A DNA stretch of 64,000 nt from Bacteroidota bacterium (GCA_030679145.1 JAUXTU010000118.1:17679-81678), one strand, 5' to 3'. Positions 1-64,000 are shown, counted from the stretch's first letter. Program-made: numbers and translations. Notes: generated from the letters alone by a model not told the origin.

Positions 1-476
1 TCCTTCAGTACTTGGGTGATTCGTTTCGATTCTTCTTCTATCGAATTGATCTGTGCAAACATATCATGGGAAATCGGCAGCAACTGTTTGATTTTATGCA
101 CCCTCAGCATAATAATGGCAAGCGGATTGTTGATTTGATGCTGCATACCTAATACCATCTCTCGTATGGTATTTATTTGCGTTTCTTTAATTTCCAAATC
201 TTGTTCATTCACAATTCTTTTTGTTTCACTTTCGTGAAGCTGTGTATTAATCTGTATCACTTTCACTAACATCATTGCCAACATCCACATGAATGGCAGC
301 GCATCGAACATTTCAAGGACGGTATAAAAATCCACCGTTGATGTTTTTGCAACAACGAAAAATCTGATCATCACAATGAATAGATACAAGTAGATGATAT
401 ATCCGGAAAGGACCGCCGGATATTTTGCCGGCAGATCTTTAAGACCTCGGAAGATTGTAACGATTGTGTTCATCAT
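1..476 (-). CDS. Membrane-anchored HisKA-domain protein (partial, runs off the left edge)
   Basis: Not in the ORF track; translated by hand from ATG at 476: MMNTIVTIFRGLKDLPAKYPAVLSGYIIYLYLFIVMIRFF...MQHQINNPLAIIM... Two hydrophobic segments, a coiled coil and an H-box (HQINNPL); open to position 1. Confidence 0.8.
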   Translation of the reverse strand, partial: MMNTIVTIFRGLKDLPAKYPAVLSGYIIYLYLFIVMIRFFVVAKTSTVDFYTVLEMFDALPFMWMLAMMLVKVIQINTQLHESETKRIVNEQDLEIKETQINTIREMVLGMQHQINNPLAIIMLRVHKIKQLLPISHDMFAQINSIEEESKRITQVLK

Positions 477-516
477 AAAGCCGCTCTCCGATACAATGAT
501 GATTTTTTTTCGATCA

Positions 517-1653
517 TCATTCCTCTTTTAATTTTGGTAAACGCACTATAACCGTAGTGCCTTGCTTATCTATGCTTTCAATAGAAAGATTCCCGCCGTG
601 AAGTTCTGCAAGTGTTTTTACGATCACCAATCCAAGACCTGCTCCTTGCTGCTCGTAATAACCCCGTTCAAACTGCTGGAATGCTGAGATTCTATGGATC
701 TGTTCTTCAGACATCCCGCGCCCTTCATCTCGTATGATAATGTGTACTTCGGATCCAATTGCTTCACTTGAAATATGCACGGTTGTTCCTGCTTCTGAAA
801 ATTTTAACGCATTGTCAATGATCTCTTCCATGATCTTTGTCAGGTATATTGATGACATTTGAATAAAAACATTTTTGACAGAAAGGAGTATTGCATCAGC
901 ACGTTCATGCATCGACATTTGCTTTTGTGCAACTGTGTGAATGATGTCCTCTACCATTGTTACAGATTCATGACGTAATATTTCGATCTTCTCCCGATCA
1001 TTCATGATAAGTTGTAATTGTCCAAACAAAACAATATTCTCCAATAAATGATGAAGCCGCAAGCCGGATTTATGAATCATTTCCCCTGCCTCTTGGACTT
1101 CATCGGGTGGAAGATTATTTTCTTCCATAAGAATTTGTGAAAATCCAAGTATCGAGTTCAGCGGAGTGCGGAATTCATGTGGAAGAGAATGCAGGATGCT
1201 TGTTTTGATATCCTCAAATTGTGAACTATAATATTTTTGCAATTTCTGTTTTTTATTCAAACGGGTCTTTACCGCCGAAAGAAGTTCTTCGGTACTAAAT
1301 GGTTTGGTAAGATAGTCATCCGCCCCAAGCTGCATCCCTTTTCGCATATCGCCCGGAGCAGTGTTTCCGGTCAAAAAAATGAACGGGATCCCGGCAAATT
1401 CGGGATCTTCTTTCAGCGTACTCAGTAACGTATTACCATCCATCTTCGGCATATTGACATCACAGAGAATAAGATCAGGATTATACATTTTTGCGGCTGC
1501 CAAACCGTCTAATCCATTTTTTGCATTGAACACTTCGTACCCTGAAAATTGCAGTGCCATTGTTATGATATCGCGGTAGTTCTCTTCGTCATCAATAATG
1601 AGAATTTTTTGCGGTCCAACGAAAAATTCCGAGTTTATCCTTTCCATGTCCAT
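517..1653 (-). CDS. Hybrid response regulator / histidine kinase (REC-HisKA-HATPase)
   Basis: KILIIDD...DVNMPKMDG...FIFLT...KPF receiver; H-box PHEFRTPLN; N-box IIDNALKF; G-boxes DEGRG and GAGLGL. Confidence 0.93.
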   Translation of the reverse strand: MDMERINSEFFVGPQKILIIDDEENYRDIITMALQFSGYEVFNAKNGLDGLAAAKMYNPDLILCDVNMPKMDGNTLLSTLKEDPEFAGIPFIFLTGNTAPGDMRKGMQLGADDYLTKPFSTEELLSAVKTRLNKKQKLQKYYSSQFEDIKTSILHSLPHEFRTPLNSILGFSQILMEENNLPPDEVQEAGEMIHKSGLRLHHLLENIVLFGQLQLIMNDREKIEILRHESVTMVEDIIHTVAQKQMSMHERADAILLSVKNVFIQMSSIYLTKIMEEIIDNALKFSEAGTTVHISSEAIGSEVHIIIRDEGRGMSEEQIHRISAFQQFERGYYEQQGAGLGLVIVKTLAELHGGNLSIESIDKQGTTVIVRLPKLKEE

Positions 1654-1685
1654 ATTAAAGAATTCCTTTACGATATAGCGTGTGA

Positions 1686-4600
1686 CTATTTTGCAATGTT
1701 AACATTTTTTATTGCGTCCATTAATTCCTTACCGGTAAAAGGTTTGTGTAAGAAATAATCAAAGAATTTATCTGCATTGTCATCAGTTGATTCCGGCATT
1801 AGTCCGCTCATACCGATGATCTTGATCGAAGGATTGATCTTTCTGATCGCAGCACTGGCAGTTTTTCCATCCATTACCGGCATCATAATATCGATCAATA
1901 CTACTTCGATTTTTGCTTTACTTTGAATGAACTTTGATATTCCTTCCGTTCCGTTGTTCGCTGTAATGACTTCATAGTTGTAAAAACGAAGGGTTTCCTC
2001 GCACACCGATCGGATCGAAAGTTCATCATCCACGACAAGAATGGTCTCGCTATTCCCCTGTGGAATGTTCCTTTCGGGAGGAACATCGGTCATCGCTCCG
2101 GATTCCGATGACGCAGGTAGATATATCTGAAAACTTGTTCCTTCACCCACATTCGAATCCAATAGGATAAATCCGTGATGTGTTTTAACAATACTATAGA
2201 CCGTGGAAAGACCAAGTCCTGTTCCTTTTCCTATATCCTTTGTTGTAAAGAATGGATCGAATATTTTTTGTTGAATATCCAACGGAATTCCCGATCCTGT
2301 ATCCCGAACTTCGATCACAAGATACCTCCCTTTTTTTGCATCGGGATGACGGGATAGTAATACTTCGTCAATATCCACATTTTTTACATTGATAGAGAGA
2401 CGCCCGCCGTGCGGCATGGAATCGCGAGCATTCACGCAGAGGTTCATCACTACCTGTTGGATCTGCGTTGGATCCGCATTGATAGTCCACAGATCTTTTG
2501 GTGCATAACAGTGAATGCCAATATTCCTTTGGAATGTTTGTTTGATAACATCTTCAACTTCATTAACTATATGTCGGACTTGCATTAAGACCGGTTTGCT
2601 TTCAGCGCCACGCGCAAATCCCAACACTTGAGCAACAATATTTTTTCCCCGTATGGTGGATGATTCGATTGTGTTAATAAGATTTTGCAATGTCTCATCC
2701 TGTACTTTCATCCTCAAAACCTGGACTGAAAGCAAGATAGGTCCCAGAATATTATTCAAATCGTGTGCGATACCGCCGGCAAGCGTGCCGATACTTTCCA
2801 TGCGTTGTGAACGCATAAATTGCTCTTCAAGTTTTTTCTTTTCGGTAATATCAGTATTAATGGAAAGGATGGATTTTGGATTCCCCTTGGTATCATGAAT
2901 GATACTTAATCGAACATCAACCGCAATTTCATTTTTATCTTTTGTTTTATTGGTAACTTCCCCCATAAAAATACCCTCTTTAAATAATTGAATATAGACT
3001 TCGGCAGGTATTATTTTATCGGTAAACAGTAGTTCTTGTGCATCTTTGCCCAATACTTCGCCGGCACTCCATCCATACATACGTTCAGCTCCCTTATTCC
3101 AATACAATATGCGATGGTCCAAATCTCGTAAGATAATGGCATCGTGTGCTTCATTAAGCAATAATGCCTGTTGTTCTATTTGTTCAAAGGATTTTTGTCG
3201 ATCCGTGACATCTTGTTTTATTGCAACAAAATGAGTTATAGCATTTTGTGCATCTCGCACGGGAGTGATGGTCATTTCATCATTGTACAGTGTTCCGTCT
3301 TTCCGTTTATTAACAAACTCACCTCTCCATGCTTTCCCCGTCAGAATTGTCTCCCACATATTCTTATAAATTTCTTCCGATTGTTTGCCGGATTTTAAGA
3401 GTTTTGGATTTTTTCCTTTGACCTCTTGCAGTGTATAACCGGTCATAGAAGTAAAAGCATTATTCACCCAAACGATCGCACCGTCAATATTCGTGATCAC
3501 AATTCCATTTGCTGCTGTTTCAAATGCGGTCAAGAATAATAATTGCAGTTCCTCGATCTTTTTCCGTTCAGTGATATCCTCTGCAACACCGATGAGAGCG
3601 ATACTCTCTCCTTGTTCGTTTCGAATAGCGGAGGTGGAAAGATCGATAAAAAATTCTTCACCGTTCTTTTTACGATTTAAGAGTTCGCCGCGCCAATTTC
3701 CTTGTTTGGTATGCTCCAGAATACCGGAAACCACAACCGGATCGTTCTTAGGAGAGCTCAGTATTGAAATATGCTTGCCTATAACTTCATCAGCCTTGTA
3801 CCCATACTTTGTGCAGAACGCATCATTCACAAAAGTAATCATATCATTCAGATCGGTAATGCTTACACATTCAGTAATGCTGCGAAGCGCATGGGCAAGC
3901 ATGGAAATTTGTTCTTCAGATTTTCTCCGTCCGGTGATATCCCTAATAATTCCTGTATAATATTTCACGGAAGATAATTCCCATTCCGCTAACGATAATT
4001 CTATAGGGAATTCTTTCCCGCTCTTATGTAATCCAAATAGTTCTATCGTCCGCCCGATCACATGACGTTCCCCGTGTTGTTTCATTCGGTTCAAACCGAT
4101 CCGGTGTTCATCAAGATACCGAAGTGGAATTATTTTTTCCAACGTTGTTCCCAGTACTTCTGCTTCTGTATATCCGAATATTTTTTTTGCCGCAGGGTTC
4201 CACTGTAATATTATTCCATTTTCATCGCCTGTGATAACAGCGTCATTTGCAGACTGTGTGACAGACCGGAATCGAAATTCACTTTCGCGCAACCTGATCT
4301 CTGCCTGCTTACTTTCGGTAACATCTCTATTACTAACGCGCCTGCCAATATAATTATGATGTTCATCAAAGATCGGTCTGCATATATGACTAATATTTAC
4401 AATTGAACCATTCTTGGTAATTATTCTGAATTCCGCTTCACTCGATTGTTCTTTATGTTCAACTAAATGAACTTTCCTAAAATGTTCCGCCATAGAAGCA
4501 GCATCATCGGGATGTATTATTTTTTCTACTAATAGAGGATCTGAAATAAATTCATTTTGGGTATAACCGGTTATTATTTCACAAGAAGGAGAGATATATA

Positions 4601-7118
4601 CAATTTGTTTATGTTCGTTTTTCAAGTATTCCCAATCATGCGTATAATCTGCAAGGGTACGGAATTTTTGTTCGCTTAAACGTAAAACTTCTTCTGCTTT
4701 CTTGCGCTCGCTGATATCCCGTTGAATTCCAAGAAATCCAATGATACTTCCTGCTTCATCAAACATCGGACTTGCAGATCCGTCAATATTAATAAGCTTT
4801 CCATCTTTGCTCTTATTAATTAGTTCTGTCTTTACTTCATTTCCATTCAATAAGGTCTTCCAAAAGCCATCGTAGATTTGTGGTTCTAACAATCCACTTT
4901 TAAGAATACGCGGGGTTACTTTGCCAACAACATCGACCGCAGCATAGCCGTATAGGTTTGTGAATCCTGGATTGATGAATGTAAAAATGCCAGTTTTGTC
5001 TGTAAGAAATATTGCTTCGCTGGAATTGTTTACGGCTTTGCTTAATTTTAAGAATGCATCCTCTGTCTGTTTGCGTTCGGTGATATTTTCACAAGTGATG
5101 AATACCGATACTTTCCCCTCCGAGGAGGTCATCGCACGAGCTTTTTCACTCACCCACAAAATGGTCCCATCCTTACGAACTTTGCGTAGCTCCCAAGAAT
5201 GTTCCATACCGATATTTTCCAAACATTGCTTTACCTGTGCTTGAGCGGCTGATTGTTGGTCGGAAGGGAATACTTTTAGAACTGATCCTCCAATCAATTC
5301 TTCAGGTGAATAACCAAGGTGGTTGGCGCCATATTTGTTTACGGAAAGAACGAGACCTTCTATATCTATGGTAAAGAACATTAAGGGTGTACTGTCATAC
5401 AAGTTGCGATAACGTTCTCCACTCAGAATCATCGCTTTCTCCGCTTGCTTGCGCTCAGTGATGTTACTGGAAATTGCCAATTGAACCGTTTTACCAAAAT
5501 AGTTTTCCAATGGAGTAGCATGGGTTTCCATCGTTTGGATATTCCCTTTAAGACTTACTATTCGAAATTCTAAAGTTCCACTCTTTCCCGCACACACGCT
5601 TTTATTGAAATTTATGAACGATGTTCTATCATTTTCATCGATGAGATCATAAAGTGATTTTCCTATCACTTCCTCTTCCGAATCAGCACCAATCATTTTC
5701 ATTCCCGCCGCATTCATAAACAATAACTTTCCGTCGGAATCTACAAGTTTAATGCACTCAGTCCCTGTATTTATAATGTTTTGTAAAAATAAGGTGCTCT
5801 GCTTCAATTCTTGTTCAGCACGCTTGCGTTCGGTGATGTCGCGGAAAATGCTTAGAAGTAACTGCTTGTCGCCATTAGTTTCAAGAAATGCATTCGACAT
5901 TTCCACATTCAATAGGTTCCCGGATCGCAGCTTCAATTCCGCTTCCATTTTTGGAACGATTGTTCTTGTGGAGAATCTTTCCTTATAATGTTGTATCGCT
6001 GTTTGATCCTCTTCATCAGAAGATAAGTATACGATGTTTATCGACTGCCCCTCAATTGCCTCCTTCTTCGCTCCGACTAATTTACAATAAGCATCGTTTA
6101 CTGCAATAATTGTTCCTTTATTGTCAGTGATTCGCATTCCATCAACGGAGTTTTCCCAGACGGATCGGAACCTTTCTTCGCTGGCTTTCAACGCTTCTTC
6201 CGCTTGCTTGCGTTCGGTGATGTCTCGAACGGTGATCTGGACAGCATTTTCTTTGTCATAAATAACCGGTATTGCTTTTACTTCAACATCAACGACAGAG
6301 CCGTCCAATCGTAAAAATTTTTCTTCTGCCGTTGGCAATGATTTTCTCAATGTCATTGTTTCCATCATCCTCTTTGCAACTAACTCTTTAGAATCAGGAT
6401 GTACAAAGTCAATGACAGATCTTCCGATCAAATCATCAACGTTTGATGCTCTCATAAGTGTTACGCTTGATTGATTGGCAAAGACAATTTTCCCTTTGCT
6501 ATAAATAGCAATAGCATCCGGCGAACCTTCCACAAGCAAGCGGTACTTTTGTTCACTCTCGCTTAGATTCTCTTCGATTTTTTGCCTGGTTTCATTTTCA
6601 TTTCTTAAATCTTCAAGAAGATTTAATGTGGCTGTGTGAGTTGCAGTAAGATCACGGGTTTGTTCTTTAATCAATCTGTCGAGTTTTTCGCTTTCCTCGC
6701 GCTTCCCGATATTGGCGTTTTTAATTTTTATCATTGCCCGAATCTGGGCGAATAGTTCCATTGGCTCAATGGGTCTGGCTAGGAATGCCTCCGCGCCGGC
6801 TTCCAAAGCACGCAAACAATTTTTCTTATCTCGTTTAAACGAAGTAACAATAATGATCGGAATATCGCTCAGTGTTTTATCGGCTTTAAGCGTTTGACAC
6901 ACTTCAAAACCATCCATATCGGGCATAACAAGATCGAGCAATATAACATCCGGGTTTTCGGCAGCTGCTAGTTTAAGTCCACTTTTTCCATCCGGCGCAG
7001 TCAATGTTATAGCTTCAGGAAATGCATCTTTTATCATCAATTTCAGAATGACCAAATTGTCATTGGTGTCATCAATGGCCAGTATTTTAATTTTTCCATT
7101 TTTCATAACATATCCCAA
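1686..7118 (-). CDS. Large cytoplasmic hybrid histidine kinase, REC-(PAS/PAC)x10-HisKA-HATPase-REC
   Basis: N-terminal receiver; ten PAS/PAC units each ending in a DITERK-like motif; H-box GGIAHDLNN; NLCVNARD, DTGSG, FFTTK, GTGLGL; C-terminal receiver (CckA-like kinase core). Start may be the Met at 7118 or 7106. Confidence 0.95.
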   Translation of the reverse strand: MGYVMKNGKIKILAIDDTNDNLVILKLMIKDAFPEAITLTAPDGKSGLKLAAAENPDVILLDLVMPDMDGFEVCQTLKADKTLSDIPIIIVTSFKRDKKNCLRALEAGAEAFLARPIEPMELFAQIRAMIKIKNANIGKREESEKLDRLIKEQTRDLTATHTATLNLLEDLRNENETRQKIEENLSESEQKYRLLVEGSPDAIAIYSKGKIVFANQSSVTLMRASNVDDLIGRSVIDFVHPDSKELVAKRMMETMTLRKSLPTAEEKFLRLDGSVVDVEVKAIPVIYDKENAVQITVRDITERKQAEEALKASEERFRSVWENSVDGMRITDNKGTIIAVNDAYCKLVGAKKEAIEGQSINIVYLSSDEEDQTAIQHYKERFSTRTIVPKMEAELKLRSGNLLNVEMSNAFLETNGDKQLLLSIFRDITERKRAEQELKQSTLFLQNIINTGTECIKLVDSDGKLLFMNAAGMKMIGADSEEEVIGKSLYDLIDENDRTSFINFNKSVCAGKSGTLEFRIVSLKGNIQTMETHATPLENYFGKTVQLAISSNITERKQAEKAMILSGERYRNLYDSTPLMFFTIDIEGLVLSVNKYGANHLGYSPEELIGGSVLKVFPSDQQSAAQAQVKQCLENIGMEHSWELRKVRKDGTILWVSEKARAMTSSEGKVSVFITCENITERKQTEDAFLKLSKAVNNSSEAIFLTDKTGIFTFINPGFTNLYGYAAVDVVGKVTPRILKSGLLEPQIYDGFWKTLLNGNEVKTELINKSKDGKLINIDGSASPMFDEAGSIIGFLGIQRDISERKKAEEVLRLSEQKFRTLADYTHDWEYLKNEHKQIVYISPSCEIITGYTQNEFISDPLLVEKIIHPDDAASMAEHFRKVHLVEHKEQSSEAEFRIITKNGSIVNISHICRPIFDEHHNYIGRRVSNRDVTESKQAEIRLRESEFRFRSVTQSANDAVITGDENGIILQWNPAAKKIFGYTEAEVLGTTLEKIIPLRYLDEHRIGLNRMKQHGERHVIGRTIELFGLHKSGKEFPIELSLAEWELSSVKYYTGIIRDITGRRKSEEQISMLAHALRSITECVSITDLNDMITFVNDAFCTKYGYKADEVIGKHISILSSPKNDPVVVSGILEHTKQGNWRGELLNRKKNGEEFFIDLSTSAIRNEQGESIALIGVAEDITERKKIEELQLLFLTAFETAANGIVITNIDGAIVWVNNAFTSMTGYTLQEVKGKNPKLLKSGKQSEEIYKNMWETILTGKAWRGEFVNKRKDGTLYNDEMTITPVRDAQNAITHFVAIKQDVTDRQKSFEQIEQQALLLNEAHDAIILRDLDHRILYWNKGAERMYGWSAGEVLGKDAQELLFTDKIIPAEVYIQLFKEGIFMGEVTNKTKDKNEIAVDVRLSIIHDTKGNPKSILSINTDITEKKKLEEQFMRSQRMESIGTLAGGIAHDLNNILGPILLSVQVLRMKVQDETLQNLINTIESSTIRGKNIVAQVLGFARGAESKPVLMQVRHIVNEVEDVIKQTFQRNIGIHCYAPKDLWTINADPTQIQQVVMNLCVNARDSMPHGGRLSINVKNVDIDEVLLSRHPDAKKGRYLVIEVRDTGSGIPLDIQQKIFDPFFTTKDIGKGTGLGLSTVYSIVKTHHGFILLDSNVGEGTSFQIYLPASSESGAMTDVPPERNIPQGNSETILVVDDELSIRSVCEETLRFYNYEVITANNGTEGISKFIQSKAKIEVVLIDIMMPVMDGKTASAAIRKINPSIKIIGMSGLMPESTDDNADKFFDYFLHKPFTGKELMDAIKNVNIAK

Positions 7119-7142
7119 TGTATTTGTGCTCGTTGTTGAATC

Positions 7143-7416
7143 CTTTGTGTGCTTTGTGGTTTTTTCTTGCGTTCTTTGTGGTTAAACTTCTAACCACTAG
7201 GGACACTAAGACTTACACAAAGGTAACAAAGATTTTTTTTGTGCGCTTTGTGATTTTTCCTTGTGTTCTTTGTGGTTAAAATCCTTACCACGAGGAACAC
7301 GAAGATTTACACAAGGGTCACAAAGATTTTTTGTGTGCTTTGTGATTTTTCTTTGTGTTCTTTGTGGTTAAAATCCTTACCACGAGGAACACGAAGATTT
7401 ACACAATGGTCACAAA
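7143..7416. repeat. Three tandem ~90-bp imperfect palindromic (REP-like) units
   Basis: Unit ~TTTGTGYGCTTTGTGATTTTTCYTTGTGTTCTTTGTGGT-TAAAATCCTT-ACCACGAGGAACACGAAGATTTACACAAGGGTCACAAA; period 94 then 92 bp (TGTGGTTAAA at 7177, 7271, 7363). Confidence 0.92.
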
Positions 7417-7790
7417 TTACCATTGATAACTCTTCTAACACCATTTTTGAAAAGAACGGTATTAAAGTTGATCAATAGACCTAATTTACAATTAGATAGT
7501 TTGAGATACGTAAGAATTTGAGCAAGATGAATGTCATTCAATGCATCAACCGCCTTAATCTCAACAATTAATTTCTTCTCTATCATCAAATCTATCCTGT
7601 ACCCGATATCTAATTTCACTTCCTCATATACAAGAGGTAACGCCTTTTGTTTTTCAACGTAAAGACCTTGCTTGTTAATTTCGTACCATAAACATTCTTC
7701 ATAGCTGCTTTCCAGTAAGCCCGGACCAAGAACTCGGTGCACTTTTAAGCCAAGGTCAAAAACAATTTTTGCAAGTTCATTTTCTGTCAT
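7410..7790 (-). CDS. GxxExxY family protein (PD-(D/E)XK nuclease superfamily)
   Basis: MTENELAKIVFDLGLKVHRVLGPGLLESSYEECL...YRIDLMIEKKLIVEIKAV...AQILTYLKLSNCKLGLLINF. GLLESSY signature and D...ExK catalytic motif. Start placed at ATG 7790 because the longer track ORF reads through the repeat. Confidence 0.93.
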   Translation of the reverse strand: MTENELAKIVFDLGLKVHRVLGPGLLESSYEECLWYEINKQGLYVEKQKALPLVYEEVKLDIGYRIDLMIEKKLIVEIKAVDALNDIHLAQILTYLKLSNCKLGLLINFNTVLFKNGVRRVINGNL

Positions 7791-7798
7791 ATTCTCTA

Positions 7799-8001
7799 TC
7801 GTAACCTTTGTGGTTTTCCTCTTGTGTATTTTGTGGTAAAGAAATAACCACAAGGAACACTAAGATTTACACAAGGTTCACTATCACTTATTTTGTGCGC
7901 TTTGTGGTTTTCCTTTGTGCGCTTTGTGGTTTTCCTTTGTGCCCTTTGTGGTTTAGCTTTTAACCACAACGGACACTATGTTTGCATAAAAGATACAAAG
8001 A
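7799..8001. repeat. Two further palindromic units of the same family, one with an internal 22-bp duplication
   Basis: CTTTGTGGTTTTCCTCTTGTGTATTTTGTGGT...ACCACAAGGAACACTAAGATTTACACAAGGTTCAC, then (TTTGTGCGCTTTGTGGTTTTCC)x2 TTTGTGCCCTTTGTGGT...ACCACAACGGACAC...ACAAAG. Confidence 0.9.
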
Positions 8002-8035
8002 TTTTTGAGTAAGAGAATATATATATTTATTTCAA

Positions 8036-8977
8036 TCACTCAACGATCTTATATTTTTCTTTATGTCCCGATTTTTTTAGAAGTTCGTTCACTTCCTTCT
8101 TAAGTTCAATCATCGTAAGTTCGCGCCCAACCGTAAGGCGGTGGAACCTCTCAAGCTCATTCATCTTATTCAGCAGCACTTCTTTCGCCTTTTTACGCTC
8201 GGTGATATCGTGAACGATGATCTGGATAGCAGGTCTTTTATCATAGACGATCGGAATTGCTTTTATTTCTACGTCAACTTCGGAACCATCCGATCGTATA
8301 ATTTTTTCTTCTGCCATCGGCAACGCCTTGCCCAACGTACTTGTTTCCGTCATTCTTTTCGCAATAAAATCTTTAGAATCAAAATGAAAATAATCGCCGA
8401 CAGGCTTTCCAATCAATTTATCAACACTTGTGGTCCCCCAAAGCAATGCACTTGAAAAATTGGCAAAGACAATTTTCCCTTCGCTATAAATTACAATAGC
8501 ATCCGGTGAACCTTCTATCAGCGAACGGTACTTTTGTTCACTCTCCTGCAATATCCCTTCCGCTTCTTTTCGTTTCTTTCTTTCCATTGCTTCTTCGAGC
8601 GCCCGCTGTACTGCAACGGGTAGCCGATCGGGTTTATCTTTTAGAATATAATCAACAGCTCCTTGTTTAATGAGCTCGATGGCAGTTTCTTCTCCTATAG
8701 ATCCGGAGACACAAAGAAAGGGAGTACCAGGAGAGATGATACAGGCTAATTGTAATGCTTTGAATGCATTGAAACCGGGTAACTTAAAATCGGATAAAAT
8801 AATATCATATGCTCGGCTGTGTAGTTTAGCGGTAAAATCGTTTTCAGTTTCAACGCGTTCAATCTTTAAATGAAAACCGGCATCGGTCAACAATTCGCAG
8901 ATGATCTCGAAGTCACGTTCAGAATCTTCGAGCGACAACACGGCGAGTGGGGCACCCGGTTTAATTTTTTGAGTCAT
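8036..8977 (-). CDS. Response regulator with REC and PAS domains and a C-terminal coiled coil
   Basis: LSLEDS...ILSDFKLPGFNA...VSGSIGEETA...DYILK receiver; one PAS/PAC; ends GRELTMIELKKEVNELL. Confidence 0.9.
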   Translation of the reverse strand: MTQKIKPGAPLAVLSLEDSERDFEIICELLTDAGFHLKIERVETENDFTAKLHSRAYDIILSDFKLPGFNAFKALQLACIISPGTPFLCVSGSIGEETAIELIKQGAVDYILKDKPDRLPVAVQRALEEAMERKKRKEAEGILQESEQKYRSLIEGSPDAIVIYSEGKIVFANFSSALLWGTTSVDKLIGKPVGDYFHFDSKDFIAKRMTETSTLGKALPMAEEKIIRSDGSEVDVEIKAIPIVYDKRPAIQIIVHDITERKKAKEVLLNKMNELERFHRLTVGRELTMIELKKEVNELLKKSGHKEKYKIVE

Positions 8978-9051
8978 AATATGCTCCTACAGTTTCAAGT
9001 TAATAACCGATGTTACGCAAGATGGTTTTTTTTCGAAAAATATTGAGTTTC

Positions 9052-9127
9052 GTCATTCCAGCGTACGCTGGAATCCACGTTTTTGAGTTATTGTTGCAAG
9101 ATGGATGCCAGCTTTCGCTGGCATGGC
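9052..9127. repeat. Inverted pair of 26-bp palindromic REP-like elements (GTCAT...TCCA type)
   Basis: GTCATTCCAGCGTACGCTGGAATCCA (9052-9077) and TGGATGCCAGCTTTCGCTGGCATGGC (9102-9127); each is a hairpin and the two are inverted relative to each other. Confidence 0.8.
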
Positions 9128-9222
9128 AGCCCTTCTTTATTTGTTTTGTATAAAGTAAGTTAAGAATATTGTTTAAACAATGGTCATACTGAGCAAGATT
9201 TCCTGTTTAGTAATGTTATACC

Positions 9223-9660
9223 CTATTCTTTCGGCAGTTCATTGATCAACGCCCAGAATACTCCCACTTGTTTAACCGCGTAAATAAATTCTTTGAAATC
9301 CACCGGCTTCACCACAAATGCATTGGTCCCTGAATCATAACTCTTTTTTAAGTCAGATTCTTCGCGGGACGATGTCAACATCACAACGGGAAGTTTTTTG
9401 AGCTGTTCATCTTTTCGAATTTCCTGCAGCACCTCCAAGCCGTCCATCCGCGGCATTTTAATATCCAGCAATACGACTGCCGGATGTTCTTGTTTGCGGT
9501 CTTTAAATTTCCCTTCGTACCGTAGATATTCCATTGCCTCTACACCATCCTGCACAACTGTAACACGATTCGCAAGATTCAATTCAGATAACGCTTCAAG
9601 TGTCAATTCGACATCGTGCGGATTGTCTTCCACCAGCAGGATATCTTTTAGATTAGTCAT
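9223..9660 (-). CDS. Single-domain response regulator (Rcp1-like)
   Basis: ILLVEDNPHD...LLDIKMPRMDGLEVL...VVMLTSS.EE.D...KPVDF...FW; overlaps the upstream kinase stop (ATGA). Confidence 0.93.
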   Translation of the reverse strand: MTNLKDILLVEDNPHDVELTLEALSELNLANRVTVVQDGVEAMEYLRYEGKFKDRKQEHPAVVLLDIKMPRMDGLEVLQEIRKDEQLKKLPVVMLTSSREESDLKKSYDSGTNAFVVKPVDFKEFIYAVKQVGVFWALINELPKE

Positions 9661-12650
9661 GATTTCATCTCCTTTTGTTTGGGCATGGTAAAATAGAATG
9701 TTGCTCCCTTGTTCAATTCAGCCTCTGCCCACGTGCGTCCTCCATGCCGAAGAACAATGCGACGTACATTGGCAAGCCCTATACCGGTTCCTTCGAAATC
9801 TGCATGAGAATGCAATCGTTGAAACACACCGAACAATTTCTGTACATACTTCATATCAAAACCGACACCGTTATCACGCACATAAAATATATATTCCGTA
9901 TCCTCGACAACGCTGCCAATTTCTATCCTGGCATGCTCTCTGGTCTTTGTGAATTTGACTGCATTCTGCAATAGATTTATCCAGACGAGTTTCACCATTG
10001 CTTTATCGCATAGCACGCGTGGTAGCGAACTAACGTTCCATTCGATCGTTCGGTTAGAATATTCATGTTGGAGAAATTTCAAAACATCTTGAGCCATCTC
10101 GTTCATATCAACATTTGACTCAACCATTTCTGAACGGCTGGTTCGAGAAAATTGAAGCAAATCGTCAATGAGTGTTCCCATCTGACGCGCAGAATCGGCG
10201 ATGGTATCAAGATAATGTTTTCCTTTTTCAGGAAGAGAGCCAGAGAAATGTTTGTTGAACAGATCCACATACCCATTGACATGCCGAAGCGGCGCACGTA
10301 AATCGTGTGAAACTGAATATGAGAATGCCTCAAGTTCCTTGTTGGCAGCTTCGAGTTGTGCAGTGCGTTGAATAACGCGTCGTTCCAGTTCTGCATTCAG
10401 ATGTCGAATCTCTTCTTCCGCATGTTTGCGTTCGGTAAGGTCCCTCATAATTACACAAACCATTTTTTTTCCGAGAGAATCGGAATACATTGATGTTCGT
10501 AAATCTGCTTCAAACTTTGTTCCATCTACCTTAATCATGGTAACTTCAGTTTGCGACTTTCCTGTTTCATCTCTTTCTTTTACATATGCCCATAAACGGG
10601 GATCGGTTTGATCGATCAGAGTCTTTCTTCCTAATTTACATATTTGCTCTTCTGTAGTGCCAAATAAAATACACGCGGCAAGGTTGGCAGCAAAAACAGT
10701 TCCATCAGGATATCCAAGAACAACAGCATCCATACTGTTTTCGAAAAATGCCTTGTGTATTGCTTCGCTTTTACGCAACGCATTCTCCACCCGCTTGCGC
10801 TCGGTAATGTCGTCGGTCATTCCCATAATTCGCTCAACTTTTCCGTCAAGTCTTTTGATAGGCACAAACGAGGAGGAAAAAAGAAGTCCGTTGGATGCTT
10901 TGAATTCAAAGACTGAATCTTTTCCCTTCAATGCAGCCTTCAGCAACTCACTTATCCGTTCCTTGTCTTCATTTCCTACCGCATCGAGATATGGCATTCC
11001 CTGTATCGCACCTTCATCCTTCACACCCATCATCTTCAAACCTGCTTTGTTCATGGAAGACAATTTACCTTGAAGATCTATCTCATGGATGCATATAGGC
11101 GAATGTTCAATCAATGTTCTATATCGTTCTTCACTGTTGCGTAATAGCATCTCTCCTCGCATACGTTCAGTAATATCAACATCAACTCCGCGATAGCCAA
11201 TAAGATTATTGTTCTTGTCAAGAATTGGGAACCCGGTCGTCGAGAGAATAACTTTCCTTCCATCTTTATGAATGCTATCATTAATAAAATTTTTGAAATT
11301 TTCTTTGCGGGCAAACGCTTCAAAGGCTCCCTGTTTTAGCACTTCCCTTTTTTCCGGATCAAAAAAATCATAGAAATATTTAATACCAAGAATTTCTTTT
11401 TCTTCATAACCCAATAACTCTTTTACCATTGGACTTATATAGGTGTATTTACCACTACGATCCACTTCCCAAATCAATTCACGCGCGCCTTCAGATACTT
11501 GTTTAAATCGCAATTCACTTTCGCGTAATATTTCTTCAGAATGTTTTCGTTCGGTAATATCGCGTACAATACCTTGTACAGCAATTAATTCTCCCCTATC
11601 ATTATAAATGGAAACAACGTTCTGTTCTATCCAGATTATTGCGCCATCCTTCTTTATCCATCGCAACTCTAAAGGGTTCTTGATAATTTTATTTTTTAAA
11701 GTAGAATTTATCAATTGGAGATCATCTGGGTGAACTACTTTACTAACTATATCGGGATCGGCGTAATGTTCTTCCGGACTATAGCCATTAATCTTAATTG
11801 ATGAAGGACTTACATAATCAAATCCTTCTGTTGGAATAAATCGGTAAATATAAATTAAATCATTGGCTCGTTCTGAAATAAAATGGTATTTTTCTTCGCC
11901 CTTCCGAATAAGATTATTTTGCTGTTCAATTTTCAACATTGCTTCATTAAATGCTTTGCTCACAACTCCAACCTCATTATCAGTAACAATCGGAATTGGT
12001 TCATTCAACTGATGATTTCCCAATCGTTCCGCACCGCTCAGCAATAAATTTAACTGCCGCAGCACAACATGCGAAAGTCCGAATGCGAACAATGTACCGA
12101 TGAGTATTGCCGCTAGTGTGTACAATAATCCTTGGCGATTGACGTATTCGATATGTATTTTCTCTATAGAAAGATTGTGTGCTATACGTGCCCAGCCTAA
12201 GAATGTTTTGTTTTCAAAAATGGGTGCAACGATCTCAATTTCTTCTTCGGAAGAAACAAGTTTTGTTATTCTTTGTGGTCCTTGTAAAAATGAAAGGCTT
12301 GCAGAGTCTTGCAGATATAAACCAATTTTATTTTTATTGGAATGGCTTACTACACGCCCTTCTGGTGTCATAATCATTGCATAACTAATAGATTGATCTT
12401 CCGAAAAGGTTTCCAACACTTCTTGCAATCCTATCAGATCATGGGTTCGTAAATACTCTTTACTGCTCGATGCAAGTATAGTTATTTGAGATAATGTTTC
12501 AATATTTGCTTTTTCTATCAGAAATAATTTTTGACGTTGGGTAAGATCGTACACAAAAATAGTCATCAATAGTAAATGCACCATGGCGACACCAAGAACA
12601 AGTTGCCGGCGAATTGATTTCCCGATGATCCATCGGTATATTTTTTGCAT
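9657..12650 (-). CDS. Membrane sensor histidine kinase (TM-periplasmic-TM-HAMP-PASx4-HisKA-HATPase; Cph1-like kinase core)
   Basis: Two TM helices; HAMP (DNEVGVVSKAFNEAM); four PAS/PAC units; FSYSVSHDLRAPLR, NLLQNAVKF, DNGVGF, LFGVFQRLH, GTGIGLA. Confidence 0.94.
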   Translation of the reverse strand: MQKIYRWIIGKSIRRQLVLGVAMVHLLLMTIFVYDLTQRQKLFLIEKANIETLSQITILASSSKEYLRTHDLIGLQEVLETFSEDQSISYAMIMTPEGRVVSHSNKNKIGLYLQDSASLSFLQGPQRITKLVSSEEEIEIVAPIFENKTFLGWARIAHNLSIEKIHIEYVNRQGLLYTLAAILIGTLFAFGLSHVVLRQLNLLLSGAERLGNHQLNEPIPIVTDNEVGVVSKAFNEAMLKIEQQNNLIRKGEEKYHFISERANDLIYIYRFIPTEGFDYVSPSSIKINGYSPEEHYADPDIVSKVVHPDDLQLINSTLKNKIIKNPLELRWIKKDGAIIWIEQNVVSIYNDRGELIAVQGIVRDITERKHSEEILRESELRFKQVSEGARELIWEVDRSGKYTYISPMVKELLGYEEKEILGIKYFYDFFDPEKREVLKQGAFEAFARKENFKNFINDSIHKDGRKVILSTTGFPILDKNNNLIGYRGVDVDITERMRGEMLLRNSEERYRTLIEHSPICIHEIDLQGKLSSMNKAGLKMMGVKDEGAIQGMPYLDAVGNEDKERISELLKAALKGKDSVFEFKASNGLLFSSSFVPIKRLDGKVERIMGMTDDITERKRVENALRKSEAIHKAFFENSMDAVVLGYPDGTVFAANLAACILFGTTEEQICKLGRKTLIDQTDPRLWAYVKERDETGKSQTEVTMIKVDGTKFEADLRTSMYSDSLGKKMVCVIMRDLTERKHAEEEIRHLNAELERRVIQRTAQLEAANKELEAFSYSVSHDLRAPLRHVNGYVDLFNKHFSGSLPEKGKHYLDTIADSARQMGTLIDDLLQFSRTSRSEMVESNVDMNEMAQDVLKFLQHEYSNRTIEWNVSSLPRVLCDKAMVKLVWINLLQNAVKFTKTREHARIEIGSVVEDTEYIFYVRDNGVGFDMKYVQKLFGVFQRLHSHADFEGTGIGLANVRRIVLRHGGRTWAEAELNKGATFYFTMPKQKEMKS

Positions 12651-13588
12651 TATTTTTTCCCTCCCATTGCGGGTAACGATCCGAATAGGTTTTTATACTT
12701 TATCAAAAAAGTATTAACCCGTGCGGTATATTCTTTTTGCAACATTGGAACAAAGCGAGAAAGGTTAATTCGTTTCAAAATCTCTTTCCCTTCCCGATGG
12801 GTATGTAATTGGAATAGTATATCAAAAAATATTTTACAATGTTGTTCCGGCACATCATTACGCACAACCAGTCCGTTATTAATCAACGGTTCTGTTTGCC
12901 ATTGAATAGTAAGAGCACTATCAACTTCAGGATGGTCTTTCAAAAATGATTCCCATGGAGGCGGCCACGTACACCCTGCTTTGGTTTTTCCAAAATAAAC
13001 ATTCATAATGGAAGATTCTTGTGAACCAACGTAGAGACATTTTGCGTCTTTTTCCACATCTAAGCCATTTGTTTTTAAAAAATATTTCGGCATCATTGCC
13101 GCAGCAAGAGCTGTTGCCGATGGAAAACTGATCACCTCACCTCGCAGATCTTCAATCGACCGGATATGACTGTCCTTTCGCACCACGATAATTCCACGAA
13201 ACCGTTCGTCATCTCCCATTTTTCCGAAAATTGTATAACCATATTGTAAGGATTGGATACTCTGATACGGATTTGGTATTGCAAACTGAAATTTTCGATT
13301 TTTCAGTTTCTCTTCAAAATGAGCATAATCCTTTGATGCTTCAAGACGAACAGAAAATTCTTTTGTATGCTGATTGATATAATCCACTAACGGCTGATAG
13401 ACTTCAAAATAGCGACGAGAATTATGGAGCGGATGAATGGCAAAAGTATACTCAACAATGACTGATTGCACTGTTGACTCTTTGCCATAGATTGGTGTAC
13501 TTTCGCGTTTTGGTTGTTTGGTACAGCTGAAATTCAAGATAGCAGTTACAATGAAAATGAAATGAAAAATAACAGAAGGAGTTTTCAT
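12650..13588 (-). CDS. PhnD/phosphate-phosphonate-type substrate-binding lipoprotein
   Basis: Lipoprotein-like signal (LNFSC); YQPLVDYIN, GIIVVRKDSHIRSIEDLRG, YVGSQESS motifs of the PhnD family; stop overlaps the kinase start (TAATG). Confidence 0.85.
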   Translation of the reverse strand: MKTPSVIFHFIFIVTAILNFSCTKQPKRESTPIYGKESTVQSVIVEYTFAIHPLHNSRRYFEVYQPLVDYINQHTKEFSVRLEASKDYAHFEEKLKNRKFQFAIPNPYQSIQSLQYGYTIFGKMGDDERFRGIIVVRKDSHIRSIEDLRGEVISFPSATALAAAMMPKYFLKTNGLDVEKDAKCLYVGSQESSIMNVYFGKTKAGCTWPPPWESFLKDHPEVDSALTIQWQTEPLINNGLVVRNDVPEQHCKIFFDILFQLHTHREGKEILKRINLSRFVPMLQKEYTARVNTFLIKYKNLFGSLPAMGGKK

Positions 13589-13792
13589 ATAAAATTCTCG
13601 TTTATTGATAGGCGGTATAACTAAATCGAGATTTCGGGAAAACTATTACTCTGAGTGAAGCACAGATATTTTTTTACTGAACGTATTGAACCATTTTTAA
13701 AAAACAATATCTCTACCATGCATTTGAAATCAAAAGGTTAACGGAATTACTCAAAGGCCATTTCTCTCCTGTTCGACATCTGCTTTCACAAT

Positions 13793-13821
13793 AAGATAGG
13801 CAAAAGTAAACAAGCCCTCAA
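13793..13821 (-). promoter_or_regulatory. Candidate sigma70-type promoter for the binding-protein/kinase operon
   Basis: Minus strand TTGAGG-N17-TATCTT, about 205 bp upstream of the ATG at 13588. Confidence 0.35.
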
Positions 13822-14183
13822 TGAGTTATCTTTATATTTTGTCTATCTGTCAAAACATTCAGACAATGTTATCCGTTCCTCAGCCTTAAATCATATTCTA
13901 TTATTAATCTAGGACCACTCATCTCTTCCAAATTTTTAATCAAAAAGATCTTTCTTTTTACAAGTAAAGAATGTGTAAATCTTCCTTACGCATTCATATC
14001 AGAACACATTTTTATTTTCGTCGTTTACCCCGACTTGAAGTATCCGATCTCATATAATTAATTACACTTTTGTAGAATTGTAAAAATGAGAAGCATAAGA
14101 ACCTCACAAATTTCAAAATTTTTGACGTTTTTCTGTGGCACAATGATTGTTTATAAAGAGATAACTATAAAGAGGATACTACA

Positions 14184-15368
14184 ATGAACGCCACTTCAAC
14201 TTCAACTCTTCGCCAACGCTCTTCCATTGAAGAGTTATACAAACAATCACAATACTTTACAAAACACCTTCAATATCAATATTTTTCAGATTCGCTTACT
14301 GAGTTCGTTACAATATTGAATAGCAACAGACAGATCGTGTTTTGTAATCAACCTTTAGTCACGTATCTCAACGCCGTTGATGCAAATGACATTATCGGAA
14401 AACGTCCGGGTGAGGCATTGCATTGCCAACATTCTAATATCACTCCGGGAGGATGCGGTACAACGGAATTTTGTAAAATGTGCGGCGCATATCGTGCCAT
14501 CATGCAAAGTCAACAAGGGAAAGAGAATATTCAAGAATGTCGGATCATATCAGAACCGGATACTAAAGCGCTGGATCTATCGGTTCATGCAACTCCATTC
14601 ACCTATAACAATGAACCATTTACCATCTTTGCGTTGACCGATATTGGAGATGAAAAGCGCCGAAAAGTGCTGGAGAGTCTGTTCTTTCACGACATTCTGA
14701 ATATGGTCGGTGGTTTACTCGGATATTCAGAACTGTTAAAAGATGCGTCAGCTGAAGAAGCAAAAGAATTTGCGCCGATCATGAGCAAACTCGTCTCAGA
14801 TCTAAGCGATCAGATCACAGCACAAAAGGAGCTTGCAAAAGCAGAACATAATACAACCAAGGTATCCCCGACAATGATCCATGCAAAAACATTCTTGGAT
14901 TCCATCGTTCTTTCGCTCCGGATGCATGCAGTATCAAAAGATAAGACCATCACAGTCGATCCGTCTGCAGAAGATTTTATCTTTGTCAGCGACGATAATA
15001 TCTTACATCGTGTGATTGGAAATTTAACAAAGAATGCACTTGAAGCAACAAATATTAACTCCACTGTGCAGATTTCTTGCAAACGAAAGGGGTCTGAAGT
15101 TCAATTCAGCGTTCATAACAACGAAGAAATACCATACGAAGTTCAACTTCAGATCTTCCAACGGTCATTCTCAACAAAAGGAGATGGAAGAGGATTGGGA
15201 ACATATAGTGTAAAGCTGTTTACAGAACAATACCTTAACGGTGAGGTTTCATTTGTCTCAAACAAAGATGACGGCACAACGTTCACTGTTGAATTACCAA
15301 TCTCTCTGGGCACTCCGAATAATACTCAATCAAAAACGAGTGAAATGGTTGAAAGTGTCTTTGCATAA
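14184..15368 (+). CDS. Cytoplasmic histidine kinase with a Cys-rich PAS-like sensor
   Basis: PAS-like N-terminus containing GEALHC...GGCGTTEFCKMC...ECRI; H-box FFHDILN; NLTKNALEA; FSTKG.GRGLGTY; RBS-like GAGG upstream. Confidence 0.9.
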   Translation: MNATSTSTLRQRSSIEELYKQSQYFTKHLQYQYFSDSLTEFVTILNSNRQIVFCNQPLVTYLNAVDANDIIGKRPGEALHCQHSNITPGGCGTTEFCKMCGAYRAIMQSQQGKENIQECRIISEPDTKALDLSVHATPFTYNNEPFTIFALTDIGDEKRRKVLESLFFHDILNMVGGLLGYSELLKDASAEEAKEFAPIMSKLVSDLSDQITAQKELAKAEHNTTKVSPTMIHAKTFLDSIVLSLRMHAVSKDKTITVDPSAEDFIFVSDDNILHRVIGNLTKNALEATNINSTVQISCKRKGSEVQFSVHNNEEIPYEVQLQIFQRSFSTKGDGRGLGTYSVKLFTEQYLNGEVSFVSNKDDGTTFTVELPISLGTPNNTQSKTSEMVESVFA

Positions 15369-15421
15369 AAAATCTGAAGAGAGGAATTTTAGGTCGGAAT
15401 CCATATATCAATGCCTCATAA

Positions 15422-15472
15422 AAGTTCAGCGTTTTGAATCCCGCAATGAACGGAATTCAAAATGCTGAACTT
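15422..15472. terminator. Long hairpin between convergent genes (bidirectional terminator or palindromic element)
   Basis: AAGTTCAGCGTTTTGAATCCCG-caatgaa-CGGAATTCAAAATGCTGAACTT; 22-bp arms with 2 non-Watson-Crick positions. Confidence 0.55.
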
Positions 15473-15531
15473 CGGGCATGAAAGCTTTGCTTTTAGGCAT
15501 ATATTCTTACTGCCCAACGTGAGTTTACAAA

Positions 15532-16851
15532 TTATTTCTGCAGCAGCTCTGAAAGCTCTTTTTGATCGATCTTCAATGCACTCGCCGCTTTTTCCATTGC
15601 TTCATCTTCCGATTTTCCTACACCCTTTGCGGAGAATTGTATTGACCCGCCAATAGAATTCGATGTATTATCTTTCAGATTCATTGTTGCTTCAAGAGTA
15701 AGAGTATATAACGTTCCAGCCATTCCGTCGATCTTATTCAATCCGCTTGTGCTGAGTTCCACAATAATTGAATTATTGGACATCGTCACAACTTTATACC
15801 CAATCTGTGAAACCGCAGTAGAAAGTTTTGACGAAATATTGTCTGCAACTTTTTTATTCTTCGAATTTGTTAAGATTGAAAAAGCTTTGTCAGATAGTTG
15901 AGCTGTCCAGGAGAATGTTACCGAAGATTGATTAAGATTCTCGTCAAATTCCCTTCCAATGCTAACGATGGACACTTTTGCTTTCATTCTATTTCCGCTT
16001 CGAACACTGGTGGCGAATGTGGCCGCACCTTTTTCGTCCGTCAGTCCTTCGCCAAGTTTATTCTTTTCATCAAGAAGAAACATGACCGTAACACCAGAGC
16101 AAGGAACATCATTCACAGTAACTGCAACAGTAAATGGTTGTGGAAATTTCTCTCCAATTTTTCCTTTTTGATTATCGCCGCTTTTCTTCTCTAATTTGAT
16201 CTGAGAAAGAAATGTCCGGATATCAGTTTGCAATGCAGCCGGATTGAACATTGACGGGAAAGAAAACGGAGCACGCGCCGCGGCATTATGCAGCACCTGT
16301 TTTGCAAATAACGGCGTGATCACTTGCTTGATCTGATTGGTACTTTGAATTGCTTCATTCAATTTCCCTTTTGCAGCAAATTCTTTTGCCGCCGTTCTCA
16401 AATCACTTGCCTGTTTCCAGCCGCTCTCCAGTTCCGAGCGTAAACCTTGACTATATTTATCACGATTCAAAACAACAAGTGCATATGTAGTGGATGAAGC
16501 CTCATCAACAACTGTTTCGATAACATCAGCACCGGTGATCTCATCACTGACTACTGTGCGTGATTGACGTTTGAAATCGGAATAGATCTGTTCATCATCA
16601 TTCACGGAAAAATTCTGAGTCACCGATCTGACCTCCGACTGCACCTGAACTCGAAGCTGTGAAACAATATCCGCCAGTGCGGCTTTTTTTGCAGATTCTG
16701 CACCGGTTGCTCCGCCGCCCGTTCCGATACCAATGATGTATTCTGATGTCGGATACTGAGGGTGATTGTGTGACGAAAACCATATAGGTATTTGTGCAGA
16801 TGAAGTTGCAGCGGCCATCAATACAAGAACAAGGGTTGATATTTTTTTCAT
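15532..16851 (-). CDS. Exported protein with an LPP20-like N-terminal domain and an Ig-like domain
   Basis: Signal peptide; PIWF...YIIGIG...AKKAALADIVSQLRVQV (LPP20-like); SGDNQKGKIGEKFPQPFTVAV (Big-1-like). Confidence 0.65.
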   Translation of the reverse strand: MKKISTLVLVLMAAATSSAQIPIWFSSHNHPQYPTSEYIIGIGTGGGATGAESAKKAALADIVSQLRVQVQSEVRSVTQNFSVNDDEQIYSDFKRQSRTVVSDEITGADVIETVVDEASSTTYALVVLNRDKYSQGLRSELESGWKQASDLRTAAKEFAAKGKLNEAIQSTNQIKQVITPLFAKQVLHNAAARAPFSFPSMFNPAALQTDIRTFLSQIKLEKKSGDNQKGKIGEKFPQPFTVAVTVNDVPCSGVTVMFLLDEKNKLGEGLTDEKGAATFATSVRSGNRMKAKVSIVSIGREFDENLNQSSVTFSWTAQLSDKAFSILTNSKNKKVADNISSKLSTAVSQIGYKVVTMSNNSIIVELSTSGLNKIDGMAGTLYTLTLEATMNLKDNTSNSIGGSIQFSAKGVGKSEDEAMEKAASALKIDQKELSELLQK

Positions 16852-16873
16852 ATTCTATCCTAAACGTTGATGA

Positions 16874-18145
16874 TTATTCTACTCCAACAACGATCAATTT
16901 TCGATTAAGTGTTATCTGTTTTAATTTACCTTGCGAAAAATTAGCATTAAACTCACGCCGAAGTTCACGGAACAATGCTGAAGGACTTTGCATATCTTTA
17001 TCCTGTATCCACGCAAGATAATCGATCGTATTATCAGCAACTACATTTTCTTTCACACGCCCTGCAATTTTCTTCAAAGTTTTTGAAGCAGCATCGGCGA
17101 TATCGTATTTCGTATCCTGATCGAACTGACCCACAATGGTAAAAATAATTTTATACTGAGCACCATTTTTCAGGTCATCCTGCCAATATGAATTGATCCT
17201 TGAAATAACATTATTCAATGCATTCGTCATTGCCGCCTCTACAAGCGCATTTGCCGGCGCAGCAGATTCTTCGCTGTATCCCGTCTCAACTCCAAGTAGG
17301 CGGGCGGTCGTAGTCTCATATGCTCGAATAGACACCGATGCTTTTCGGACATCGGATGAACCGACTTTACGAGTATCAATGGTGATCGTGTATGAAACAT
17401 AGATATCACTCCCCACAGAAAGCGCAATCATGTAAGAAAAGTCTTCTTCATGACCTTTCACGCTCAACTGTGCTTTTTGCTGATCATACAACTGCTGTGC
17501 TTGTTCCGGTGCAACAACGTTGTATTTTTTTTGTGTGAGGTATGATTCAATGACTGACGCACCTTGTTTGAGAACTGCGTTTGATCGTAATTCGTCCAAT
17601 GGGTTTTGTCCGGATTTCACTTCCGGCAACGCCATCAATGTCGGCAGACCGATCTCTTCAGTTACATCTTCAAGTTTAGCAATCACCCGGCGATCAACAA
17701 GAAAATTCATGATCGTTGCTCGATTGATACGAAATTGTTTCTCAATACGGATCTTTTCGCCACCGGCAAGTTTTACTCTGCTCTCAAAACTATTTGCTTC
17801 CCACGCAATAAATTTTTGAACATTGTCATTTGCAAACAATTCCTGCTCAACGGGAGCAAATTTTCGTTTCTCTTCATCGCTGCGGACCAATCCGTCAAGC
17901 CCTGCGCCGCCATAAACGACAAGGTAAACAGCTGCTTTGCGTGCATCGATCTCTGCAAGTTTCACAGATTCTTCTTCTTTAAACCCAAACATCCCGGATT
18001 TTCCACCTATCCCTTTCGCTTTGATCAGCACTTCATCAGCAGTGACTGCTTCAATGAATGTTGCCTGACGTGAATCGGGAAGATTTCCTTGAGCATAAAG
18101 AAACGTTGAGAAAAAAACCAAGAGTATACTTATTGTCCGTTTCAT
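16874..18145 (-). CDS. Exported protein, DUF6175-like
   Basis: Signal peptide; LPTLMALP...SDIYVSY...RAYETTTARLLG pattern recalled from DUF6175/CsgG-like folds. Confidence 0.55.
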   Translation of the reverse strand: MKRTISILLVFFSTFLYAQGNLPDSRQATFIEAVTADEVLIKAKGIGGKSGMFGFKEEESVKLAEIDARKAAVYLVVYGGAGLDGLVRSDEEKRKFAPVEQELFANDNVQKFIAWEANSFESRVKLAGGEKIRIEKQFRINRATIMNFLVDRRVIAKLEDVTEEIGLPTLMALPEVKSGQNPLDELRSNAVLKQGASVIESYLTQKKYNVVAPEQAQQLYDQQKAQLSVKGHEEDFSYMIALSVGSDIYVSYTITIDTRKVGSSDVRKASVSIRAYETTTARLLGVETGYSEESAAPANALVEAAMTNALNNVISRINSYWQDDLKNGAQYKIIFTIVGQFDQDTKYDIADAASKTLKKIAGRVKENVVADNTIDYLAWIQDKDMQSPSALFRELRREFNANFSQGKLKQITLNRKLIVVGVE

Positions 18146-18159
18146 AATTCCTCAAATAG

Positions 18160-19899
18160 TTAATTGAGTGAAGGGAGTGAATAATTGAACCACACAAACC
18201 AACCAAGTCCGGAATATCGTACTTCAGGACCTTTTGCATTTTCCAATTTTGTATCGTTGTTATCTTTATCGGTTACGGTAACATTCCATTCATTGCTGAC
18301 CGGTGCGCCGGAATACTCCGCACCACCTCCAATAGAAAATGCAGGTGTGAGATATATTTCTAGTCCTGCCTTTGCATCAAAACCAAATGCTGTATGCATC
18401 AATGAATAATTGAGATCATCACCGTTCTTATCTTTTCCGACATCGGAAAGGTACGTCGCGTTAAAACGGCCATCAGCTTGAAGAACAAGTCCAAACCGCC
18501 GAAAATAATATTTTTTAACAAGTCCCAAATTTATGTAGCCCCCAAGCCCGGGACCCGCATTCTTTGAGCTATCTATCGGATTAAGAGTCTTAGAATAGTC
18601 ATAAAAGAAAAATTTTCCTTGAGCGTTAGGAAATCCAAGTGCCGCGCCAAGATGGAGCCACAATTCTGAAACATTCGTTGCATTTGCAAGACTTGTTTGA
18701 ATGGAAGCCATTGGACCGAACATTCCTGAATATTCTTCATCTATCCGCAGAAAGAATTTTTTTCCATCAGGAAAAATAAATACGTCATCAAATTTGGAGA
18801 TTTTTATCGGAATCTTACCAAAACCGCCAAGACCATTAATGCCGATCAGCGGAATTTCAGTTACATTCAATCCCGGAGAATAGTTTGATCCGGTGATTGT
18901 TTGAGCATAGGAAAATGCTGATTCATTTTTTTTATTGTTTCCAACCTTCCGTACTTTTACGAAACCGCGTCGTTCTTTCTTTATTTCACCCGATTCGGAT
19001 TCCATTAATTCTTCAACCCAATACGAGTCATCCAGACCAAGACCTTCGCGTGTTCCAAGATTGAGATTGATCCCAAACGTTGTCACTTCAGTTACTCCGC
19101 CTGTCAATTTGAATTCTTCAAGTTTTTTTGTTTCATTTGCAATGTTCACCGAACTAACCTTCACAGCAGATTCAAATGCCTCCCAGTCTACATCTCCTTC
19201 GGCTCCATCATCCTGATCTCCGGACCGTGAAATCTCATTATCACCCCAGCCGTTCGCAGCACCAATAAACGAAACGGACGCATTGTTCGATTTATCAACA
19301 TTCAATTTAAACCACAACAATCCGACCTTTATTGAATGCGTATATGTCGTGTATTTTTGTTTTCGAACAACTTTTCCTTCATCGTTTTTTATATCTCTTT
19401 CACCACGGCTGGTACTTCGATTGTATAACTCCACATATGGTACATAGAAAAATCCGGAATTAAGGATCGATTCCAATTGTGCAGCGGAAAGTCCGCTGGA
19501 CTGCGCCTTAGTTGCAAGAAATGTATTTCGTTCAGCTTCTGTGAGGTTCTGCTTGCTCAGCAATTCTTTATTGAAGTCGAGCAGTTCCAGGAATTTTGGA
19601 GCAAGATTTTTTTCGATCAGTGGACGAACAGTAGAAGCAGAAAATGAATTCATCTTTGATGCTTCATTGCTGAATTCCACAATGACATTTTCCGGAAGAG
19701 AAGAATAGTTGAATCGTTCCATTACTATACTTTTTGAAACTGAGGAAGCAATAAAATTGGTCTGACGACTCGTCAATTGAAATCCCGCAGGTACCAGAAC
19801 TTTGTTTACGTACGATACAACCTTCTTCTTATATTGTGCATTTAACGAGATAGATGCGGTGCAAAATACAATCACGATAAGTGTAATATATTTTTTCAT
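18160..19899 (-). CDS. Exported hypothetical protein with a probable C-terminal outer-membrane beta-barrel
   Basis: Signal peptide; INLNLGTREGLGLDD (FlgT-C-like); C-terminal alternating Gly/aromatic strands ending GWFVWFNYSL. Confidence 0.6.
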   Translation of the reverse strand: MKKYITLIVIVFCTASISLNAQYKKKVVSYVNKVLVPAGFQLTSRQTNFIASSVSKSIVMERFNYSSLPENVIVEFSNEASKMNSFSASTVRPLIEKNLAPKFLELLDFNKELLSKQNLTEAERNTFLATKAQSSGLSAAQLESILNSGFFYVPYVELYNRSTSRGERDIKNDEGKVVRKQKYTTYTHSIKVGLLWFKLNVDKSNNASVSFIGAANGWGDNEISRSGDQDDGAEGDVDWEAFESAVKVSSVNIANETKKLEEFKLTGGVTEVTTFGINLNLGTREGLGLDDSYWVEELMESESGEIKKERRGFVKVRKVGNNKKNESAFSYAQTITGSNYSPGLNVTEIPLIGINGLGGFGKIPIKISKFDDVFIFPDGKKFFLRIDEEYSGMFGPMASIQTSLANATNVSELWLHLGAALGFPNAQGKFFFYDYSKTLNPIDSSKNAGPGLGGYINLGLVKKYYFRRFGLVLQADGRFNATYLSDVGKDKNGDDLNYSLMHTAFGFDAKAGLEIYLTPAFSIGGGAEYSGAPVSNEWNVTVTDKDNNDTKLENAKGPEVRYSGLGWFVWFNYSLPSLN

Positions 19900-19953
19900 G
19901 TTGGTTTTGTGATAGTGAATAGGATGTTATTCGTTCGAGGAGGGGTTTTTTTG

Positions 19954-20028
19954 TGGGCGTTCACGGGATCGAACCGCGGACCTCCTGCTTGTAAGGCAGG
20001 CGCTCTAAACCAGCTGAGCTAAACGCCC
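19954..20028 (-). tRNA. tRNA-Val (anticodon TAC)
   Basis: GGGCGTTTAGCTCAGCTGGTTTAGAGCGCCTGCCT-TAC-AAGCAGGAGGTCCGCGGTTCGATCCCGTGAACGCCCA; cloverleaf; CCA not encoded. Confidence 0.96.
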
Positions 20029-20040
20029 TTGAAGTGCTTT

Positions 20041-20068
20041 AATATAGAAAATTTTTCAAAAAAAACAA
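20041..20068 (-). promoter_or_regulatory. Candidate tRNA-Val promoter
   Basis: Minus strand TTGTTT-N16-TATATT ending 12 nt upstream of the tRNA; same -10 hexamer as upstream of tRNA-Ile2. Confidence 0.5.
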
Positions 20069-20092
20069 AGGAGATTAGTTGCTCTCTTATCA

Positions 20093-20959
20093 TCATTGCA
20101 CGGGATATTCAATCAAAAAACGACGGATGGCATCTCGCCAATCCGGGATCGTAATGCCAAGATCATGTTGAAGGTGTTGATTTGACATAGCCGAAAACAA
20201 CGGACGCTGCGCCGGACTTGGAAATGCACTTATTGACACGGGAATGATAGTTGATTGTATTGAAAGCTGTTTTGCGATGTATCTTCCCCATTCATAGCGA
20301 GAAGCATAATCGCTGTTGGTGAGATGATATAACCCGGTCAATTTTTTATTGATCGCCCGGAGTGTGATGTCAACAAGATCAATTGTACTGGTCGGAACTG
20401 ATACTTCATCCGCTGTTAATTTCAACACAGAATTTTTTTGTGACCATTGCAGCATTTTGTGAATAAAATTCTGTGTTCCGTTACCAAACACCCAGCTTGT
20501 ACGAAACAATAAATACTGACCGCCGGAAGAAAGAATCGCTTCTTCTCCTACACGCTTACTCTTGCCATAAATGTTTAATGGATTTGCAGTATCCTGTTCT
20601 GTATAGAGATTTCCTTTTAATCCGTCAAAGACATAATCGGAGCTGTAATGGACAAGAAAGATATTTTTGTCAAGGCACAATGTTGCAATATTTTTTACAG
20701 CAGTGGTATTAATCAGGTAAGCGGTGTCTGATTGTTGTTCAGCAAGATCCACCGCATTATATGCGGCGCAATTGATGATAACGGTCGGTCTTACTGAATC
20801 AACAAATTTTGAGAGAAAATCAATTGATGTGATATCGCAATCTTTTTCATCGGGGGCGATGACTGTTTCCTTGCGGGCAGATAGGTCCTTGGCAAATTGT
20901 TTTCCGAGTTGACCGTTTGCGCCGAGGATGAGATATTTCTGGTTATTCAAAATCTTCAA
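20093..20959 (-). CDS. rfbD: dTDP-4-dehydrorhamnose reductase
   Basis: LGANGQLG, INCAAYNAVD, SSDYVFDG, YGKSK, RTSWVF, RPLFSAM. Confidence 0.93.
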   Translation of the reverse strand: MKILNNQKYLILGANGQLGKQFAKDLSARKETVIAPDEKDCDITSIDFLSKFVDSVRPTVIINCAAYNAVDLAEQQSDTAYLINTTAVKNIATLCLDKNIFLVHYSSDYVFDGLKGNLYTEQDTANPLNIYGKSKRVGEEAILSSGGQYLLFRTSWVFGNGTQNFIHKMLQWSQKNSVLKLTADEVSVPTSTIDLVDITLRAINKKLTGLYHLTNSDYASRYEWGRYIAKQLSIQSTIIPVSISAFPSPAQRPLFSAMSNQHLQHDLGITIPDWRDAIRRFLIEYPVQ

Positions 20960-20979
20960 GGATAATATAATTGCAATTG

Positions 20980-22398
20980 TTAATACGCTCCGCGGCCAAA
21001 AGCTACAACGGGAATGGTTTCGAAAAGAATCTCAAGATCAAATAACAGCGATTGATTCTCTACATAATAAAGATCAAGCAGGATCATATCTCTGAATTTT
21101 ATTTCACTGCGTCCTGAAATCTGCCACAAACCTGTCATACCCGGTTTCACCGAACCACGTTCTTTTATCGCATCCCAAAATTCATCGGATTCGGTTGCTC
21201 GTTCAAAATCTTTTAGCGGAAGGGGACGCGGACCAACAAGACTCATATCACCTTTGAGCACATTAAACAACTGCGGGAGCTCATCAATACTGAGTTTTCG
21301 AATGATCTTTCCCACACGTGTCACCCGGGGATCATTTTTCATTTTGAATAATGCACCGTCAGATTCGTTCTTATCCATTAATTCTTGTTTGATTTGTTCG
21401 GCATTGGTAACCATGCTGCGAAATTTTATAAAATCAAACTCGTATCCACCTTTCATCGCACCGCGGCGCTGCATAAAAAAAATCGGACGTCCACTCTCTA
21501 AATAATTAGCGACAATTGTTATAAGGAAAATCGGCGACAGCAGCAGTATAATGATTGAGGATGCAATAATATCAAATGTTCTTTTTGAAATACTTTTTAA
21601 AATTTTAACCCTGGAACGGATGGGAGCAGAAATAGTTATTCCAGCTATATCATAGATACGCGATATCTTCAAAAGATCTTCAGCATGAGGAGAAATGATC
21701 TTAAGTTTCACATTACTTTTATGACTGATACTTTTTAGATAAGAATATCCATTCAAAGAAAATTCAGTAGAAGGTATAAATATACGATCGATGTTTTTGG
21801 TCGCTACAACATGAGTGATATCCTCTTGTGTATATTGCGGAAGATCTGTGGGATCAAGTCCCTTTTCTTTGACAATGAATCCTTTTGTCTTATATCCGAG
21901 TTCAGGAAATGTTGAAAATCGATAAAAAAGTTTTTCCGCATCTTTATCAACACCAACGATTAAAGAATTATGAACGCCATATCCTAATCGTTGAAAGTAC
22001 AGATTGATTAATTTCAGGAAAAAACGTGCTACCAATAATAATACGGCAAGGGAAAGAACGAAAGTAATAACAGAATTTTTACCAACGAACGCTTGCGCAA
22101 AACTATTTACAGCGAGGGAAATCAACACCGTAATGACGAATGCACGTGCCGTAATCAGGTTTTGTAAACGCAAACTTAGGTGAAATGAGCCGCGATAAAG
22201 ACCTAACATTGATGCTATAAGTAAATAGATCGCCGTAAAGAAAGTAAAGCCAATCAAGAGATTTTCATCAGGAGTTATATAATGAATGGTTTCGCTCCAC
22301 TTCAACGAAAAAATAACAAACCCGCCCGCCCAAATTGCCAGGACATCTATCAATTGAGAGATAATTACAAAAGCTATTTTCCAATTTCGTTTAAGCAC
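20980..22398 (-). CDS. Polyprenyl-phosphate glycosylphosphotransferase (WcaJ/WbaP-type initiating transferase)
   Basis: N-terminal TM helices; KRTFD, KFRSM, DPRVTRVG, SIDELPQLFNVLKGDMSLVGPRP, KPGMTGLWQ. Confidence 0.93.
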   Translation of the reverse strand: MLKRNWKIAFVIISQLIDVLAIWAGGFVIFSLKWSETIHYITPDENLLIGFTFFTAIYLLIASMLGLYRGSFHLSLRLQNLITARAFVITVLISLAVNSFAQAFVGKNSVITFVLSLAVLLLVARFFLKLINLYFQRLGYGVHNSLIVGVDKDAEKLFYRFSTFPELGYKTKGFIVKEKGLDPTDLPQYTQEDITHVVATKNIDRIFIPSTEFSLNGYSYLKSISHKSNVKLKIISPHAEDLLKISRIYDIAGITISAPIRSRVKILKSISKRTFDIIASSIIILLLSPIFLITIVANYLESGRPIFFMQRRGAMKGGYEFDFIKFRSMVTNAEQIKQELMDKNESDGALFKMKNDPRVTRVGKIIRKLSIDELPQLFNVLKGDMSLVGPRPLPLKDFERATESDEFWDAIKERGSVKPGMTGLWQISGRSEIKFRDMILLDLYYVENQSLLFDLEILFETIPVVAFGRGAY

Positions 22399-22712
22399 CG
22401 AAGATATCCTATAGTAAGCTGATTGGTATTTGTATTCTTAAATACAGAATTTAATTTTATGAGCTTTAGTAATCAATTTTTAAAATTCCCCTTTTGTGCA
22501 ACACTGCTTAAAACAAAACCCCAACACTCGATTTTTTAGAATTGAATTTCTATTGATGGCAGTTGCTTATCTTGCCTAAATATTATTCTATATAAGAAAC
22601 AAAGAAATATAGGAAGTATTAAAAGGAGTAACAAGAAGATATTAATGCTCTGAAAAATATGTGAACCCCAATTTCATTTTAAATAAACATTCCAAGCAGT
22701 TTTATTGTTGCA

Positions 22713-25700
22713 TTATTTAATCAGAACAAGTTTTTTTACAAATTTGTGTTCTTTTTCCAAAGCGTTCACTTCTTTCATACGTATTACAGCATAATAGACA
22801 CCGGAAGAATATCGGCTGGCGTTCCACACAATCTCCTGATATTGTGCGTCCATTTGATGTTCAAATATTGTAGCGATTCGTTGTCCAATCACGTTGTATA
22901 TTTCAATCGAAACATCGCTCGTTTTAGGGACACCAAATCGTATTGTTGTTGTCGGATTAAATGGGTTTGGATAATTTTGATAAACAATATATTCAGTTGG
23001 AACCAATAATTTCCACGCTGCTACACCCAACACTTTTTCAGATGTTATAAAAGAGATTGTATCATTCGCTAGTGTAGTAAATTTTCCATCAGTTACAGAA
23101 ATTGTCCAATAATATCGAGAGGATGTTTTGAATAATTTCATGATCTTACCAGCAAAGATTGTATCGGTCAAATTGTTCAGAATAGTATCTACTGCAGCGC
23201 CCCAGATATGAAGTGTATATTGCAATGTATCTTCATAATCCCCGTCTGATGATCTATTCCATAAAAAATTAAGATCTTTATTCCAATCCAATGCAATAGT
23301 ATCTGTTTGCGATTGTTTATACAGGGTAAAGCTAACCGGTTGATGATATGTTGGAGTAATTGTAAGATTCCATTGCTGAGTCACTGTACTCCCTTTTGAA
23401 TCGGTAACCTTTAATGAGATTACTGTATCCCCGACATTATCATATTGTGGGACCCCTCGAAGTGTATCACTACTAAATTTCAGCCAACTCGGAAGTGAAA
23501 TGAATTCAATAACAAGAGAGTCTCTTCCATATTCCGCATCACTGTCATACGGATGAAATGCATAGCGATATTCAAATTCTTCGGAGGTGGTAGTATCAGC
23601 TGAAGATAAAATAATAGGAGCGTGGTTTACGTTAGTTACGTTCAACAAAAACGATTGAATGGACTCTCCCGATTTATTGTCCACAACTTTTAAAGTTACG
23701 ATTGTATCAACGGCATTCTTTCCTTGAGGTATTCCATAAACTGTATTGCTGTCTTCATTAAAATGTAACCACGATGGCAAAACAACAGGAGTTACAGTTA
23801 ATGAATCAGCAAAATTCTTTGAATCTCTGTCGAATACATTGATTGAATAAATATAATTTGAATCTTCAATCGCATTGATAATTGGTACAGAAGTAAATAT
23901 CGGTGCGTGATTTGTATGATGTACATACAGCGTATATTGTTGAAGAGCAATTCCGTTCTTATCATCTGAGGCTTTAATGCTCATTGGGAAAGAGCGATAT
24001 TCTAATGTATCAGATACATTGAGAACAGTCTCCTCTTTTTTTCTACCCTCTGTAAACTTTTCAAAATCTTCATCTGAGTGGAGTAAGAATTTATGATTTT
24101 TCCTAAGTGATATTATTTCTTTCTTTTCTGGCATAACTATTCCAGATAGACTATCGACTAAAGATGGAATTCCAGATATCAAACCAGTCAATGAATCAAT
24201 CAACAAAAATGGAGGAGCTTGAACAAAGGTAAATAAAACTTTATCTCCAAATAATAGTGAATCCTGATCTAGTGCCATTACCCTGTAGTTATAAACGCTA
24301 TCTTCTTTCCCTATAGTATCGGGAACAGAAACAAAGACAGGCGAATGATTGATATGTTGCACTGTAAGAACAAATGTCTTGTTGATTGTTCCGCCCTTAT
24401 TATCATACGCTTGAACAGTCACCGTTGTATCTCGCACATTCAGCCCACTTGATGTTCCACTGAGTGTTCCGGTGATACTATCGATTGTCAGCCAGGTTGG
24501 TTTAATGACCAGTTTATATTTTACTTGATCACCAAATAACAGGCTGTCCTGATCGCTGGCTCGGACTATTGTTGTATAAAGTGTATCTTCTATTGCATTT
24601 GGTAATATTGATGTTACAAAAACTGGTAAATGATTTGTGTGTGTCACTGTAACATTAAAGCTCTGAAGTATTACTCCACCCTTTCCATCACGTACTCGCA
24701 CTGTAACCGCCGTATCTCCTACATCTTTTCCTCGTGGAGTTCCGGTAATTAATCCTGTCGTGCTATCAATGCTCATCCATTGTGGACTAACACGAAGTCT
24801 ATAATACAATGTATCATTAAATAATAATTGATCCTGATCCGTTGCGATCACTTGATATGAATACAGACTATCTTCTGCAATTTGTTCAAGCGGGTTTGAT
24901 GCAAATTCCGGTAGGTGATTGATATGCTCTACCTTGAGTGTATACTGTTGTGTTGATATTCCTCCTTTATTATCAAACGTTTGAATTGCTACAATAGTAT
25001 CTTGAGCGTGAATCAATGATGGTGTTCCACTGATAAGTCCTGTAATGCTGTCAATCGTCAACCACAGTGGCTTGACCAGTAGTTTATATCGGATGTAATC
25101 TCCAAATAACAAAGTATCCTGGTCTGTAGCATTTACTACATAGGTATAGAGTGAATCTTCAATCGCTGTTGTATCAGCAATGGACACAAATTGAGGCAAA
25201 TGGTTGGTATGCGATACTTTCACATTATAGCTTGCACTGGCGATTCCACCTTTTCCATCGGTTACTCTTACTGTAACAAGTGAGTCTGTACCAACATTTT
25301 TTCCACGTGGTGTTCCACTAATAAGTCCTGTGCTGCTGACCGTTAACCAACTTGGCTTTTTAGTGAGTGTAAAAGTAAACACATCTCCTACGAGTGTGTC
25401 GGGATCTTCTACCTTAACCTGATATCTATAGAGTGTATCTTCCTGCGCAGTGAATATTCCTGTAGAAACTATTTCCGGTATATGATTGACGTGGGTGATA
25501 TGAAGCGTATATTGTTGAGTGGTTGTTCCTCCCGCATTGTCATATGCTTGTACTATAACAACTGTATCATATAAGTTTTGCACTTGTGGCGTACCGCTGA
25601 TCGTTCCGTTGGTGCTGTCGATGTTTAACCAGCTTGGCTTATTGATCAGTCTGTATCGGACGATATCTCCAAATAATATTGTATCGTTGTCTGTAGCTCT

Positions 25701-28700
25701 AGAAGTTTGTATATATATTTCATCCTCTACAGTTACTGTATCTGGATTCCAGTTGACAAATGATGGAATGTGATTAATATGGTGAATAGTAAGTGGAAAA
25801 TTCGATACCGTTACTCCTCCGTTATTGTCTGTTACATAAACCCTGTATGTTGTGTCTCCAACATTTTTTGCCGTTGGTAATCCGAAAACTCTCCCGGTCA
25901 ATGAATCTATCGTCAACCAAGAAGGATGGATAAGTAATGAATATCGAATTCGATCTTCAAACAACGTAGTATCCGGATCGATAACATTGAACATAACTGA
26001 AAATAGTGAATCTTCGGTTGCGCTTGTCCTTGATTGTTGCGCAATAATACTATCTTGACCACTAAGAAGTGTATAAGCAAACTCCGGACTATGGTTTGTA
26101 TGGTTTACTGCAAGTTGATAACTATGATTCGTAAATCCACCCTTATCATCGTATACTTGAATGGTCACAGTCGTATCTTGCGCACTCAAGCCACTTGCGG
26201 TTCCACTGATTGTTCCTGTGATACTATCGATCGTCAACCACACTGGTTTGATAAGAAGTTTATACCGTATCAGATCTCCAAATAATGCACTGTCTTGATC
26301 GCTTGCTTGAACGATTGTGGTATACAGCGAATCTTCTATTGCATCGGATAAGGTATTAGTTGAAATAATAGGATTGTGATTTGTGTGCTTTACAATTATT
26401 GGAAGAGTATGTTCGACAAATAATCCATTATTGTCTTTTGCTCTGATGGTCAACAGCGTATCGCCCACATTTTTTGCGGAAGGAATACCTGAGAATATTC
26501 CGGTAAGAGTATCCAGAATCATCCACGTTGGACCACGAATCAGTTGAAAATGTAACTGATCATTAAAGATCGTATCTTGATCAGTAAAAATCATCTTCCC
26601 AATATACAGTGAATCTTCATTTGCAATAGAATCAGGCGCAGAAACAAAGAGTGGCGGGTGATTGATATGTTCCACAGTGAGTGTGAATGAATGTGTCGAG
26701 ACTCCACCCTTGTTGTCGTATGATTGTACCGCAACAATTGTATCTCTCGCGTTCAAGCCGTTTGGCGTACCGGTAATGATACCAGTGACACTGTCGATTA
26801 CAAGCCAGATTGGTTTAACAATCAGTCGATATCGCACCACATCACCAAACAATGCCGAATCTTGATCACTACCTTTTACAGTATACGTGTAGAGTGAATC
26901 TTCCACTGCTGTTGTATCTGCGCTTGTTACAAACACTGGCGCATGATTTGTATGCGATATCGTCACTGAAAATGTCTGCAATATCAATCCTCCCTTACCA
27001 TCCCTGACTCTCACAGTCACCACAGTATCTCCAACATTTTTTCCTTTCGGTGTTCCGGTGATCAATCCGGTTGAACTGTCAATATCCATCCAACTTGGAT
27101 GCACACTCAGTTTATAATGTAATGTATCACCGAAGAGTTGCTGATCCGCATCCGTTGCCGTTACCTGATACGTGTAGAGTGAGTCTTCCCGTGCCGTCGT
27201 GATTGGTGTTGAAATAAACTCCGGTTCGTGATTGATATGTTCCACACGAAGTATAAACTGCTGCGTTGAAATTCCTCCCTTGTTATCGTACGACTGCACC
27301 GCAACAATTGTATCCAATACATTTAGCCCGCTTGGAGTTCCGCGAATGGTTCCGGAGATACTATCAACGACAAGCCAACTCGGTTTTATGGAAAGTCTGT
27401 ATCGGATATTATCTCCGAACAACAGCGTATCCTGATCGTTTGCTTTTACATTGTATGTATAGAGTGAATCCTCCACCGCCGTTGTATCTGCCATCGTCAC
27501 AAACTGAGGCGAGTGATTGGTATGAGATACTTTGATCGCGTAACTCTGACTGGCAATACCTCCCTTACCATCGCTGACTCTCACAGTCACGATAGTATCT
27601 CCCACATTCTTTCCCAAAGGAATACCGGAGACAAGACCACTGCTGTTGACACTGAGCCAACTCGGACGTTTGGTAAGTGTATATGTAATAACATCTCCAA
27701 TGAGCGTGTCCGGATCTTCCACAATAACCTTATATCTATAGAGTGAATCTTCCTGCACAGTGAAACTTCCTATCGATACGATCTCAGGAATATGATTGAT
27801 GTGTGTGATATAAAGTTGGTATTGCTGCTGCACCAATCCTCCCACATTATCGTACGCTTCTACTACGAACAGTGTATCATACAGATTCTGGACTCTCGGC
27901 GTACCGCTTATGACTCCTGTAACGCTGTCAATACTTATCCAAGCTGGTTTATTGATCAATCTGTATCTAATAATATCACTAAATAACAATGTATCTTGGT
28001 CTGTTGCTTTTGTTTTGTAGCTATACACATCATCTTCTATCGCCGTAGTATCTGCTACACTGGTAAAAATTGGTGTGTGATTCGTGTGAAGAATGTGTAG
28101 TGTAAAAGATTTTTGCACAACACCACCGTTTTGATCATTCACCGATACTGTCAGTGTTGTATCACCAACACTGTATGGTTTTGGTATGCCTGAAAGTATT
28201 CCTGTAATTGAATCAATCGAGAGCCAGCTTGGTTTTATTGTAAGAAAATACCGTAGCTGATCTCCAAATAATAAACTGTCTACATCGCTCGCATACACTT
28301 TTGAAGTAAAAAGTGAATCTTCTTGTCCAAGTGTGTCGCTTAGTGTGGCAATGATTGGTGTATGATTGGTATGTTGAATTATTAACTTTGTTTCCTTAAT
28401 AGAGGTTGTATTCCAACGATCTACTGCTTTTACTACTAAAGAGGTATCTCCAACATTTTCACCTTTTGGAGTTCCATAAACTGTCTTTGCAATACTGTCG
28501 TAATGAAGCCAACTTGGAAGTTGAAGAATCGAAATAGAATACTGATCACCATCAACATCAGTTACAAAATTTGAAATATTAAACAAACTATCTTCTTTTA
28601 GCATCAGAATAGAGTCTAATAATATTGTCGGAAAATGATTCTTTCGGTAATAAGCTGATCTTGAAAAATTTGGAACAGTAGTTGTCCTTCCAGAAAAAAT

Positions 28701-31103
28701 CACCGGCGTCGTTGACTCTTCTTTAACTTTTAGTTTTAATAAATTTGGTTCTATCAAGAATGCAGTACTATCAGATATGTTTGTTATTGTTACTGAATCT
28801 TTGAATATGCTTAGAAGAGGTGTTGGTTGTTGGTAAATACTCCAAGATTGTAAAAAAACGTTTGACGGTTCCATTTTTTTATATGTGATTTGAAGAGTAT
28901 CATCAATATTTGCAAAAATACTGTTTTGTGTAAATAAATAATATGACCGCAGTGATCGTTGATCACTCATCCCACTCATAATTCCATTCTCATCCAGTGC
29001 AATAACCCGATAAAAAACAAACTCCGGAAATTTGTTTCCTGTTTTGAGGATAAATTTATTTGTTGTAACGGTATCAACAATAACACTATCTGCAAAAGAA
29101 AATCCTCTAATATTACTGCCAAGGATAATAAATTTATTTGGGGTTTTCCCGTTAAGATTCACATCCCACACTAATGATAAAGAATCTCCTGACTCAACGG
29201 TTCTCAAATTCAAGGGAATTCCAGGAGCATTAATTGTAAAACTCCAAGTGTTACTCCACGCGCTAAACACTCCGTCAGAATTTTTTGTTGCTACTCTCCA
29301 ATAGTACTTCGTATTGGGTACAAGCAAACCGAGCTGCGGAATCTTCCACTTATTCACGACACCATTACCTGCTTGTCGAGAGAATTTATTAAATGTCGAT
29401 GATACCGGAAAAAGAAAATCAGGACGCTCACTGACTTGAATATGATAGTCTGCAATATTGCCTGCTGAAATCCCCGATGGAATTTCCCATTGAAATTCAA
29501 ACTGAGTTGAATTAACAACACTATTATTTGGCGGGAATATTTCTTGACTTGGTGCAGGCGGCACCGTGATTGAATCGATTGAAATATACGTATGTGAATA
29601 TTGCAATCCAGAAAGATCTGATCCATCTGTACTATACAATTTGAAATCGTTTAATCCAGTTTTGAACCGAGGGAAGGCGTTCGGATTGAATTGAAAAGAA
29701 AAATCGATTGAAACTGAGTCGATGCCAAAATGCGAGGATGAATCAACCCACTCAAATTTTAAAAAGAATGCATGTGTTATCGGTGTGCCTACAGGATGTA
29801 TTTGTGAAAAGAGATTGATTGATTGTTGATCACTTCCATTTCCTAAAGGAATGAAACTAAGAATCTGTGTAAAAGTACTGTCATATTCCTTCCGAAAATA
29901 TACTCTAACATTTCCTGAACTTGTATCACTGAAATACTTGAAAAATATATTCGCATCGGTAATTGCCATTGGATTGGCACATCGAATGGTAAAACTTGAA
30001 ACTGAATTTGTGTCAATACTTTTAATGGCGCTGACAGTGTCCTGCTGTTGATGGAAAATGTTTACAGTATCAATTATTTCTTCCCAAAACGATGCTATTG
30101 ACGGTGAATAAATTTGCAATCCAAGAGATGAAGTAGGAGGTGCTTGCGGGGGATTTGAGTTAAATGATGGGTCAGTATGAAAAAACGAATAATACTGCTC
30201 CGGAAAATTCTTAAAAGGAAACTCTATTTTTTCCGATGGTCGTAAAACCAATGATATAGAATCAAGGTCGACCCACGAATAATTCCAAACATCTAAATTT
30301 GATGAGTAAAAATATGAGATCGGTGTATCTTTATATGCTTCAATGAAAGGAAAACCAAGATGATGATAGCGACGAACAATATCCTGGTCATTATCAATAT
30401 CATAAAATCCAAGAATTTTACTGTTTAGCCTGTCTTTGTAAATAACATTCATATCAGGATCAAAAAGTAGTTCTCTGCCTGACCCTAACAATACTCTGCC
30501 AATAGTATGTCGACCGCCGCCAATAATTTTTATTTGTGCATTGTATCCATAGTGCGTTAATATGGATGCCATTAATTGTGAGACATTTTCACAATACCCA
30601 CTCCCAAACGTATTGTAGGTCATAATCGGTTTTGTACGTGGATCACTGTTGGAGGAGCTTGTACTAACAAGCCAGTGGTAATAATTATTCTTTAAAAATG
30701 ATAAGACCGCTTGAAGAGTGTCTTCAACAGTGAATAAACTATCTAATGGAATTTGAGAGGTAAGATCATTAAATCCGTAGATCATGCTCTGTCCGTTAAT
30801 TTCAACTTGGGGATTTCTGATTGTACTATTCCCTGTGTTTTCAAGAACGAACTTGAGATTAGGTTCTGCACCATTCGCTCTTCCAAAATTCAGTGCACTC
30901 CCAATTGTGTCGAAAAGGGACTCCTGTTGATATCGCCTGGAAGAAAATCCATCCACTCCACCGGGCAGTGACAGACTCAAAGAGGTATCTTTTCCAAAAA
31001 CCTTCCAACTGTTTTGAATAGTTTGAGAAAACAACATATCAGTCGGTATAAGGACAAATAGACCAATGCAGAAAGAAAGTAATATGTGTTTTTTGATTAT
31101 CAT
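22713..31103 (-). CDS. Giant T9SS-secreted surface protein: transglutaminase-like domain, FN3-like domains, 18 cadherin/He_PIG-like repeats, type A CTD
   Basis: Signal peptide; GSGYCEN...GRHTIG...LFDPD; 18 repeats of NHxP...ED..Y...P.WL.ID..TG...GTP; C-terminal YQNYPNPFNPTTTIRF...SSGVYY...KKLVLIK. Confidence 0.9.
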   Translation of the reverse strand: MIIKKHILLSFCIGLFVLIPTDMLFSQTIQNSWKVFGKDTSLSLSLPGGVDGFSSRRYQQESLFDTIGSALNFGRANGAEPNLKFVLENTGNSTIRNPQVEINGQSMIYGFNDLTSQIPLDSLFTVEDTLQAVLSFLKNNYYHWLVSTSSSNSDPRTKPIMTYNTFGSGYCENVSQLMASILTHYGYNAQIKIIGGGRHTIGRVLLGSGRELLFDPDMNVIYKDRLNSKILGFYDIDNDQDIVRRYHHLGFPFIEAYKDTPISYFYSSNLDVWNYSWVDLDSISLVLRPSEKIEFPFKNFPEQYYSFFHTDPSFNSNPPQAPPTSSLGLQIYSPSIASFWEEIIDTVNIFHQQQDTVSAIKSIDTNSVSSFTIRCANPMAITDANIFFKYFSDTSSGNVRVYFRKEYDSTFTQILSFIPLGNGSDQQSINLFSQIHPVGTPITHAFFLKFEWVDSSSHFGIDSVSIDFSFQFNPNAFPRFKTGLNDFKLYSTDGSDLSGLQYSHTYISIDSITVPPAPSQEIFPPNNSVVNSTQFEFQWEIPSGISAGNIADYHIQVSERPDFLFPVSSTFNKFSRQAGNGVVNKWKIPQLGLLVPNTKYYWRVATKNSDGVFSAWSNTWSFTINAPGIPLNLRTVESGDSLSLVWDVNLNGKTPNKFIILGSNIRGFSFADSVIVDTVTTNKFILKTGNKFPEFVFYRVIALDENGIMSGMSDQRSLRSYYLFTQNSIFANIDDTLQITYKKMEPSNVFLQSWSIYQQPTPLLSIFKDSVTITNISDSTAFLIEPNLLKLKVKEESTTPVIFSGRTTTVPNFSRSAYYRKNHFPTILLDSILMLKEDSLFNISNFVTDVDGDQYSISILQLPSWLHYDSIAKTVYGTPKGENVGDTSLVVKAVDRWNTTSIKETKLIIQHTNHTPIIATLSDTLGQEDSLFTSKVYASDVDSLLFGDQLRYFLTIKPSWLSIDSITGILSGIPKPYSVGDTTLTVSVNDQNGGVVQKSFTLHILHTNHTPIFTSVADTTAIEDDVYSYKTKATDQDTLLFSDIIRYRLINKPAWISIDSVTGVISGTPRVQNLYDTLFVVEAYDNVGGLVQQQYQLYITHINHIPEIVSIGSFTVQEDSLYRYKVIVEDPDTLIGDVITYTLTKRPSWLSVNSSGLVSGIPLGKNVGDTIVTVRVSDGKGGIASQSYAIKVSHTNHSPQFVTMADTTAVEDSLYTYNVKANDQDTLLFGDNIRYRLSIKPSWLVVDSISGTIRGTPSGLNVLDTIVAVQSYDNKGGISTQQFILRVEHINHEPEFISTPITTAREDSLYTYQVTATDADQQLFGDTLHYKLSVHPSWMDIDSSTGLITGTPKGKNVGDTVVTVRVRDGKGGLILQTFSVTISHTNHAPVFVTSADTTAVEDSLYTYTVKGSDQDSALFGDVVRYRLIVKPIWLVIDSVTGIITGTPNGLNARDTIVAVQSYDNKGGVSTHSFTLTVEHINHPPLFVSAPDSIANEDSLYIGKMIFTDQDTIFNDQLHFQLIRGPTWMILDTLTGIFSGIPSAKNVGDTLLTIRAKDNNGLFVEHTLPIIVKHTNHNPIISTNTLSDAIEDSLYTTIVQASDQDSALFGDLIRYKLLIKPVWLTIDSITGTISGTASGLSAQDTTVTIQVYDDKGGFTNHSYQLAVNHTNHSPEFAYTLLSGQDSIIAQQSRTSATEDSLFSVMFNVIDPDTTLFEDRIRYSLLIHPSWLTIDSLTGRVFGLPTAKNVGDTTYRVYVTDNNGGVTVSNFPLTIHHINHIPSFVNWNPDTVTVEDEIYIQTSRATDNDTILFGDIVRYRLINKPSWLNIDSTNGTISGTPQVQNLYDTVVIVQAYDNAGGTTTQQYTLHITHVNHIPEIVSTGIFTAQEDTLYRYQVKVEDPDTLVGDVFTFTLTKKPSWLTVSSTGLISGTPRGKNVGTDSLVTVRVTDGKGGIASASYNVKVSHTNHLPQFVSIADTTAIEDSLYTYVVNATDQDTLLFGDYIRYKLLVKPLWLTIDSITGLISGTPSLIHAQDTIVAIQTFDNKGGISTQQYTLKVEHINHLPEFASNPLEQIAEDSLYSYQVIATDQDQLLFNDTLYYRLRVSPQWMSIDSTTGLITGTPRGKDVGDTAVTVRVRDGKGGVILQSFNVTVTHTNHLPVFVTSILPNAIEDTLYTTIVRASDQDSLLFGDQVKYKLVIKPTWLTIDSITGTLSGTSSGLNVRDTTVTVQAYDNKGGTINKTFVLTVQHINHSPVFVSVPDTIGKEDSVYNYRVMALDQDSLLFGDKVLFTFVQAPPFLLIDSLTGLISGIPSLVDSLSGIVMPEKKEIISLRKNHKFLLHSDEDFEKFTEGRKKEETVLNVSDTLEYRSFPMSIKASDDKNGIALQQYTLYVHHTNHAPIFTSVPIINAIEDSNYIYSINVFDRDSKNFADSLTVTPVVLPSWLHFNEDSNTVYGIPQGKNAVDTIVTLKVVDNKSGESIQSFLLNVTNVNHAPIILSSADTTTSEEFEYRYAFHPYDSDAEYGRDSLVIEFISLPSWLKFSSDTLRGVPQYDNVGDTVISLKVTDSKGSTVTQQWNLTITPTYHQPVSFTLYKQSQTDTIALDWNKDLNFLWNRSSDGDYEDTLQYTLHIWGAAVDTILNNLTDTIFAGKIMKLFKTSSRYYWTISVTDGKFTTLANDTISFITSEKVLGVAAWKLLVPTEYIVYQNYPNPFNPTTTIRFGVPKTSDVSIEIYNVIGQRIATIFEHQMDAQYQEIVWNASRYSSGVYYAVIRMKEVNALEKEHKFVKKLVLIK

Positions 31104-31137
31104 TTAAAAAATTGTGGCACCCTGCTCTAATATTCAA

Positions 31138-32238
31138 TTACAGAGTCATTGTAGTAAAGAGTTGCTCATACTGATCGGCAATCTTTTCCCATGTATAATT
31201 GGAAGTAATTCGTTCACGAGCAATCGAACGAAGTGTCTCCAGTCGCGAAGAATCCTTCTCCGTTTCATTTACAACCATAGCAACAGAATCGACATCCTTT
31301 TGAAAGAAGACACCATGTTTTCCATCCAACAATACCTCTCGGCTAAAAACTGTATCGAGCGCAAGAATACCGCAGCCGTAGGCAAGTGCTTTTAGTAATG
31401 TCGGATTTGTTCCACCAAACTCATGACCATGAAAATATGCATACGAATTGCAATAAAGTTCGCGTAGAACATTGGGATCTTTTACATATCCTGGAAACAA
31501 AATTCTGGGATCTGTCGTTTTTTTGATCGACTCCGCATATGCATCCCGGTACGGAACATCACCTACAACCACTAATTTTTTCTTTGAAGTGGATTTTTCG
31601 AATCCCTTTACAATAATATCTGCATTATTATCGGGGATCAATCGCCCAACAATCAAATAATAATCATTCTTTTTCAAACCCATCTGTTCAATCAACTCAG
31701 GATTAGTGCTGTATGCAGGATTTGCACCGTATGCAATAGTTGTTGATGAAGCATTGAACTCTTTCTTATAAATATCGGCCATTCGGTCCGAATCTGAAAT
31801 AACGACATCAAATAATTTTGTAGAAAGCCACGATGAAAAATAAAAGTACTTCGCTCCAAGTCCCTTCCATTTCGGGCGGAGCCATTCCAATCCATCCACA
31901 TTGATCGCTGTTTTCTTTCTTGCAATCGTCGTGATCAATCCAAATGGACCGTTTGCTGAGTTCACATAGAGGACAACATCAACTGATCGGGATACTACAT
32001 GCAAAGTCGATAGAAGACTGTGACTCAATTGACTGATTGATTTAGTCTCAATAGCCGGTAAATATACAAGATCGACACCATTCACAACAGGAGGAAATTC
32101 TTTGAACAGTCCTTTGTGACAGTAAACGGTGATCTTATGCCCTTTTTTGACTAAACGAGTACTTAATTCTGTAACAAACGTTTCATATCCGCTATAAACA
32201 TATGGATAACCACGTGATCCAATAATTGCTATCTTCAT
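31138..32238 (-). CDS. Glycosyltransferase family 4 (DUF1972-type)
   Basis: MKIAIIGSRGYP..YSGYETF, NVDGLEW.R.KW, HGHEFGGTNPTLL. Confidence 0.9.
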   Translation of the reverse strand: MKIAIIGSRGYPYVYSGYETFVTELSTRLVKKGHKITVYCHKGLFKEFPPVVNGVDLVYLPAIETKSISQLSHSLLSTLHVVSRSVDVVLYVNSANGPFGLITTIARKKTAINVDGLEWLRPKWKGLGAKYFYFSSWLSTKLFDVVISDSDRMADIYKKEFNASSTTIAYGANPAYSTNPELIEQMGLKKNDYYLIVGRLIPDNNADIIVKGFEKSTSKKKLVVVGDVPYRDAYAESIKKTTDPRILFPGYVKDPNVLRELYCNSYAYFHGHEFGGTNPTLLKALAYGCGILALDTVFSREVLLDGKHGVFFQKDVDSVAMVVNETEKDSSRLETLRSIARERITSNYTWEKIADQYEQLFTTMTL

Positions 32239-32340
32239 TATTATTCGCAATAAACAGCATTAAAATGATTTTTTAGGAGTATAATATACTGATTTATGCA
32301 CTAATAATAGAGATTTTGTGCACATCCACTATGCATTGCA

Positions 32341-33492
32341 TCACACATTAGAGGAATATAATCTAGAAATGTTTACCAGATATGTTGAAACGCTATAACG
32401 ATTTTGAACACGCTCATAAGCCGCATTCCCAAGGTTCTTTCTCAATGGTTCATTTTCAACACATTGTATTACCCTAGCTGCCATAGCGTTGATATTATTG
32501 GGAGGAACTAAAAATCCGCTTAGCCCGTCTTCTACCATTTGCACAACACCGCCATGAGCATTGGCAATAATCGGTTTGCCGGTTGCCATTGCTTCTAAAA
32601 CAGTGGTTGGAAATGGATCGGGAAGCGTTGAAGGGAGTATGAATATATCAAATCCTGCCAAAAGATCTTTTACATCAGAACGGAACTCTTCGATAATAAA
32701 TTTTTTACCAAGTGCACGTTGATCGACAGATGCTCTGAATTTTGTCATTTCATAGTCTTGTCCCTGGAACGGACTTCCGACAGCAATGAATGTTACATTC
32801 GAAGTACGTTTACATACTTCTGTCGCAACATTCAAAAACAGATCTTGTCCTTTCCAGTGGCTCACACGGCCAATCATTCCAACCAGAACTTCATCGTCAC
32901 CTACGGAAAACTCAGTCCGAATCTTTTTCCTGTTGCCGTTCAAGTACTTTTCTATCTCTAGTCCATTATGAATAACAATCGAATGATTCCGGATCAATGG
33001 TTGGTCAATCGCGAGATTATCAATCACACTGTTAGAAACACCGATCACCGTCGTACCAAAATGATGGAGAAAGAATGATATTACTTTCCTCACGATAACA
33101 GGATTCACAATAATTTCCCGAACATGCCAGAGATGTTTCTTTCCGGTTAATTTAGCGGCAACTCCTCCAACCAGAACAGCAGCGGTATTTGAATGAAGAA
33201 AATCAATTTTCCTCGTTCGAATGATCGATAGAACTTTGATCAACGCCGTGATAAATCCATATGCGAACTGAAACAACCCAATCGGTGTAAATAATTTCCG
33301 TCGAATAATACCAAGATCAAATATAAATGTTTCAATTCCTTCTTTACGAAGTTCGTCGACTAACGGTCCATTGTACGGCAGGCAAACAAACGGTGTGTAT
33401 TGCTTTTTATCGAGAGCACGAATTGTACGGAGTAAACTTCTGTCGGAACCGTATAGATCACTGCTGGAATGCAGATAAAGGATATTTCTCAT
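32341..33492 (-). CDS. Glycosyltransferase family 4
   Basis: LYGSDRSL, WHVRE, KGQD, PDPFPTTVLEAMA.G.P. Confidence 0.9.
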   Translation of the reverse strand: MRNILYLHSSSDLYGSDRSLLRTIRALDKKQYTPFVCLPYNGPLVDELRKEGIETFIFDLGIIRRKLFTPIGLFQFAYGFITALIKVLSIIRTRKIDFLHSNTAAVLVGGVAAKLTGKKHLWHVREIIVNPVIVRKVISFFLHHFGTTVIGVSNSVIDNLAIDQPLIRNHSIVIHNGLEIEKYLNGNRKKIRTEFSVGDDEVLVGMIGRVSHWKGQDLFLNVATEVCKRTSNVTFIAVGSPFQGQDYEMTKFRASVDQRALGKKFIIEEFRSDVKDLLAGFDIFILPSTLPDPFPTTVLEAMATGKPIIANAHGGVVQMVEDGLSGFLVPPNNINAMAARVIQCVENEPLRKNLGNAAYERVQNRYSVSTYLVNISRLYSSNV

Positions 33493-33493
33493 G

Positions 33494-34435
33494 TCATTTT
33501 GTCAATGAAGATTGATAAAGGAATTGCCTTTTCAATCCTTCGGCAAGACTGATATGTGGTTGATACTGCAGATCACTCTGCGCTTTACTGATATTTGCTC
33601 TGGTCTTTGAAACATCACCACTTTGCTTTTCAATATATTTAATATTCAATTTTTTACCTGCAATTTCCTGCAACAGATTCAACGCATCGTTTAACGAAGC
33701 AAGATTTGTTCCGCCAAGATTATACACCTCTCCCGCTCTACCACGATTTGCTGCTGCGATACAACCGTTAACAATATCCTCAACGTACGTAAAATCTCTT
33801 ACCTGTGTTCCATCGCCATAAACGACAAATTCATTGCCGTTGATCAATGCTTCAACAACCCGTTGAAATGCCATATCGGGGCGTTGACGCGGACCAAAAA
33901 CGGTAAAGAATCGTAACGACGTTACTGGAACGCCAAAATTTGCGCGATACGAATTCACCAGATGCTCTCCAGCAAGTTTGGTCACACCGTACGGAGAGAA
34001 TGGAGTAGGAACATCTGTCTCCGTAAGAATATCACGGTCCACATTCCCATACACTGACGATGAAGAAGCATAAACCAGTTTTTGGAGCGAAATATTTTTA
34101 ACTGCTTCAAGCAACCGTTGAGTTGCACGAATATTGTGATCAACATATTCGTCGAAATCTTTTCCCCAACTCAACCGAACCCCAGGCTGCCCTGCAAGAT
34201 GATAGATAACGGTGATATTGTTTAGTAAGGATGCAATGTCCATTTGGTTCAAATTTCCTTCAACAAATCGGAACGATTGATGCTTCCGTAAAATTTCCAA
34301 ATTCTTTCGTTTTCGTTCAACCGGATAATACGGTGTTAACATATCGATCCCTACCACCTGCTCACCGCTCAGCAGTAATTTTTCCGTTAAATGCGAACCA
34401 ATAAAACCTGCACAACCAGTTACTAAAATAGCCAT
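33494..34435 (-). CDS. NAD-dependent nucleotide-sugar epimerase/dehydratase (UDP-glucuronate 4-epimerase-like)
   Basis: TGCAGFIGS, HLAGQPGVR, ASSSSVYG, YGVTK, RFFTVFGPRQRPDMA. Confidence 0.9.
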   Translation of the reverse strand: MAILVTGCAGFIGSHLTEKLLLSGEQVVGIDMLTPYYPVERKRKNLEILRKHQSFRFVEGNLNQMDIASLLNNITVIYHLAGQPGVRLSWGKDFDEYVDHNIRATQRLLEAVKNISLQKLVYASSSSVYGNVDRDILTETDVPTPFSPYGVTKLAGEHLVNSYRANFGVPVTSLRFFTVFGPRQRPDMAFQRVVEALINGNEFVVYGDGTQVRDFTYVEDIVNGCIAAANRGRAGEVYNLGGTNLASLNDALNLLQEIAGKKLNIKYIEKQSGDVSKTRANISKAQSDLQYQPHISLAEGLKRQFLYQSSLTK

Positions 34436-34467
34436 ATCGTATATATCCTATTATTCAATGTGATTGT

Positions 34468-36324
34468 TTATTCAAAATATCGTTCATACCAAAGATCAAA
34501 ACTCAACAGTGTCCAAAGCATATAGTAGTAATTATACCGACCTGAAAAATGAGCATCCATTATTGAATGCACATAATCGACATTGATGAAACCGTAACGG
34601 CTCAGACGCTCTTTGCTTAAGTGTTGTTGAAGCATCGGTTTTAATTCTTTACGAAACCATTCATTCAACGGAAGATCAAATCCCTGTTTCGGACGATCAA
34701 ACAACGTTTTGGGAAGATTCTTATACAAAATCTTTTTCAATAAGTATTTCTGTTCACCATTTCTGACTTTATACTGAAGCGGTAAACCCAATCCAAATTC
34801 AACCAAACGGTAATCAAGAAAAGGTGCACGCGCTTCAAGCGATACCGCCATGCTTGTCCTGTCAACCTTCGTTAAAATATCATCAGGCAAATATGTTTTA
34901 AAATCAACCATGTTTGGGTACATCAATTCGTCAGTAACAAAGTTCCTGAAATCTTTCGTAAATAATGATGGCTGATGTACTATGTGATGGTTCATCAATT
35001 TCTGCAAATCGTTCCGTTTAAACATACCGCTCAAATAATCATAACAATCTTCAAGCGAAGAGTACTGCAGACCCTGCGCCCCTTTTTGAATAATATCGAC
35101 AGGAATTTTTTCAAAAGCATGGAAAATTGCTTTGCGGACTGCTGCCGGAATGACATTGAATGTTCGCGCAGCGGCATATTTTTTATACCGTGAATAACCC
35201 CAAAACAGTTCATCACCGGCATCGCCCGAAAGTGCAACCGTTACTTTGCTTCGAGCAAGTTTTGAAACGAGATATGTCGGGATCGATGACGGATCTGCAA
35301 ATGGTTCATCAAAATGATCTGCAAGCAGTTCGATCGAATCAAATATTTCCTCGGGACAAACGATCAATTCTTCATGATCTGTCCCCAATGCCGATGCAAC
35401 CGCTTTCGCAAAAGGAGCTTCATTATATCGATGATCGGTGAATCCAATAGAAAATGTTTTTACATGTGAACTCTGTTTTACCATTGATGAAACCACAACA
35501 CTTGAATCGATCCCGCCGCTCAAAAAAGCGCCAACCGGAACATCGCTGATCATTCGGTACCGAACGGAAGAATCGATCAATTGCTCCAGTTCGTTTTCGT
35601 AATCCTGTTCACTCCGTTCATGTCCATTCCGTTGAGAGTAAATAAGTAACGGATCCCAATATTGGTGCATTTGTAATACACCGTCGAGAGTTATCGTTAG
35701 TGTATTCCCCGGAAGTAACTTAAACATATTTTTAAATATCGTTCGGGGAGCAGCGATGTACTTGAATGCAAAATATTGTTCAACAGCACTCATATCCATT
35801 TCTTTCCGAACGTACGGATACTTTAGGATCGCTTTTATTTCAGAAGCAAAAACGAAATGTCTTTTATCAAAGTAATAGTGAAGCGGTTTAACTCCAAGCC
35901 TGTCTCGTGCAATAAATAGTATTCTCTTCTTTTCATCAAATATTGCAAAAGCAAACATTCCGTTGAACCGTTCAACGCATTGTGTCCCCCATTCATCATA
36001 CGCATGCAGAATCACTTCCGTATCACCGGTGCTGATAAACTTCCGTCCTCTCGATTCTAACTCTGCTCGAATTTCTTGGAAGTTATATATCTCACCGTTA
36101 AAAATAATTTTGGAATGGAGTGATGCTACCGACATCGGCTGATGACCAAGCGGCGACAGATCGAGAATGCTTAACCGGCGATGTCCTAATCCGATATTTC
36201 GCTCCTGCCAATAACCATGGTCATCCGGGCCGCGATACGCTATCGTATCGGTCATGGCACGAAGCACTTCTAATGAAGGCGTTTCATTCTCGACAAAAGA
36301 AATATATCCGGTGATTCCGCACAT
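34468..36324 (-). CDS. asnB: Asparagine synthase (glutamine-hydrolysing) family amidotransferase, probably glycan-modifying
   Basis: MCGITG, RGPD, GHRRLSILDL, FNGEIYN, LSGGIDSS, DEPFAD, KVDRTSMAVSLEAR.PFLD; located inside the glycan locus. Confidence 0.92.
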   Translation of the reverse strand: MCGITGYISFVENETPSLEVLRAMTDTIAYRGPDDHGYWQERNIGLGHRRLSILDLSPLGHQPMSVASLHSKIIFNGEIYNFQEIRAELESRGRKFISTGDTEVILHAYDEWGTQCVERFNGMFAFAIFDEKKRILFIARDRLGVKPLHYYFDKRHFVFASEIKAILKYPYVRKEMDMSAVEQYFAFKYIAAPRTIFKNMFKLLPGNTLTITLDGVLQMHQYWDPLLIYSQRNGHERSEQDYENELEQLIDSSVRYRMISDVPVGAFLSGGIDSSVVVSSMVKQSSHVKTFSIGFTDHRYNEAPFAKAVASALGTDHEELIVCPEEIFDSIELLADHFDEPFADPSSIPTYLVSKLARSKVTVALSGDAGDELFWGYSRYKKYAAARTFNVIPAAVRKAIFHAFEKIPVDIIQKGAQGLQYSSLEDCYDYLSGMFKRNDLQKLMNHHIVHQPSLFTKDFRNFVTDELMYPNMVDFKTYLPDDILTKVDRTSMAVSLEARAPFLDYRLVEFGLGLPLQYKVRNGEQKYLLKKILYKNLPKTLFDRPKQGFDLPLNEWFRKELKPMLQQHLSKERLSRYGFINVDYVHSIMDAHFSGRYNYYYMLWTLLSFDLWYERYFE

Positions 36325-36374
36325 TAATTGTAATATCCTATCTTATTAGCATCTCTAATAACCAAAAAATGTTT

Positions 36375-36510
36375 GTCATTGCTCCAAGGGAGTCCCTTCG
36401 GGACGAGCTGTTCTTTGGCGAAGCAATCTTGTTTTTATATCGTTAATTGAAAGATTGCTTCGGTCGCTTCCGCTTAAAAGATGGCGAACAAGTCGTTCCC
36501 TCGCAATGAC
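36375..36510. repeat. REP-like inverted pair (GTCATTGCGAG...GCAATCT / AGATTGC...CTCGCAATGAC), copy 1, with two nested insertions
   Basis: GTCATTGC[22 nt]GAGCTGTTCTTTGGCGAAGCAATCT...AGATTGCTTCGGTCGCT[24 nt]TCGTTCCCTCGCAATGAC. Confidence 0.85.
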
Positions 36511-36536
36511 ATTTTTTTTGTTTAAGAAATACATCT

Positions 36537-38051
36537 CTATGGCACAAGCGTTACACATTGTTCATACAACGATCTTGACGTACTTTGGCTTTCAGAGAAA
36601 CTTTTTGCAGTGCACTTTCTATATACGATCGGTATTGTTGGAACGATTTTTCCACCGATTGAATTGTCAATGGTTAATGTGTTTTCACAAAAGACGTTTT
36701 CCAGAATCGGTGAATCAGTGAACCGACCTATCAATAATTTTGATGACGTATTCCCCGTTACTGTAAGGTCATTTATTCGAAATCCCGAAATAATATCCAT
36801 ATTTTCTTTTTTTGGTATTACAGTATAATCTTTTCCCCAAAGCCCCCTTGATCCTATAAATTGAAGGTTTGGCGTACGGTAACTTGAATCCATATTACCA
36901 TTGATAACACCGCTGAGTGTAAAATTTTTCAATACTCTCCCTCTATCTTCAGGATCAAAATTATCCAGTGAATCCAAACGATCGAAGAATACCACATGCG
37001 AAACACTTCCCCTTCCATTGTAACGCACATCAACTTTAAGATATATTCCATCCATTATTGCAGATTGAAACAGTCCATTTCGATTCCGATATCCGTGCCA
37101 CATAATGCCGATACAATAATCCGTTCCTTCTGGATCCATTGTTGTTTCGGTATTTTGATATTCAATATTGATATTTTTTAAGAGCGGCAGACTATCCGTA
37201 TCTTGATATACATACCCATTAAGTAAAACATCCGTAGAATAGATATTATTTTTTGACACAACCCGAGCTTTAAAATCATGAATATCAGAGAGATACAACG
37301 TACGATATGCTGTATTCGACTCAATCAGATCTGCCGAAAGATTGTTCCCAGTCCGTGCGCACCTTAATACATATCCTGCATACTCTGATTTTAAAATTCC
37401 GATTTGAATATTTTTTACTTCTGTTTTCTGATTACCAATGCGGTTTAATTCGATCCCAACCGCAACATTTTTCACGGTATTATATGGCATTGATATATTT
37501 TCAGAATTACCATCAAAACCGACGAAAACAACTCCGTTCCATGTTATGCCGCCGTCATTTGTTATTTTTTTAAAATGATGACCGATGATGTGCAATCCCG
37601 TTATGCTGATATTTTTACAATCTCTAAAATGAAACAGATACCCAAAAAATCCCGGTTCGTCTCTTGTAGTATCAATCATTATGATTGCAGAATCGCCGAT
37701 GATACTCAGATTTTCTACACCCTTAAATGCAGGGAAACTTGGTCTGCTCAATGGTGAACCTTTGCTCCAGATGAAATATGTCCCTTGTGGAAAGAAAAGC
37801 GTGCAGTTTCCGGAAGCTGCAGCCAAACAAGCCTTCTTTATTGCTTCCAAATCATCGGTAACACCATCTCCCTTTGCTCCAAAATTTTTTACGCTAATTA
37901 CTGTAGTTATATTTTCCCATGAACCCTGTTCAACATTATTAATAGTAGGATTAAATGCGAGGATAGAATTATAACCAACAATTAGCAAGAGTATAAAAGA
38001 AAAAACATCACCGTATAGAATTCGAAACTTGGATTTGATGTAATGATACAT
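36537..38051 (-). CDS. Exported parallel beta-helix protein (pectate lyase 3 / GH28-related N-terminus)
   Basis: Hydrophobic N-terminal segment, then ISVKNFGAKGDGVTDDLEAIKKA...LFFPQGTY. Start placed at ATG 38051 (MYHYIK) to avoid overlap with the upstream gene. Confidence 0.75.
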   Translation of the reverse strand: MYHYIKSKFRILYGDVFSFILLLIVGYNSILAFNPTINNVEQGSWENITTVISVKNFGAKGDGVTDDLEAIKKACLAAASGNCTLFFPQGTYFIWSKGSPLSRPSFPAFKGVENLSIIGDSAIIMIDTTRDEPGFFGYLFHFRDCKNISITGLHIIGHHFKKITNDGGITWNGVVFVGFDGNSENISMPYNTVKNVAVGIELNRIGNQKTEVKNIQIGILKSEYAGYVLRCARTGNNLSADLIESNTAYRTLYLSDIHDFKARVVSKNNIYSTDVLLNGYVYQDTDSLPLLKNINIEYQNTETTMDPEGTDYCIGIMWHGYRNRNGLFQSAIMDGIYLKVDVRYNGRGSVSHVVFFDRLDSLDNFDPEDRGRVLKNFTLSGVINGNMDSSYRTPNLQFIGSRGLWGKDYTVIPKKENMDIISGFRINDLTVTGNTSSKLLIGRFTDSPILENVFCENTLTIDNSIGGKIVPTIPIVYRKCTAKSFSESQSTSRSLYEQCVTLVP

Positions 38052-38061
38052 TTTTAATAAA

Positions 38062-38787
38062 TTATTTCGTTTCATTATTCGTTTCATTTTTTCTTGAACG
38101 AATGATTTTTGCCGGAACACCTGCAACAACTGAATAGGGAGGAACATCCTTACTAACTACACTTCCCGCTGCAACAATAGAACCACGACCAACCCGAACT
38201 CCCGACAAAATAATACTGTTAGCAGCAATCCAACAATCGTCTTCAATAATTACTGTACTTCTTTCAACCCCCTGCTCTTTCATAACAACATCAGCTTCTG
38301 AAAATGCATGGTTTTCTGCATATATGCTGACACGAGGAGATATCAAAACATTGTTACCAATTTCAATATAACCAGAACAACCAATGTAATTATATGGTCC
38401 AATATTGGAATTGTTCCCGACCTTTAATCCTTCTCCTAATTCACCACCGTAAAAATTTGTCGGTCGAATAATGGCAAACCGCCCCACTGTAACGCGATTA
38501 CCAAAAACAATACCACGTCTCGATATAGATTGTATTTCGCAATAATCTTCAGCAATAAAACTTTTTCCGACATGTAAATGTTTTGCATGACGGATAATAA
38601 CACCTTTGCCGATAAGTAATATTCCTTTTGCACTTCCTAAAAAAGGAATTCTAAGTAAACCTCGAATTGCACAAACCGATAGCATCAAAAAAACACGAAG
38701 GACAGACATCCCATCCCATTCAGCATTAAACCTATTAGATGATCCCACACCACTTTTATTCAGGAGCCATTTCAATATTGACCGCAT
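38062..38787 (-). CDS. Hexapeptide-repeat (LbetaH) acyltransferase
   Basis: [40 protein letters not shown]...VAGVPAK. Confidence 0.92.
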
Positions 38788-38799
38788 TTTATTTACCCA

Positions 38800-39930
38800 C
38801 TAATTGATTATAGAAGATAACGTTTCAAATAATTTTTGTTCGCAAACTCTTTGTGAAAATCTTTTCTCAATAATATCCCTTCCTTTAAGACCCATTTGAA
38901 ATCTTTTTTCCGGCACTTTCAATAATATTTCGATAGATTCTTCCCATTCTTTATTTGTTGAGGCTAAAAAGCCGCTCTCACCATGTTCAATAATGTCTTT
39001 ATTCACTCCAACGGGGGATGCAATAGTAGGAACTCCACAAGCCATATACAATAACGCTTTATACCCGCATTTACCCCGAGACCACTCATCATCTACCAAC
39101 GGCATTACTCCAATGGTAAATTTTTTTATCTCATCAATAAAAATATCTTGTGGTATCGAATCGATTATTTCCGCTGTAAAGGTATCACTGTGAGAAAATA
39201 ATTCTCTTATTTTTTTAGACCCCATAGCACCGATAATTCTGATGGTAATGGGATACTTCTTTGAAATATTTCGAATCGGTTCTAAAAGAATTCGCAAGTG
39301 TTCAATATGCTGTTCTCCAGCACCCACCCAACCAATAATGGTTGGTGAAGGATTTATATTCTCTTCGGGAATGGTGTACTGTGATGTATCAACAGGGGTT
39401 GGGATAACTGAAATATGTGAGTTAACAGGACGCACTTTTTCGGCAAGATAACTATTTCCAGCAATGACTAATTTATAGTACGGTAACATCGAAAAGAATT
39501 TTTTTCGAATCTCATCCTTATTTGAATCTGACCATTCCGATATCCCTAACCCAGAAAACGGAACAAATAATGCGTCATCAAAATCATAAACAAGGTTTTT
39601 ATTAAGCGTTTTCAAAAAATACAACACTACCTTTGGCAATCTTGTCCGCTGTATAACAACAATATCATAAAATGGACTGGAGCATATTAACAAAATCAAT
39701 TTCCAAATCTTGAGCAAAGTATCAGATCGAAAAAACCTGTTTTTATTAAACTCTTTTATCGTTGAATCCAAATCTTTATACTCGTTGTTCCATGAAATGA
39801 CATTTACACGACAACCACGTTTCAAAAAATATGGAACGTAATTAAATACTCTAAATTTTCCACTGAGTTTATAATCTCCGGCAGTCCCTGCCGCAAGAAA
39901 AAGTACGGAGAATTTTTTAGTGTTATCCAT
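38800..39930 (-). CDS. Glycosyltransferase family 4
   Basis: YDFDDA, IGWVG, IGVMPL...GKCGYK...YMACGVP.IASPVG. Confidence 0.88.
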   Translation of the reverse strand: MDNTKKFSVLFLAAGTAGDYKLSGKFRVFNYVPYFLKRGCRVNVISWNNEYKDLDSTIKEFNKNRFFRSDTLLKIWKLILLICSSPFYDIVVIQRTRLPKVVLYFLKTLNKNLVYDFDDALFVPFSGLGISEWSDSNKDEIRKKFFSMLPYYKLVIAGNSYLAEKVRPVNSHISVIPTPVDTSQYTIPEENINPSPTIIGWVGAGEQHIEHLRILLEPIRNISKKYPITIRIIGAMGSKKIRELFSHSDTFTAEIIDSIPQDIFIDEIKKFTIGVMPLVDDEWSRGKCGYKALLYMACGVPTIASPVGVNKDIIEHGESGFLASTNKEWEESIEILLKVPEKRFQMGLKGRDIIEKRFSQRVCEQKLFETLSSIIN

Positions 39931-41123
39931 TAAGCGATTACTTCCTCAAATAATTTTTCAAAGTTTTTTGCCACAACCGTAATATCATACTGTTGTAATA
40001 TTTTTCGAAGAGCTTCTTCTCCAAACTGTTTCCTTAGCACAGATGATGATATAAGTTTGCGTATTGCTTTTCGAAGGGCTTCTTCATCTCCATAATCAAT
40101 AATAAGTCCATCAACACCCTCTTCAATAACATCCGGAACACCGCTGACACGCGTTGCAATACTCGGCAATCCGCACGCACGTGCTTCTATCAGGACATTG
40201 GGAAGTCCTTCGGATTGTGAAGGAAGAATAAATATATCGGCTGTTTGAAAATATTTCTCCCGGTCCGCAACTTGTCCCAAGAAATCAACAGTGATCTGTG
40301 ATTTTATTTCTTTTGCTTCCTTCTTTACCGAATCTTCAATAATGTTCTGGGCAAATTTTCCGCTCCCCAATACGAGTAACTCAACATTGTTGGGAACATC
40401 ATTCAAAATTGAAATCGAACGGATCAGAAAGTCGATCCCTTTATTGGCATTCAAATGACCGCAATAAAGAAGATAGATGCTCTCCTGTTTAAGACCGAGT
40501 GTCTCCCTCATCTGTTTGCGTTGTTCCGGATCGAGAGGATGAAATTTATTTGTATCAACACCGTTGTTCATTCTTCTGATGCGTTCAGGTTTAACCCCTT
40601 CTTCAATGAATCGTTTTTCGATGAATGAACTGATCGCAAGAAAACGATCGAATGCTGCATACCCTTTTTTGCGAAGAGAATAGAAAGCCGACCCTCGAAG
40701 GTTTCCTATCTCGGGTGAGAACGTCGATGCAGTTCGGACAAACGACTTTTTTCCAAACAACTTAAAGAAAAACGCAGGGATGGAAAAGTAATCAAGACCG
40801 AAAAAGAAAATGATAACGTCAAATTGTCTTAATCGGAACAGACCATAACCGATAAGTGAAAAGACGTAGAGCAAATTTTCAAGAATTGCCGGAAGTCCCT
40901 TCTCTTTTTTAAAATTGAAACTCGGTACCCGGTGAATTGGTATCGAACCAAGCATTTCATCCTTTGCTGTTCCTTTAATTCTGCTTGATACTACACGGAC
41001 TCTGTTTCCCCTTTTAATCAGCTCTTCCGCAACAAGACGCGCTTGGTTTTCTCCACCTCCCACAATGGGATAAAACCTCGGTGTTGCAATGATAATACTA
41101 TATTTTTTTTCGTCTCTCTTCAT
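39930..41123 (-). CDS. Glycosyltransferase family 4
   Basis: GGGENQ, NGVD, KGID, PSQSEGLPNVLIEA. Confidence 0.9.
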   Translation of the reverse strand: MKRDEKKYSIIIATPRFYPIVGGGENQARLVAEELIKRGNRVRVVSSRIKGTAKDEMLGSIPIHRVPSFNFKKEKGLPAILENLLYVFSLIGYGLFRLRQFDVIIFFFGLDYFSIPAFFFKLFGKKSFVRTASTFSPEIGNLRGSAFYSLRKKGYAAFDRFLAISSFIEKRFIEEGVKPERIRRMNNGVDTNKFHPLDPEQRKQMRETLGLKQESIYLLYCGHLNANKGIDFLIRSISILNDVPNNVELLVLGSGKFAQNIIEDSVKKEAKEIKSQITVDFLGQVADREKYFQTADIFILPSQSEGLPNVLIEARACGLPSIATRVSGVPDVIEEGVDGLIIDYGDEEALRKAIRKLISSSVLRKQFGEEALRKILQQYDITVVAKNFEKLFEEVIA

Positions 41124-41168
41124 GTATTATTGTATTGTATTAGAAACCATTTACAAACTCAAATCGTT

Positions 41169-41287
41169 GTCATTGCAAACTGTTCTTTGGCGAAGTCCCG
41201 CATTATGGGACTCCATAAAGCGGAGCAATCTCGTTTTTTCTTTTTATCTTAAAAAGATTGCGTCGTCGCTTCGCTCCTCGCAATGAC
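41169..41287. repeat. REP-like inverted pair, copy 2, with one nested insertion
   Basis: GTCATTGCAAACTGTTCTTTGGCGAA[30 nt]GCAATCT...AGATTGCGTCGTCGCTTCGCTCCTCGCAATGAC. Confidence 0.85.
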
Positions 41288-41307
41288 CATTTTTTTTGTA
41301 ACATCAG

Positions 41308-42630
41308 TTATAAAGTTTTTTGCAAAACGGTCTTTACTTCCGATTCAATCTCCTCCGTTGGAAGAAATGCTATGCACAACATAACGGCTACGAGACCGAA
41401 ACTTGTAAACCGAAACAGAACATTGGACCATAATGAAACAAGTATCATATTCGTGACTAATAACCATACCATGAGTTTTTCGGGTTGTTTTAGTTTCCCT
41501 GCGTTCTTCAATATCACACCTAAAAAACTCACAAATAATAGTGCATATGGAAGCCCTCGTTCAAAAATAAGCGTGAATCCTAAATTCTCATAATCAACCC
41601 AATCGAGTTTCTGACTAATAAGCCGCAGTTCTTTAAATGGAGATCCGAACAGAGTGCTTAGTATCGTACGATCGAATGCAATGCTTCCCAAAATATCCCA
41701 CGTATCAATGCGCGTAGAAAATGTATCTGTCAGCGCCATATAGATTATAATATTTTCTATGATCACGTTAATGTAAAAGAACAATACTGCTAAAACAGAA
41801 ATGCCGACAAATCTTTTGAAGTTCTTTGAATATGTTGATAAGATAAAGAAAAAAAATACACCAGTGACAAAGATAGCGATCATTCCGAAACGAGAAGTAT
41901 TGAGCAACGAAGAGACAGCAACGAAGCCCATTAACACAAGAAAATATTTATTTTTGCGTTCCGTAGCAAAATATGTATACCCAAAAAGTAAAAAATAAAA
42001 CGGCAGCTGGGTTCCCCAATGATTATGCTGACCTAGCATTCCGCTAAAGGTCATTTGAAAAGGTATGTTCAATTGATTAAAAAAGAAATCGATCTGGAGA
42101 CGATCTGATAATTCTAACGCTGGAAAATATTCTAATGTTTTGTTAGCAGTGTTCCAATCATAGGAATTAACAATGAAATCACTAAAGTAGAAGGACTCAT
42201 AAATTGAAAATACTAACTGGACTAAAAACAATACACTCATTGCATAGACAAATTTCAATTCGATCGCTTTTCGTTGGGTTGGATTTGTTCTAAGAAAGAA
42301 TGCAATAATACCAAGTGCAACAGGAATGCTATAATGGCGACCCAGAAATGAGAGCAGACCATATCCATCCCTCACCAGATTAATGAATCCCATGAATATA
42401 TAGATCAAACAGATCCATACAAAAAAACGGATTACGGTGTTATCGGTTTGTCGAGGTATTCTGATGCTTGAAAGTATAAAGATTGTTGCAAATAAATAGT
42501 TTAATAGAACAACATCAAAAGGAAGTTGAAACGCAACAATATTTAACAGCAGTGGAGTAAAAAATACCGCAACAAGCAAGACTATTGATGTATGGTATGA
42601 TGGTAACGCTCTATTCTCAGTAATGCTCAT
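41308..42630 (-). CDS. Polytopic membrane protein, probable Wzy polymerase / O-antigen ligase-like
   Basis: Many TM segments; NTSRFG and FSTRIDTW loops; E.G..Y motif; position among glycosyltransferases. Confidence 0.7.
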   Translation of the reverse strand: MSITENRALPSYHTSIVLLVAVFFTPLLLNIVAFQLPFDVVLLNYLFATIFILSSIRIPRQTDNTVIRFFVWICLIYIFMGFINLVRDGYGLLSFLGRHYSIPVALGIIAFFLRTNPTQRKAIELKFVYAMSVLFLVQLVFSIYESFYFSDFIVNSYDWNTANKTLEYFPALELSDRLQIDFFFNQLNIPFQMTFSGMLGQHNHWGTQLPFYFLLFGYTYFATERKNKYFLVLMGFVAVSSLLNTSRFGMIAIFVTGVFFFFILSTYSKNFKRFVGISVLAVLFFYINVIIENIIIYMALTDTFSTRIDTWDILGSIAFDRTILSTLFGSPFKELRLISQKLDWVDYENLGFTLIFERGLPYALLFVSFLGVILKNAGKLKQPEKLMVWLLVTNMILVSLWSNVLFRFTSFGLVAVMLCIAFLPTEEIESEVKTVLQKTL

Positions 42631-42683
42631 GAACTATATTTTTTTCTTTGATCTATAATCACGATTTAAAACAGTGACATCAT

Positions 42684-43517
42684 TTACGGTTTTGATGCGA
42701 TGATATAAATGTTCGTTAATTGCAGCCAGGATCCGATCTTTTTTTGCATTTTCCGTGAAGGTATCATTAAAATCATCTTTTCAATCCATGTCACAACGCC
42801 GACTCGAACTAATCCAATATGAAAAAGAATATCGTTGAGTCTAAATATCCTTCGTAAAATAATTTGAGTGTTAATTTTTTTAAATCCTCCTTTTTGGAGA
42901 AGTGCTGCCAAGTCCCAATACATATATTCTTTCATGTGAAATCCGGTTGGATAGTCGTCGAAATATTTAGAGATGTCATGGGGACCGGTAAGTCCATGAG
43001 GGGTTACAATGAATATTTTCCCGCCGGGTTTCAGGTGGCTATACATGCAGTGGATATGTTCATCAACCTCATCCGGATGAAGATGTTCGATAAGATGGAG
43101 AGAATAGATCAGGTCGAACTGTTGATTATCCAAGGCAAACGATGCGACATCACTTTCTACCAAATGGACATTGGGCAGAAAAGATTTTATGGACTTCGCA
43201 ACTGTAACATCTAGCCCCGTCACCGAAGCAACAAGCGGGCTTACATATTGTAACATTTTCCCCGAACCGCAGCCCAACTCCAAGACGTCAGCATTCGGAC
43301 GCAGCAATGGGCGAAGAAAAGAAAGGTAAAATTCTGCCTCTCGCGCATATTCTTCGTCGCTTTTATTTCGCGAAATATGCCACGGAATTTCTTCATAGAG
43401 CGTGCGGTACGCATTCCCAACAATCTGTTTTCGGTCTTTAGGATCACTGTTGCGGATCTGATCGGCAAGTTTTCTTTCTAATAGATAATGCTTTTTGATC
43501 TTTTCTTCTTCTGTCAT
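42684..43517 (-). CDS. Class I SAM-dependent methyltransferase
   Basis: VLELGCGSG, FDLIYS.HLIEHL, LKPGG. Confidence 0.9.
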   Translation of the reverse strand: MTEEEKIKKHYLLERKLADQIRNSDPKDRKQIVGNAYRTLYEEIPWHISRNKSDEEYAREAEFYLSFLRPLLRPNADVLELGCGSGKMLQYVSPLVASVTGLDVTVAKSIKSFLPNVHLVESDVASFALDNQQFDLIYSLHLIEHLHPDEVDEHIHCMYSHLKPGGKIFIVTPHGLTGPHDISKYFDDYPTGFHMKEYMYWDLAALLQKGGFKKINTQIILRRIFRLNDILFHIGLVRVGVVTWIEKMILMIPSRKMQKKIGSWLQLTNIYIIASKP

Positions 43518-43545
43518 TTTTCAATTCGATTAGTTTGTTAAGATT

Positions 43546-44607
43546 TTATTTAGAACGGAGGAAAGAAGAGTATTTTTTCCAATGCCGTCGTATTTCATGT
43601 TTTAAATACCCGGCATAAAGATGTAAAAAATAATTTAATTTTTGTTTTGGTGTAGTCTTTCTGGCAAAATCATTTGCAGAAGCAATTGAATGTACACCGT
43701 CTTTGTCCGAGCCCTGCAAATGTTCAGCGGGTTGCCCATTCTGCTTCGCCAATAGGTGTTCCCATATTTCGCGATGCTTTCTAGCATAATTTGCCCATGT
43801 CCAATTGATAACTTTATCAGAACGTTGTTTAAATGTATCCGAAATTTCTGTAAAAACTTTTAGAAGATCTTCAAAAGAATGAAATGGATATGTGATGCCA
43901 CCGGTAACATCCAGATGATATCCTTGCGGAACTACGATGGTTTCAACACCGGCAGCAAGAGCATCAATAAAACCCATCTGTCCTTCATCTTCCCCGAAGT
44001 ACATAAAATAATCTAACGTTGGAAGGAGGCGAATATATTCATCATAATCAAAATCCGTGAAATATTTTACGATAAAATGTTTCTTCTCTAAATGTTCTAT
44101 TTGTGGTTCCCACCCTGCGCCCATCACAATAAATTCAAAATTTTTCGGATCCAAATAATCAGCGAGTTTCCCGAGCAGAAATTCTCTTTTACGCCCATCA
44201 TCATATACCCGGGTAGTGATACCAACTCGTCGCCTGCGTGGTGAGAGTACGGAATCATGCGCAGGAAGCACATAGCACAAACTCGAACGAGGTATTCCAC
44301 CGGATGATAACGTTTCAACGGTTTGATTCGACAAACAAATACCTACCGCTGCTATACTTAATTGCTGCTTCAATACATTGAACTTTTGTATTGAATCAAT
44401 ATGTGTTACCATTTGCGTTTGAATACTTGGCGAAGGTTCGAGCAGGTCGTAATGGACAATGTGGTGATTAATATCCGCTGTGTGTTCAATTTCTTGACCG
44501 AGCGAAACGGTAACACCCTGCGGAGTCAAATGTTCATCCAACTTTCGGGCAAATTTACCCAGTATCCAGGTACTGATATCTCCATGACAAACGATATGTA
44601 CCTTCAC
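43546..44607 (-). CDS. Putative glycosyltransferase (divergent GT-B-like)
   Basis: GTG start; DEGQMGFIDALAAG resembles the GT4 E-x7-E region; C-terminal TW...A helix. Confidence 0.55.
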   Translation of the reverse strand: MKVHIVCHGDISTWILGKFARKLDEHLTPQGVTVSLGQEIEHTADINHHIVHYDLLEPSPSIQTQMVTHIDSIQKFNVLKQQLSIAAVGICLSNQTVETLSSGGIPRSSLCYVLPAHDSVLSPRRRRVGITTRVYDDGRKREFLLGKLADYLDPKNFEFIVMGAGWEPQIEHLEKKHFIVKYFTDFDYDEYIRLLPTLDYFMYFGEDEGQMGFIDALAAGVETIVVPQGYHLDVTGGITYPFHSFEDLLKVFTEISDTFKQRSDKVINWTWANYARKHREIWEHLLAKQNGQPAEHLQGSDKDGVHSIASANDFARKTTPKQKLNYFLHLYAGYLKHEIRRHWKKYSSFLRSK

Positions 44608-44608
44608 G

Positions 44609-45388
44609 TTATTTACCCTTCTTCTTTAGACCGACACTGATATTCCATTCATAAGGATCAATAGGACCATCAAACTTCATGAAGGGAGAGGTATAGACAA
44701 CGTCGAAACCGTTCGAATTGAGGATATTATACATCTCTTGAAAGAAATAATACCGCATTGGATGCAGTTCAGTAAAATCATGAATCCGTTTACCATCGAC
44801 AAAATACATGCACGAAAATTTTACGGTAGCAATCTGCTGAACAATATCAAGATTGGTTTCAGAGATCCGTAACAACTCTCCATTTGAATCCGATTTTCTG
44901 ATCACTTTCACCGGATCATAGTGACGCGTAACGGCATTGCCATTCCAGTAATCGAAAATGAAAATTCCGTCTTCAGTAAGCAGGTTAGAAATATTCTTCA
45001 ATGTGCGGAGAAAATCGTCCATCGAAGTAAGATAATCCATCGCAGAGAACATAGAAATGACCACGTCGTATTTTTTTTCTATCTTGTGTGAATCCTGAAA
45101 TGAATAATTGTAGAATGCAGCCTTGCTTCCGTTGCTCTTGGCAGATTCACGTGCAACCGTAATCATGTTCGAAGAGATATCACTCCCCTCAACAAGAAAA
45201 CCCATCTTTTCAAGATGAAAAATATGTTTACCGGTTCCACAAGCTAGATCGAGCAACGTTACCGGGGATGATTTCGGCGCCAATAACTTCTTAATAATTT
45301 TTGTGATATATTCCGCTTCGTCGATATAATTTTTTTCACGGTAAAGTAGATTGTAGAATTCTGCGTATTGATTGAATTGAGAAGACAT
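44609..45388 (-). CDS. Class I SAM-dependent methyltransferase (sugar N/O-methyltransferase-like)
   Basis: YAEFYNLLY..KNY..E, LLDLACGTGKH, GIFIFD.W. Confidence 0.9.
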   Translation of the reverse strand: MSSQFNQYAEFYNLLYREKNYIDEAEYITKIIKKLLAPKSSPVTLLDLACGTGKHIFHLEKMGFLVEGSDISSNMITVARESAKSNGSKAAFYNYSFQDSHKIEKKYDVVISMFSAMDYLTSMDDFLRTLKNISNLLTEDGIFIFDYWNGNAVTRHYDPVKVIRKSDSNGELLRISETNLDIVQQIATVKFSCMYFVDGKRIHDFTELHPMRYYFFQEMYNILNSNGFDVVYTSPFMKFDGPIDPYEWNISVGLKKKGK

Positions 45389-45452
45389 TTGTTAACTTAT
45401 TATTGTAATGAATTAAAAAAGAATTGATTAAATAAACTTTAACTTGGTTGTA

Positions 45453-46367
45453 TTACTTCGGTATCTCAAAAAAATGCATCTCTTTAATTTTTGAAAATTG
45501 AATATCCCATTGTCCTTCAAAACGGACCCTCTGAGCAAAATTTTCTCTAAAATGACTTCCCTGTAATCCATTGATAAACGTCTGGGGAAAAGCATCGGCG
45601 TGAACGAAGAACGCATTGACACCGTTGGAATCTACCGTTACAAATTTGTAACCATAACCATTGAACAAATTTTTCCACCCGGCGATGGAGACTCCATAAT
45701 ACAAATGAGATTTATGCGCAAGATTATAATCAAAATGTTCATCATACATAATTGTTAACGAAGCATTTGGGCCATAGGCTGAATTATATTCAACGCAAAA
45801 TATTTTGGGCCGCATTCCGTCGTCTAAAATCTTTTTTGCGATATAGTAATCGTTTCCATCCATATCCAATGAAAAAACATCCGGATCGGTATGCAACGAT
45901 TTTTTAAGAATCTCTAAGATATTATCAAGTGTAATAAATGCTGCAATAAATTGTAAGCCCCAGTTCAATGGCTGTAAAACAGTTCTGGCATTTTCAATTT
46001 TCGTTTCGTTCCCATCAATCATCAACCCGCTGAATTTTCTGCCAAGTGCCAGCCATGAGCAATTGTTTTCAGTTCCATCGGATGCACCGATCTCGATAAA
46101 ATATCGATTCGGATTGCTGATCTGGTGTGTTAGGTAGTCGAATATTCCGTCCTCACCGTTTTGGGAGAAAGAAGAAAATTCCCACGACAAAGGATCTGTC
46201 GGTATTGTTTCTCTTCCATTAATCGTCACCGCGCCGCGGGAAAAGGCAATAGCAATTTTGTTCATCATCCGCCACTCTAAGAAAAAATTTCGAATTGAGC
46301 GTAACGACAATACTTGCATCATAATCGAGAATCGATATCGAATACTTCTTGTGAGTCTAGATGGCAT
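45453..46367 (-). CDS. Conserved glycan-locus protein, FkbM-like methyltransferase fold
   Basis: FSQNGEDG, FIEIGA.DG.ENN, SLDMDGNDY, RP....VEYN, GVNAFFV; start uncertain. Confidence 0.65.
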   Translation of the reverse strand: MPSRLTRSIRYRFSIMMQVLSLRSIRNFFLEWRMMNKIAIAFSRGAVTINGRETIPTDPLSWEFSSFSQNGEDGIFDYLTHQISNPNRYFIEIGASDGTENNCSWLALGRKFSGLMIDGNETKIENARTVLQPLNWGLQFIAAFITLDNILEILKKSLHTDPDVFSLDMDGNDYYIAKKILDDGMRPKIFCVEYNSAYGPNASLTIMYDEHFDYNLAHKSHLYYGVSIAGWKNLFNGYGYKFVTVDSNGVNAFFVHADAFPQTFINGLQGSHFRENFAQRVRFEGQWDIQFSKIKEMHFFEIPK

Positions 46368-46370
46368 AGA

Positions 46371-47483
46371 TTATATTCCTCTCAACGTTTCGTGCACTGC
46401 CAAAGATACTTTCTCCATCTGTTCTTCTGTCAATGCCATTCCGCTTGGGACATACAATCCTCGTCTTGCAAGATTTTCCGTAACAGGGTAATGTTCGTTC
46501 AAGAACAATCCCAGCTTATGAAACGCAGGCTGTTCGTGCAACGGCCAAAAAAACGGTCGGGTTTGAACTCCGGCATCAGATAATTTTTTTGCCCATTCAA
46601 ACGCGTTAAAGGGAACATTGTTATTCAACAACAATCCGAACACCCAATAGACATGGGTAGCCCACTCTTTTACCCCTTGAAGAGTAATTCCGTTAAGATC
46701 GCCAAATAATTCCGTGTATTTTTTCCCTTGTGCTTTTTTACGTTCCAACAAGTATTCTACTCGCTCCATTTGAGCAACGCCAACAGCCGCTTGAAGGTTT
46801 GTTATCCGAAAATTATAACCTAATTCTTCATGCAAAAACCGTTGCTGCGGAAGAAAGCAGAGATTTCTAAATGACCGAGCCCGTGCTGCAATTTCATCGT
46901 TATCGGTCATTACCATTCCCCCTTCACCGGTCGTAACTATTTTATTTGCATAAAAACTGAATGTTGAAACGTCGCTCATCGAACCACATTGCCTGCCCTT
47001 ATAGGTCGCCCCATGTGCTTCAGCACTGTCTTCAATAATATGGAGATCATATTTTTCTGCCAGCGCGATCAATGGATCCATATCACATGAATGACCAAAC
47101 ATATGAACCGGCATGATTGCTTTTGTCTTTATAGTTATCTTTTTTTCAACCTCGGCAGCATTCATCGTCCACGTTTCCGGATCGACATCGACAAGAACAG
47201 GTTTAGCTCCTCTTCTAATAATCCCCAATGCACACGAGATGATAGTATGAGCAGGAAGAATGATTTCATCCCCTGGCTGTATATCTAAACTTGCAATTGC
47301 CAATTCTATCGCTACTGTTCCATTGCACACTGCAATTCCATGCTTTGTTCCTACAAATTTTGCGAACATCTCTTCAAATTGTTTTACAAAAGGTCCATCT
47401 GAAGAGATCCAGCCGTCAGTAATACATTGCAACAGATATTCTTTTTCTTTTCCGTTCAATAATGGATCATTTACAGGAATCAC
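46371..47483 (-). CDS. DegT/DnrJ/EryC1/StrS aminotransferase (perosamine synthase-like)
   Basis: GWISS.G.FV, IEDSAEAHGA, FSFYANKIVTTGEGGM, GYNFR. Confidence 0.92.
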   Translation of the reverse strand: MIPVNDPLLNGKEKEYLLQCITDGWISSDGPFVKQFEEMFAKFVGTKHGIAVCNGTVAIELAIASLDIQPGDEIILPAHTIISCALGIIRRGAKPVLVDVDPETWTMNAAEVEKKITIKTKAIMPVHMFGHSCDMDPLIALAEKYDLHIIEDSAEAHGATYKGRQCGSMSDVSTFSFYANKIVTTGEGGMVMTDNDEIAARARSFRNLCFLPQQRFLHEELGYNFRITNLQAAVGVAQMERVEYLLERKKAQGKKYTELFGDLNGITLQGVKEWATHVYWVFGLLLNNNVPFNAFEWAKKLSDAGVQTRPFFWPLHEQPAFHKLGLFLNEHYPVTENLARRGLYVPSGMALTEEQMEKVSLAVHETLRGI

Positions 47484-47501
47484 GCTGACTTGTATCCTTT
47501 C

Positions 47502-47939
47502 TTAAAATAAAGTTTTGTCATTTTGAACTCCGCCATACGGACCTTGCTTTACTTCCAGCATCTCAGTATCCTCTAAAATATCGATTCCATGTCCGCCGGC
47601 AGCTAATAAGATAGTGTCACCTTGCATCAATTCAACACTCCCAATCGGTTTTAAGGTACGATCATACAGATTGACTCGAATACGTCCCTTGCGGACAACA
47701 AGAACTTCTTGTGTCAGGGTAACTTCACGAGAAACTTTGTTATGATAGTGTGCTTTGATTGTTCCGCCGGATGGATATTTAATTATTCCAAGTTGTTGAG
47801 AATACGTTGAAGGTGTATAAAATGTTGTTCCGGATGGTGCATGGCTATGTCTGATCACGTGACAAAGTGGTGTCCCCTCGTTATCAGACATCACTTCCAA
47901 GCCTTCAATCGGCTTCAAAATATTGATTGCGTTTTCCAT
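47502..47939 (-). CDS. Cupin-fold protein of sugar-nucleotide loci
   Basis: AHYHN...QEVL...GGHG...EVKQGPY metal-binding cupin pattern. Confidence 0.75.
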   Translation of the reverse strand: MENAINILKPIEGLEVMSDNEGTPLCHVIRHSHAPSGTTFYTPSTYSQQLGIIKYPSGGTIKAHYHNKVSREVTLTQEVLVVRKGRIRVNLYDRTLKPIGSVELMQGDTILLAAGGHGIDILEDTEMLEVKQGPYGGVQNDKTLF

Positions 47940-47959
47940 ATGGTTCCTTTAAATATTAG

Positions 47960-49531
47960 TTATGATTTAGTGTCCGCGAACCCGAACAGATTGTGATATA
48001 ATCTCACTATTTTTTCTCGAAACATATGAGCTTCATCAACATTGAGCATAAAAACAGTTAGATAAAAATATGCCACTACTCCGACCAGTGAGGAAATCGC
48101 AACCTTCAAAAAAAGAGCTGTCTCATTTGGTAGTACAATTAAAACAACACGGCACATAAAAAACTCTATCGATGCGGCAACAATAATTTTCCAAACATTA
48201 GATCCTATCACTGATAAACCTTTCTCCTTCTGAAAAAAGAAAAGTATGACAATGCATAGAATAATATTGACTCCCGCCGATATAGAAAGAGCCGTCGCAA
48301 GTCCTTTATAAGAATATTCATCTGACAACCAAAACCCCATAAGAAGATAAATAATAATCTCAGTGACTGCAATAAATGCAACGGTCTTGGTTTTCGACAT
48401 TACATACAATGCCTTGATCGTGATTCCTCCTAAACTTGAAAAGAGGAAGGAACCCATAAGTATCTGAAACGTGAGCGCAACTGCTTGTGTTGAAGAGTGA
48501 CTAAACGCTCCACGTTCAAAAACAATTTGAATAATTGGTTCTCCCAATGCAAGAACAAGAGCTATGATTGGAAAGCATGACAAGAATACTATTGTTATTC
48601 CACGGGTGATATATCGATAAAATTGCTGTTTCTCATTTGCCGCCCACGCCTGCGCCATGTGTGGAAAAATTGTCGTTGCAATTCCGCCAGTAATGATCGT
48701 TCCGAGAGTCGTTGCAAGTTGATTTGCATAACCGAGAAAAGAAATACTGCCGGTGGACAAATTTGAAGCGATCATTCTCTCAAAAACACCGGTTAGCCTA
48801 TATAGAATACCTGTAATAAATAATGGCGCAGAAGTTATTACTACATGTCGAACACTGTTATTTCGGATATTAAAGGCAAACGCAATTTTTTTTGTGCGTA
48901 ATAATCCCGTAAACAAAAATACCGCAGGGAAAAAAGAGCCTAATAAACTTCCCATTGCCAATGTTTCAATGCCAAAATCGTTCACAAAAAAAAACAATAT
49001 GGCAACAACAACTATCGGTGAAAAAATAGGGGCTATTGTTGCCGCTATGAATTTATGGTGAGCCTGATATACAGATGCAAACAATCCGGTCAGCGATTGA
49101 AACACCACTGTTGGCATAAGAATTTTTAAAAGCTGCGAACTTAACTTCAATTGGAGTGAATTGAAACCATATGAAGTAATTGAGATAATAACATCGGAGT
49201 ATAATACACCAAGCAGGGCAATGATCGACATCAAAACTGCGGATAACATAATAATCGTGCTCGCGAACCTCACTGCTTCATTGAGATTTTTTTCAAGCAG
49301 GCTTACCAATTCCGGAAGAAAGACAACAACAAATGATCCGGTAAAAACAGCAGTGATATACGTCGGGATTACTACAGCTGAGAAATAAGCATCTCTGTCA
49401 GTATTTGTTCCAAAATAATAGGCTATTAATAATTGAGAGGAAAAAGAAACGATAACATTTAATAGTATCAGCAATGTTACATGTATCGTTGACGCAAACA
49501 ATCCTTTCTTAATATTCACTGCTGTTTTCAT
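47960..49531 (-). CDS. MOP-superfamily flippase (MurJ/MviN-like)
   Basis: AYYFGT...DAYF, GSISFLGYA, FERGAF, GLA.A.S; many TM segments. Confidence 0.85.
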   Translation of the reverse strand: MKTAVNIKKGLFASTIHVTLLILLNVIVSFSSQLLIAYYFGTNTDRDAYFSAVVIPTYITAVFTGSFVVVFLPELVSLLEKNLNEAVRFASTIIMLSAVLMSIIALLGVLYSDVIISITSYGFNSLQLKLSSQLLKILMPTVVFQSLTGLFASVYQAHHKFIAATIAPIFSPIVVVAILFFFVNDFGIETLAMGSLLGSFFPAVFLFTGLLRTKKIAFAFNIRNNSVRHVVITSAPLFITGILYRLTGVFERMIASNLSTGSISFLGYANQLATTLGTIITGGIATTIFPHMAQAWAANEKQQFYRYITRGITIVFLSCFPIIALVLALGEPIIQIVFERGAFSHSSTQAVALTFQILMGSFLFSSLGGITIKALYVMSKTKTVAFIAVTEIIIYLLMGFWLSDEYSYKGLATALSISAGVNIILCIVILFFFQKEKGLSVIGSNVWKIIVAASIEFFMCRVVLIVLPNETALFLKVAISSLVGVVAYFYLTVFMLNVDEAHMFREKIVRLYHNLFGFADTKS

Positions 49532-49683
49532 TCAGAATGTGGAGTCGATGCAATTTTCAATCAACACAACCTCCCGGTTAAAGATTTGATTAAATCTAGT
49601 AATGGGGCATTTAATGTTGCAAATTATACTTTTAAGGAATCGGAAAAAATACATCTATGACTCTATAAGAGTCCCAACTAATT

Positions 49684-50676
49684 TTAAGTGTTTGTAATTA
49701 TTTTCTTATATCTTTTATAATTATCAATTAATGGATCTTTAACAACAATATAACACATACCTCCAATCGAACTAAACAAAAAAACTACTAAAACGATAAT
49801 AGCTCTTTTAGGAGATGATTTTTTAACCGGTGGCTCTGCTTTATCAAGAACATTAATAATTGGAATATTTTTTACTTCCTCAATTTTCGCAAGTTCGTAT
49901 TGTTTTTTTAGCTCTATATAAAGAGTGTTATTGATCGTGACTTCGCGGATTAATCGCTCTTGACCTAATAAGAGGGATGGCGAATTAACAATGCTACGAT
50001 TCGATTCCCTAAAACTCTTCAAATTGTTCTCTGCAAACGAAAGTTCACTTTTAATTTGAGCAAGTCTAATCTCAATAAATTGCCGTTGAGCTGAGGCACT
50101 GGTATTTCTTTTTTTTCGAATAAATAAATCGAGTTCAATGATAATTCGATTCAGTATGTCAGCAGTCAATTGTGGTTCTCGATCTTCTAATTGAAGCGAT
50201 AAAAGACCGGTCTTATTATCTAAAGAAATATCCAATCGTGCGGATAATGATTTAAAAGCCTTATCATAATTTTGTTCGCTAGTTTTTTCTTCGATTTCCC
50301 AAAGTTGAATCAAGTTTACACTATCTTTAAATTCTACAGAAAAATATTTAGCAAAAATCACATTTTTGAGTATCGATTCGCTTCGAATAATAGCCGGATA
50401 TAATTTTAATAATGATCCTTCGGAACCTCCAATATTGATACCTGCAAGACTTGCCAGATCTGCAATACCGGATAATTTTGCTTTTTCTGATTCTGGCAGT
50501 ATTGTTGCAGTTGCCGTATATCGTAATGGCAATAGAAGGCTGATCACAACGGCTATTGCTGTACATATAACGATAAACCAAGAAACAAATTTTTTCTTTT
50601 TCCAAATTTTTTTAAGAGCATCATTGAAATCAAAAAAAGACCCGTGTATTTCCAAAGAAGACTGTAATGTTTCCAT
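49684..50676 (-). CDS. Polysaccharide co-polymerase / chain-length determinant (Wzz/GNVR type)
   Basis: N-terminal TM + YTATATILP; coiled coil; VLDKAEPP.KKSSPKR + C-terminal TM; no tyrosine-kinase domain. Confidence 0.85.
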   Translation of the reverse strand: METLQSSLEIHGSFFDFNDALKKIWKKKKFVSWFIVICTAIAVVISLLLPLRYTATATILPESEKAKLSGIADLASLAGINIGGSEGSLLKLYPAIIRSESILKNVIFAKYFSVEFKDSVNLIQLWEIEEKTSEQNYDKAFKSLSARLDISLDNKTGLLSLQLEDREPQLTADILNRIIIELDLFIRKKRNTSASAQRQFIEIRLAQIKSELSFAENNLKSFRESNRSIVNSPSLLLGQERLIREVTINNTLYIELKKQYELAKIEEVKNIPIINVLDKAEPPVKKSSPKRAIIVLVVFLFSSIGGMCYIVVKDPLIDNYKRYKKIITNT

Positions 50677-50763
50677 AGGTATTTATTGCAAATTTAAATT
50701 TCTATACACAATGAATTGTAATGTAACACACACCGAAACAATTTGTTGTCATTACCAAAATAC

Positions 50764-53178
50764 TTATAGTGATTTTGCCAATACTAAAACCGTCAATGCA
50801 CTTGCCGTAATTGCAAAGATATCCCGAATAAGATTTCCAATATCCAAATCTTTTCTATCGATAGGCGGAGCTGGTATTTTAGCAACATAGATGCTCGAAC
50901 CGTCATATACTTTACTGTTTCCGCCAAACCAACCTGTTTTAAATCTCTCCGCAGTACCGTTTGGATGGTATAATATGATATAATCAGCGCTGTCAGTTAA
51001 TCCACCCGAAAATTTAATATAGTCCAACATATCCTTTCCCTCATTAAATGCAATAAGGCTCGGATTATTGACCTCTCCTAACATTTTGATCGAATTTGGT
51101 TTTTTGGGTATGTAGAGACTGTCTCCTTGATGGAGAATAATATCATCACCGCTTTTCGGTGAATCAACCGCTTCCTGAAAATCAACATTAACTCGTTCAC
51201 CCATTCGAAACAAAGTTCCACCTCGAAGATATGCGGCACTTGTTTTTCCACCAGCCCGATTAATAATATCGGTTAAATATTCATTGCGCGTTATAAGTGC
51301 ATACGTACCGGTATAGTTTACCTCTCCGGCAATTGTTACAAGTTCTTGAACCCGAAAATTGGGATTTGGGCGAATAAATATCTTATCGCGATGATGTATT
51401 TTAAAGCCTTTTTCCCTTCTCTTTACAAAATAGTTAAAATTATTTACCGCCAGAGTATCTCTAAGATCCGGTAGGTCTGCCAAATAAATATAGGAAAGAG
51501 TATCTGCCTCTTTTTTCTTATCAAGCCGTGCTATCTCCGCTTGTAATGTCCATGCATCTTCCGTATATCCCTCTGCTAACATTAATACGTCCGTTAGCGT
51601 CATATTACGGGTCAATGTATATCTTCCAGGTTTTCTTACGCTTCCAAGAATATCAACAAATTCCTCAACCTCGCGCGTAATGCCGATGTCATGGATAACA
51701 ATCTCATCCTTTGGCTGCAGTTCGATATTGTCCTGTGAACCATTCTCTATAATTGACCGAAGATCGAACGGAATTGAAATTTTTCTTCGACCATCATTTT
51801 CAAATCGCGTCAGTTCGCCTCGGACAAAATATGTTTCAGGTTTTAGACTGTCTGCCAAAAGAATAATATCCCTAATTTTCATTTTAGGAGTTAACTGGTA
51901 TGTCCCAGGTTTGTACACGGCACCGGAAATTGTAACAAAGTTTTTAACTTCATCGAGAATGGGGAATACAGTTATCACATCGCCATCGACAAGCACTGCG
52001 TCCGAGTTTTTGGAAGTTAACTCCCGAAAATCAATATCCTTAAACTGTCGTTCAAATTCGTTTTTTGTTCGATCTTTTAATGGGACAATCCTTTCGATCT
52101 GTAATCGCTCAAGGTAGGTTGTCGGCAGGTTTCCACCGGCATACTCGATAAGTTTTTTCAAATTCTCACCATGCAGGAGTTCGTAAATTCCGGGGCGACG
52201 CATTTCACCTTTTATATAAATGGAATTTTTACGAACAGGAACATAAATGATATCATTGTTTTGCACTCGAATGTCGTTGTTCTTTTCTGCTCCAATGAGA
52301 TATAGATACAGATCAACTTTTGCAACGATCTTGTTCCCTCGGATCAAACGAACTTCCCGTAAACTTCCATTCACCGTCGGACCACCGACGGCAAACAATG
52401 AATTAAAAATGTTAGCGTAACTGCTCACCGTATATCCTCCGGGATTATTCACTTCCCCCATGATAAACACTCTTTTGGGACGTATCTTGGAAAGTGAGAC
52501 ATCGAGCCATACTGTTTTTGGAGTGGCAGTCAATCCTTGAATAGACCGCGATAATTGTTTGGTCAGCGTTTTGTTTATTTCGTCGATGGTCAATCCGGAG
52601 ACTACGATAGGTCCCGTTGTCGGAATCAATATTCTTCCTTCTTTATCAACAGTCAGTTCATTCTGTTGCTCAACTTGTCCCCAAATACTCACGCGCAGTA
52701 CATCTTCCGGACCAATGATATATTCCGGATCTATTGGACCAGCAGCACTTGGTTCAAAAGCCGAAGGTGTAGAAGAAAAAATATCGTACCCAAAATATGA
52801 TAACCCTTTTGACGTTAGTAATTCTTTTTTCTTTCCATCATTTTGACTCTTTGCTGTTTCCACTGTTGGACCAGCCATTGGACCTGATTGAAGCAGTTGA
52901 TTAGAAGATGAAGGAATGCCAGTAGAAGAAGAAGTCGAACCTGCCTTTCCACGAAGAAATGTTTGCAGATCAATACCGTACTCCTTCGCTTTCGCTTCAG
53001 CTTCAGTCCGCGTCATTCCATACTCTTTGATCTTTGCATCGATCTGTTCCGGAGTCATCGTATTCAATTGTGTTGTTGCCTGCTGTACTAACTGTTGTTT
53101 CACTTGCGCAGGTAGAAATGACGCAAACACGATACAGATTAAAAATATATTAATTGCTCTCATGGGATTGTTACTCAT
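50764..53178 (-). CDS. Polysaccharide export protein with multiple SLBB domains (Wza/KpsD-like)
   Basis: YFGYDIF, YIIGPEDVL...WG (Poly_export), repeated GEV..PG.Y SLBB motifs. Confidence 0.9.
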   Translation of the reverse strand: MSNNPMRAINIFLICIVFASFLPAQVKQQLVQQATTQLNTMTPEQIDAKIKEYGMTRTEAEAKAKEYGIDLQTFLRGKAGSTSSSTGIPSSSNQLLQSGPMAGPTVETAKSQNDGKKKELLTSKGLSYFGYDIFSSTPSAFEPSAAGPIDPEYIIGPEDVLRVSIWGQVEQQNELTVDKEGRILIPTTGPIVVSGLTIDEINKTLTKQLSRSIQGLTATPKTVWLDVSLSKIRPKRVFIMGEVNNPGGYTVSSYANIFNSLFAVGGPTVNGSLREVRLIRGNKIVAKVDLYLYLIGAEKNNDIRVQNNDIIYVPVRKNSIYIKGEMRRPGIYELLHGENLKKLIEYAGGNLPTTYLERLQIERIVPLKDRTKNEFERQFKDIDFRELTSKNSDAVLVDGDVITVFPILDEVKNFVTISGAVYKPGTYQLTPKMKIRDIILLADSLKPETYFVRGELTRFENDGRRKISIPFDLRSIIENGSQDNIELQPKDEIVIHDIGITREVEEFVDILGSVRKPGRYTLTRNMTLTDVLMLAEGYTEDAWTLQAEIARLDKKKEADTLSYIYLADLPDLRDTLAVNNFNYFVKRREKGFKIHHRDKIFIRPNPNFRVQELVTIAGEVNYTGTYALITRNEYLTDIINRAGGKTSAAYLRGGTLFRMGERVNVDFQEAVDSPKSGDDIILHQGDSLYIPKKPNSIKMLGEVNNPSLIAFNEGKDMLDYIKFSGGLTDSADYIILYHPNGTAERFKTGWFGGNSKVYDGSSIYVAKIPAPPIDRKDLDIGNLIRDIFAITASALTVLVLAKSL

Positions 53179-53217
53179 TTTTATTTATAAAGTTAATCTT
53201 ACAAATGCATGTTCTCA

Positions 53218-53249
53218 GTGAACCGGTCGCTGTGAGCGAACGGTTCACT
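53218..53249. other. Intergenic hairpin next to a solitary CTTTGTG-type half repeat
   Basis: GTGAACCGGTCGCT-gtg-AGCGAACGGTTCAC, followed at 53267-53286 by CTTTGTGTCTTTGTGGTAAA. Confidence 0.5.
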
Positions 53250-53306
53250 TTCACATTTTTTCGCGACTTTGTGTCTTTGTGGTAAACGCTTCTGATCTTT
53301 GCATTT

Positions 53307-54245
53307 TCACTTCGCAATTGCTTTTCTAAAATATTCAATTGTTCTTGGCAGTCCTTCTTTTCGACTCACTTTAGGTTCCCAACCTAAAATTGTCCGTGCT
53401 TTGGTAATATCAGGCTGCCGAATTTTTGGATCATCCGTAGGAAGCTCTTTAAACACAATTTTGCTCTTGCTGTTCGTCAATGCAATTATTTCTTTTGCCA
53501 GGTCGAGCATTGTTAACTCTTCCGGATTCCCGATATTAACAGGCATTGTATAATCTGACATCATCAATCGGTAGATGCCATCAATAAGATCCGAAACATA
53601 ACAGACACTTCTGGTCTGTGAGCCATCGCCGAATACGGTAACATCTTCAGCGCGCAACGCTTGGGATGCAAATGCCGGAATTGCTCGGCCATCTTCAATA
53701 CGCATGCGTTCGCCGTAGGTATTAAAAATTCTCACGATGCGGGTTTCTACACCGTGATATCGATGGTATGCCATCGTCATTGCTTCGGCAAAACGTTTCG
53801 CTTCATCATATACTCCGCGTGGACCAACGGGGTTTACATTGCCCCAATATTCTTCAACTTGCGGATGTATTTCGGGGTCACCGTAACACTCTGATGTAGA
53901 TGCAATAAGGAATCGTGCATTTTTTGCTTTAGTAAAACCAAGTGCCTTATGTGTACCAATAGATCCAACTTTTAATGTTTGGATCGGTAGTTTTAGATAA
54001 TCGATCGGGCTTGCGGGCGAAGCAAAATGCCAAACATAATGAATATCACCCGGCACATGAATAAAATTTGTTACATCATACTGTATAAATGAAAAATACT
54101 TATTGGAAAAAAGATGTTCAATATTCCCAACAGATCCGGTGATAAGATTATCGAGCACAATAACCTTGTGACCCTCATTCAACAATCGCTCCGACAAATG
54201 TGAACCGAGGAATCCGGCGCCGCCCGTAACAACAGAAGTTTTCAT
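53307..54245 (-). CDS. UDP-glucuronic acid decarboxylase (UDP-xylose synthase)
   Basis: [51 protein letters not shown]. Confidence 0.93.
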
Positions 54246-55591
54246 TTCTTGACCCCTTCTGTTTGAATCACAGGTCTGCGTCCAATACCGAAATACGTAA
54301 ACCGAAGTTCTTTCATTTTTACCGGATCGAAGATATTTCTCCCATCAAAGATGATCGGCAGTTTAAGATTTGATCTGATGAGCTCAAAATCAGGATTGCG
54401 GAATTCATTCCATTCAGTAAGCACTAACAGAGCGTCAGCTTTATCTAAAGCAGAATACTCATTATCGGCATATGTAATTGTATCACCAAGATCGAACTTT
54501 GCCGTTTCATTTGCCGCAGGATCATATGCTGTAACTGTTGCACCATGTTCTAATAATTTTTTAATGATCACAACAGAAGGAGCTTCTCTCATATCATCGG
54601 TATTTGGTTTAAATGCCAATCCCCATACTGCAAAATGTTTTTTTCGAATATCATTATCATAATATTTCAAAATTTTATCGACCAAGACTTCTTTCTGTTT
54701 TTTGTTGACCTGATCAACAACGCTCAGCAAACGAATCTCAGATCCGGAATCAATCGAGGTCTTGATCAATGCATTCACATCTTTTGGAAAACATGAACCG
54801 CCGTATCCAATACCAGGGAACAAGAATCGCTTTCCAATGCGGGAATCAGAACCCATTCCTTTTCGAATGAGATCGACATCAGCACCGACTTTTACGCAAA
54901 AATTCGCCAGCTCGTTCATGTACGTAATACGAAGCGCCAGATACGAATTCGCTGCATACTTCGTCACCTCAGAACTCGCCGTATCCATTTCAATAATCGG
55001 ATTTCCTTGTCTCACAAATGGTTCATATAACGTTTTCATTCGTTCAGCGGCATATTTCGTCTTCGTCCCGATGACTATTCTATCCGGTTTCATGAAATCT
55101 TCAACGGCAAAACCTTCACGCAAAAATTCAGGGTTAGAAACAACATCAAAATTTTTAGTGTTGTGTTTCTTGATCGTGTCAAAAACCAATTTTGATGTTC
55201 CAACAGGCACCGTGCTCTTGTTGATGATAATTTTTTGTTGAGCATCTCCGCCCGCTTCAGCAAAGATCTTACCGATGCTATCGGAAACACCAAGAATATA
55301 TTTTAGATCTGCTGAGCCATCCTCCCCTTGCGGTGTAGGAAGACACAGGAAAATGAATTCTGATGATAATACCGCAGATTTTAAATCGCTGGTAAACTCT
55401 AATCTTTTCTGTTGAATATTTCTTTGGAATAATATCTCCAATCCCGGTTCATAAATAGTTACTTCTTTGTTCTGAAGTTTAGCGAGTTTTTGTGGATTAT
55501 TATCGACACAGATAACTTGATTTCCGGTTTCTGCAAAACATGTTCCGGTCACCAAACCAACATATCCGGTTCCTACGATGGCAATTTTCAT
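54242..55591 (-). CDS. ugd: UDP-glucose 6-dehydrogenase
   Basis: [47 protein letters not shown]. Confidence 0.94.
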
Positions 55592-55623
55592 TGTATTGTA
55601 ATTCCTTTTTCTAATCGAAAATA

Positions 55624-56925
55624 TTACGCTTTGTGAACTAAAGCATGTTTAATCGGAAATAAATTTCTTGTATCTAGAATTGGAACATTAAACTTTACTA
55701 TATCTACTGTTCGATAAAAATCATGTGGCGTTGAAATTAACATCAAATCAAATTTTTCACTGATCTCAACCGATCTTTTACCTGCATACTGAGGATGTTC
55801 ACGTGTCAATTTTATTACAGGTATAAACGGATCGTTAAACTCTACATATGCATTTTGCGATTCCATTTTTTCCATCAACACATAACTCGGTGATTCTCGA
55901 TCATCATCAACGTTTGCCTTATATGCCAAACCAAGAATTAATATTTTAGAGCCACTAAGCGATTTCCCTAAGGAATTCAAAACCTCAGTAGCTCTCTGTA
56001 CCACAAAATCAGGCATTGATGTATTCACTTCGCCGGCTAATTCGATAAACCGGGTGTGAACCCCATATTCTTTAGCTTTCCATGTCAGATAAAACGGATC
56101 GATCGGAATACAATGACCCCCAAGTCCTGGCCCGGGATAAAACGGCATAAAACCAAATGGCTTGGTCTTTGCCGCTTCAATCACTTCCCAAATATCAATC
56201 CCCATTTTCATAAACGTGATCTTCAACTCGTTGACTAAAGCGATGTTGACGGATCGAAAAATGTTCTCCATCAATTTTGTCGCTTCTGCAACCTGTGTTG
56301 ATGAAACTGGAACAGTCCTAATCACGATCTGTTGATAGATCAGCTCAGCAATTTCCAATCCATCAGACGTTGTAGAGCCTACAACTTTTGGAATTGTTTC
56401 AGTCGTAAAATCCTGATTATTTGGATCTTCTCGTTCAGGAGAAAATGCTACATAAAAATCTTTGTCAACCTTCAATCCACTTTTTTCAAGAATTGGGATA
56501 ACAACTTCAACGGTGGTCCCGGGATATGTTGTTGATTCAAGAATGATGATCTGTCCCCTTCTTAAAAACTGGGAAACAGAATCACATGTCTTAATGATAT
56601 ACTCCATCTCCGGCTCACGATTCTTCTTCAGCGGAGTTGGAACAGCAATCAATACTGCATCACATTCTTGAATCCTTGAAAAATCAACCGTAGCATCAAA
56701 AAGTTCTAAAAAACTAACGCGTGCAATTCTTTCTGAAGGGATGTGGTTGATATATGACAAGTGTTGTTTTAACGCAGATATCTTTGCGTTGTCAATATCA
56801 AACCCGATTGACCGAAATCCTTTTTCGGCAAAACAAAGAACTATCGGTAAACCGACGTACCCCAACCCGATAACACCTACAACAAACTTCTTTTCTTCTA
56901 TTTTTTTACGAAGCTGATTTTTCAC
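55624..56925 (-). CDS. UDP-N-acetylhexosamine 6-dehydrogenase (WbpA-like)
   Basis: GLGYVGLP, LESTTYPGTT, FSPEREDP, PGPGLGGHCIPIDP, GLAYK.NVDD.RESP. Confidence 0.9.
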   Translation of the reverse strand: MKNQLRKKIEEKKFVVGVIGLGYVGLPIVLCFAEKGFRSIGFDIDNAKISALKQHLSYINHIPSERIARVSFLELFDATVDFSRIQECDAVLIAVPTPLKKNREPEMEYIIKTCDSVSQFLRRGQIIILESTTYPGTTVEVVIPILEKSGLKVDKDFYVAFSPEREDPNNQDFTTETIPKVVGSTTSDGLEIAELIYQQIVIRTVPVSSTQVAEATKLMENIFRSVNIALVNELKITFMKMGIDIWEVIEAAKTKPFGFMPFYPGPGLGGHCIPIDPFYLTWKAKEYGVHTRFIELAGEVNTSMPDFVVQRATEVLNSLGKSLSGSKILILGLAYKANVDDDRESPSYVLMEKMESQNAYVEFNDPFIPVIKLTREHPQYAGKRSVEISEKFDLMLISTPHDFYRTVDIVKFNVPILDTRNLFPIKHALVHKA

Positions 56926-56956
56926 GTAATATTTATTTCATACAATCACAATGTGC

Positions 56957-58144
56957 TCATTCTTGCGGAAATGATGCTTCATGCTTTTCCATGAATTCAG
57001 CGATGGAACTTACTACATACTCTATTTGCTCACGCGTCAATTCCGGAAAGATCGGAAGGGCAAGCGAGTCGTGTGCCGCACAATTTGATACCGGGAAATC
57101 ATTCCCTTGATTCAAATATTTGAAGCACTCCTGTTCGTGGAAAGGTACAGGATAATAGATATCATTTCCAATCCCTCGTTCAGTGATGAATTTCTTCAAT
57201 GCATTACGTTTTTCCACCCGAATGATGTATTGATTAAAGATGTGATGATTTTTCACTCCACTTTTTTGATATGTTGAATGCGGTAACAGAATACGGTTCT
57301 TAGAATCAAACACGGTTTTGCCGGTATTCTCCGCCAATCCATACTTTCTAAAAAGATCTAAGTATAATCCCGCGTTTGTACGACGCTGAGAAGACCATTG
57401 ATCCAAGTGAGGTAATTTTACCGATAAGACTGCCGCCTGCAAAGCATCAATTCGAAAATTCCCGCCAATGTATTTATGATAATATTTCGGATTCATCCCA
57501 TGAACACGAAGATATTTCATCCGTTCTGCGAGTTCTGGATTATTTGTCGTTACCAAACCGCCATCTCCGAAACACCCGAGATTCTTACTCGGAAAGAATG
57601 AGAAGCATCCGATATCACCAATCGCCCCTGCTTTTCTGCCATCCTTATAATGAACTCCAATTGCTTGTGCACCATCTTCTATCACAAACAGTTTATGCTC
57701 TTTTGCAATTGACATGATCGAATCCATATCAGCACTTTGGCCATATAGATGAACAGGAATAATTGCTTTTGTTCTTGACGTTATCTTTGGCGTGATTTTT
57801 TTCGGATCAATATTGAATGTTACGGGGTCAACATCCACAAATATAGGAACTGCATTAAGACGAACAACTACTCCTGCAGTCGCAAAGAAGGAATACGTAG
57901 GAACAATGACCTCATCGCCGGGTTGAATATCAATTGCCATTAATGCAAGAAGCAAGGCATCTGTACCGGAAGAAATCCCAAGGGAATATGAACACCCGAT
58001 ATAAGCGTTCATCAATTGTTCCATTTTCTCGACCTCAGGACCTAGAATAAAATATTGAGATTCAATCACCTTCTGAACCGCAGCATCTAATTCGGGCTTG
58101 AGACTATTATATTGTAGTTTTAAGTCTAATAATGGAACGTGCAA
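56957..58144 (-). CDS. DegT-family PLP aminotransferase (WbpE-like)
   Basis: VPLLDLK.QY, SGTDALL, PVHLYGQ, EDGAQAIG, SFFPSKNLG.FGDGG, GGNFR.DALQAA; TTG start. Confidence 0.9.
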   Translation of the reverse strand: MHVPLLDLKLQYNSLKPELDAAVQKVIESQYFILGPEVEKMEQLMNAYIGCSYSLGISSGTDALLLALMAIDIQPGDEVIVPTYSFFATAGVVVRLNAVPIFVDVDPVTFNIDPKKITPKITSRTKAIIPVHLYGQSADMDSIMSIAKEHKLFVIEDGAQAIGVHYKDGRKAGAIGDIGCFSFFPSKNLGCFGDGGLVTTNNPELAERMKYLRVHGMNPKYYHKYIGGNFRIDALQAAVLSVKLPHLDQWSSQRRTNAGLYLDLFRKYGLAENTGKTVFDSKNRILLPHSTYQKSGVKNHHIFNQYIIRVEKRNALKKFITERGIGNDIYYPVPFHEQECFKYLNQGNDFPVSNCAAHDSLALPIFPELTREQIEYVVSSIAEFMEKHEASFPQE

Positions 58145-58171
58145 AATACATTTCCCTAGAAGTGGAAGTTG

Positions 58172-58245
58172 TGGGCCCTGCCGGACTTGAACCAGCGACC
58201 CGCTGATTATGAGTCAGCTGCTCTAACCAACTGAGCTAAGGGCCC
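58172..58245 (-). tRNA. tRNA with CAT anticodon, most likely tRNA-Ile2 (lysidine)
   Basis: GGGCCCTTAGCTCAGTTGGTTAGAGCAGCTGACT-CAT-AATCAGCGGGTCGCTGGTTCAAGTCCGGCAGGGCCCA; ileX-like body; paired G1-C72 and no GGG/CCC anticodon stem, so not an initiator. Confidence 0.92.
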
Positions 58246-58270
58246 TTTTTTTACTATACTATAGCGGAAC

Positions 58271-58299
58271 AATATAAGGAATTTAGAGAAGTAGAACAA
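58271..58299 (-). promoter_or_regulatory. Candidate promoter for tRNA-Ile2 and the glycan operon
   Basis: Minus strand TTGTTC-N17-TATATT. Confidence 0.55.
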
Positions 58300-58370
58300 G
58301 AAAACGTTCGTGGGAATATATGTTAGTTACCTCTGTCACACATATGATAATGGATTGATTTATTAGCATG

Positions 58371-61259
58371 CTAAAGAATTTTTTTCAAAAAATTTCCTGT
58401 ATACGACTGCGCTATTTTTGAAATTTCCTCCGGTGAACCTATCGCAATAATTTTTCCGCCATTTTCACCCCCGCCGGGTCCTATGTCGATAATATGATCT
58501 GCACATTTTATAACATCAAGATTATGCTCAATAACAATGAGTGAATTCCCTGCATCCAGAAGAACGGTAAAACATTTTAGTAATTTCTGAATATCATCAA
58601 AATGTAAACCCGTTGTCGGCTCGTCAAAAATAAACAGTGTATGACCTTCCTTCTTATCTACAAGATGGGTTGCAAGTTTTATTCGCTGAGCTTCCCCGCC
58701 GGAAAGTGTTGTAGCCGCCTGACCAAGCCGCAAATATCCTAATCCAACATCATCAAGTATTTGCATTTTGTGCATCACTTTTTTCCCGTCGGGATATTTT
58801 CCGAAAAACGAAATTGCTTCTTCAACGGTCATACCAAGAATATCATCGACATTTTTACCGTTCCATCGAACTTCAAGTGCTTCTTTCTTATACCGCTTGC
58901 CGTTGCACGCTTCACATGTGAGATAAAGATCTGCCATGAATTGCATTTCTACTTTTTGCAAACCGTCACCCTCGCAGATATCGCACCGTCCGCCGGGGAC
59001 ATTGAATGAAAAATATCCGGGCTGGTAACCATGGATCTTTGAAATTGCAGTTTTAGAAAGCAGTTCTCGGATCCCGTCAAATACCCCAATGTATGTCACC
59101 GGATTTGAACGAGGTGAACGCCCAATTGGAGATTGATCGACTAATTCAAGATGCTGAACATTATCCCATCCTTGAATATCATGAACTCCACTGAGCCGGC
59201 CAATATGTCCGTTCAATCGTTTTTTTATTCCTTCACCGATAATATCATGCACAAGCGTACTTTTTCCCGAGCCGCTCACGCCGGTAACACAAACAAACAT
59301 CTTCAGTGGAATTTCAATATCGATATTCTGAAGATTGTGTTGGAATGCATTGAATATCTTTATCGAATCCTTTGACTTTTTTCTTCGGAATGAAGGGAGC
59401 GGAATCTCAAGTTTCCCGGAAAGATATTTTCCGGTCAATGATTTTTCACTTTTGAACGCTTCCATATATGTTCCTTGAAAAATTAACTCCCCGCCTTGCT
59501 CACCGGCCTTCGGTCCAATATCAATGATCTGATCTGCGGCTTTCATCATATCCGAATCGTGTTCAACAACGATAACAGTGTTCCCAACATCGCGCAATCG
59601 TTTGAGAATATTGATGAGCCGGTCATTATCAAGAGGATGCAAACCAATGCTCGGTTCATCAAGTACATAGATTGAACCGACGAGCGATGAACCGATCGAT
59701 GTTGCAAGATTAATACGCTGCGACTCGCCCCCCGAAAGCGAATTTGACAATCGATCCAACGTTAAATATCCGACACCAACATCCACAAGATACCGCAGTC
59801 GTTTTCTGATCTCTTCAAGAATTCGCTTACCAATACTCAGTTCAAAATCATTGAACGTAAGATTAATGAAAAATTCTTCCGCCCTCTCTATGGACAGCGC
59901 AACAACTTCACCGATCGGTTTGCCGCCGATCTTTACATTCAAAGCTTCTTTTCGTAATCGGCTTCCGTGACATTCATCGCACATAGTGTATCCCCGATAT
60001 TTACTCAGCAACACTCTATATTGAATCTTATAAGCCTTTCGTTCCACCATCTTGAAAAAACCGTTAATACCATCAAAATCTTTTTTGTATCCATTCATCA
60101 CAATGTTTAACTGCTCTTCAGTCAGCTTTCTGTATGGAACATTCATCGGAACACCGGCATCGTAAGCAATGCGCGCCAAATCGCGCAGATTTTCCTGGAA
60201 CTTCGGTGTCGTCCAAGGAAGAATTGCCCCTTCCTTCAATGTTTTTTCAATATCTGGAACAACCAGATCCATATCAATACCTACCGAACGTCCAAATCCC
60301 TGACATTTTGGACAGGCACCGATCGGAGAATTAAATGCAAACAAATGCGGTTCTGGTTCTTCAAATCGAAGATTATCTATTGCGCATTCAAAATGCTGAC
60401 TGAACGGATTTATTTTTTTTGTTTCAAGATTAAATATTGAAGCATATCCTTCCCCTTCGACAAATGCAGTTTGGATAGAATCCGCTAAACGATTTTGACT
60501 TTGTATTTCATTTTTCCGAAGGATATATCGATCTACTAAAATATAAATATCGTGTTCTTTGGTTTTACTACTTCCGCCAGAAACGATATCTGTTTTTTTA
60601 GGTTCTTTCTTCTTCAATAATTGTTTGATCGATGAAAGTTCCTTCTCATTCAGATCGATTATTTCTCCATCAATCACCAATCGGAAAAAACCCCGTTGTT
60701 TCAACACTTCAAACTCCTGCGCAAGGGTTTTCCCTTCGTGGTGATGCATTGGGAACATGACGTAAAATTTTGCACCTTCTCCATTCTCAATTACTGCATC
60801 AACAACCGTTTGAACGGAATCTTTTTTTATCTCACGACCGCATTTAGGGCAAATGGTTTTCCCAACTCGCGCATACAACAAGCGCAGATAATCATAAATT
60901 TCCGTAGTAGTAGCAACTGTGGAACGAGGATTTCGAGTGTTGGTTCTCTGTTCAATGGAGATTGCAGGAGACATCCCTTGAATGGAATCAACATCCGGCT
61001 TATCCATTCGCTCAAGAAATTGGCGCGCGTACGAAGAAAGTGATTCGACATATCGGCGCTGACCTTCTGCATAAATCGTGTCGAATGCAAGAGATGATTT
61101 TCCCGAACCACTCACACCGGTGATAACGATAAGTTTATTTCGAGGGATCACAACCGAAATATTTTTGAGATTATGGACCCGCGCACCTTTAATGGTGAGT
61201 GGTGTTCTTGATGAATTGAGCGTTGAAGGTTTTACGGAAATGTTTTTTTGCTTGGCCAT
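58371..61259 (-). CDS. uvrA: Excinuclease ABC subunit A
   Basis: GARVHNLKN, two GVSGSGKS Walker A motifs, LSGGE.QR signatures, CxxC zinc fingers. Likely start is ATG 61259 (MAKQK). Confidence 0.96.
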   Translation of the reverse strand: MAKQKNISVKPSTLNSSRTPLTIKGARVHNLKNISVVIPRNKLIVITGVSGSGKSSLAFDTIYAEGQRRYVESLSSYARQFLERMDKPDVDSIQGMSPAISIEQRTNTRNPRSTVATTTEIYDYLRLLYARVGKTICPKCGREIKKDSVQTVVDAVIENGEGAKFYVMFPMHHHEGKTLAQEFEVLKQRGFFRLVIDGEIIDLNEKELSSIKQLLKKKEPKKTDIVSGGSSKTKEHDIYILVDRYILRKNEIQSQNRLADSIQTAFVEGEGYASIFNLETKKINPFSQHFECAIDNLRFEEPEPHLFAFNSPIGACPKCQGFGRSVGIDMDLVVPDIEKTLKEGAILPWTTPKFQENLRDLARIAYDAGVPMNVPYRKLTEEQLNIVMNGYKKDFDGINGFFKMVERKAYKIQYRVLLSKYRGYTMCDECHGSRLRKEALNVKIGGKPIGEVVALSIERAEEFFINLTFNDFELSIGKRILEEIRKRLRYLVDVGVGYLTLDRLSNSLSGGESQRINLATSIGSSLVGSIYVLDEPSIGLHPLDNDRLINILKRLRDVGNTVIVVEHDSDMMKAADQIIDIGPKAGEQGGELIFQGTYMEAFKSEKSLTGKYLSGKLEIPLPSFRRKKSKDSIKIFNAFQHNLQNIDIEIPLKMFVCVTGVSGSGKSTLVHDIIGEGIKKRLNGHIGRLSGVHDIQGWDNVQHLELVDQSPIGRSPRSNPVTYIGVFDGIRELLSKTAISKIHGYQPGYFSFNVPGGRCDICEGDGLQKVEMQFMADLYLTCEACNGKRYKKEALEVRWNGKNVDDILGMTVEEAISFFGKYPDGKKVMHKMQILDDVGLGYLRLGQAATTLSGGEAQRIKLATHLVDKKEGHTLFIFDEPTTGLHFDDIQKLLKCFTVLLDAGNSLIVIEHNLDVIKCADHIIDIGPGGGENGGKIIAIGSPEEISKIAQSYTGNFLKKIL

Positions 61260-61323
61260 AGTGAACGAGAACAACGATAAAACAGCGAAGTCTGAAATAT
61301 TTGGACTTTACTGTGACAAATCT

Positions 61324-61352
61324 AATGTATAAAAAATTACAACGAGAGGCAA
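61324..61352 (-). promoter_or_regulatory. Candidate uvrA promoter
   Basis: Minus strand TTGCCT-N17-TACATT. Confidence 0.5.
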
Positions 61353-61440
61353 AGAGAGCAATTCTATTCAATTAACTATGCACAAATTTTCTAAATAGAG
61401 TCTAAAATTTCGCGGACATTTTTCTTTTGAGGAACTTCAA

Positions 61441-61469
61441 TTGCTTCCCTTACTCATTTTTCGTATTTT
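61441..61469 (+). promoter_or_regulatory. Candidate rlmN-adk promoter
   Basis: TTGCTT-N17-TATTTT, about 50 nt upstream of the rlmN ATG. Confidence 0.45.
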
Positions 61470-61474
61470 TATAC

Positions 61475-61505
61475 AGACTTGGCAGGTAGACAACCTTCCA
61501 AGTCT
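61475..61505. repeat. Palindromic element in the rlmN leader
   Basis: AGACTTGGCAGGT-agaca-ACCTTCCAAGTCT; 13-bp arms with one mismatch, followed by AATTTTTTT. Confidence 0.6.
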
Positions 61506-61519
61506 AATTTTTTTATCTT

Positions 61520-62605
61520 ATGACCAAGACAAATCTAAAAGGGTTAACGCAAAAAGCATTGGAGCAGTTCATTCTTTCCGTCGGTGAACCAAAATATCGA
61601 GCCTCACAAATCTATCAATGGCTCTATAAGTATCGGGTCTCATCGTTCGAAGCTATGACCAATCTTTCCGTTTCATTACGGGAAAAGCTGAATGAAGCGG
61701 CGACAATAGAACAATTCTCCGTTGCCGCATCGCAGACTTCTAATGTTGACGGAACAGTAAAGTTTCTGTATGAACTTTCCGATGGAAAAAAAATCGAAAC
61801 TGTTCTTATTCCTCCCCGCATCACTGCCGTTGATGCAGAAGAACGTATGACATTATGCGTTTCAACGCAGATCGGGTGCGCTTTAGATTGCAAGTTTTGT
61901 GCGACTGCAAGCATGGGGTTTTTGAGAAACCTCACGACAAGCGAAATTCTCAACCAATATATCACTGCACAAACATTTTCTGAAAAACCGATCACCAATA
62001 TCGTCTTTATGGGAATGGGCGAACCGATGCTCAACTATGACAATGTTATGGATGCAGTTGAGATCATTACTGATCAGAATGGAATTGGTTTAAGTCCGAA
62101 ACGGATCACACTTTCAACGGCGGGATATGCAAAACATATCCGTAAAATGGCAGATGAAGATAGAAAAATTAAATTAGCTCTTTCGCTTCACTCTTTACGA
62201 GATGAAGTTCGCTCTGACCTTATGCCGATTACGAAGAAATTTAGTGTTGAAGATCTTTTATCAGCGTTGGAATACTATAATAAGAAGACCAAAAAGAGTG
62301 TTATGCTGGAGTATATTGTCTTTGAAGGTGTGAATGATACCGACCAGGATGTTCAATTACTTGTTAAAGCAGCGCGCCGATTAGATTGCAGGGTGAACTT
62401 GATCCCCTATCATTCGATTGAATTCACTCATCCGCAAGGATACTCTGCAGCGTTACACGGTGTATCAAAAGAAGGATTGGAACGGTTTTGGAAGAAATTA
62501 CGAATGAACGACGTTATTACATTTATTCGTCACAGCGCCGGTGTTGATATTGATGCCGCCTGCGGACAACTTGCAGTAAAGAATGAATTAGCTATTGCAC
62601 ACTAA
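61520..62605 (+). CDS. rlmN: Dual-specificity 23S rRNA A2503 / tRNA C2-methyltransferase (radical SAM)
   Basis: CVSTQIGCALDCKFCAT, VFMGMGEP, LSLH, NLIP, DIDAACGQL. Confidence 0.96.
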   Translation: MTKTNLKGLTQKALEQFILSVGEPKYRASQIYQWLYKYRVSSFEAMTNLSVSLREKLNEAATIEQFSVAASQTSNVDGTVKFLYELSDGKKIETVLIPPRITAVDAEERMTLCVSTQIGCALDCKFCATASMGFLRNLTTSEILNQYITAQTFSEKPITNIVFMGMGEPMLNYDNVMDAVEIITDQNGIGLSPKRITLSTAGYAKHIRKMADEDRKIKLALSLHSLRDEVRSDLMPITKKFSVEDLLSALEYYNKKTKKSVMLEYIVFEGVNDTDQDVQLLVKAARRLDCRVNLIPYHSIEFTHPQGYSAALHGVSKEGLERFWKKLRMNDVITFIRHSAGVDIDAACGQLAVKNELAIAH

Positions 62606-62679
62606 CAATTCATAGGTTTTAGTATATAGAATTTAGTATGTTTACCTCACTTGAAAATTAATCACTAACTTTACATATA

Positions 62680-63324
62680 ATGAATATTATCCTCTTCGGC
62701 GCACCCGGTGTCGGTAAAGGCACACAGGCAAAAATTTTATCACACGTTTATCATATTCCTCATATTTCTACCGGCGATATATTACGGGAAGCAATAAAAG
62801 CGGAAACCCCGCTTGGCATTATAGCAAAAGGATTGATGGATCATGGAAATCTTGTTCCGGATGATTTGATGATCATTTTGGTAAATGATTTGCTCTCTTC
62901 CGATCGATGTAAAAATGGATTCATCCTTGACGGATTTCCAAGGACCGTTGCACAAGCAAAAGCGCTTGATACCATTTTTTCACAATTAAATATCCACAAA
63001 TTTAAAGTGATTAATATTGACGTTGACCCAAAGATGATTATAGAACGACTTACTGATCGTTTTTTATGCGCACAGTGCGGGAAAATTTATAATTTTACTC
63101 TCGATAAATTTAAAGCGGGTGATAAATGTTTTAAATGCGGGGGAATGATCTTTCAACGAGATGATGATAAACCTGAAACAGTGAAGAAACGATTGGATAT
63201 TTATTATAGGACGACTGAACCGGTAAAAAAATATTATCAACAAACACGCGCCCTTCTCGACGTGAACGGCGTTGGTGAAATCGATGAAATTACTCAACGG
63301 TTGCTATCAACATTAGGACGATAA
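62680..63324 (+). CDS. adk: Adenylate kinase (zinc-binding LID)
   Basis: GAPGVGKGTQ, HISTGDILR, LDGFPRT, CAQC...CFKC, QRDDD. Confidence 0.96.
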   Translation: MNIILFGAPGVGKGTQAKILSHVYHIPHISTGDILREAIKAETPLGIIAKGLMDHGNLVPDDLMIILVNDLLSSDRCKNGFILDGFPRTVAQAKALDTIFSQLNIHKFKVINIDVDPKMIIERLTDRFLCAQCGKIYNFTLDKFKAGDKCFKCGGMIFQRDDDKPETVKKRLDIYYRTTEPVKKYYQQTRALLDVNGVGEIDEITQRLLSTLGR

Positions 63325-63327
63325 TAA

Positions 63328-64000
63328 ATGAAAACACCGTTGGTCATCGCGCATCGCGGCTTTTCAGACGAAGCTCCGGAAAATTCGATGGCTGCCTTTC
63401 AAAAAGCGATCGAAGCAAAAAGCGATATGATCGAGTTGGATGTTCGGCTCTCAGCGGATAATGTGCCAATCGTGTTTCACGACCGGCGGTTGAATCGCAC
63501 ATCCGACGGAAACGGACTGATTAACGAAAAACATTCCCGGCAATTAACAACAATCGATAATGGATCGTGGTTCTCACCAAAGTTCAATCGGGAGCGGATT
63601 CCGGAATTAAAGGATATTTTTCCGCTCCTTAAAAAAAACATAAGATTAAACATTGAGATCAAACCGGATATCGTCAGCACAAACGACACTTCCGCAGTTG
63701 AACTTGTTGTTGCTGAAGTTGAAAAAGCAAAAATACTCTCTAAAGTGATGTTCACTTCATTCAATCACCAAATGATCAAAGAGATCAATGATATTGATGA
63801 ATCGATCGTTACAGGCGTTATCTATAATCCCATCACCCACTTCCGAAAATCCCCTTCAACACTCATGAAGAATTCGAAAGCGACGATATTTGTATGCAGT
63901 AAATTCCAGATCAATAAAGATGTTGTTGTGGATACTCATGATGCGGGTTATAGTTTATATGTGTACGGAATTAAGACCGGACGCGACGTAGAACGAATGC
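63328..64000 (+). CDS. Glycerophosphodiester phosphodiesterase family protein (partial, runs off the right edge)
   Basis: Not in the ORF track; translated by hand: MKTPLVIAHRGFSDEAPENSMAAFQKA...IELDVRLSAD...VFHD..LNRT...LNIEIK. Confidence 0.92.
   Translation, partial: MKTPLVIAHRGFSDEAPENSMAAFQKAIEAKSDMIELDVRLSADNVPIVFHDRRLNRTSDGNGLINEKHSRQLTTIDNGSWFSPKFNRERIPELKDIFPLLKKNIRLNIEIKPDIVSTNDTSAVELVVAEVEKAKILSKVMFTSFNHQMIKEINDIDESIVTGVIYNPITHFRKSPSTLMKNSKATIFVCSKFQINKDVVVDTHDAGYSLYVYGIKTGRDVERM

Follow-up and report, generated by a model that had tools for sequence, protein, structure and literature searches.

The window analysed here, a 64,000-nucleotide stretch of the genome of a groundwater Bacteroidota bacterium (GCA_030679145.1, JAUXTU010000118.1:17679-81678), carries two small insertions that are copies of one gene-less double hairpin of 22-30 nt. 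Both are nested in hairpin repeats of another family, which here form two doublets. The left half of the first doublet (36375..36429, + strand) is a family-1 unit, GTCATTG...GAAGCAATCT, with a length of 55 nt instead of the 33 nt of the empty form because a 22-nt insert lies inside it. The right half is inverted (36452..36510, - strand) and corresponds to the 59-nt form of the host unit (row C108 - 30750). Within it lies a different nested hairpin insert of 24 nt (36469..36492; repeat-strand reading CTTGTTCGCCATCTTTTAAGCGGA), which makes up the difference between the 59-nt and 35-nt host-unit forms, its limits having been set by eye from the 35-, 57- and 59-nt host-unit rows. The whole doublet (36370-36515) has a predicted fold of -27.8 kcal/mol (z -5.0). 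In the second doublet, the left half (41169..41231, + strand) measures 63 nt because a 30-nt insert lies inside it, and empty relatives of this half were found; the right half (41255..41287, - strand) is a 33-nt empty host unit (row C108 - 25973), and contigs from two other runs of the same study stack on exactly 41255-41287.

Anatomy and boundaries of the inserts

The insert of the first doublet (36382..36403, + strand) belongs to a short-loop class and reads [CTCC-AAG-GGAG][TCCC-TTC-GGGA], and that of the second (41196..41225, - strand) belongs to a long-loop class with the minus-strand reading [CTCC-GCTTTAT-GGAG][TCCC-ATAATGC-GGGA]. The original prediction had placed them at 36383-36404 (+) and 41195-41224 (-). 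Both of its strings are present there as quoted and its limits are roughly right, but the best boundaries are shifted by one base: we read the insert as [N1N2CC...GGGA], one base further left, because copies that start with T are followed by C. With CTCC copies either boundary fits equally well, since a C stands on both sides.

The 22- and 30-nt inserts are two size classes of one element, which consists of two adjoining hairpins of 4-5 bp, [NNCC-RAR-GGNN][TCCC-YTY-GGGA], with units of either 11+11 nt (triloops) or 15+15 nt (longer loops) and zero spacer. This arrangement replaces the long arm (AAGGG/CCCTT) that had been proposed as the conserved stem: the stems of the two short adjacent hairpins always pair. 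A long-arm hairpin was rejected for the 22-nt class, in which loop-to-loop complementarity is often broken (for example GAA with TTT, or AAA with TTC). When both outer stem pairs were left free in the search pattern, all 20 of 20 matches were complementary, with the stems TCCC, CTCC, TGCC, TTCC and TACC; 22 strict loci add TCAC and TGTC, and other genomes CCCC, CACC and CGCC. In the TCCC/TCCC form the 22 nt make an almost perfect palindrome. The order of the units is equally strict, as abutting triloop hairpins run from purine loop to pyrimidine loop 19 times and never in the reverse order or in either same-type order, with a chance expectation of ~0.1 by our own estimate from 669 and 657 monomers. 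The predicted fold of the 30-nt insert is -9.5 kcal/mol (z -5.1). For the 22-mer alone no stable fold is predicted (-3.7 kcal/mol, z -0.64, not significant), and the structural case therefore rests on covariation. The 8-mer core GGAGTCCC is weak by itself: it occurs three times in the window against 0.52 expected, a number reached in 2 of 100 shuffles, and the third match, at 30917, is unrelated to the element.

Compensatory changes that preserve stem pairing would also be expected if selection, and not insertion, made the double hairpin recur as a structural motif with a function, for example as a site bound by a protein, a terminator or a hairpin for RNA stability. The mostly intergenic position of the copies (at 26 of 28 loci, open frames across the element stay within 141 aa) would suit such a motif as well. 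We nevertheless consider this very improbable, given the exact 22- and 30-nt differences between otherwise near-identical sequences and the near-identity of the element across phyla in unrelated flanks. Moreover, a T run after the element is absent, and Rfam gave zero matches in window positions 35000-43000 at E up to 1.

Filled and empty alleles and the choice of site

A search of the 3.83-Mb genome for TCC-N-GGAGTCCC-N-GGGAC, with tabulation of the 5' flanks, returned eight occurrences. Six are of the 22-nt form, following GTCATTGC (in one case GTCATTAC) and preceding GAG or GAA, and two are of the 30-nt form, between AGATTGC and TTCG. Under strict criteria the whole family numbers 22 loci of the 22-nt class and 6 of the 30-nt class in this genome. 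In-silico excision of 22 nt gave junction-spanning empty matches for 19 of the 22 strict loci (three with a 1-nt gap at a run of T or G; those for C71 and C94 are short or weak) and none for C14, C25 and C43, and excision of 30 nt gave such matches for 6/6 loci. The empty relatives of the 36375-36429 unit are 93-97% identical to it over the junction, and the empty host sequence GTCATTGCGAG is present 70 times on both strands together, in addition to 33-nt empty halves. The central claim of the original prediction, a discrete oriented mini-element lying in another hairpin-repeat family, with empty host alleles and without target duplication, is thus borne out by filled and empty copies alike.

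Within this genome the element has at least 10 differing junctions, and the loci with clean empty matches cover more than 10 unrelated contexts. At least six host subfamilies carry the subtype found in the window, all of them with empty members as well, and the carriers have no more than 7 and 4 nt of flank in common. These observations bear on the idea that the insert is not self-mobile, and that it entered the host repeat once and was then spread passively by composite multiplication or gene conversion. Within the genus all CTCC-type copies do occupy one host position, GTCATTG^CGAG, and host copies could supply the homology for conversion; however, the variety of carrier subfamilies and the shortness of their common flanks make this an improbable account, and copies outside host repeats, which are found in this genome, in another genome (G086) and in 121 of 126 cross-phylum instances, count against it as well. 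The 20 relatives matched just the repeat part of window positions 35800-37000, so that with flanking genes unmatched in all 20 an empty-site comparison was impossible. The stretch is present in one sequencing run only, probably the source run, and contigs of three runs have zero left-out or inserted letters at both sites, which, coming from a single sample, is uninformative either way.

The element extends far beyond this genome. The pattern was found in 17/20 genomes of the genus and in 46/301 genomes of the phylum, compared with three single hits for a reversed-pattern control in the same 301; one genome has 219 strand hits. At least 125 stretches, spread over many phyla, contain the palindromic form, with mostly unrelated flanks.

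The wider sample also changes the view of the target. Insertion exactly 3' of ATTGC had been predicted, and GTCATTG^C does precede 8/8 strict copies here, as well as copies in three other species of the genus. In two other genera, however, nine copies of the same CTCC/GGAG subtype, several of them in tRNA T-loops, follow ...GATTC, ...GGCTC, ...AGTTC, ...TTTTC or ...GCCAC. The ATTGC rule is confined to CTCC/GGAG copies of this genus and is not element-wide; a fixed pentanucleotide, for which the prediction had itself demanded constant 5' flanks in further copies, fails because the flanks vary across genera and among the 10 or more junctions in this genome. A fixed target motif of any kind was likewise rejected, as position -1 is G in 60/126 instances and just 5/126 lie at ATTG^C or G^CAAT. 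There is a weak preference for G at -1 or C at +1 (88/126 instances, against an unbiased-base expectation of ~44% that is an estimate and not simulated). Of 124 junctions, 13 fall between flank stems of at least 6 bp, compared with 2.3 when flanks are permuted (maximum 7 in 200 permutations), which is a tendency towards hairpin loops and was dismissed as a rule. The places of insertion include stems and loops of GTCAT...ATCY repeats, tRNA T-loops, attC-like sites and other stem-loops. By splitting or lengthening other repeats, tRNA remnants and attC-like sites, the inserts mislead repeat classification and gene calling.

Candidate enzymes

The genome encodes a 152-residue protein, P0001, with the motifs DHIH, NWQ and YIKRQKEHH. 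By these motifs, compared by eye, its size and its low copy number (two paralogues in the genome, 54% identity), it fits the TnpA-Y1 subclass 1.2, which the relevant part of PMC6006769 characterizes by DH[IV]H, WQ and Y---Q--HH (YIKNQKEHH), a length of ~148 aa and low copy number, with members mainly from Cyanobacteria and Bacteroidetes. In that part of the source the describers found neither IS ends nor REPs with this subclass and present it as devoid of IS features, and no later study of it was among those listed by our literature search. The protein scores 68.9 bits with the IS200/IS605 family profile (cut-off 55) and 29.2 bits with the REP-associated model (cut-off 80). Two hairpins, [TGCC-GAA-GGCA] and [TCCC-TTC-GGGA], border a Y1 gene at C10:1748-2203, and a 22-mer uniting exactly those two is present at C71. 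Across 30 homologous Y1 loci the density of triloop hairpins is 10.25 per kb in the flanks and 2.81 per kb in the rest of the loci; upstream loops are GAA in 9 cases and TTC in 3, downstream loops TTC in 16 and GAA in 5, and the downstream hairpins recur near +7 and +58 past the stop codon. In one genome (G281) a Y1 gene has whole double hairpins on both sides.

Since hairpins of this kind, with unchanged polarity, also flank the small Y1 genes of subclass 1.2, mobilization in trans by an HUH enzyme, as originally suggested, is plausible though unproven; these genes make a reasonable candidate, and the link is circumstantial. Our preferred explanation is that the inserts are copies of a mobile element made of just two inverted mini-hairpins without a spacer, and hence in effect a minimal REPIN-like doublet, which would enter without target duplication, often where the DNA can extrude as a hairpin. 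A host-encoded, IS200-like HUH-Y1 enzyme of subclass 1.2 would act on it in trans on single-stranded DNA. Genes of this subclass have a GAA-type loop at their left border and a TTC-type loop at their right, and the double hairpin corresponds to the outer left hairpin fused directly to the outer right one. For this account as a whole, with the Y1 as the most likely mover, we judge the case to be evenly balanced; that the element continues to move, that it does so as single-stranded DNA and that this Y1 moves it are points that we infer. More tentatively, and with rather more doubt than belief, the 22-nt double hairpin could be the natural substrate of the orphan subclass 1.2 and the smallest known transposable unit, made up of nothing but the two end hairpins from the borders of that gene and moved as single-stranded DNA into hairpin loops across many phyla.

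Several observations sit less easily with the Y1 link. The conserved CTATAAAC/TTTATAG motif, which Y1 genes have between their outer hairpins (TT[AG]TAG is ~8 nt on the inner side of the hairpin), is missing from the double hairpin and counts against it. The terminal position of the hairpins and the variable 5' target, both departures from IS608-type elements, weigh in the same direction, as does the absence of a predicted stable fold for the 22-mer alone. The phyletic fit between element and Y1 genes is loose: P0001-like genes occur in 29/46 genomes with the element and 94/255 without it (a hand tally over related, not independent, genomes), two genus genomes with 12 and 8 strand hits have just weak Y1 matches, a 1.1-Mb Patescibacteria genome with several element copies shows only a classical IS200-type Y1, and G102 has the full Y1 architecture yet no double hairpin.

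The composition of the double hairpin, which joins the outer left and outer right hairpins of Y1 loci in the same order, could alternatively mean that it is a footprint and not a transposon, namely the outer hairpins that remain once an element with a Y1 gene, or just the inner portion of it, has been excised. The inner TTTATAG modules are indeed not amplified here (6 matches in the genome, 3 of them at Y1 genes). It seems quite unlikely, however, that >100 loci would arise in this way in a genome with only 4 such Y1 genes. At the many sites inside 33-nt repeats or T-loops, a 0.6-kb element would need to have entered and exited each time, and in the loci examined no Y1 borders correspond to the 30-nt class.

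The presence of the element in genomes where subclass 1.2 Y1 was not seen would also be compatible with a mobile element whose mover is not a Y1, such as a small Ssn-like GIY-YIG nuclease together with host ligation or repair, or an unrecognized enzyme. Four small GIY-YIG genes of this genome have at their borders the GTCAT...ATCY hairpin repeats in which the element is lodged, two small GIY-YIG genes in G086 alternate with three double hairpins, and Ssn enzymes are described, in the part of PMC11893778 concerned with cleavage, as cutting single-stranded DNA beside such hairpins. None of the GIY-YIG genes of this genome, however, is bordered by the double hairpin itself, and the location of the G086 copies next to such genes may simply reflect tandem duplication, because they sit in duplicated pieces of tRNA-Pro, within the anticodon arm. 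The same part of PMC11893778 places the SsnA cut outside the repeat, a few bases to its upstream side, and reports no joining activity; SsnA as the inserting enzyme was ruled out by this cut site outside the repeat. We regard a mover other than Y1 as rather unlikely. If the Y1 link is true, it would provide a substrate and a role for a widespread HUH-Y1 subclass described, in the section of PMC6006769 devoted to it, as lacking IS ends and REPs. It would also set 22 nt as the lower size limit for a mobile DNA element and give the nested mini-repeats that recur in uncultured bacteria a mechanism open to testing, and an enzyme recognizing an 11-nt hairpin in single-stranded DNA would be a potential tool.

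Relation to known repeats and mobile elements

The host repeat resembles the Ssn-related motifs (SRM) and the Neisseria NTS-dRS3 repeats, to judge from their outline in PMC11893778, in its GTCAT tag, palindrome and ATCY tail, yet it fails the search string given there, HGTCWYN(0-2)YYVSBRHN(0-5)WNVSBRGN(0-2)RNCYNB. None of the four halves of the host family GTCATTGCGAG...GCAATCT matches, two of them having been tested with the inserts in place. The string has 49 matches elsewhere in the genome, 30 of which are GTCATTCCCG, and one in the window (9051-9078). The double hairpin itself is unrelated to SRM, and among the papers listed by a sequence-based literature search none describes the host repeat as a bacterial repeat.

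A close parallel in organization is offered by the REP/REPIN-RAYT systems, which, in the portions of PMC3116915, PMC3733652 and PMC6006769 that describe them, comprise short, dispersed, non-coding intergenic hairpin units in inverted pairs; the same units border a low-copy Y1 gene, and an HUH enzyme is presumed to act in trans. Inverted doublets able to form a larger hairpin, as in REPINs, are present here as 19 abutting doublets in a single order. For a cognate Y1 gene bordered by the same units the observations point both ways: such hairpins flank the C10 gene as well as many of the 30 homologous genes, and whole doublets flank the G281 gene, yet the score with the REP-associated model is well below its cut-off and co-occurrence across genomes is loose. 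The element differs in having units of 11-15 nt with 4-5 bp stems, compared with 20-40 nt for REP units, in lacking a spacer between units, in being nested in other repeats and in being present in many phyla. The REP search rule set out in PMC6006769 asks for a basal stem of 7-20 nt, paired throughout, with a GT[AG]G tag 0-2 nt to its 5' side; when it was applied to the element, the stems were 4-5 bp and GTAG was absent from the hairpin foot. The bordering gene is of class 1 (subclass 1.2, Y---Q--HH) and not of class 2 (Y---NP) as these are distinguished in the same source's classification.

With IS200/IS605 elements and their miniature derivatives, the element shares a hairpin at each end, a left/right polarity on one strand, the absence of target duplication and an associated Y1 HUH protein that scores as IS200/IS605 family. 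Its left and right hairpins are distinct (purine loop 5', pyrimidine loop 3'). It differs in having neither subterminal spacers nor guide tetranucleotides, and in place of a fixed 4-5 nt target its 5' flank is varied, though there is no duplication. Its hairpins are terminal and not subterminal, unlike those of IS608-type elements with their fixed 5' target, as far as these are treated in PMC6006769, and the Y1 gene here is low-copy, in a subclass to which the same treatment ascribes no IS features.

A more distant analogy is found in the mitochondria of fungi and sponges, whose double-hairpin and repetitive hairpin-forming elements, in the part of PMC2800124 that covers them and cites the Allomyces double-hairpin work, likewise consist of two adjoining dispersed hairpins in spacers and tolerant parts of RNA genes, and are inferred to be mobile by an enzyme that is not known. 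They are organellar, AT-rich or longer and have no sequence relation to the element, and the likeness is one of analogy only. A sequence-based literature search found no description of the insert. The small dispersed repeats of cyanobacteria, the subject of work by Elhai and colleagues in 2008, are reportedly hairpin-forming sequences of 21-27 nt that are nested in each other and in larger repeats and show compensatory changes, and their mobility is said to have been inferred with no enzyme known. In these respects they resemble the double hairpin. If the Y1 link is true, the same enzyme class would account for these long-unexplained 'very small mobile repeats'. One Synechococcus assembly carries the double hairpin.

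A double hairpin nested in a hairpin repeat

Contig C108, which contains the window, belongs to an assembly of 3.83 Mb in 123 contigs (39.7% G+C), and a groundwater metagenome is the only run holding the window's stretch. Both insert sites lie in short intergenic gaps between same-strand genes of a polysaccharide cluster, with genes for asparagine synthase, a pectate-lyase-like protein, a hexapeptide transferase and two glycosyltransferases as neighbours. In each gap, two units of a 33-nt hairpin repeat, GTCATTGCGAG...GAAGCAATCT, stand as an inverted doublet (36375-36429 with 36452-36510; 41169-41231 with 41255-41287). Contigs from two further runs belonging to this groundwater study stack precisely on the 33-nt unit at 41255-41287, reaching summed depths of 2149 and 1243, versus ~10 for the neighbouring sequence; the host repeat is thus common to many organisms in that groundwater. 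At 36469-36492 lies a nested insert of a third kind: a hairpin of 24 nt, reading CTTGTYCGCC...GGCGGA on the repeat's strand, that converts host units of 33/35 nt into units of 57/59 nt, about ten of which are present in the genome-wide listing.

A strict pattern built on the inserts has eight copies genome-wide, each with the 5' flank ATTGC except for one with ATTAC; the occurrence of the 8-mer core by itself in the window is not significant. When all host halves are listed, many empty 33- and 35-nt forms stand alongside longer ones. A looser scan revealed the two inserts to be members of a wider family and, when the outer stem pairs were left free in the search pattern, 20/20 matches proved complementary. 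The strict 22-nt search returned 22 loci of the form [N1N2CC-loop-GGN2'N1'][stem-loop-stem], with stems TCCC, CTCC, TGCC, TTCC, TACC, TCAC and TGTC. Empty alleles were sought by cutting out exactly 22 nt, joining the flanks and searching elsewhere in the genome for matches spanning the junction. Such matches were found for 19 of the 22 loci, the best including 100% identity over 51, 35 and 31 nt and two being weak, and none was found in the same genome for the loci on C14, C25 and C43. The 30-nt class has the same outer stems, with 7-nt loops, each the inverted copy of the other, and all six of its strict loci have empty matches (up to 100% over 50 nt). No target duplication was seen at the junctions of either class. 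We are highly confident that the double hairpin is a real, discrete insertion.

The conserved part of this insertion is two short adjacent hairpins. Both strings quoted in the original prediction are present letter for letter, but their limits shift one base to the left, because copies that begin with T have a C directly after their last base. The longer arm of the original description does not hold up as the conserved stem either, since the loops of the 22-nt class are often non-complementary to each other and the short stems always pair. Abutting triloop hairpins occur 19 times in the genome in the order purine loop then pyrimidine loop and never in another order; from the 669 and 657 monomers of the two kinds, an estimated ~0.1 abutting pairs would be expected by chance. 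Through this fixed order the element has a polarity that is identical whichever strand is read. Energy-model folding is unsupported for the 22-mer (z -0.64) and supported for the 30-mer (z -5.1).

Insertion sites and distribution

Among the 22 strict loci of this genome, the junction (insertion point marked ^) is GTCATTG^CGAG at nine, GTCATKCCCG^AATG at three, and GCGAAG^CAATCT and CGACGAG^GAATCCC at one each; the other eight lie in further contexts, several of them loops of unrelated stem-loops. The CTCC/GGAG subtype, the form seen in the window, occupies GTCATTG^C in this genome and in three further species of its genus. Nine copies of this subtype from two different genera follow GATTC, GGCTC, AGTTC, TTTTC or GCCAC, and several of these interrupt a tRNA T-loop at TTC^GAA. 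For the palindromic subtype, ATTG^C or G^CAAT accounts for only 5 of 126 cross-phylum instances among the matches listed, in which G stands at -1 in 60 and C at +1 in 50. Insertion 3' of ATTGC, as originally put forward, is thus a local pattern: the junctions vary across genomes, and the target is not a pentanucleotide. Also among the matches listed, stems of at least 6 bp flank the junction in 13 of 124 cases, compared with 2.3 when the flanks are permuted. Insertion follows a weak base preference, with a tendency toward hairpins.

At L150, L245, L246, L247 and L248, T-loop-like sequences (GGATTC^GAACC) are split by double hairpins; at L246 the interrupted copy sits beside another copy of that tRNA 3' end without an interruption. 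At L044 and L181, which are one place in genome G086, and at L241 in G023, the sequence reads GTCATTG[double hairpin]CAATCT or CAATGA, everything between the host unit's two insertion sites being absent, which is the arrangement expected if two inserts within a single unit had recombined. One host-repeat half elsewhere in G086, near L054, carries double hairpins at both sites.

Of 20 genomes from the genus, 17 contain the pattern and none gives a match to a reversed-pattern control; of 301 sampled from the phylum, 46 contain it, against three single matches for the control. Within the phylum, occurrences cluster in the class that includes the window and in one other family, and three families represented by 63, 22 and 16 genomes in the sample gave no match. 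A genome from the same family as this one carries 219 strand hits with very varied flanks. A scan of all species genomes gave at least 125 stretches with the pattern, the titles of those listed including Bacteroidota (among them Ignavibacteria and Chitinophagaceae), Calditrichia, Kryptoniota, Desantisbacteria, several Patescibacteria, Nitrospiraceae, Neomarinimicrobiota, a Synechococcus and others. In a same-genus genome, locus L238 (G007:C37:1-10500) is a one-directional array of ORFs separated by a ~100-nt repeat (copies at 85, 1155, 2565, 3461, 4273, 5429 and 9573). Every copy contains the same double hairpin, [CCCC-AAA-GGGG][TCCC-TTT-GGGA], and six of the seven shown end in CCGTTAG or CCGTTAT, which resembles in sequence the GTTRRRY terminus of attC sites. 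L238 looks like a cassette array of the integron type whose recombination sites contain the element as a nested insert.

A candidate Y1 transposase

Seven Y1 (PF01797) matches are present in the genome. The gene for one product, P0001 (C10:1748-2203), is bordered by inverted ~70-nt modules whose outer hairpins, TGCC-GAA-GGCA on the left and TCCC-TTC-GGGA on the right, when joined give a 22-mer present at C71. Profile scoring places P0001 in the IS200/IS605 family and under the cut-off of the REP-associated model, and its motifs DHIH, NWQ and YIKRQKEHH fit subclass 1.2 of TnpA-Y1. Quentin et al. 2018 (PMC6006769) describe this subclass as low-copy, generally without IS200-type end structures, not REP-associated, and hosted by Cyanobacteria and Bacteroidetes; our search found no later work on it. 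At 30 homologous loci of the phylum, the density of triloop hairpins in the 140-nt flanks is 3.6 times that of the remaining locus, GAA loops lie mostly upstream and TTC loops mostly downstream, and hairpins recur near +7 and +58 past the stop codon. Several loci have the full set ATCCC-GAA-GGGAT ... ACCCC-GAA-GGGGT, gene, ACCCC-TTC-GGGGT ... ATCCC-TTC-GGGAT, and a subclass-1.2-like gene in genome G281 has a complete double hairpin within a repeated module on either side.

Other observations speak against a link between this enzyme and the element. The TTTATAG/CTATAAAC motif, conserved inside the outer hairpins of the Y1 loci, is absent from the double hairpin; it occurs at six places in this genome, three of them at two Y1 genes. 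P0001-like genes are found in 29 of 46 element-bearing genomes versus 94 of 255 without the element, by a hand tally over related genomes. Two complete same-genus genomes with the element have weak Y1 matches only, a classical IS200-type gene alone was found in a small Patescibacteria genome with several copies, and one genome has the full Y1 gene architecture and no double hairpin. Movement of the element by a Y1 route has close to an even chance, if anything slightly under.

Outside the window, a class-2 (RAYT-like) Y1 gene (C91:5558-5809) lies between GTAGCCTCGACC-TTTAC-GGTCGAGG units; the adjoining upstream CCGCAACC hairpin has a degenerate double hairpin in its loop, and the downstream copy is empty. 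A classical IS200/IS605 tnpA is truncated by contig ends at three places, C83, C110 and C74, suggesting that an insertion sequence present in several copies interrupted the assembly.

Relation to known repeats and GIY-YIG genes

The double hairpin works as a REPIN does, yet lacks the GTAG tag and has very short stems; it likewise resembles a minimal IS200-type derivative, yet has no fixed target. It fails the defining tests of both. We presume a likeness to cyanobacterial small dispersed repeats. No description of the host-repeat or insert sequence was found in the searchable literature.

All hosts have a GTCAT tag, a palindrome and an ATCY tail, and four small GIY-YIG genes in this genome have GTCAT...ATCY hairpins on both sides. 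Both features match the Ssn/NTS system, for which Chenal et al. 2025 (PMC11893778) describe a GIY-YIG enzyme of 94 aa that binds CGTCATTCCCGCG...GCGGGAATCY in single-stranded form, its cut falling a few bases upstream of the repeat. The published search string for the Ssn-related motif (SRM), which has 49 sites in this genome, matches none of the four host halves here, two of them tested with inserts in place; the host is thus SRM-like rather than a demonstrated SRM. The string's sole match in the window is CGTCATTCCAGCGTACGCTGGAATCCAC at 9051-9078.

Small GIY-YIG genes also occur beside tRNA sequences. At L054 (G086:C25, 1247-2198), two tandem units come after an intact tRNA-Pro(GGG) gene. 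Both units consist of a shortened copy of this tRNA, whose anticodon arm contains a double hairpin, and a GIY-YIG gene with an 86-aa frame. A second type of small GIY-YIG gene is present twice in the window's own genome, at C59:17842-18045 and C78:14034-14237, both outside the window; these two genes lie between or inside tRNA-like sequences rather than between GTCAT hairpins.
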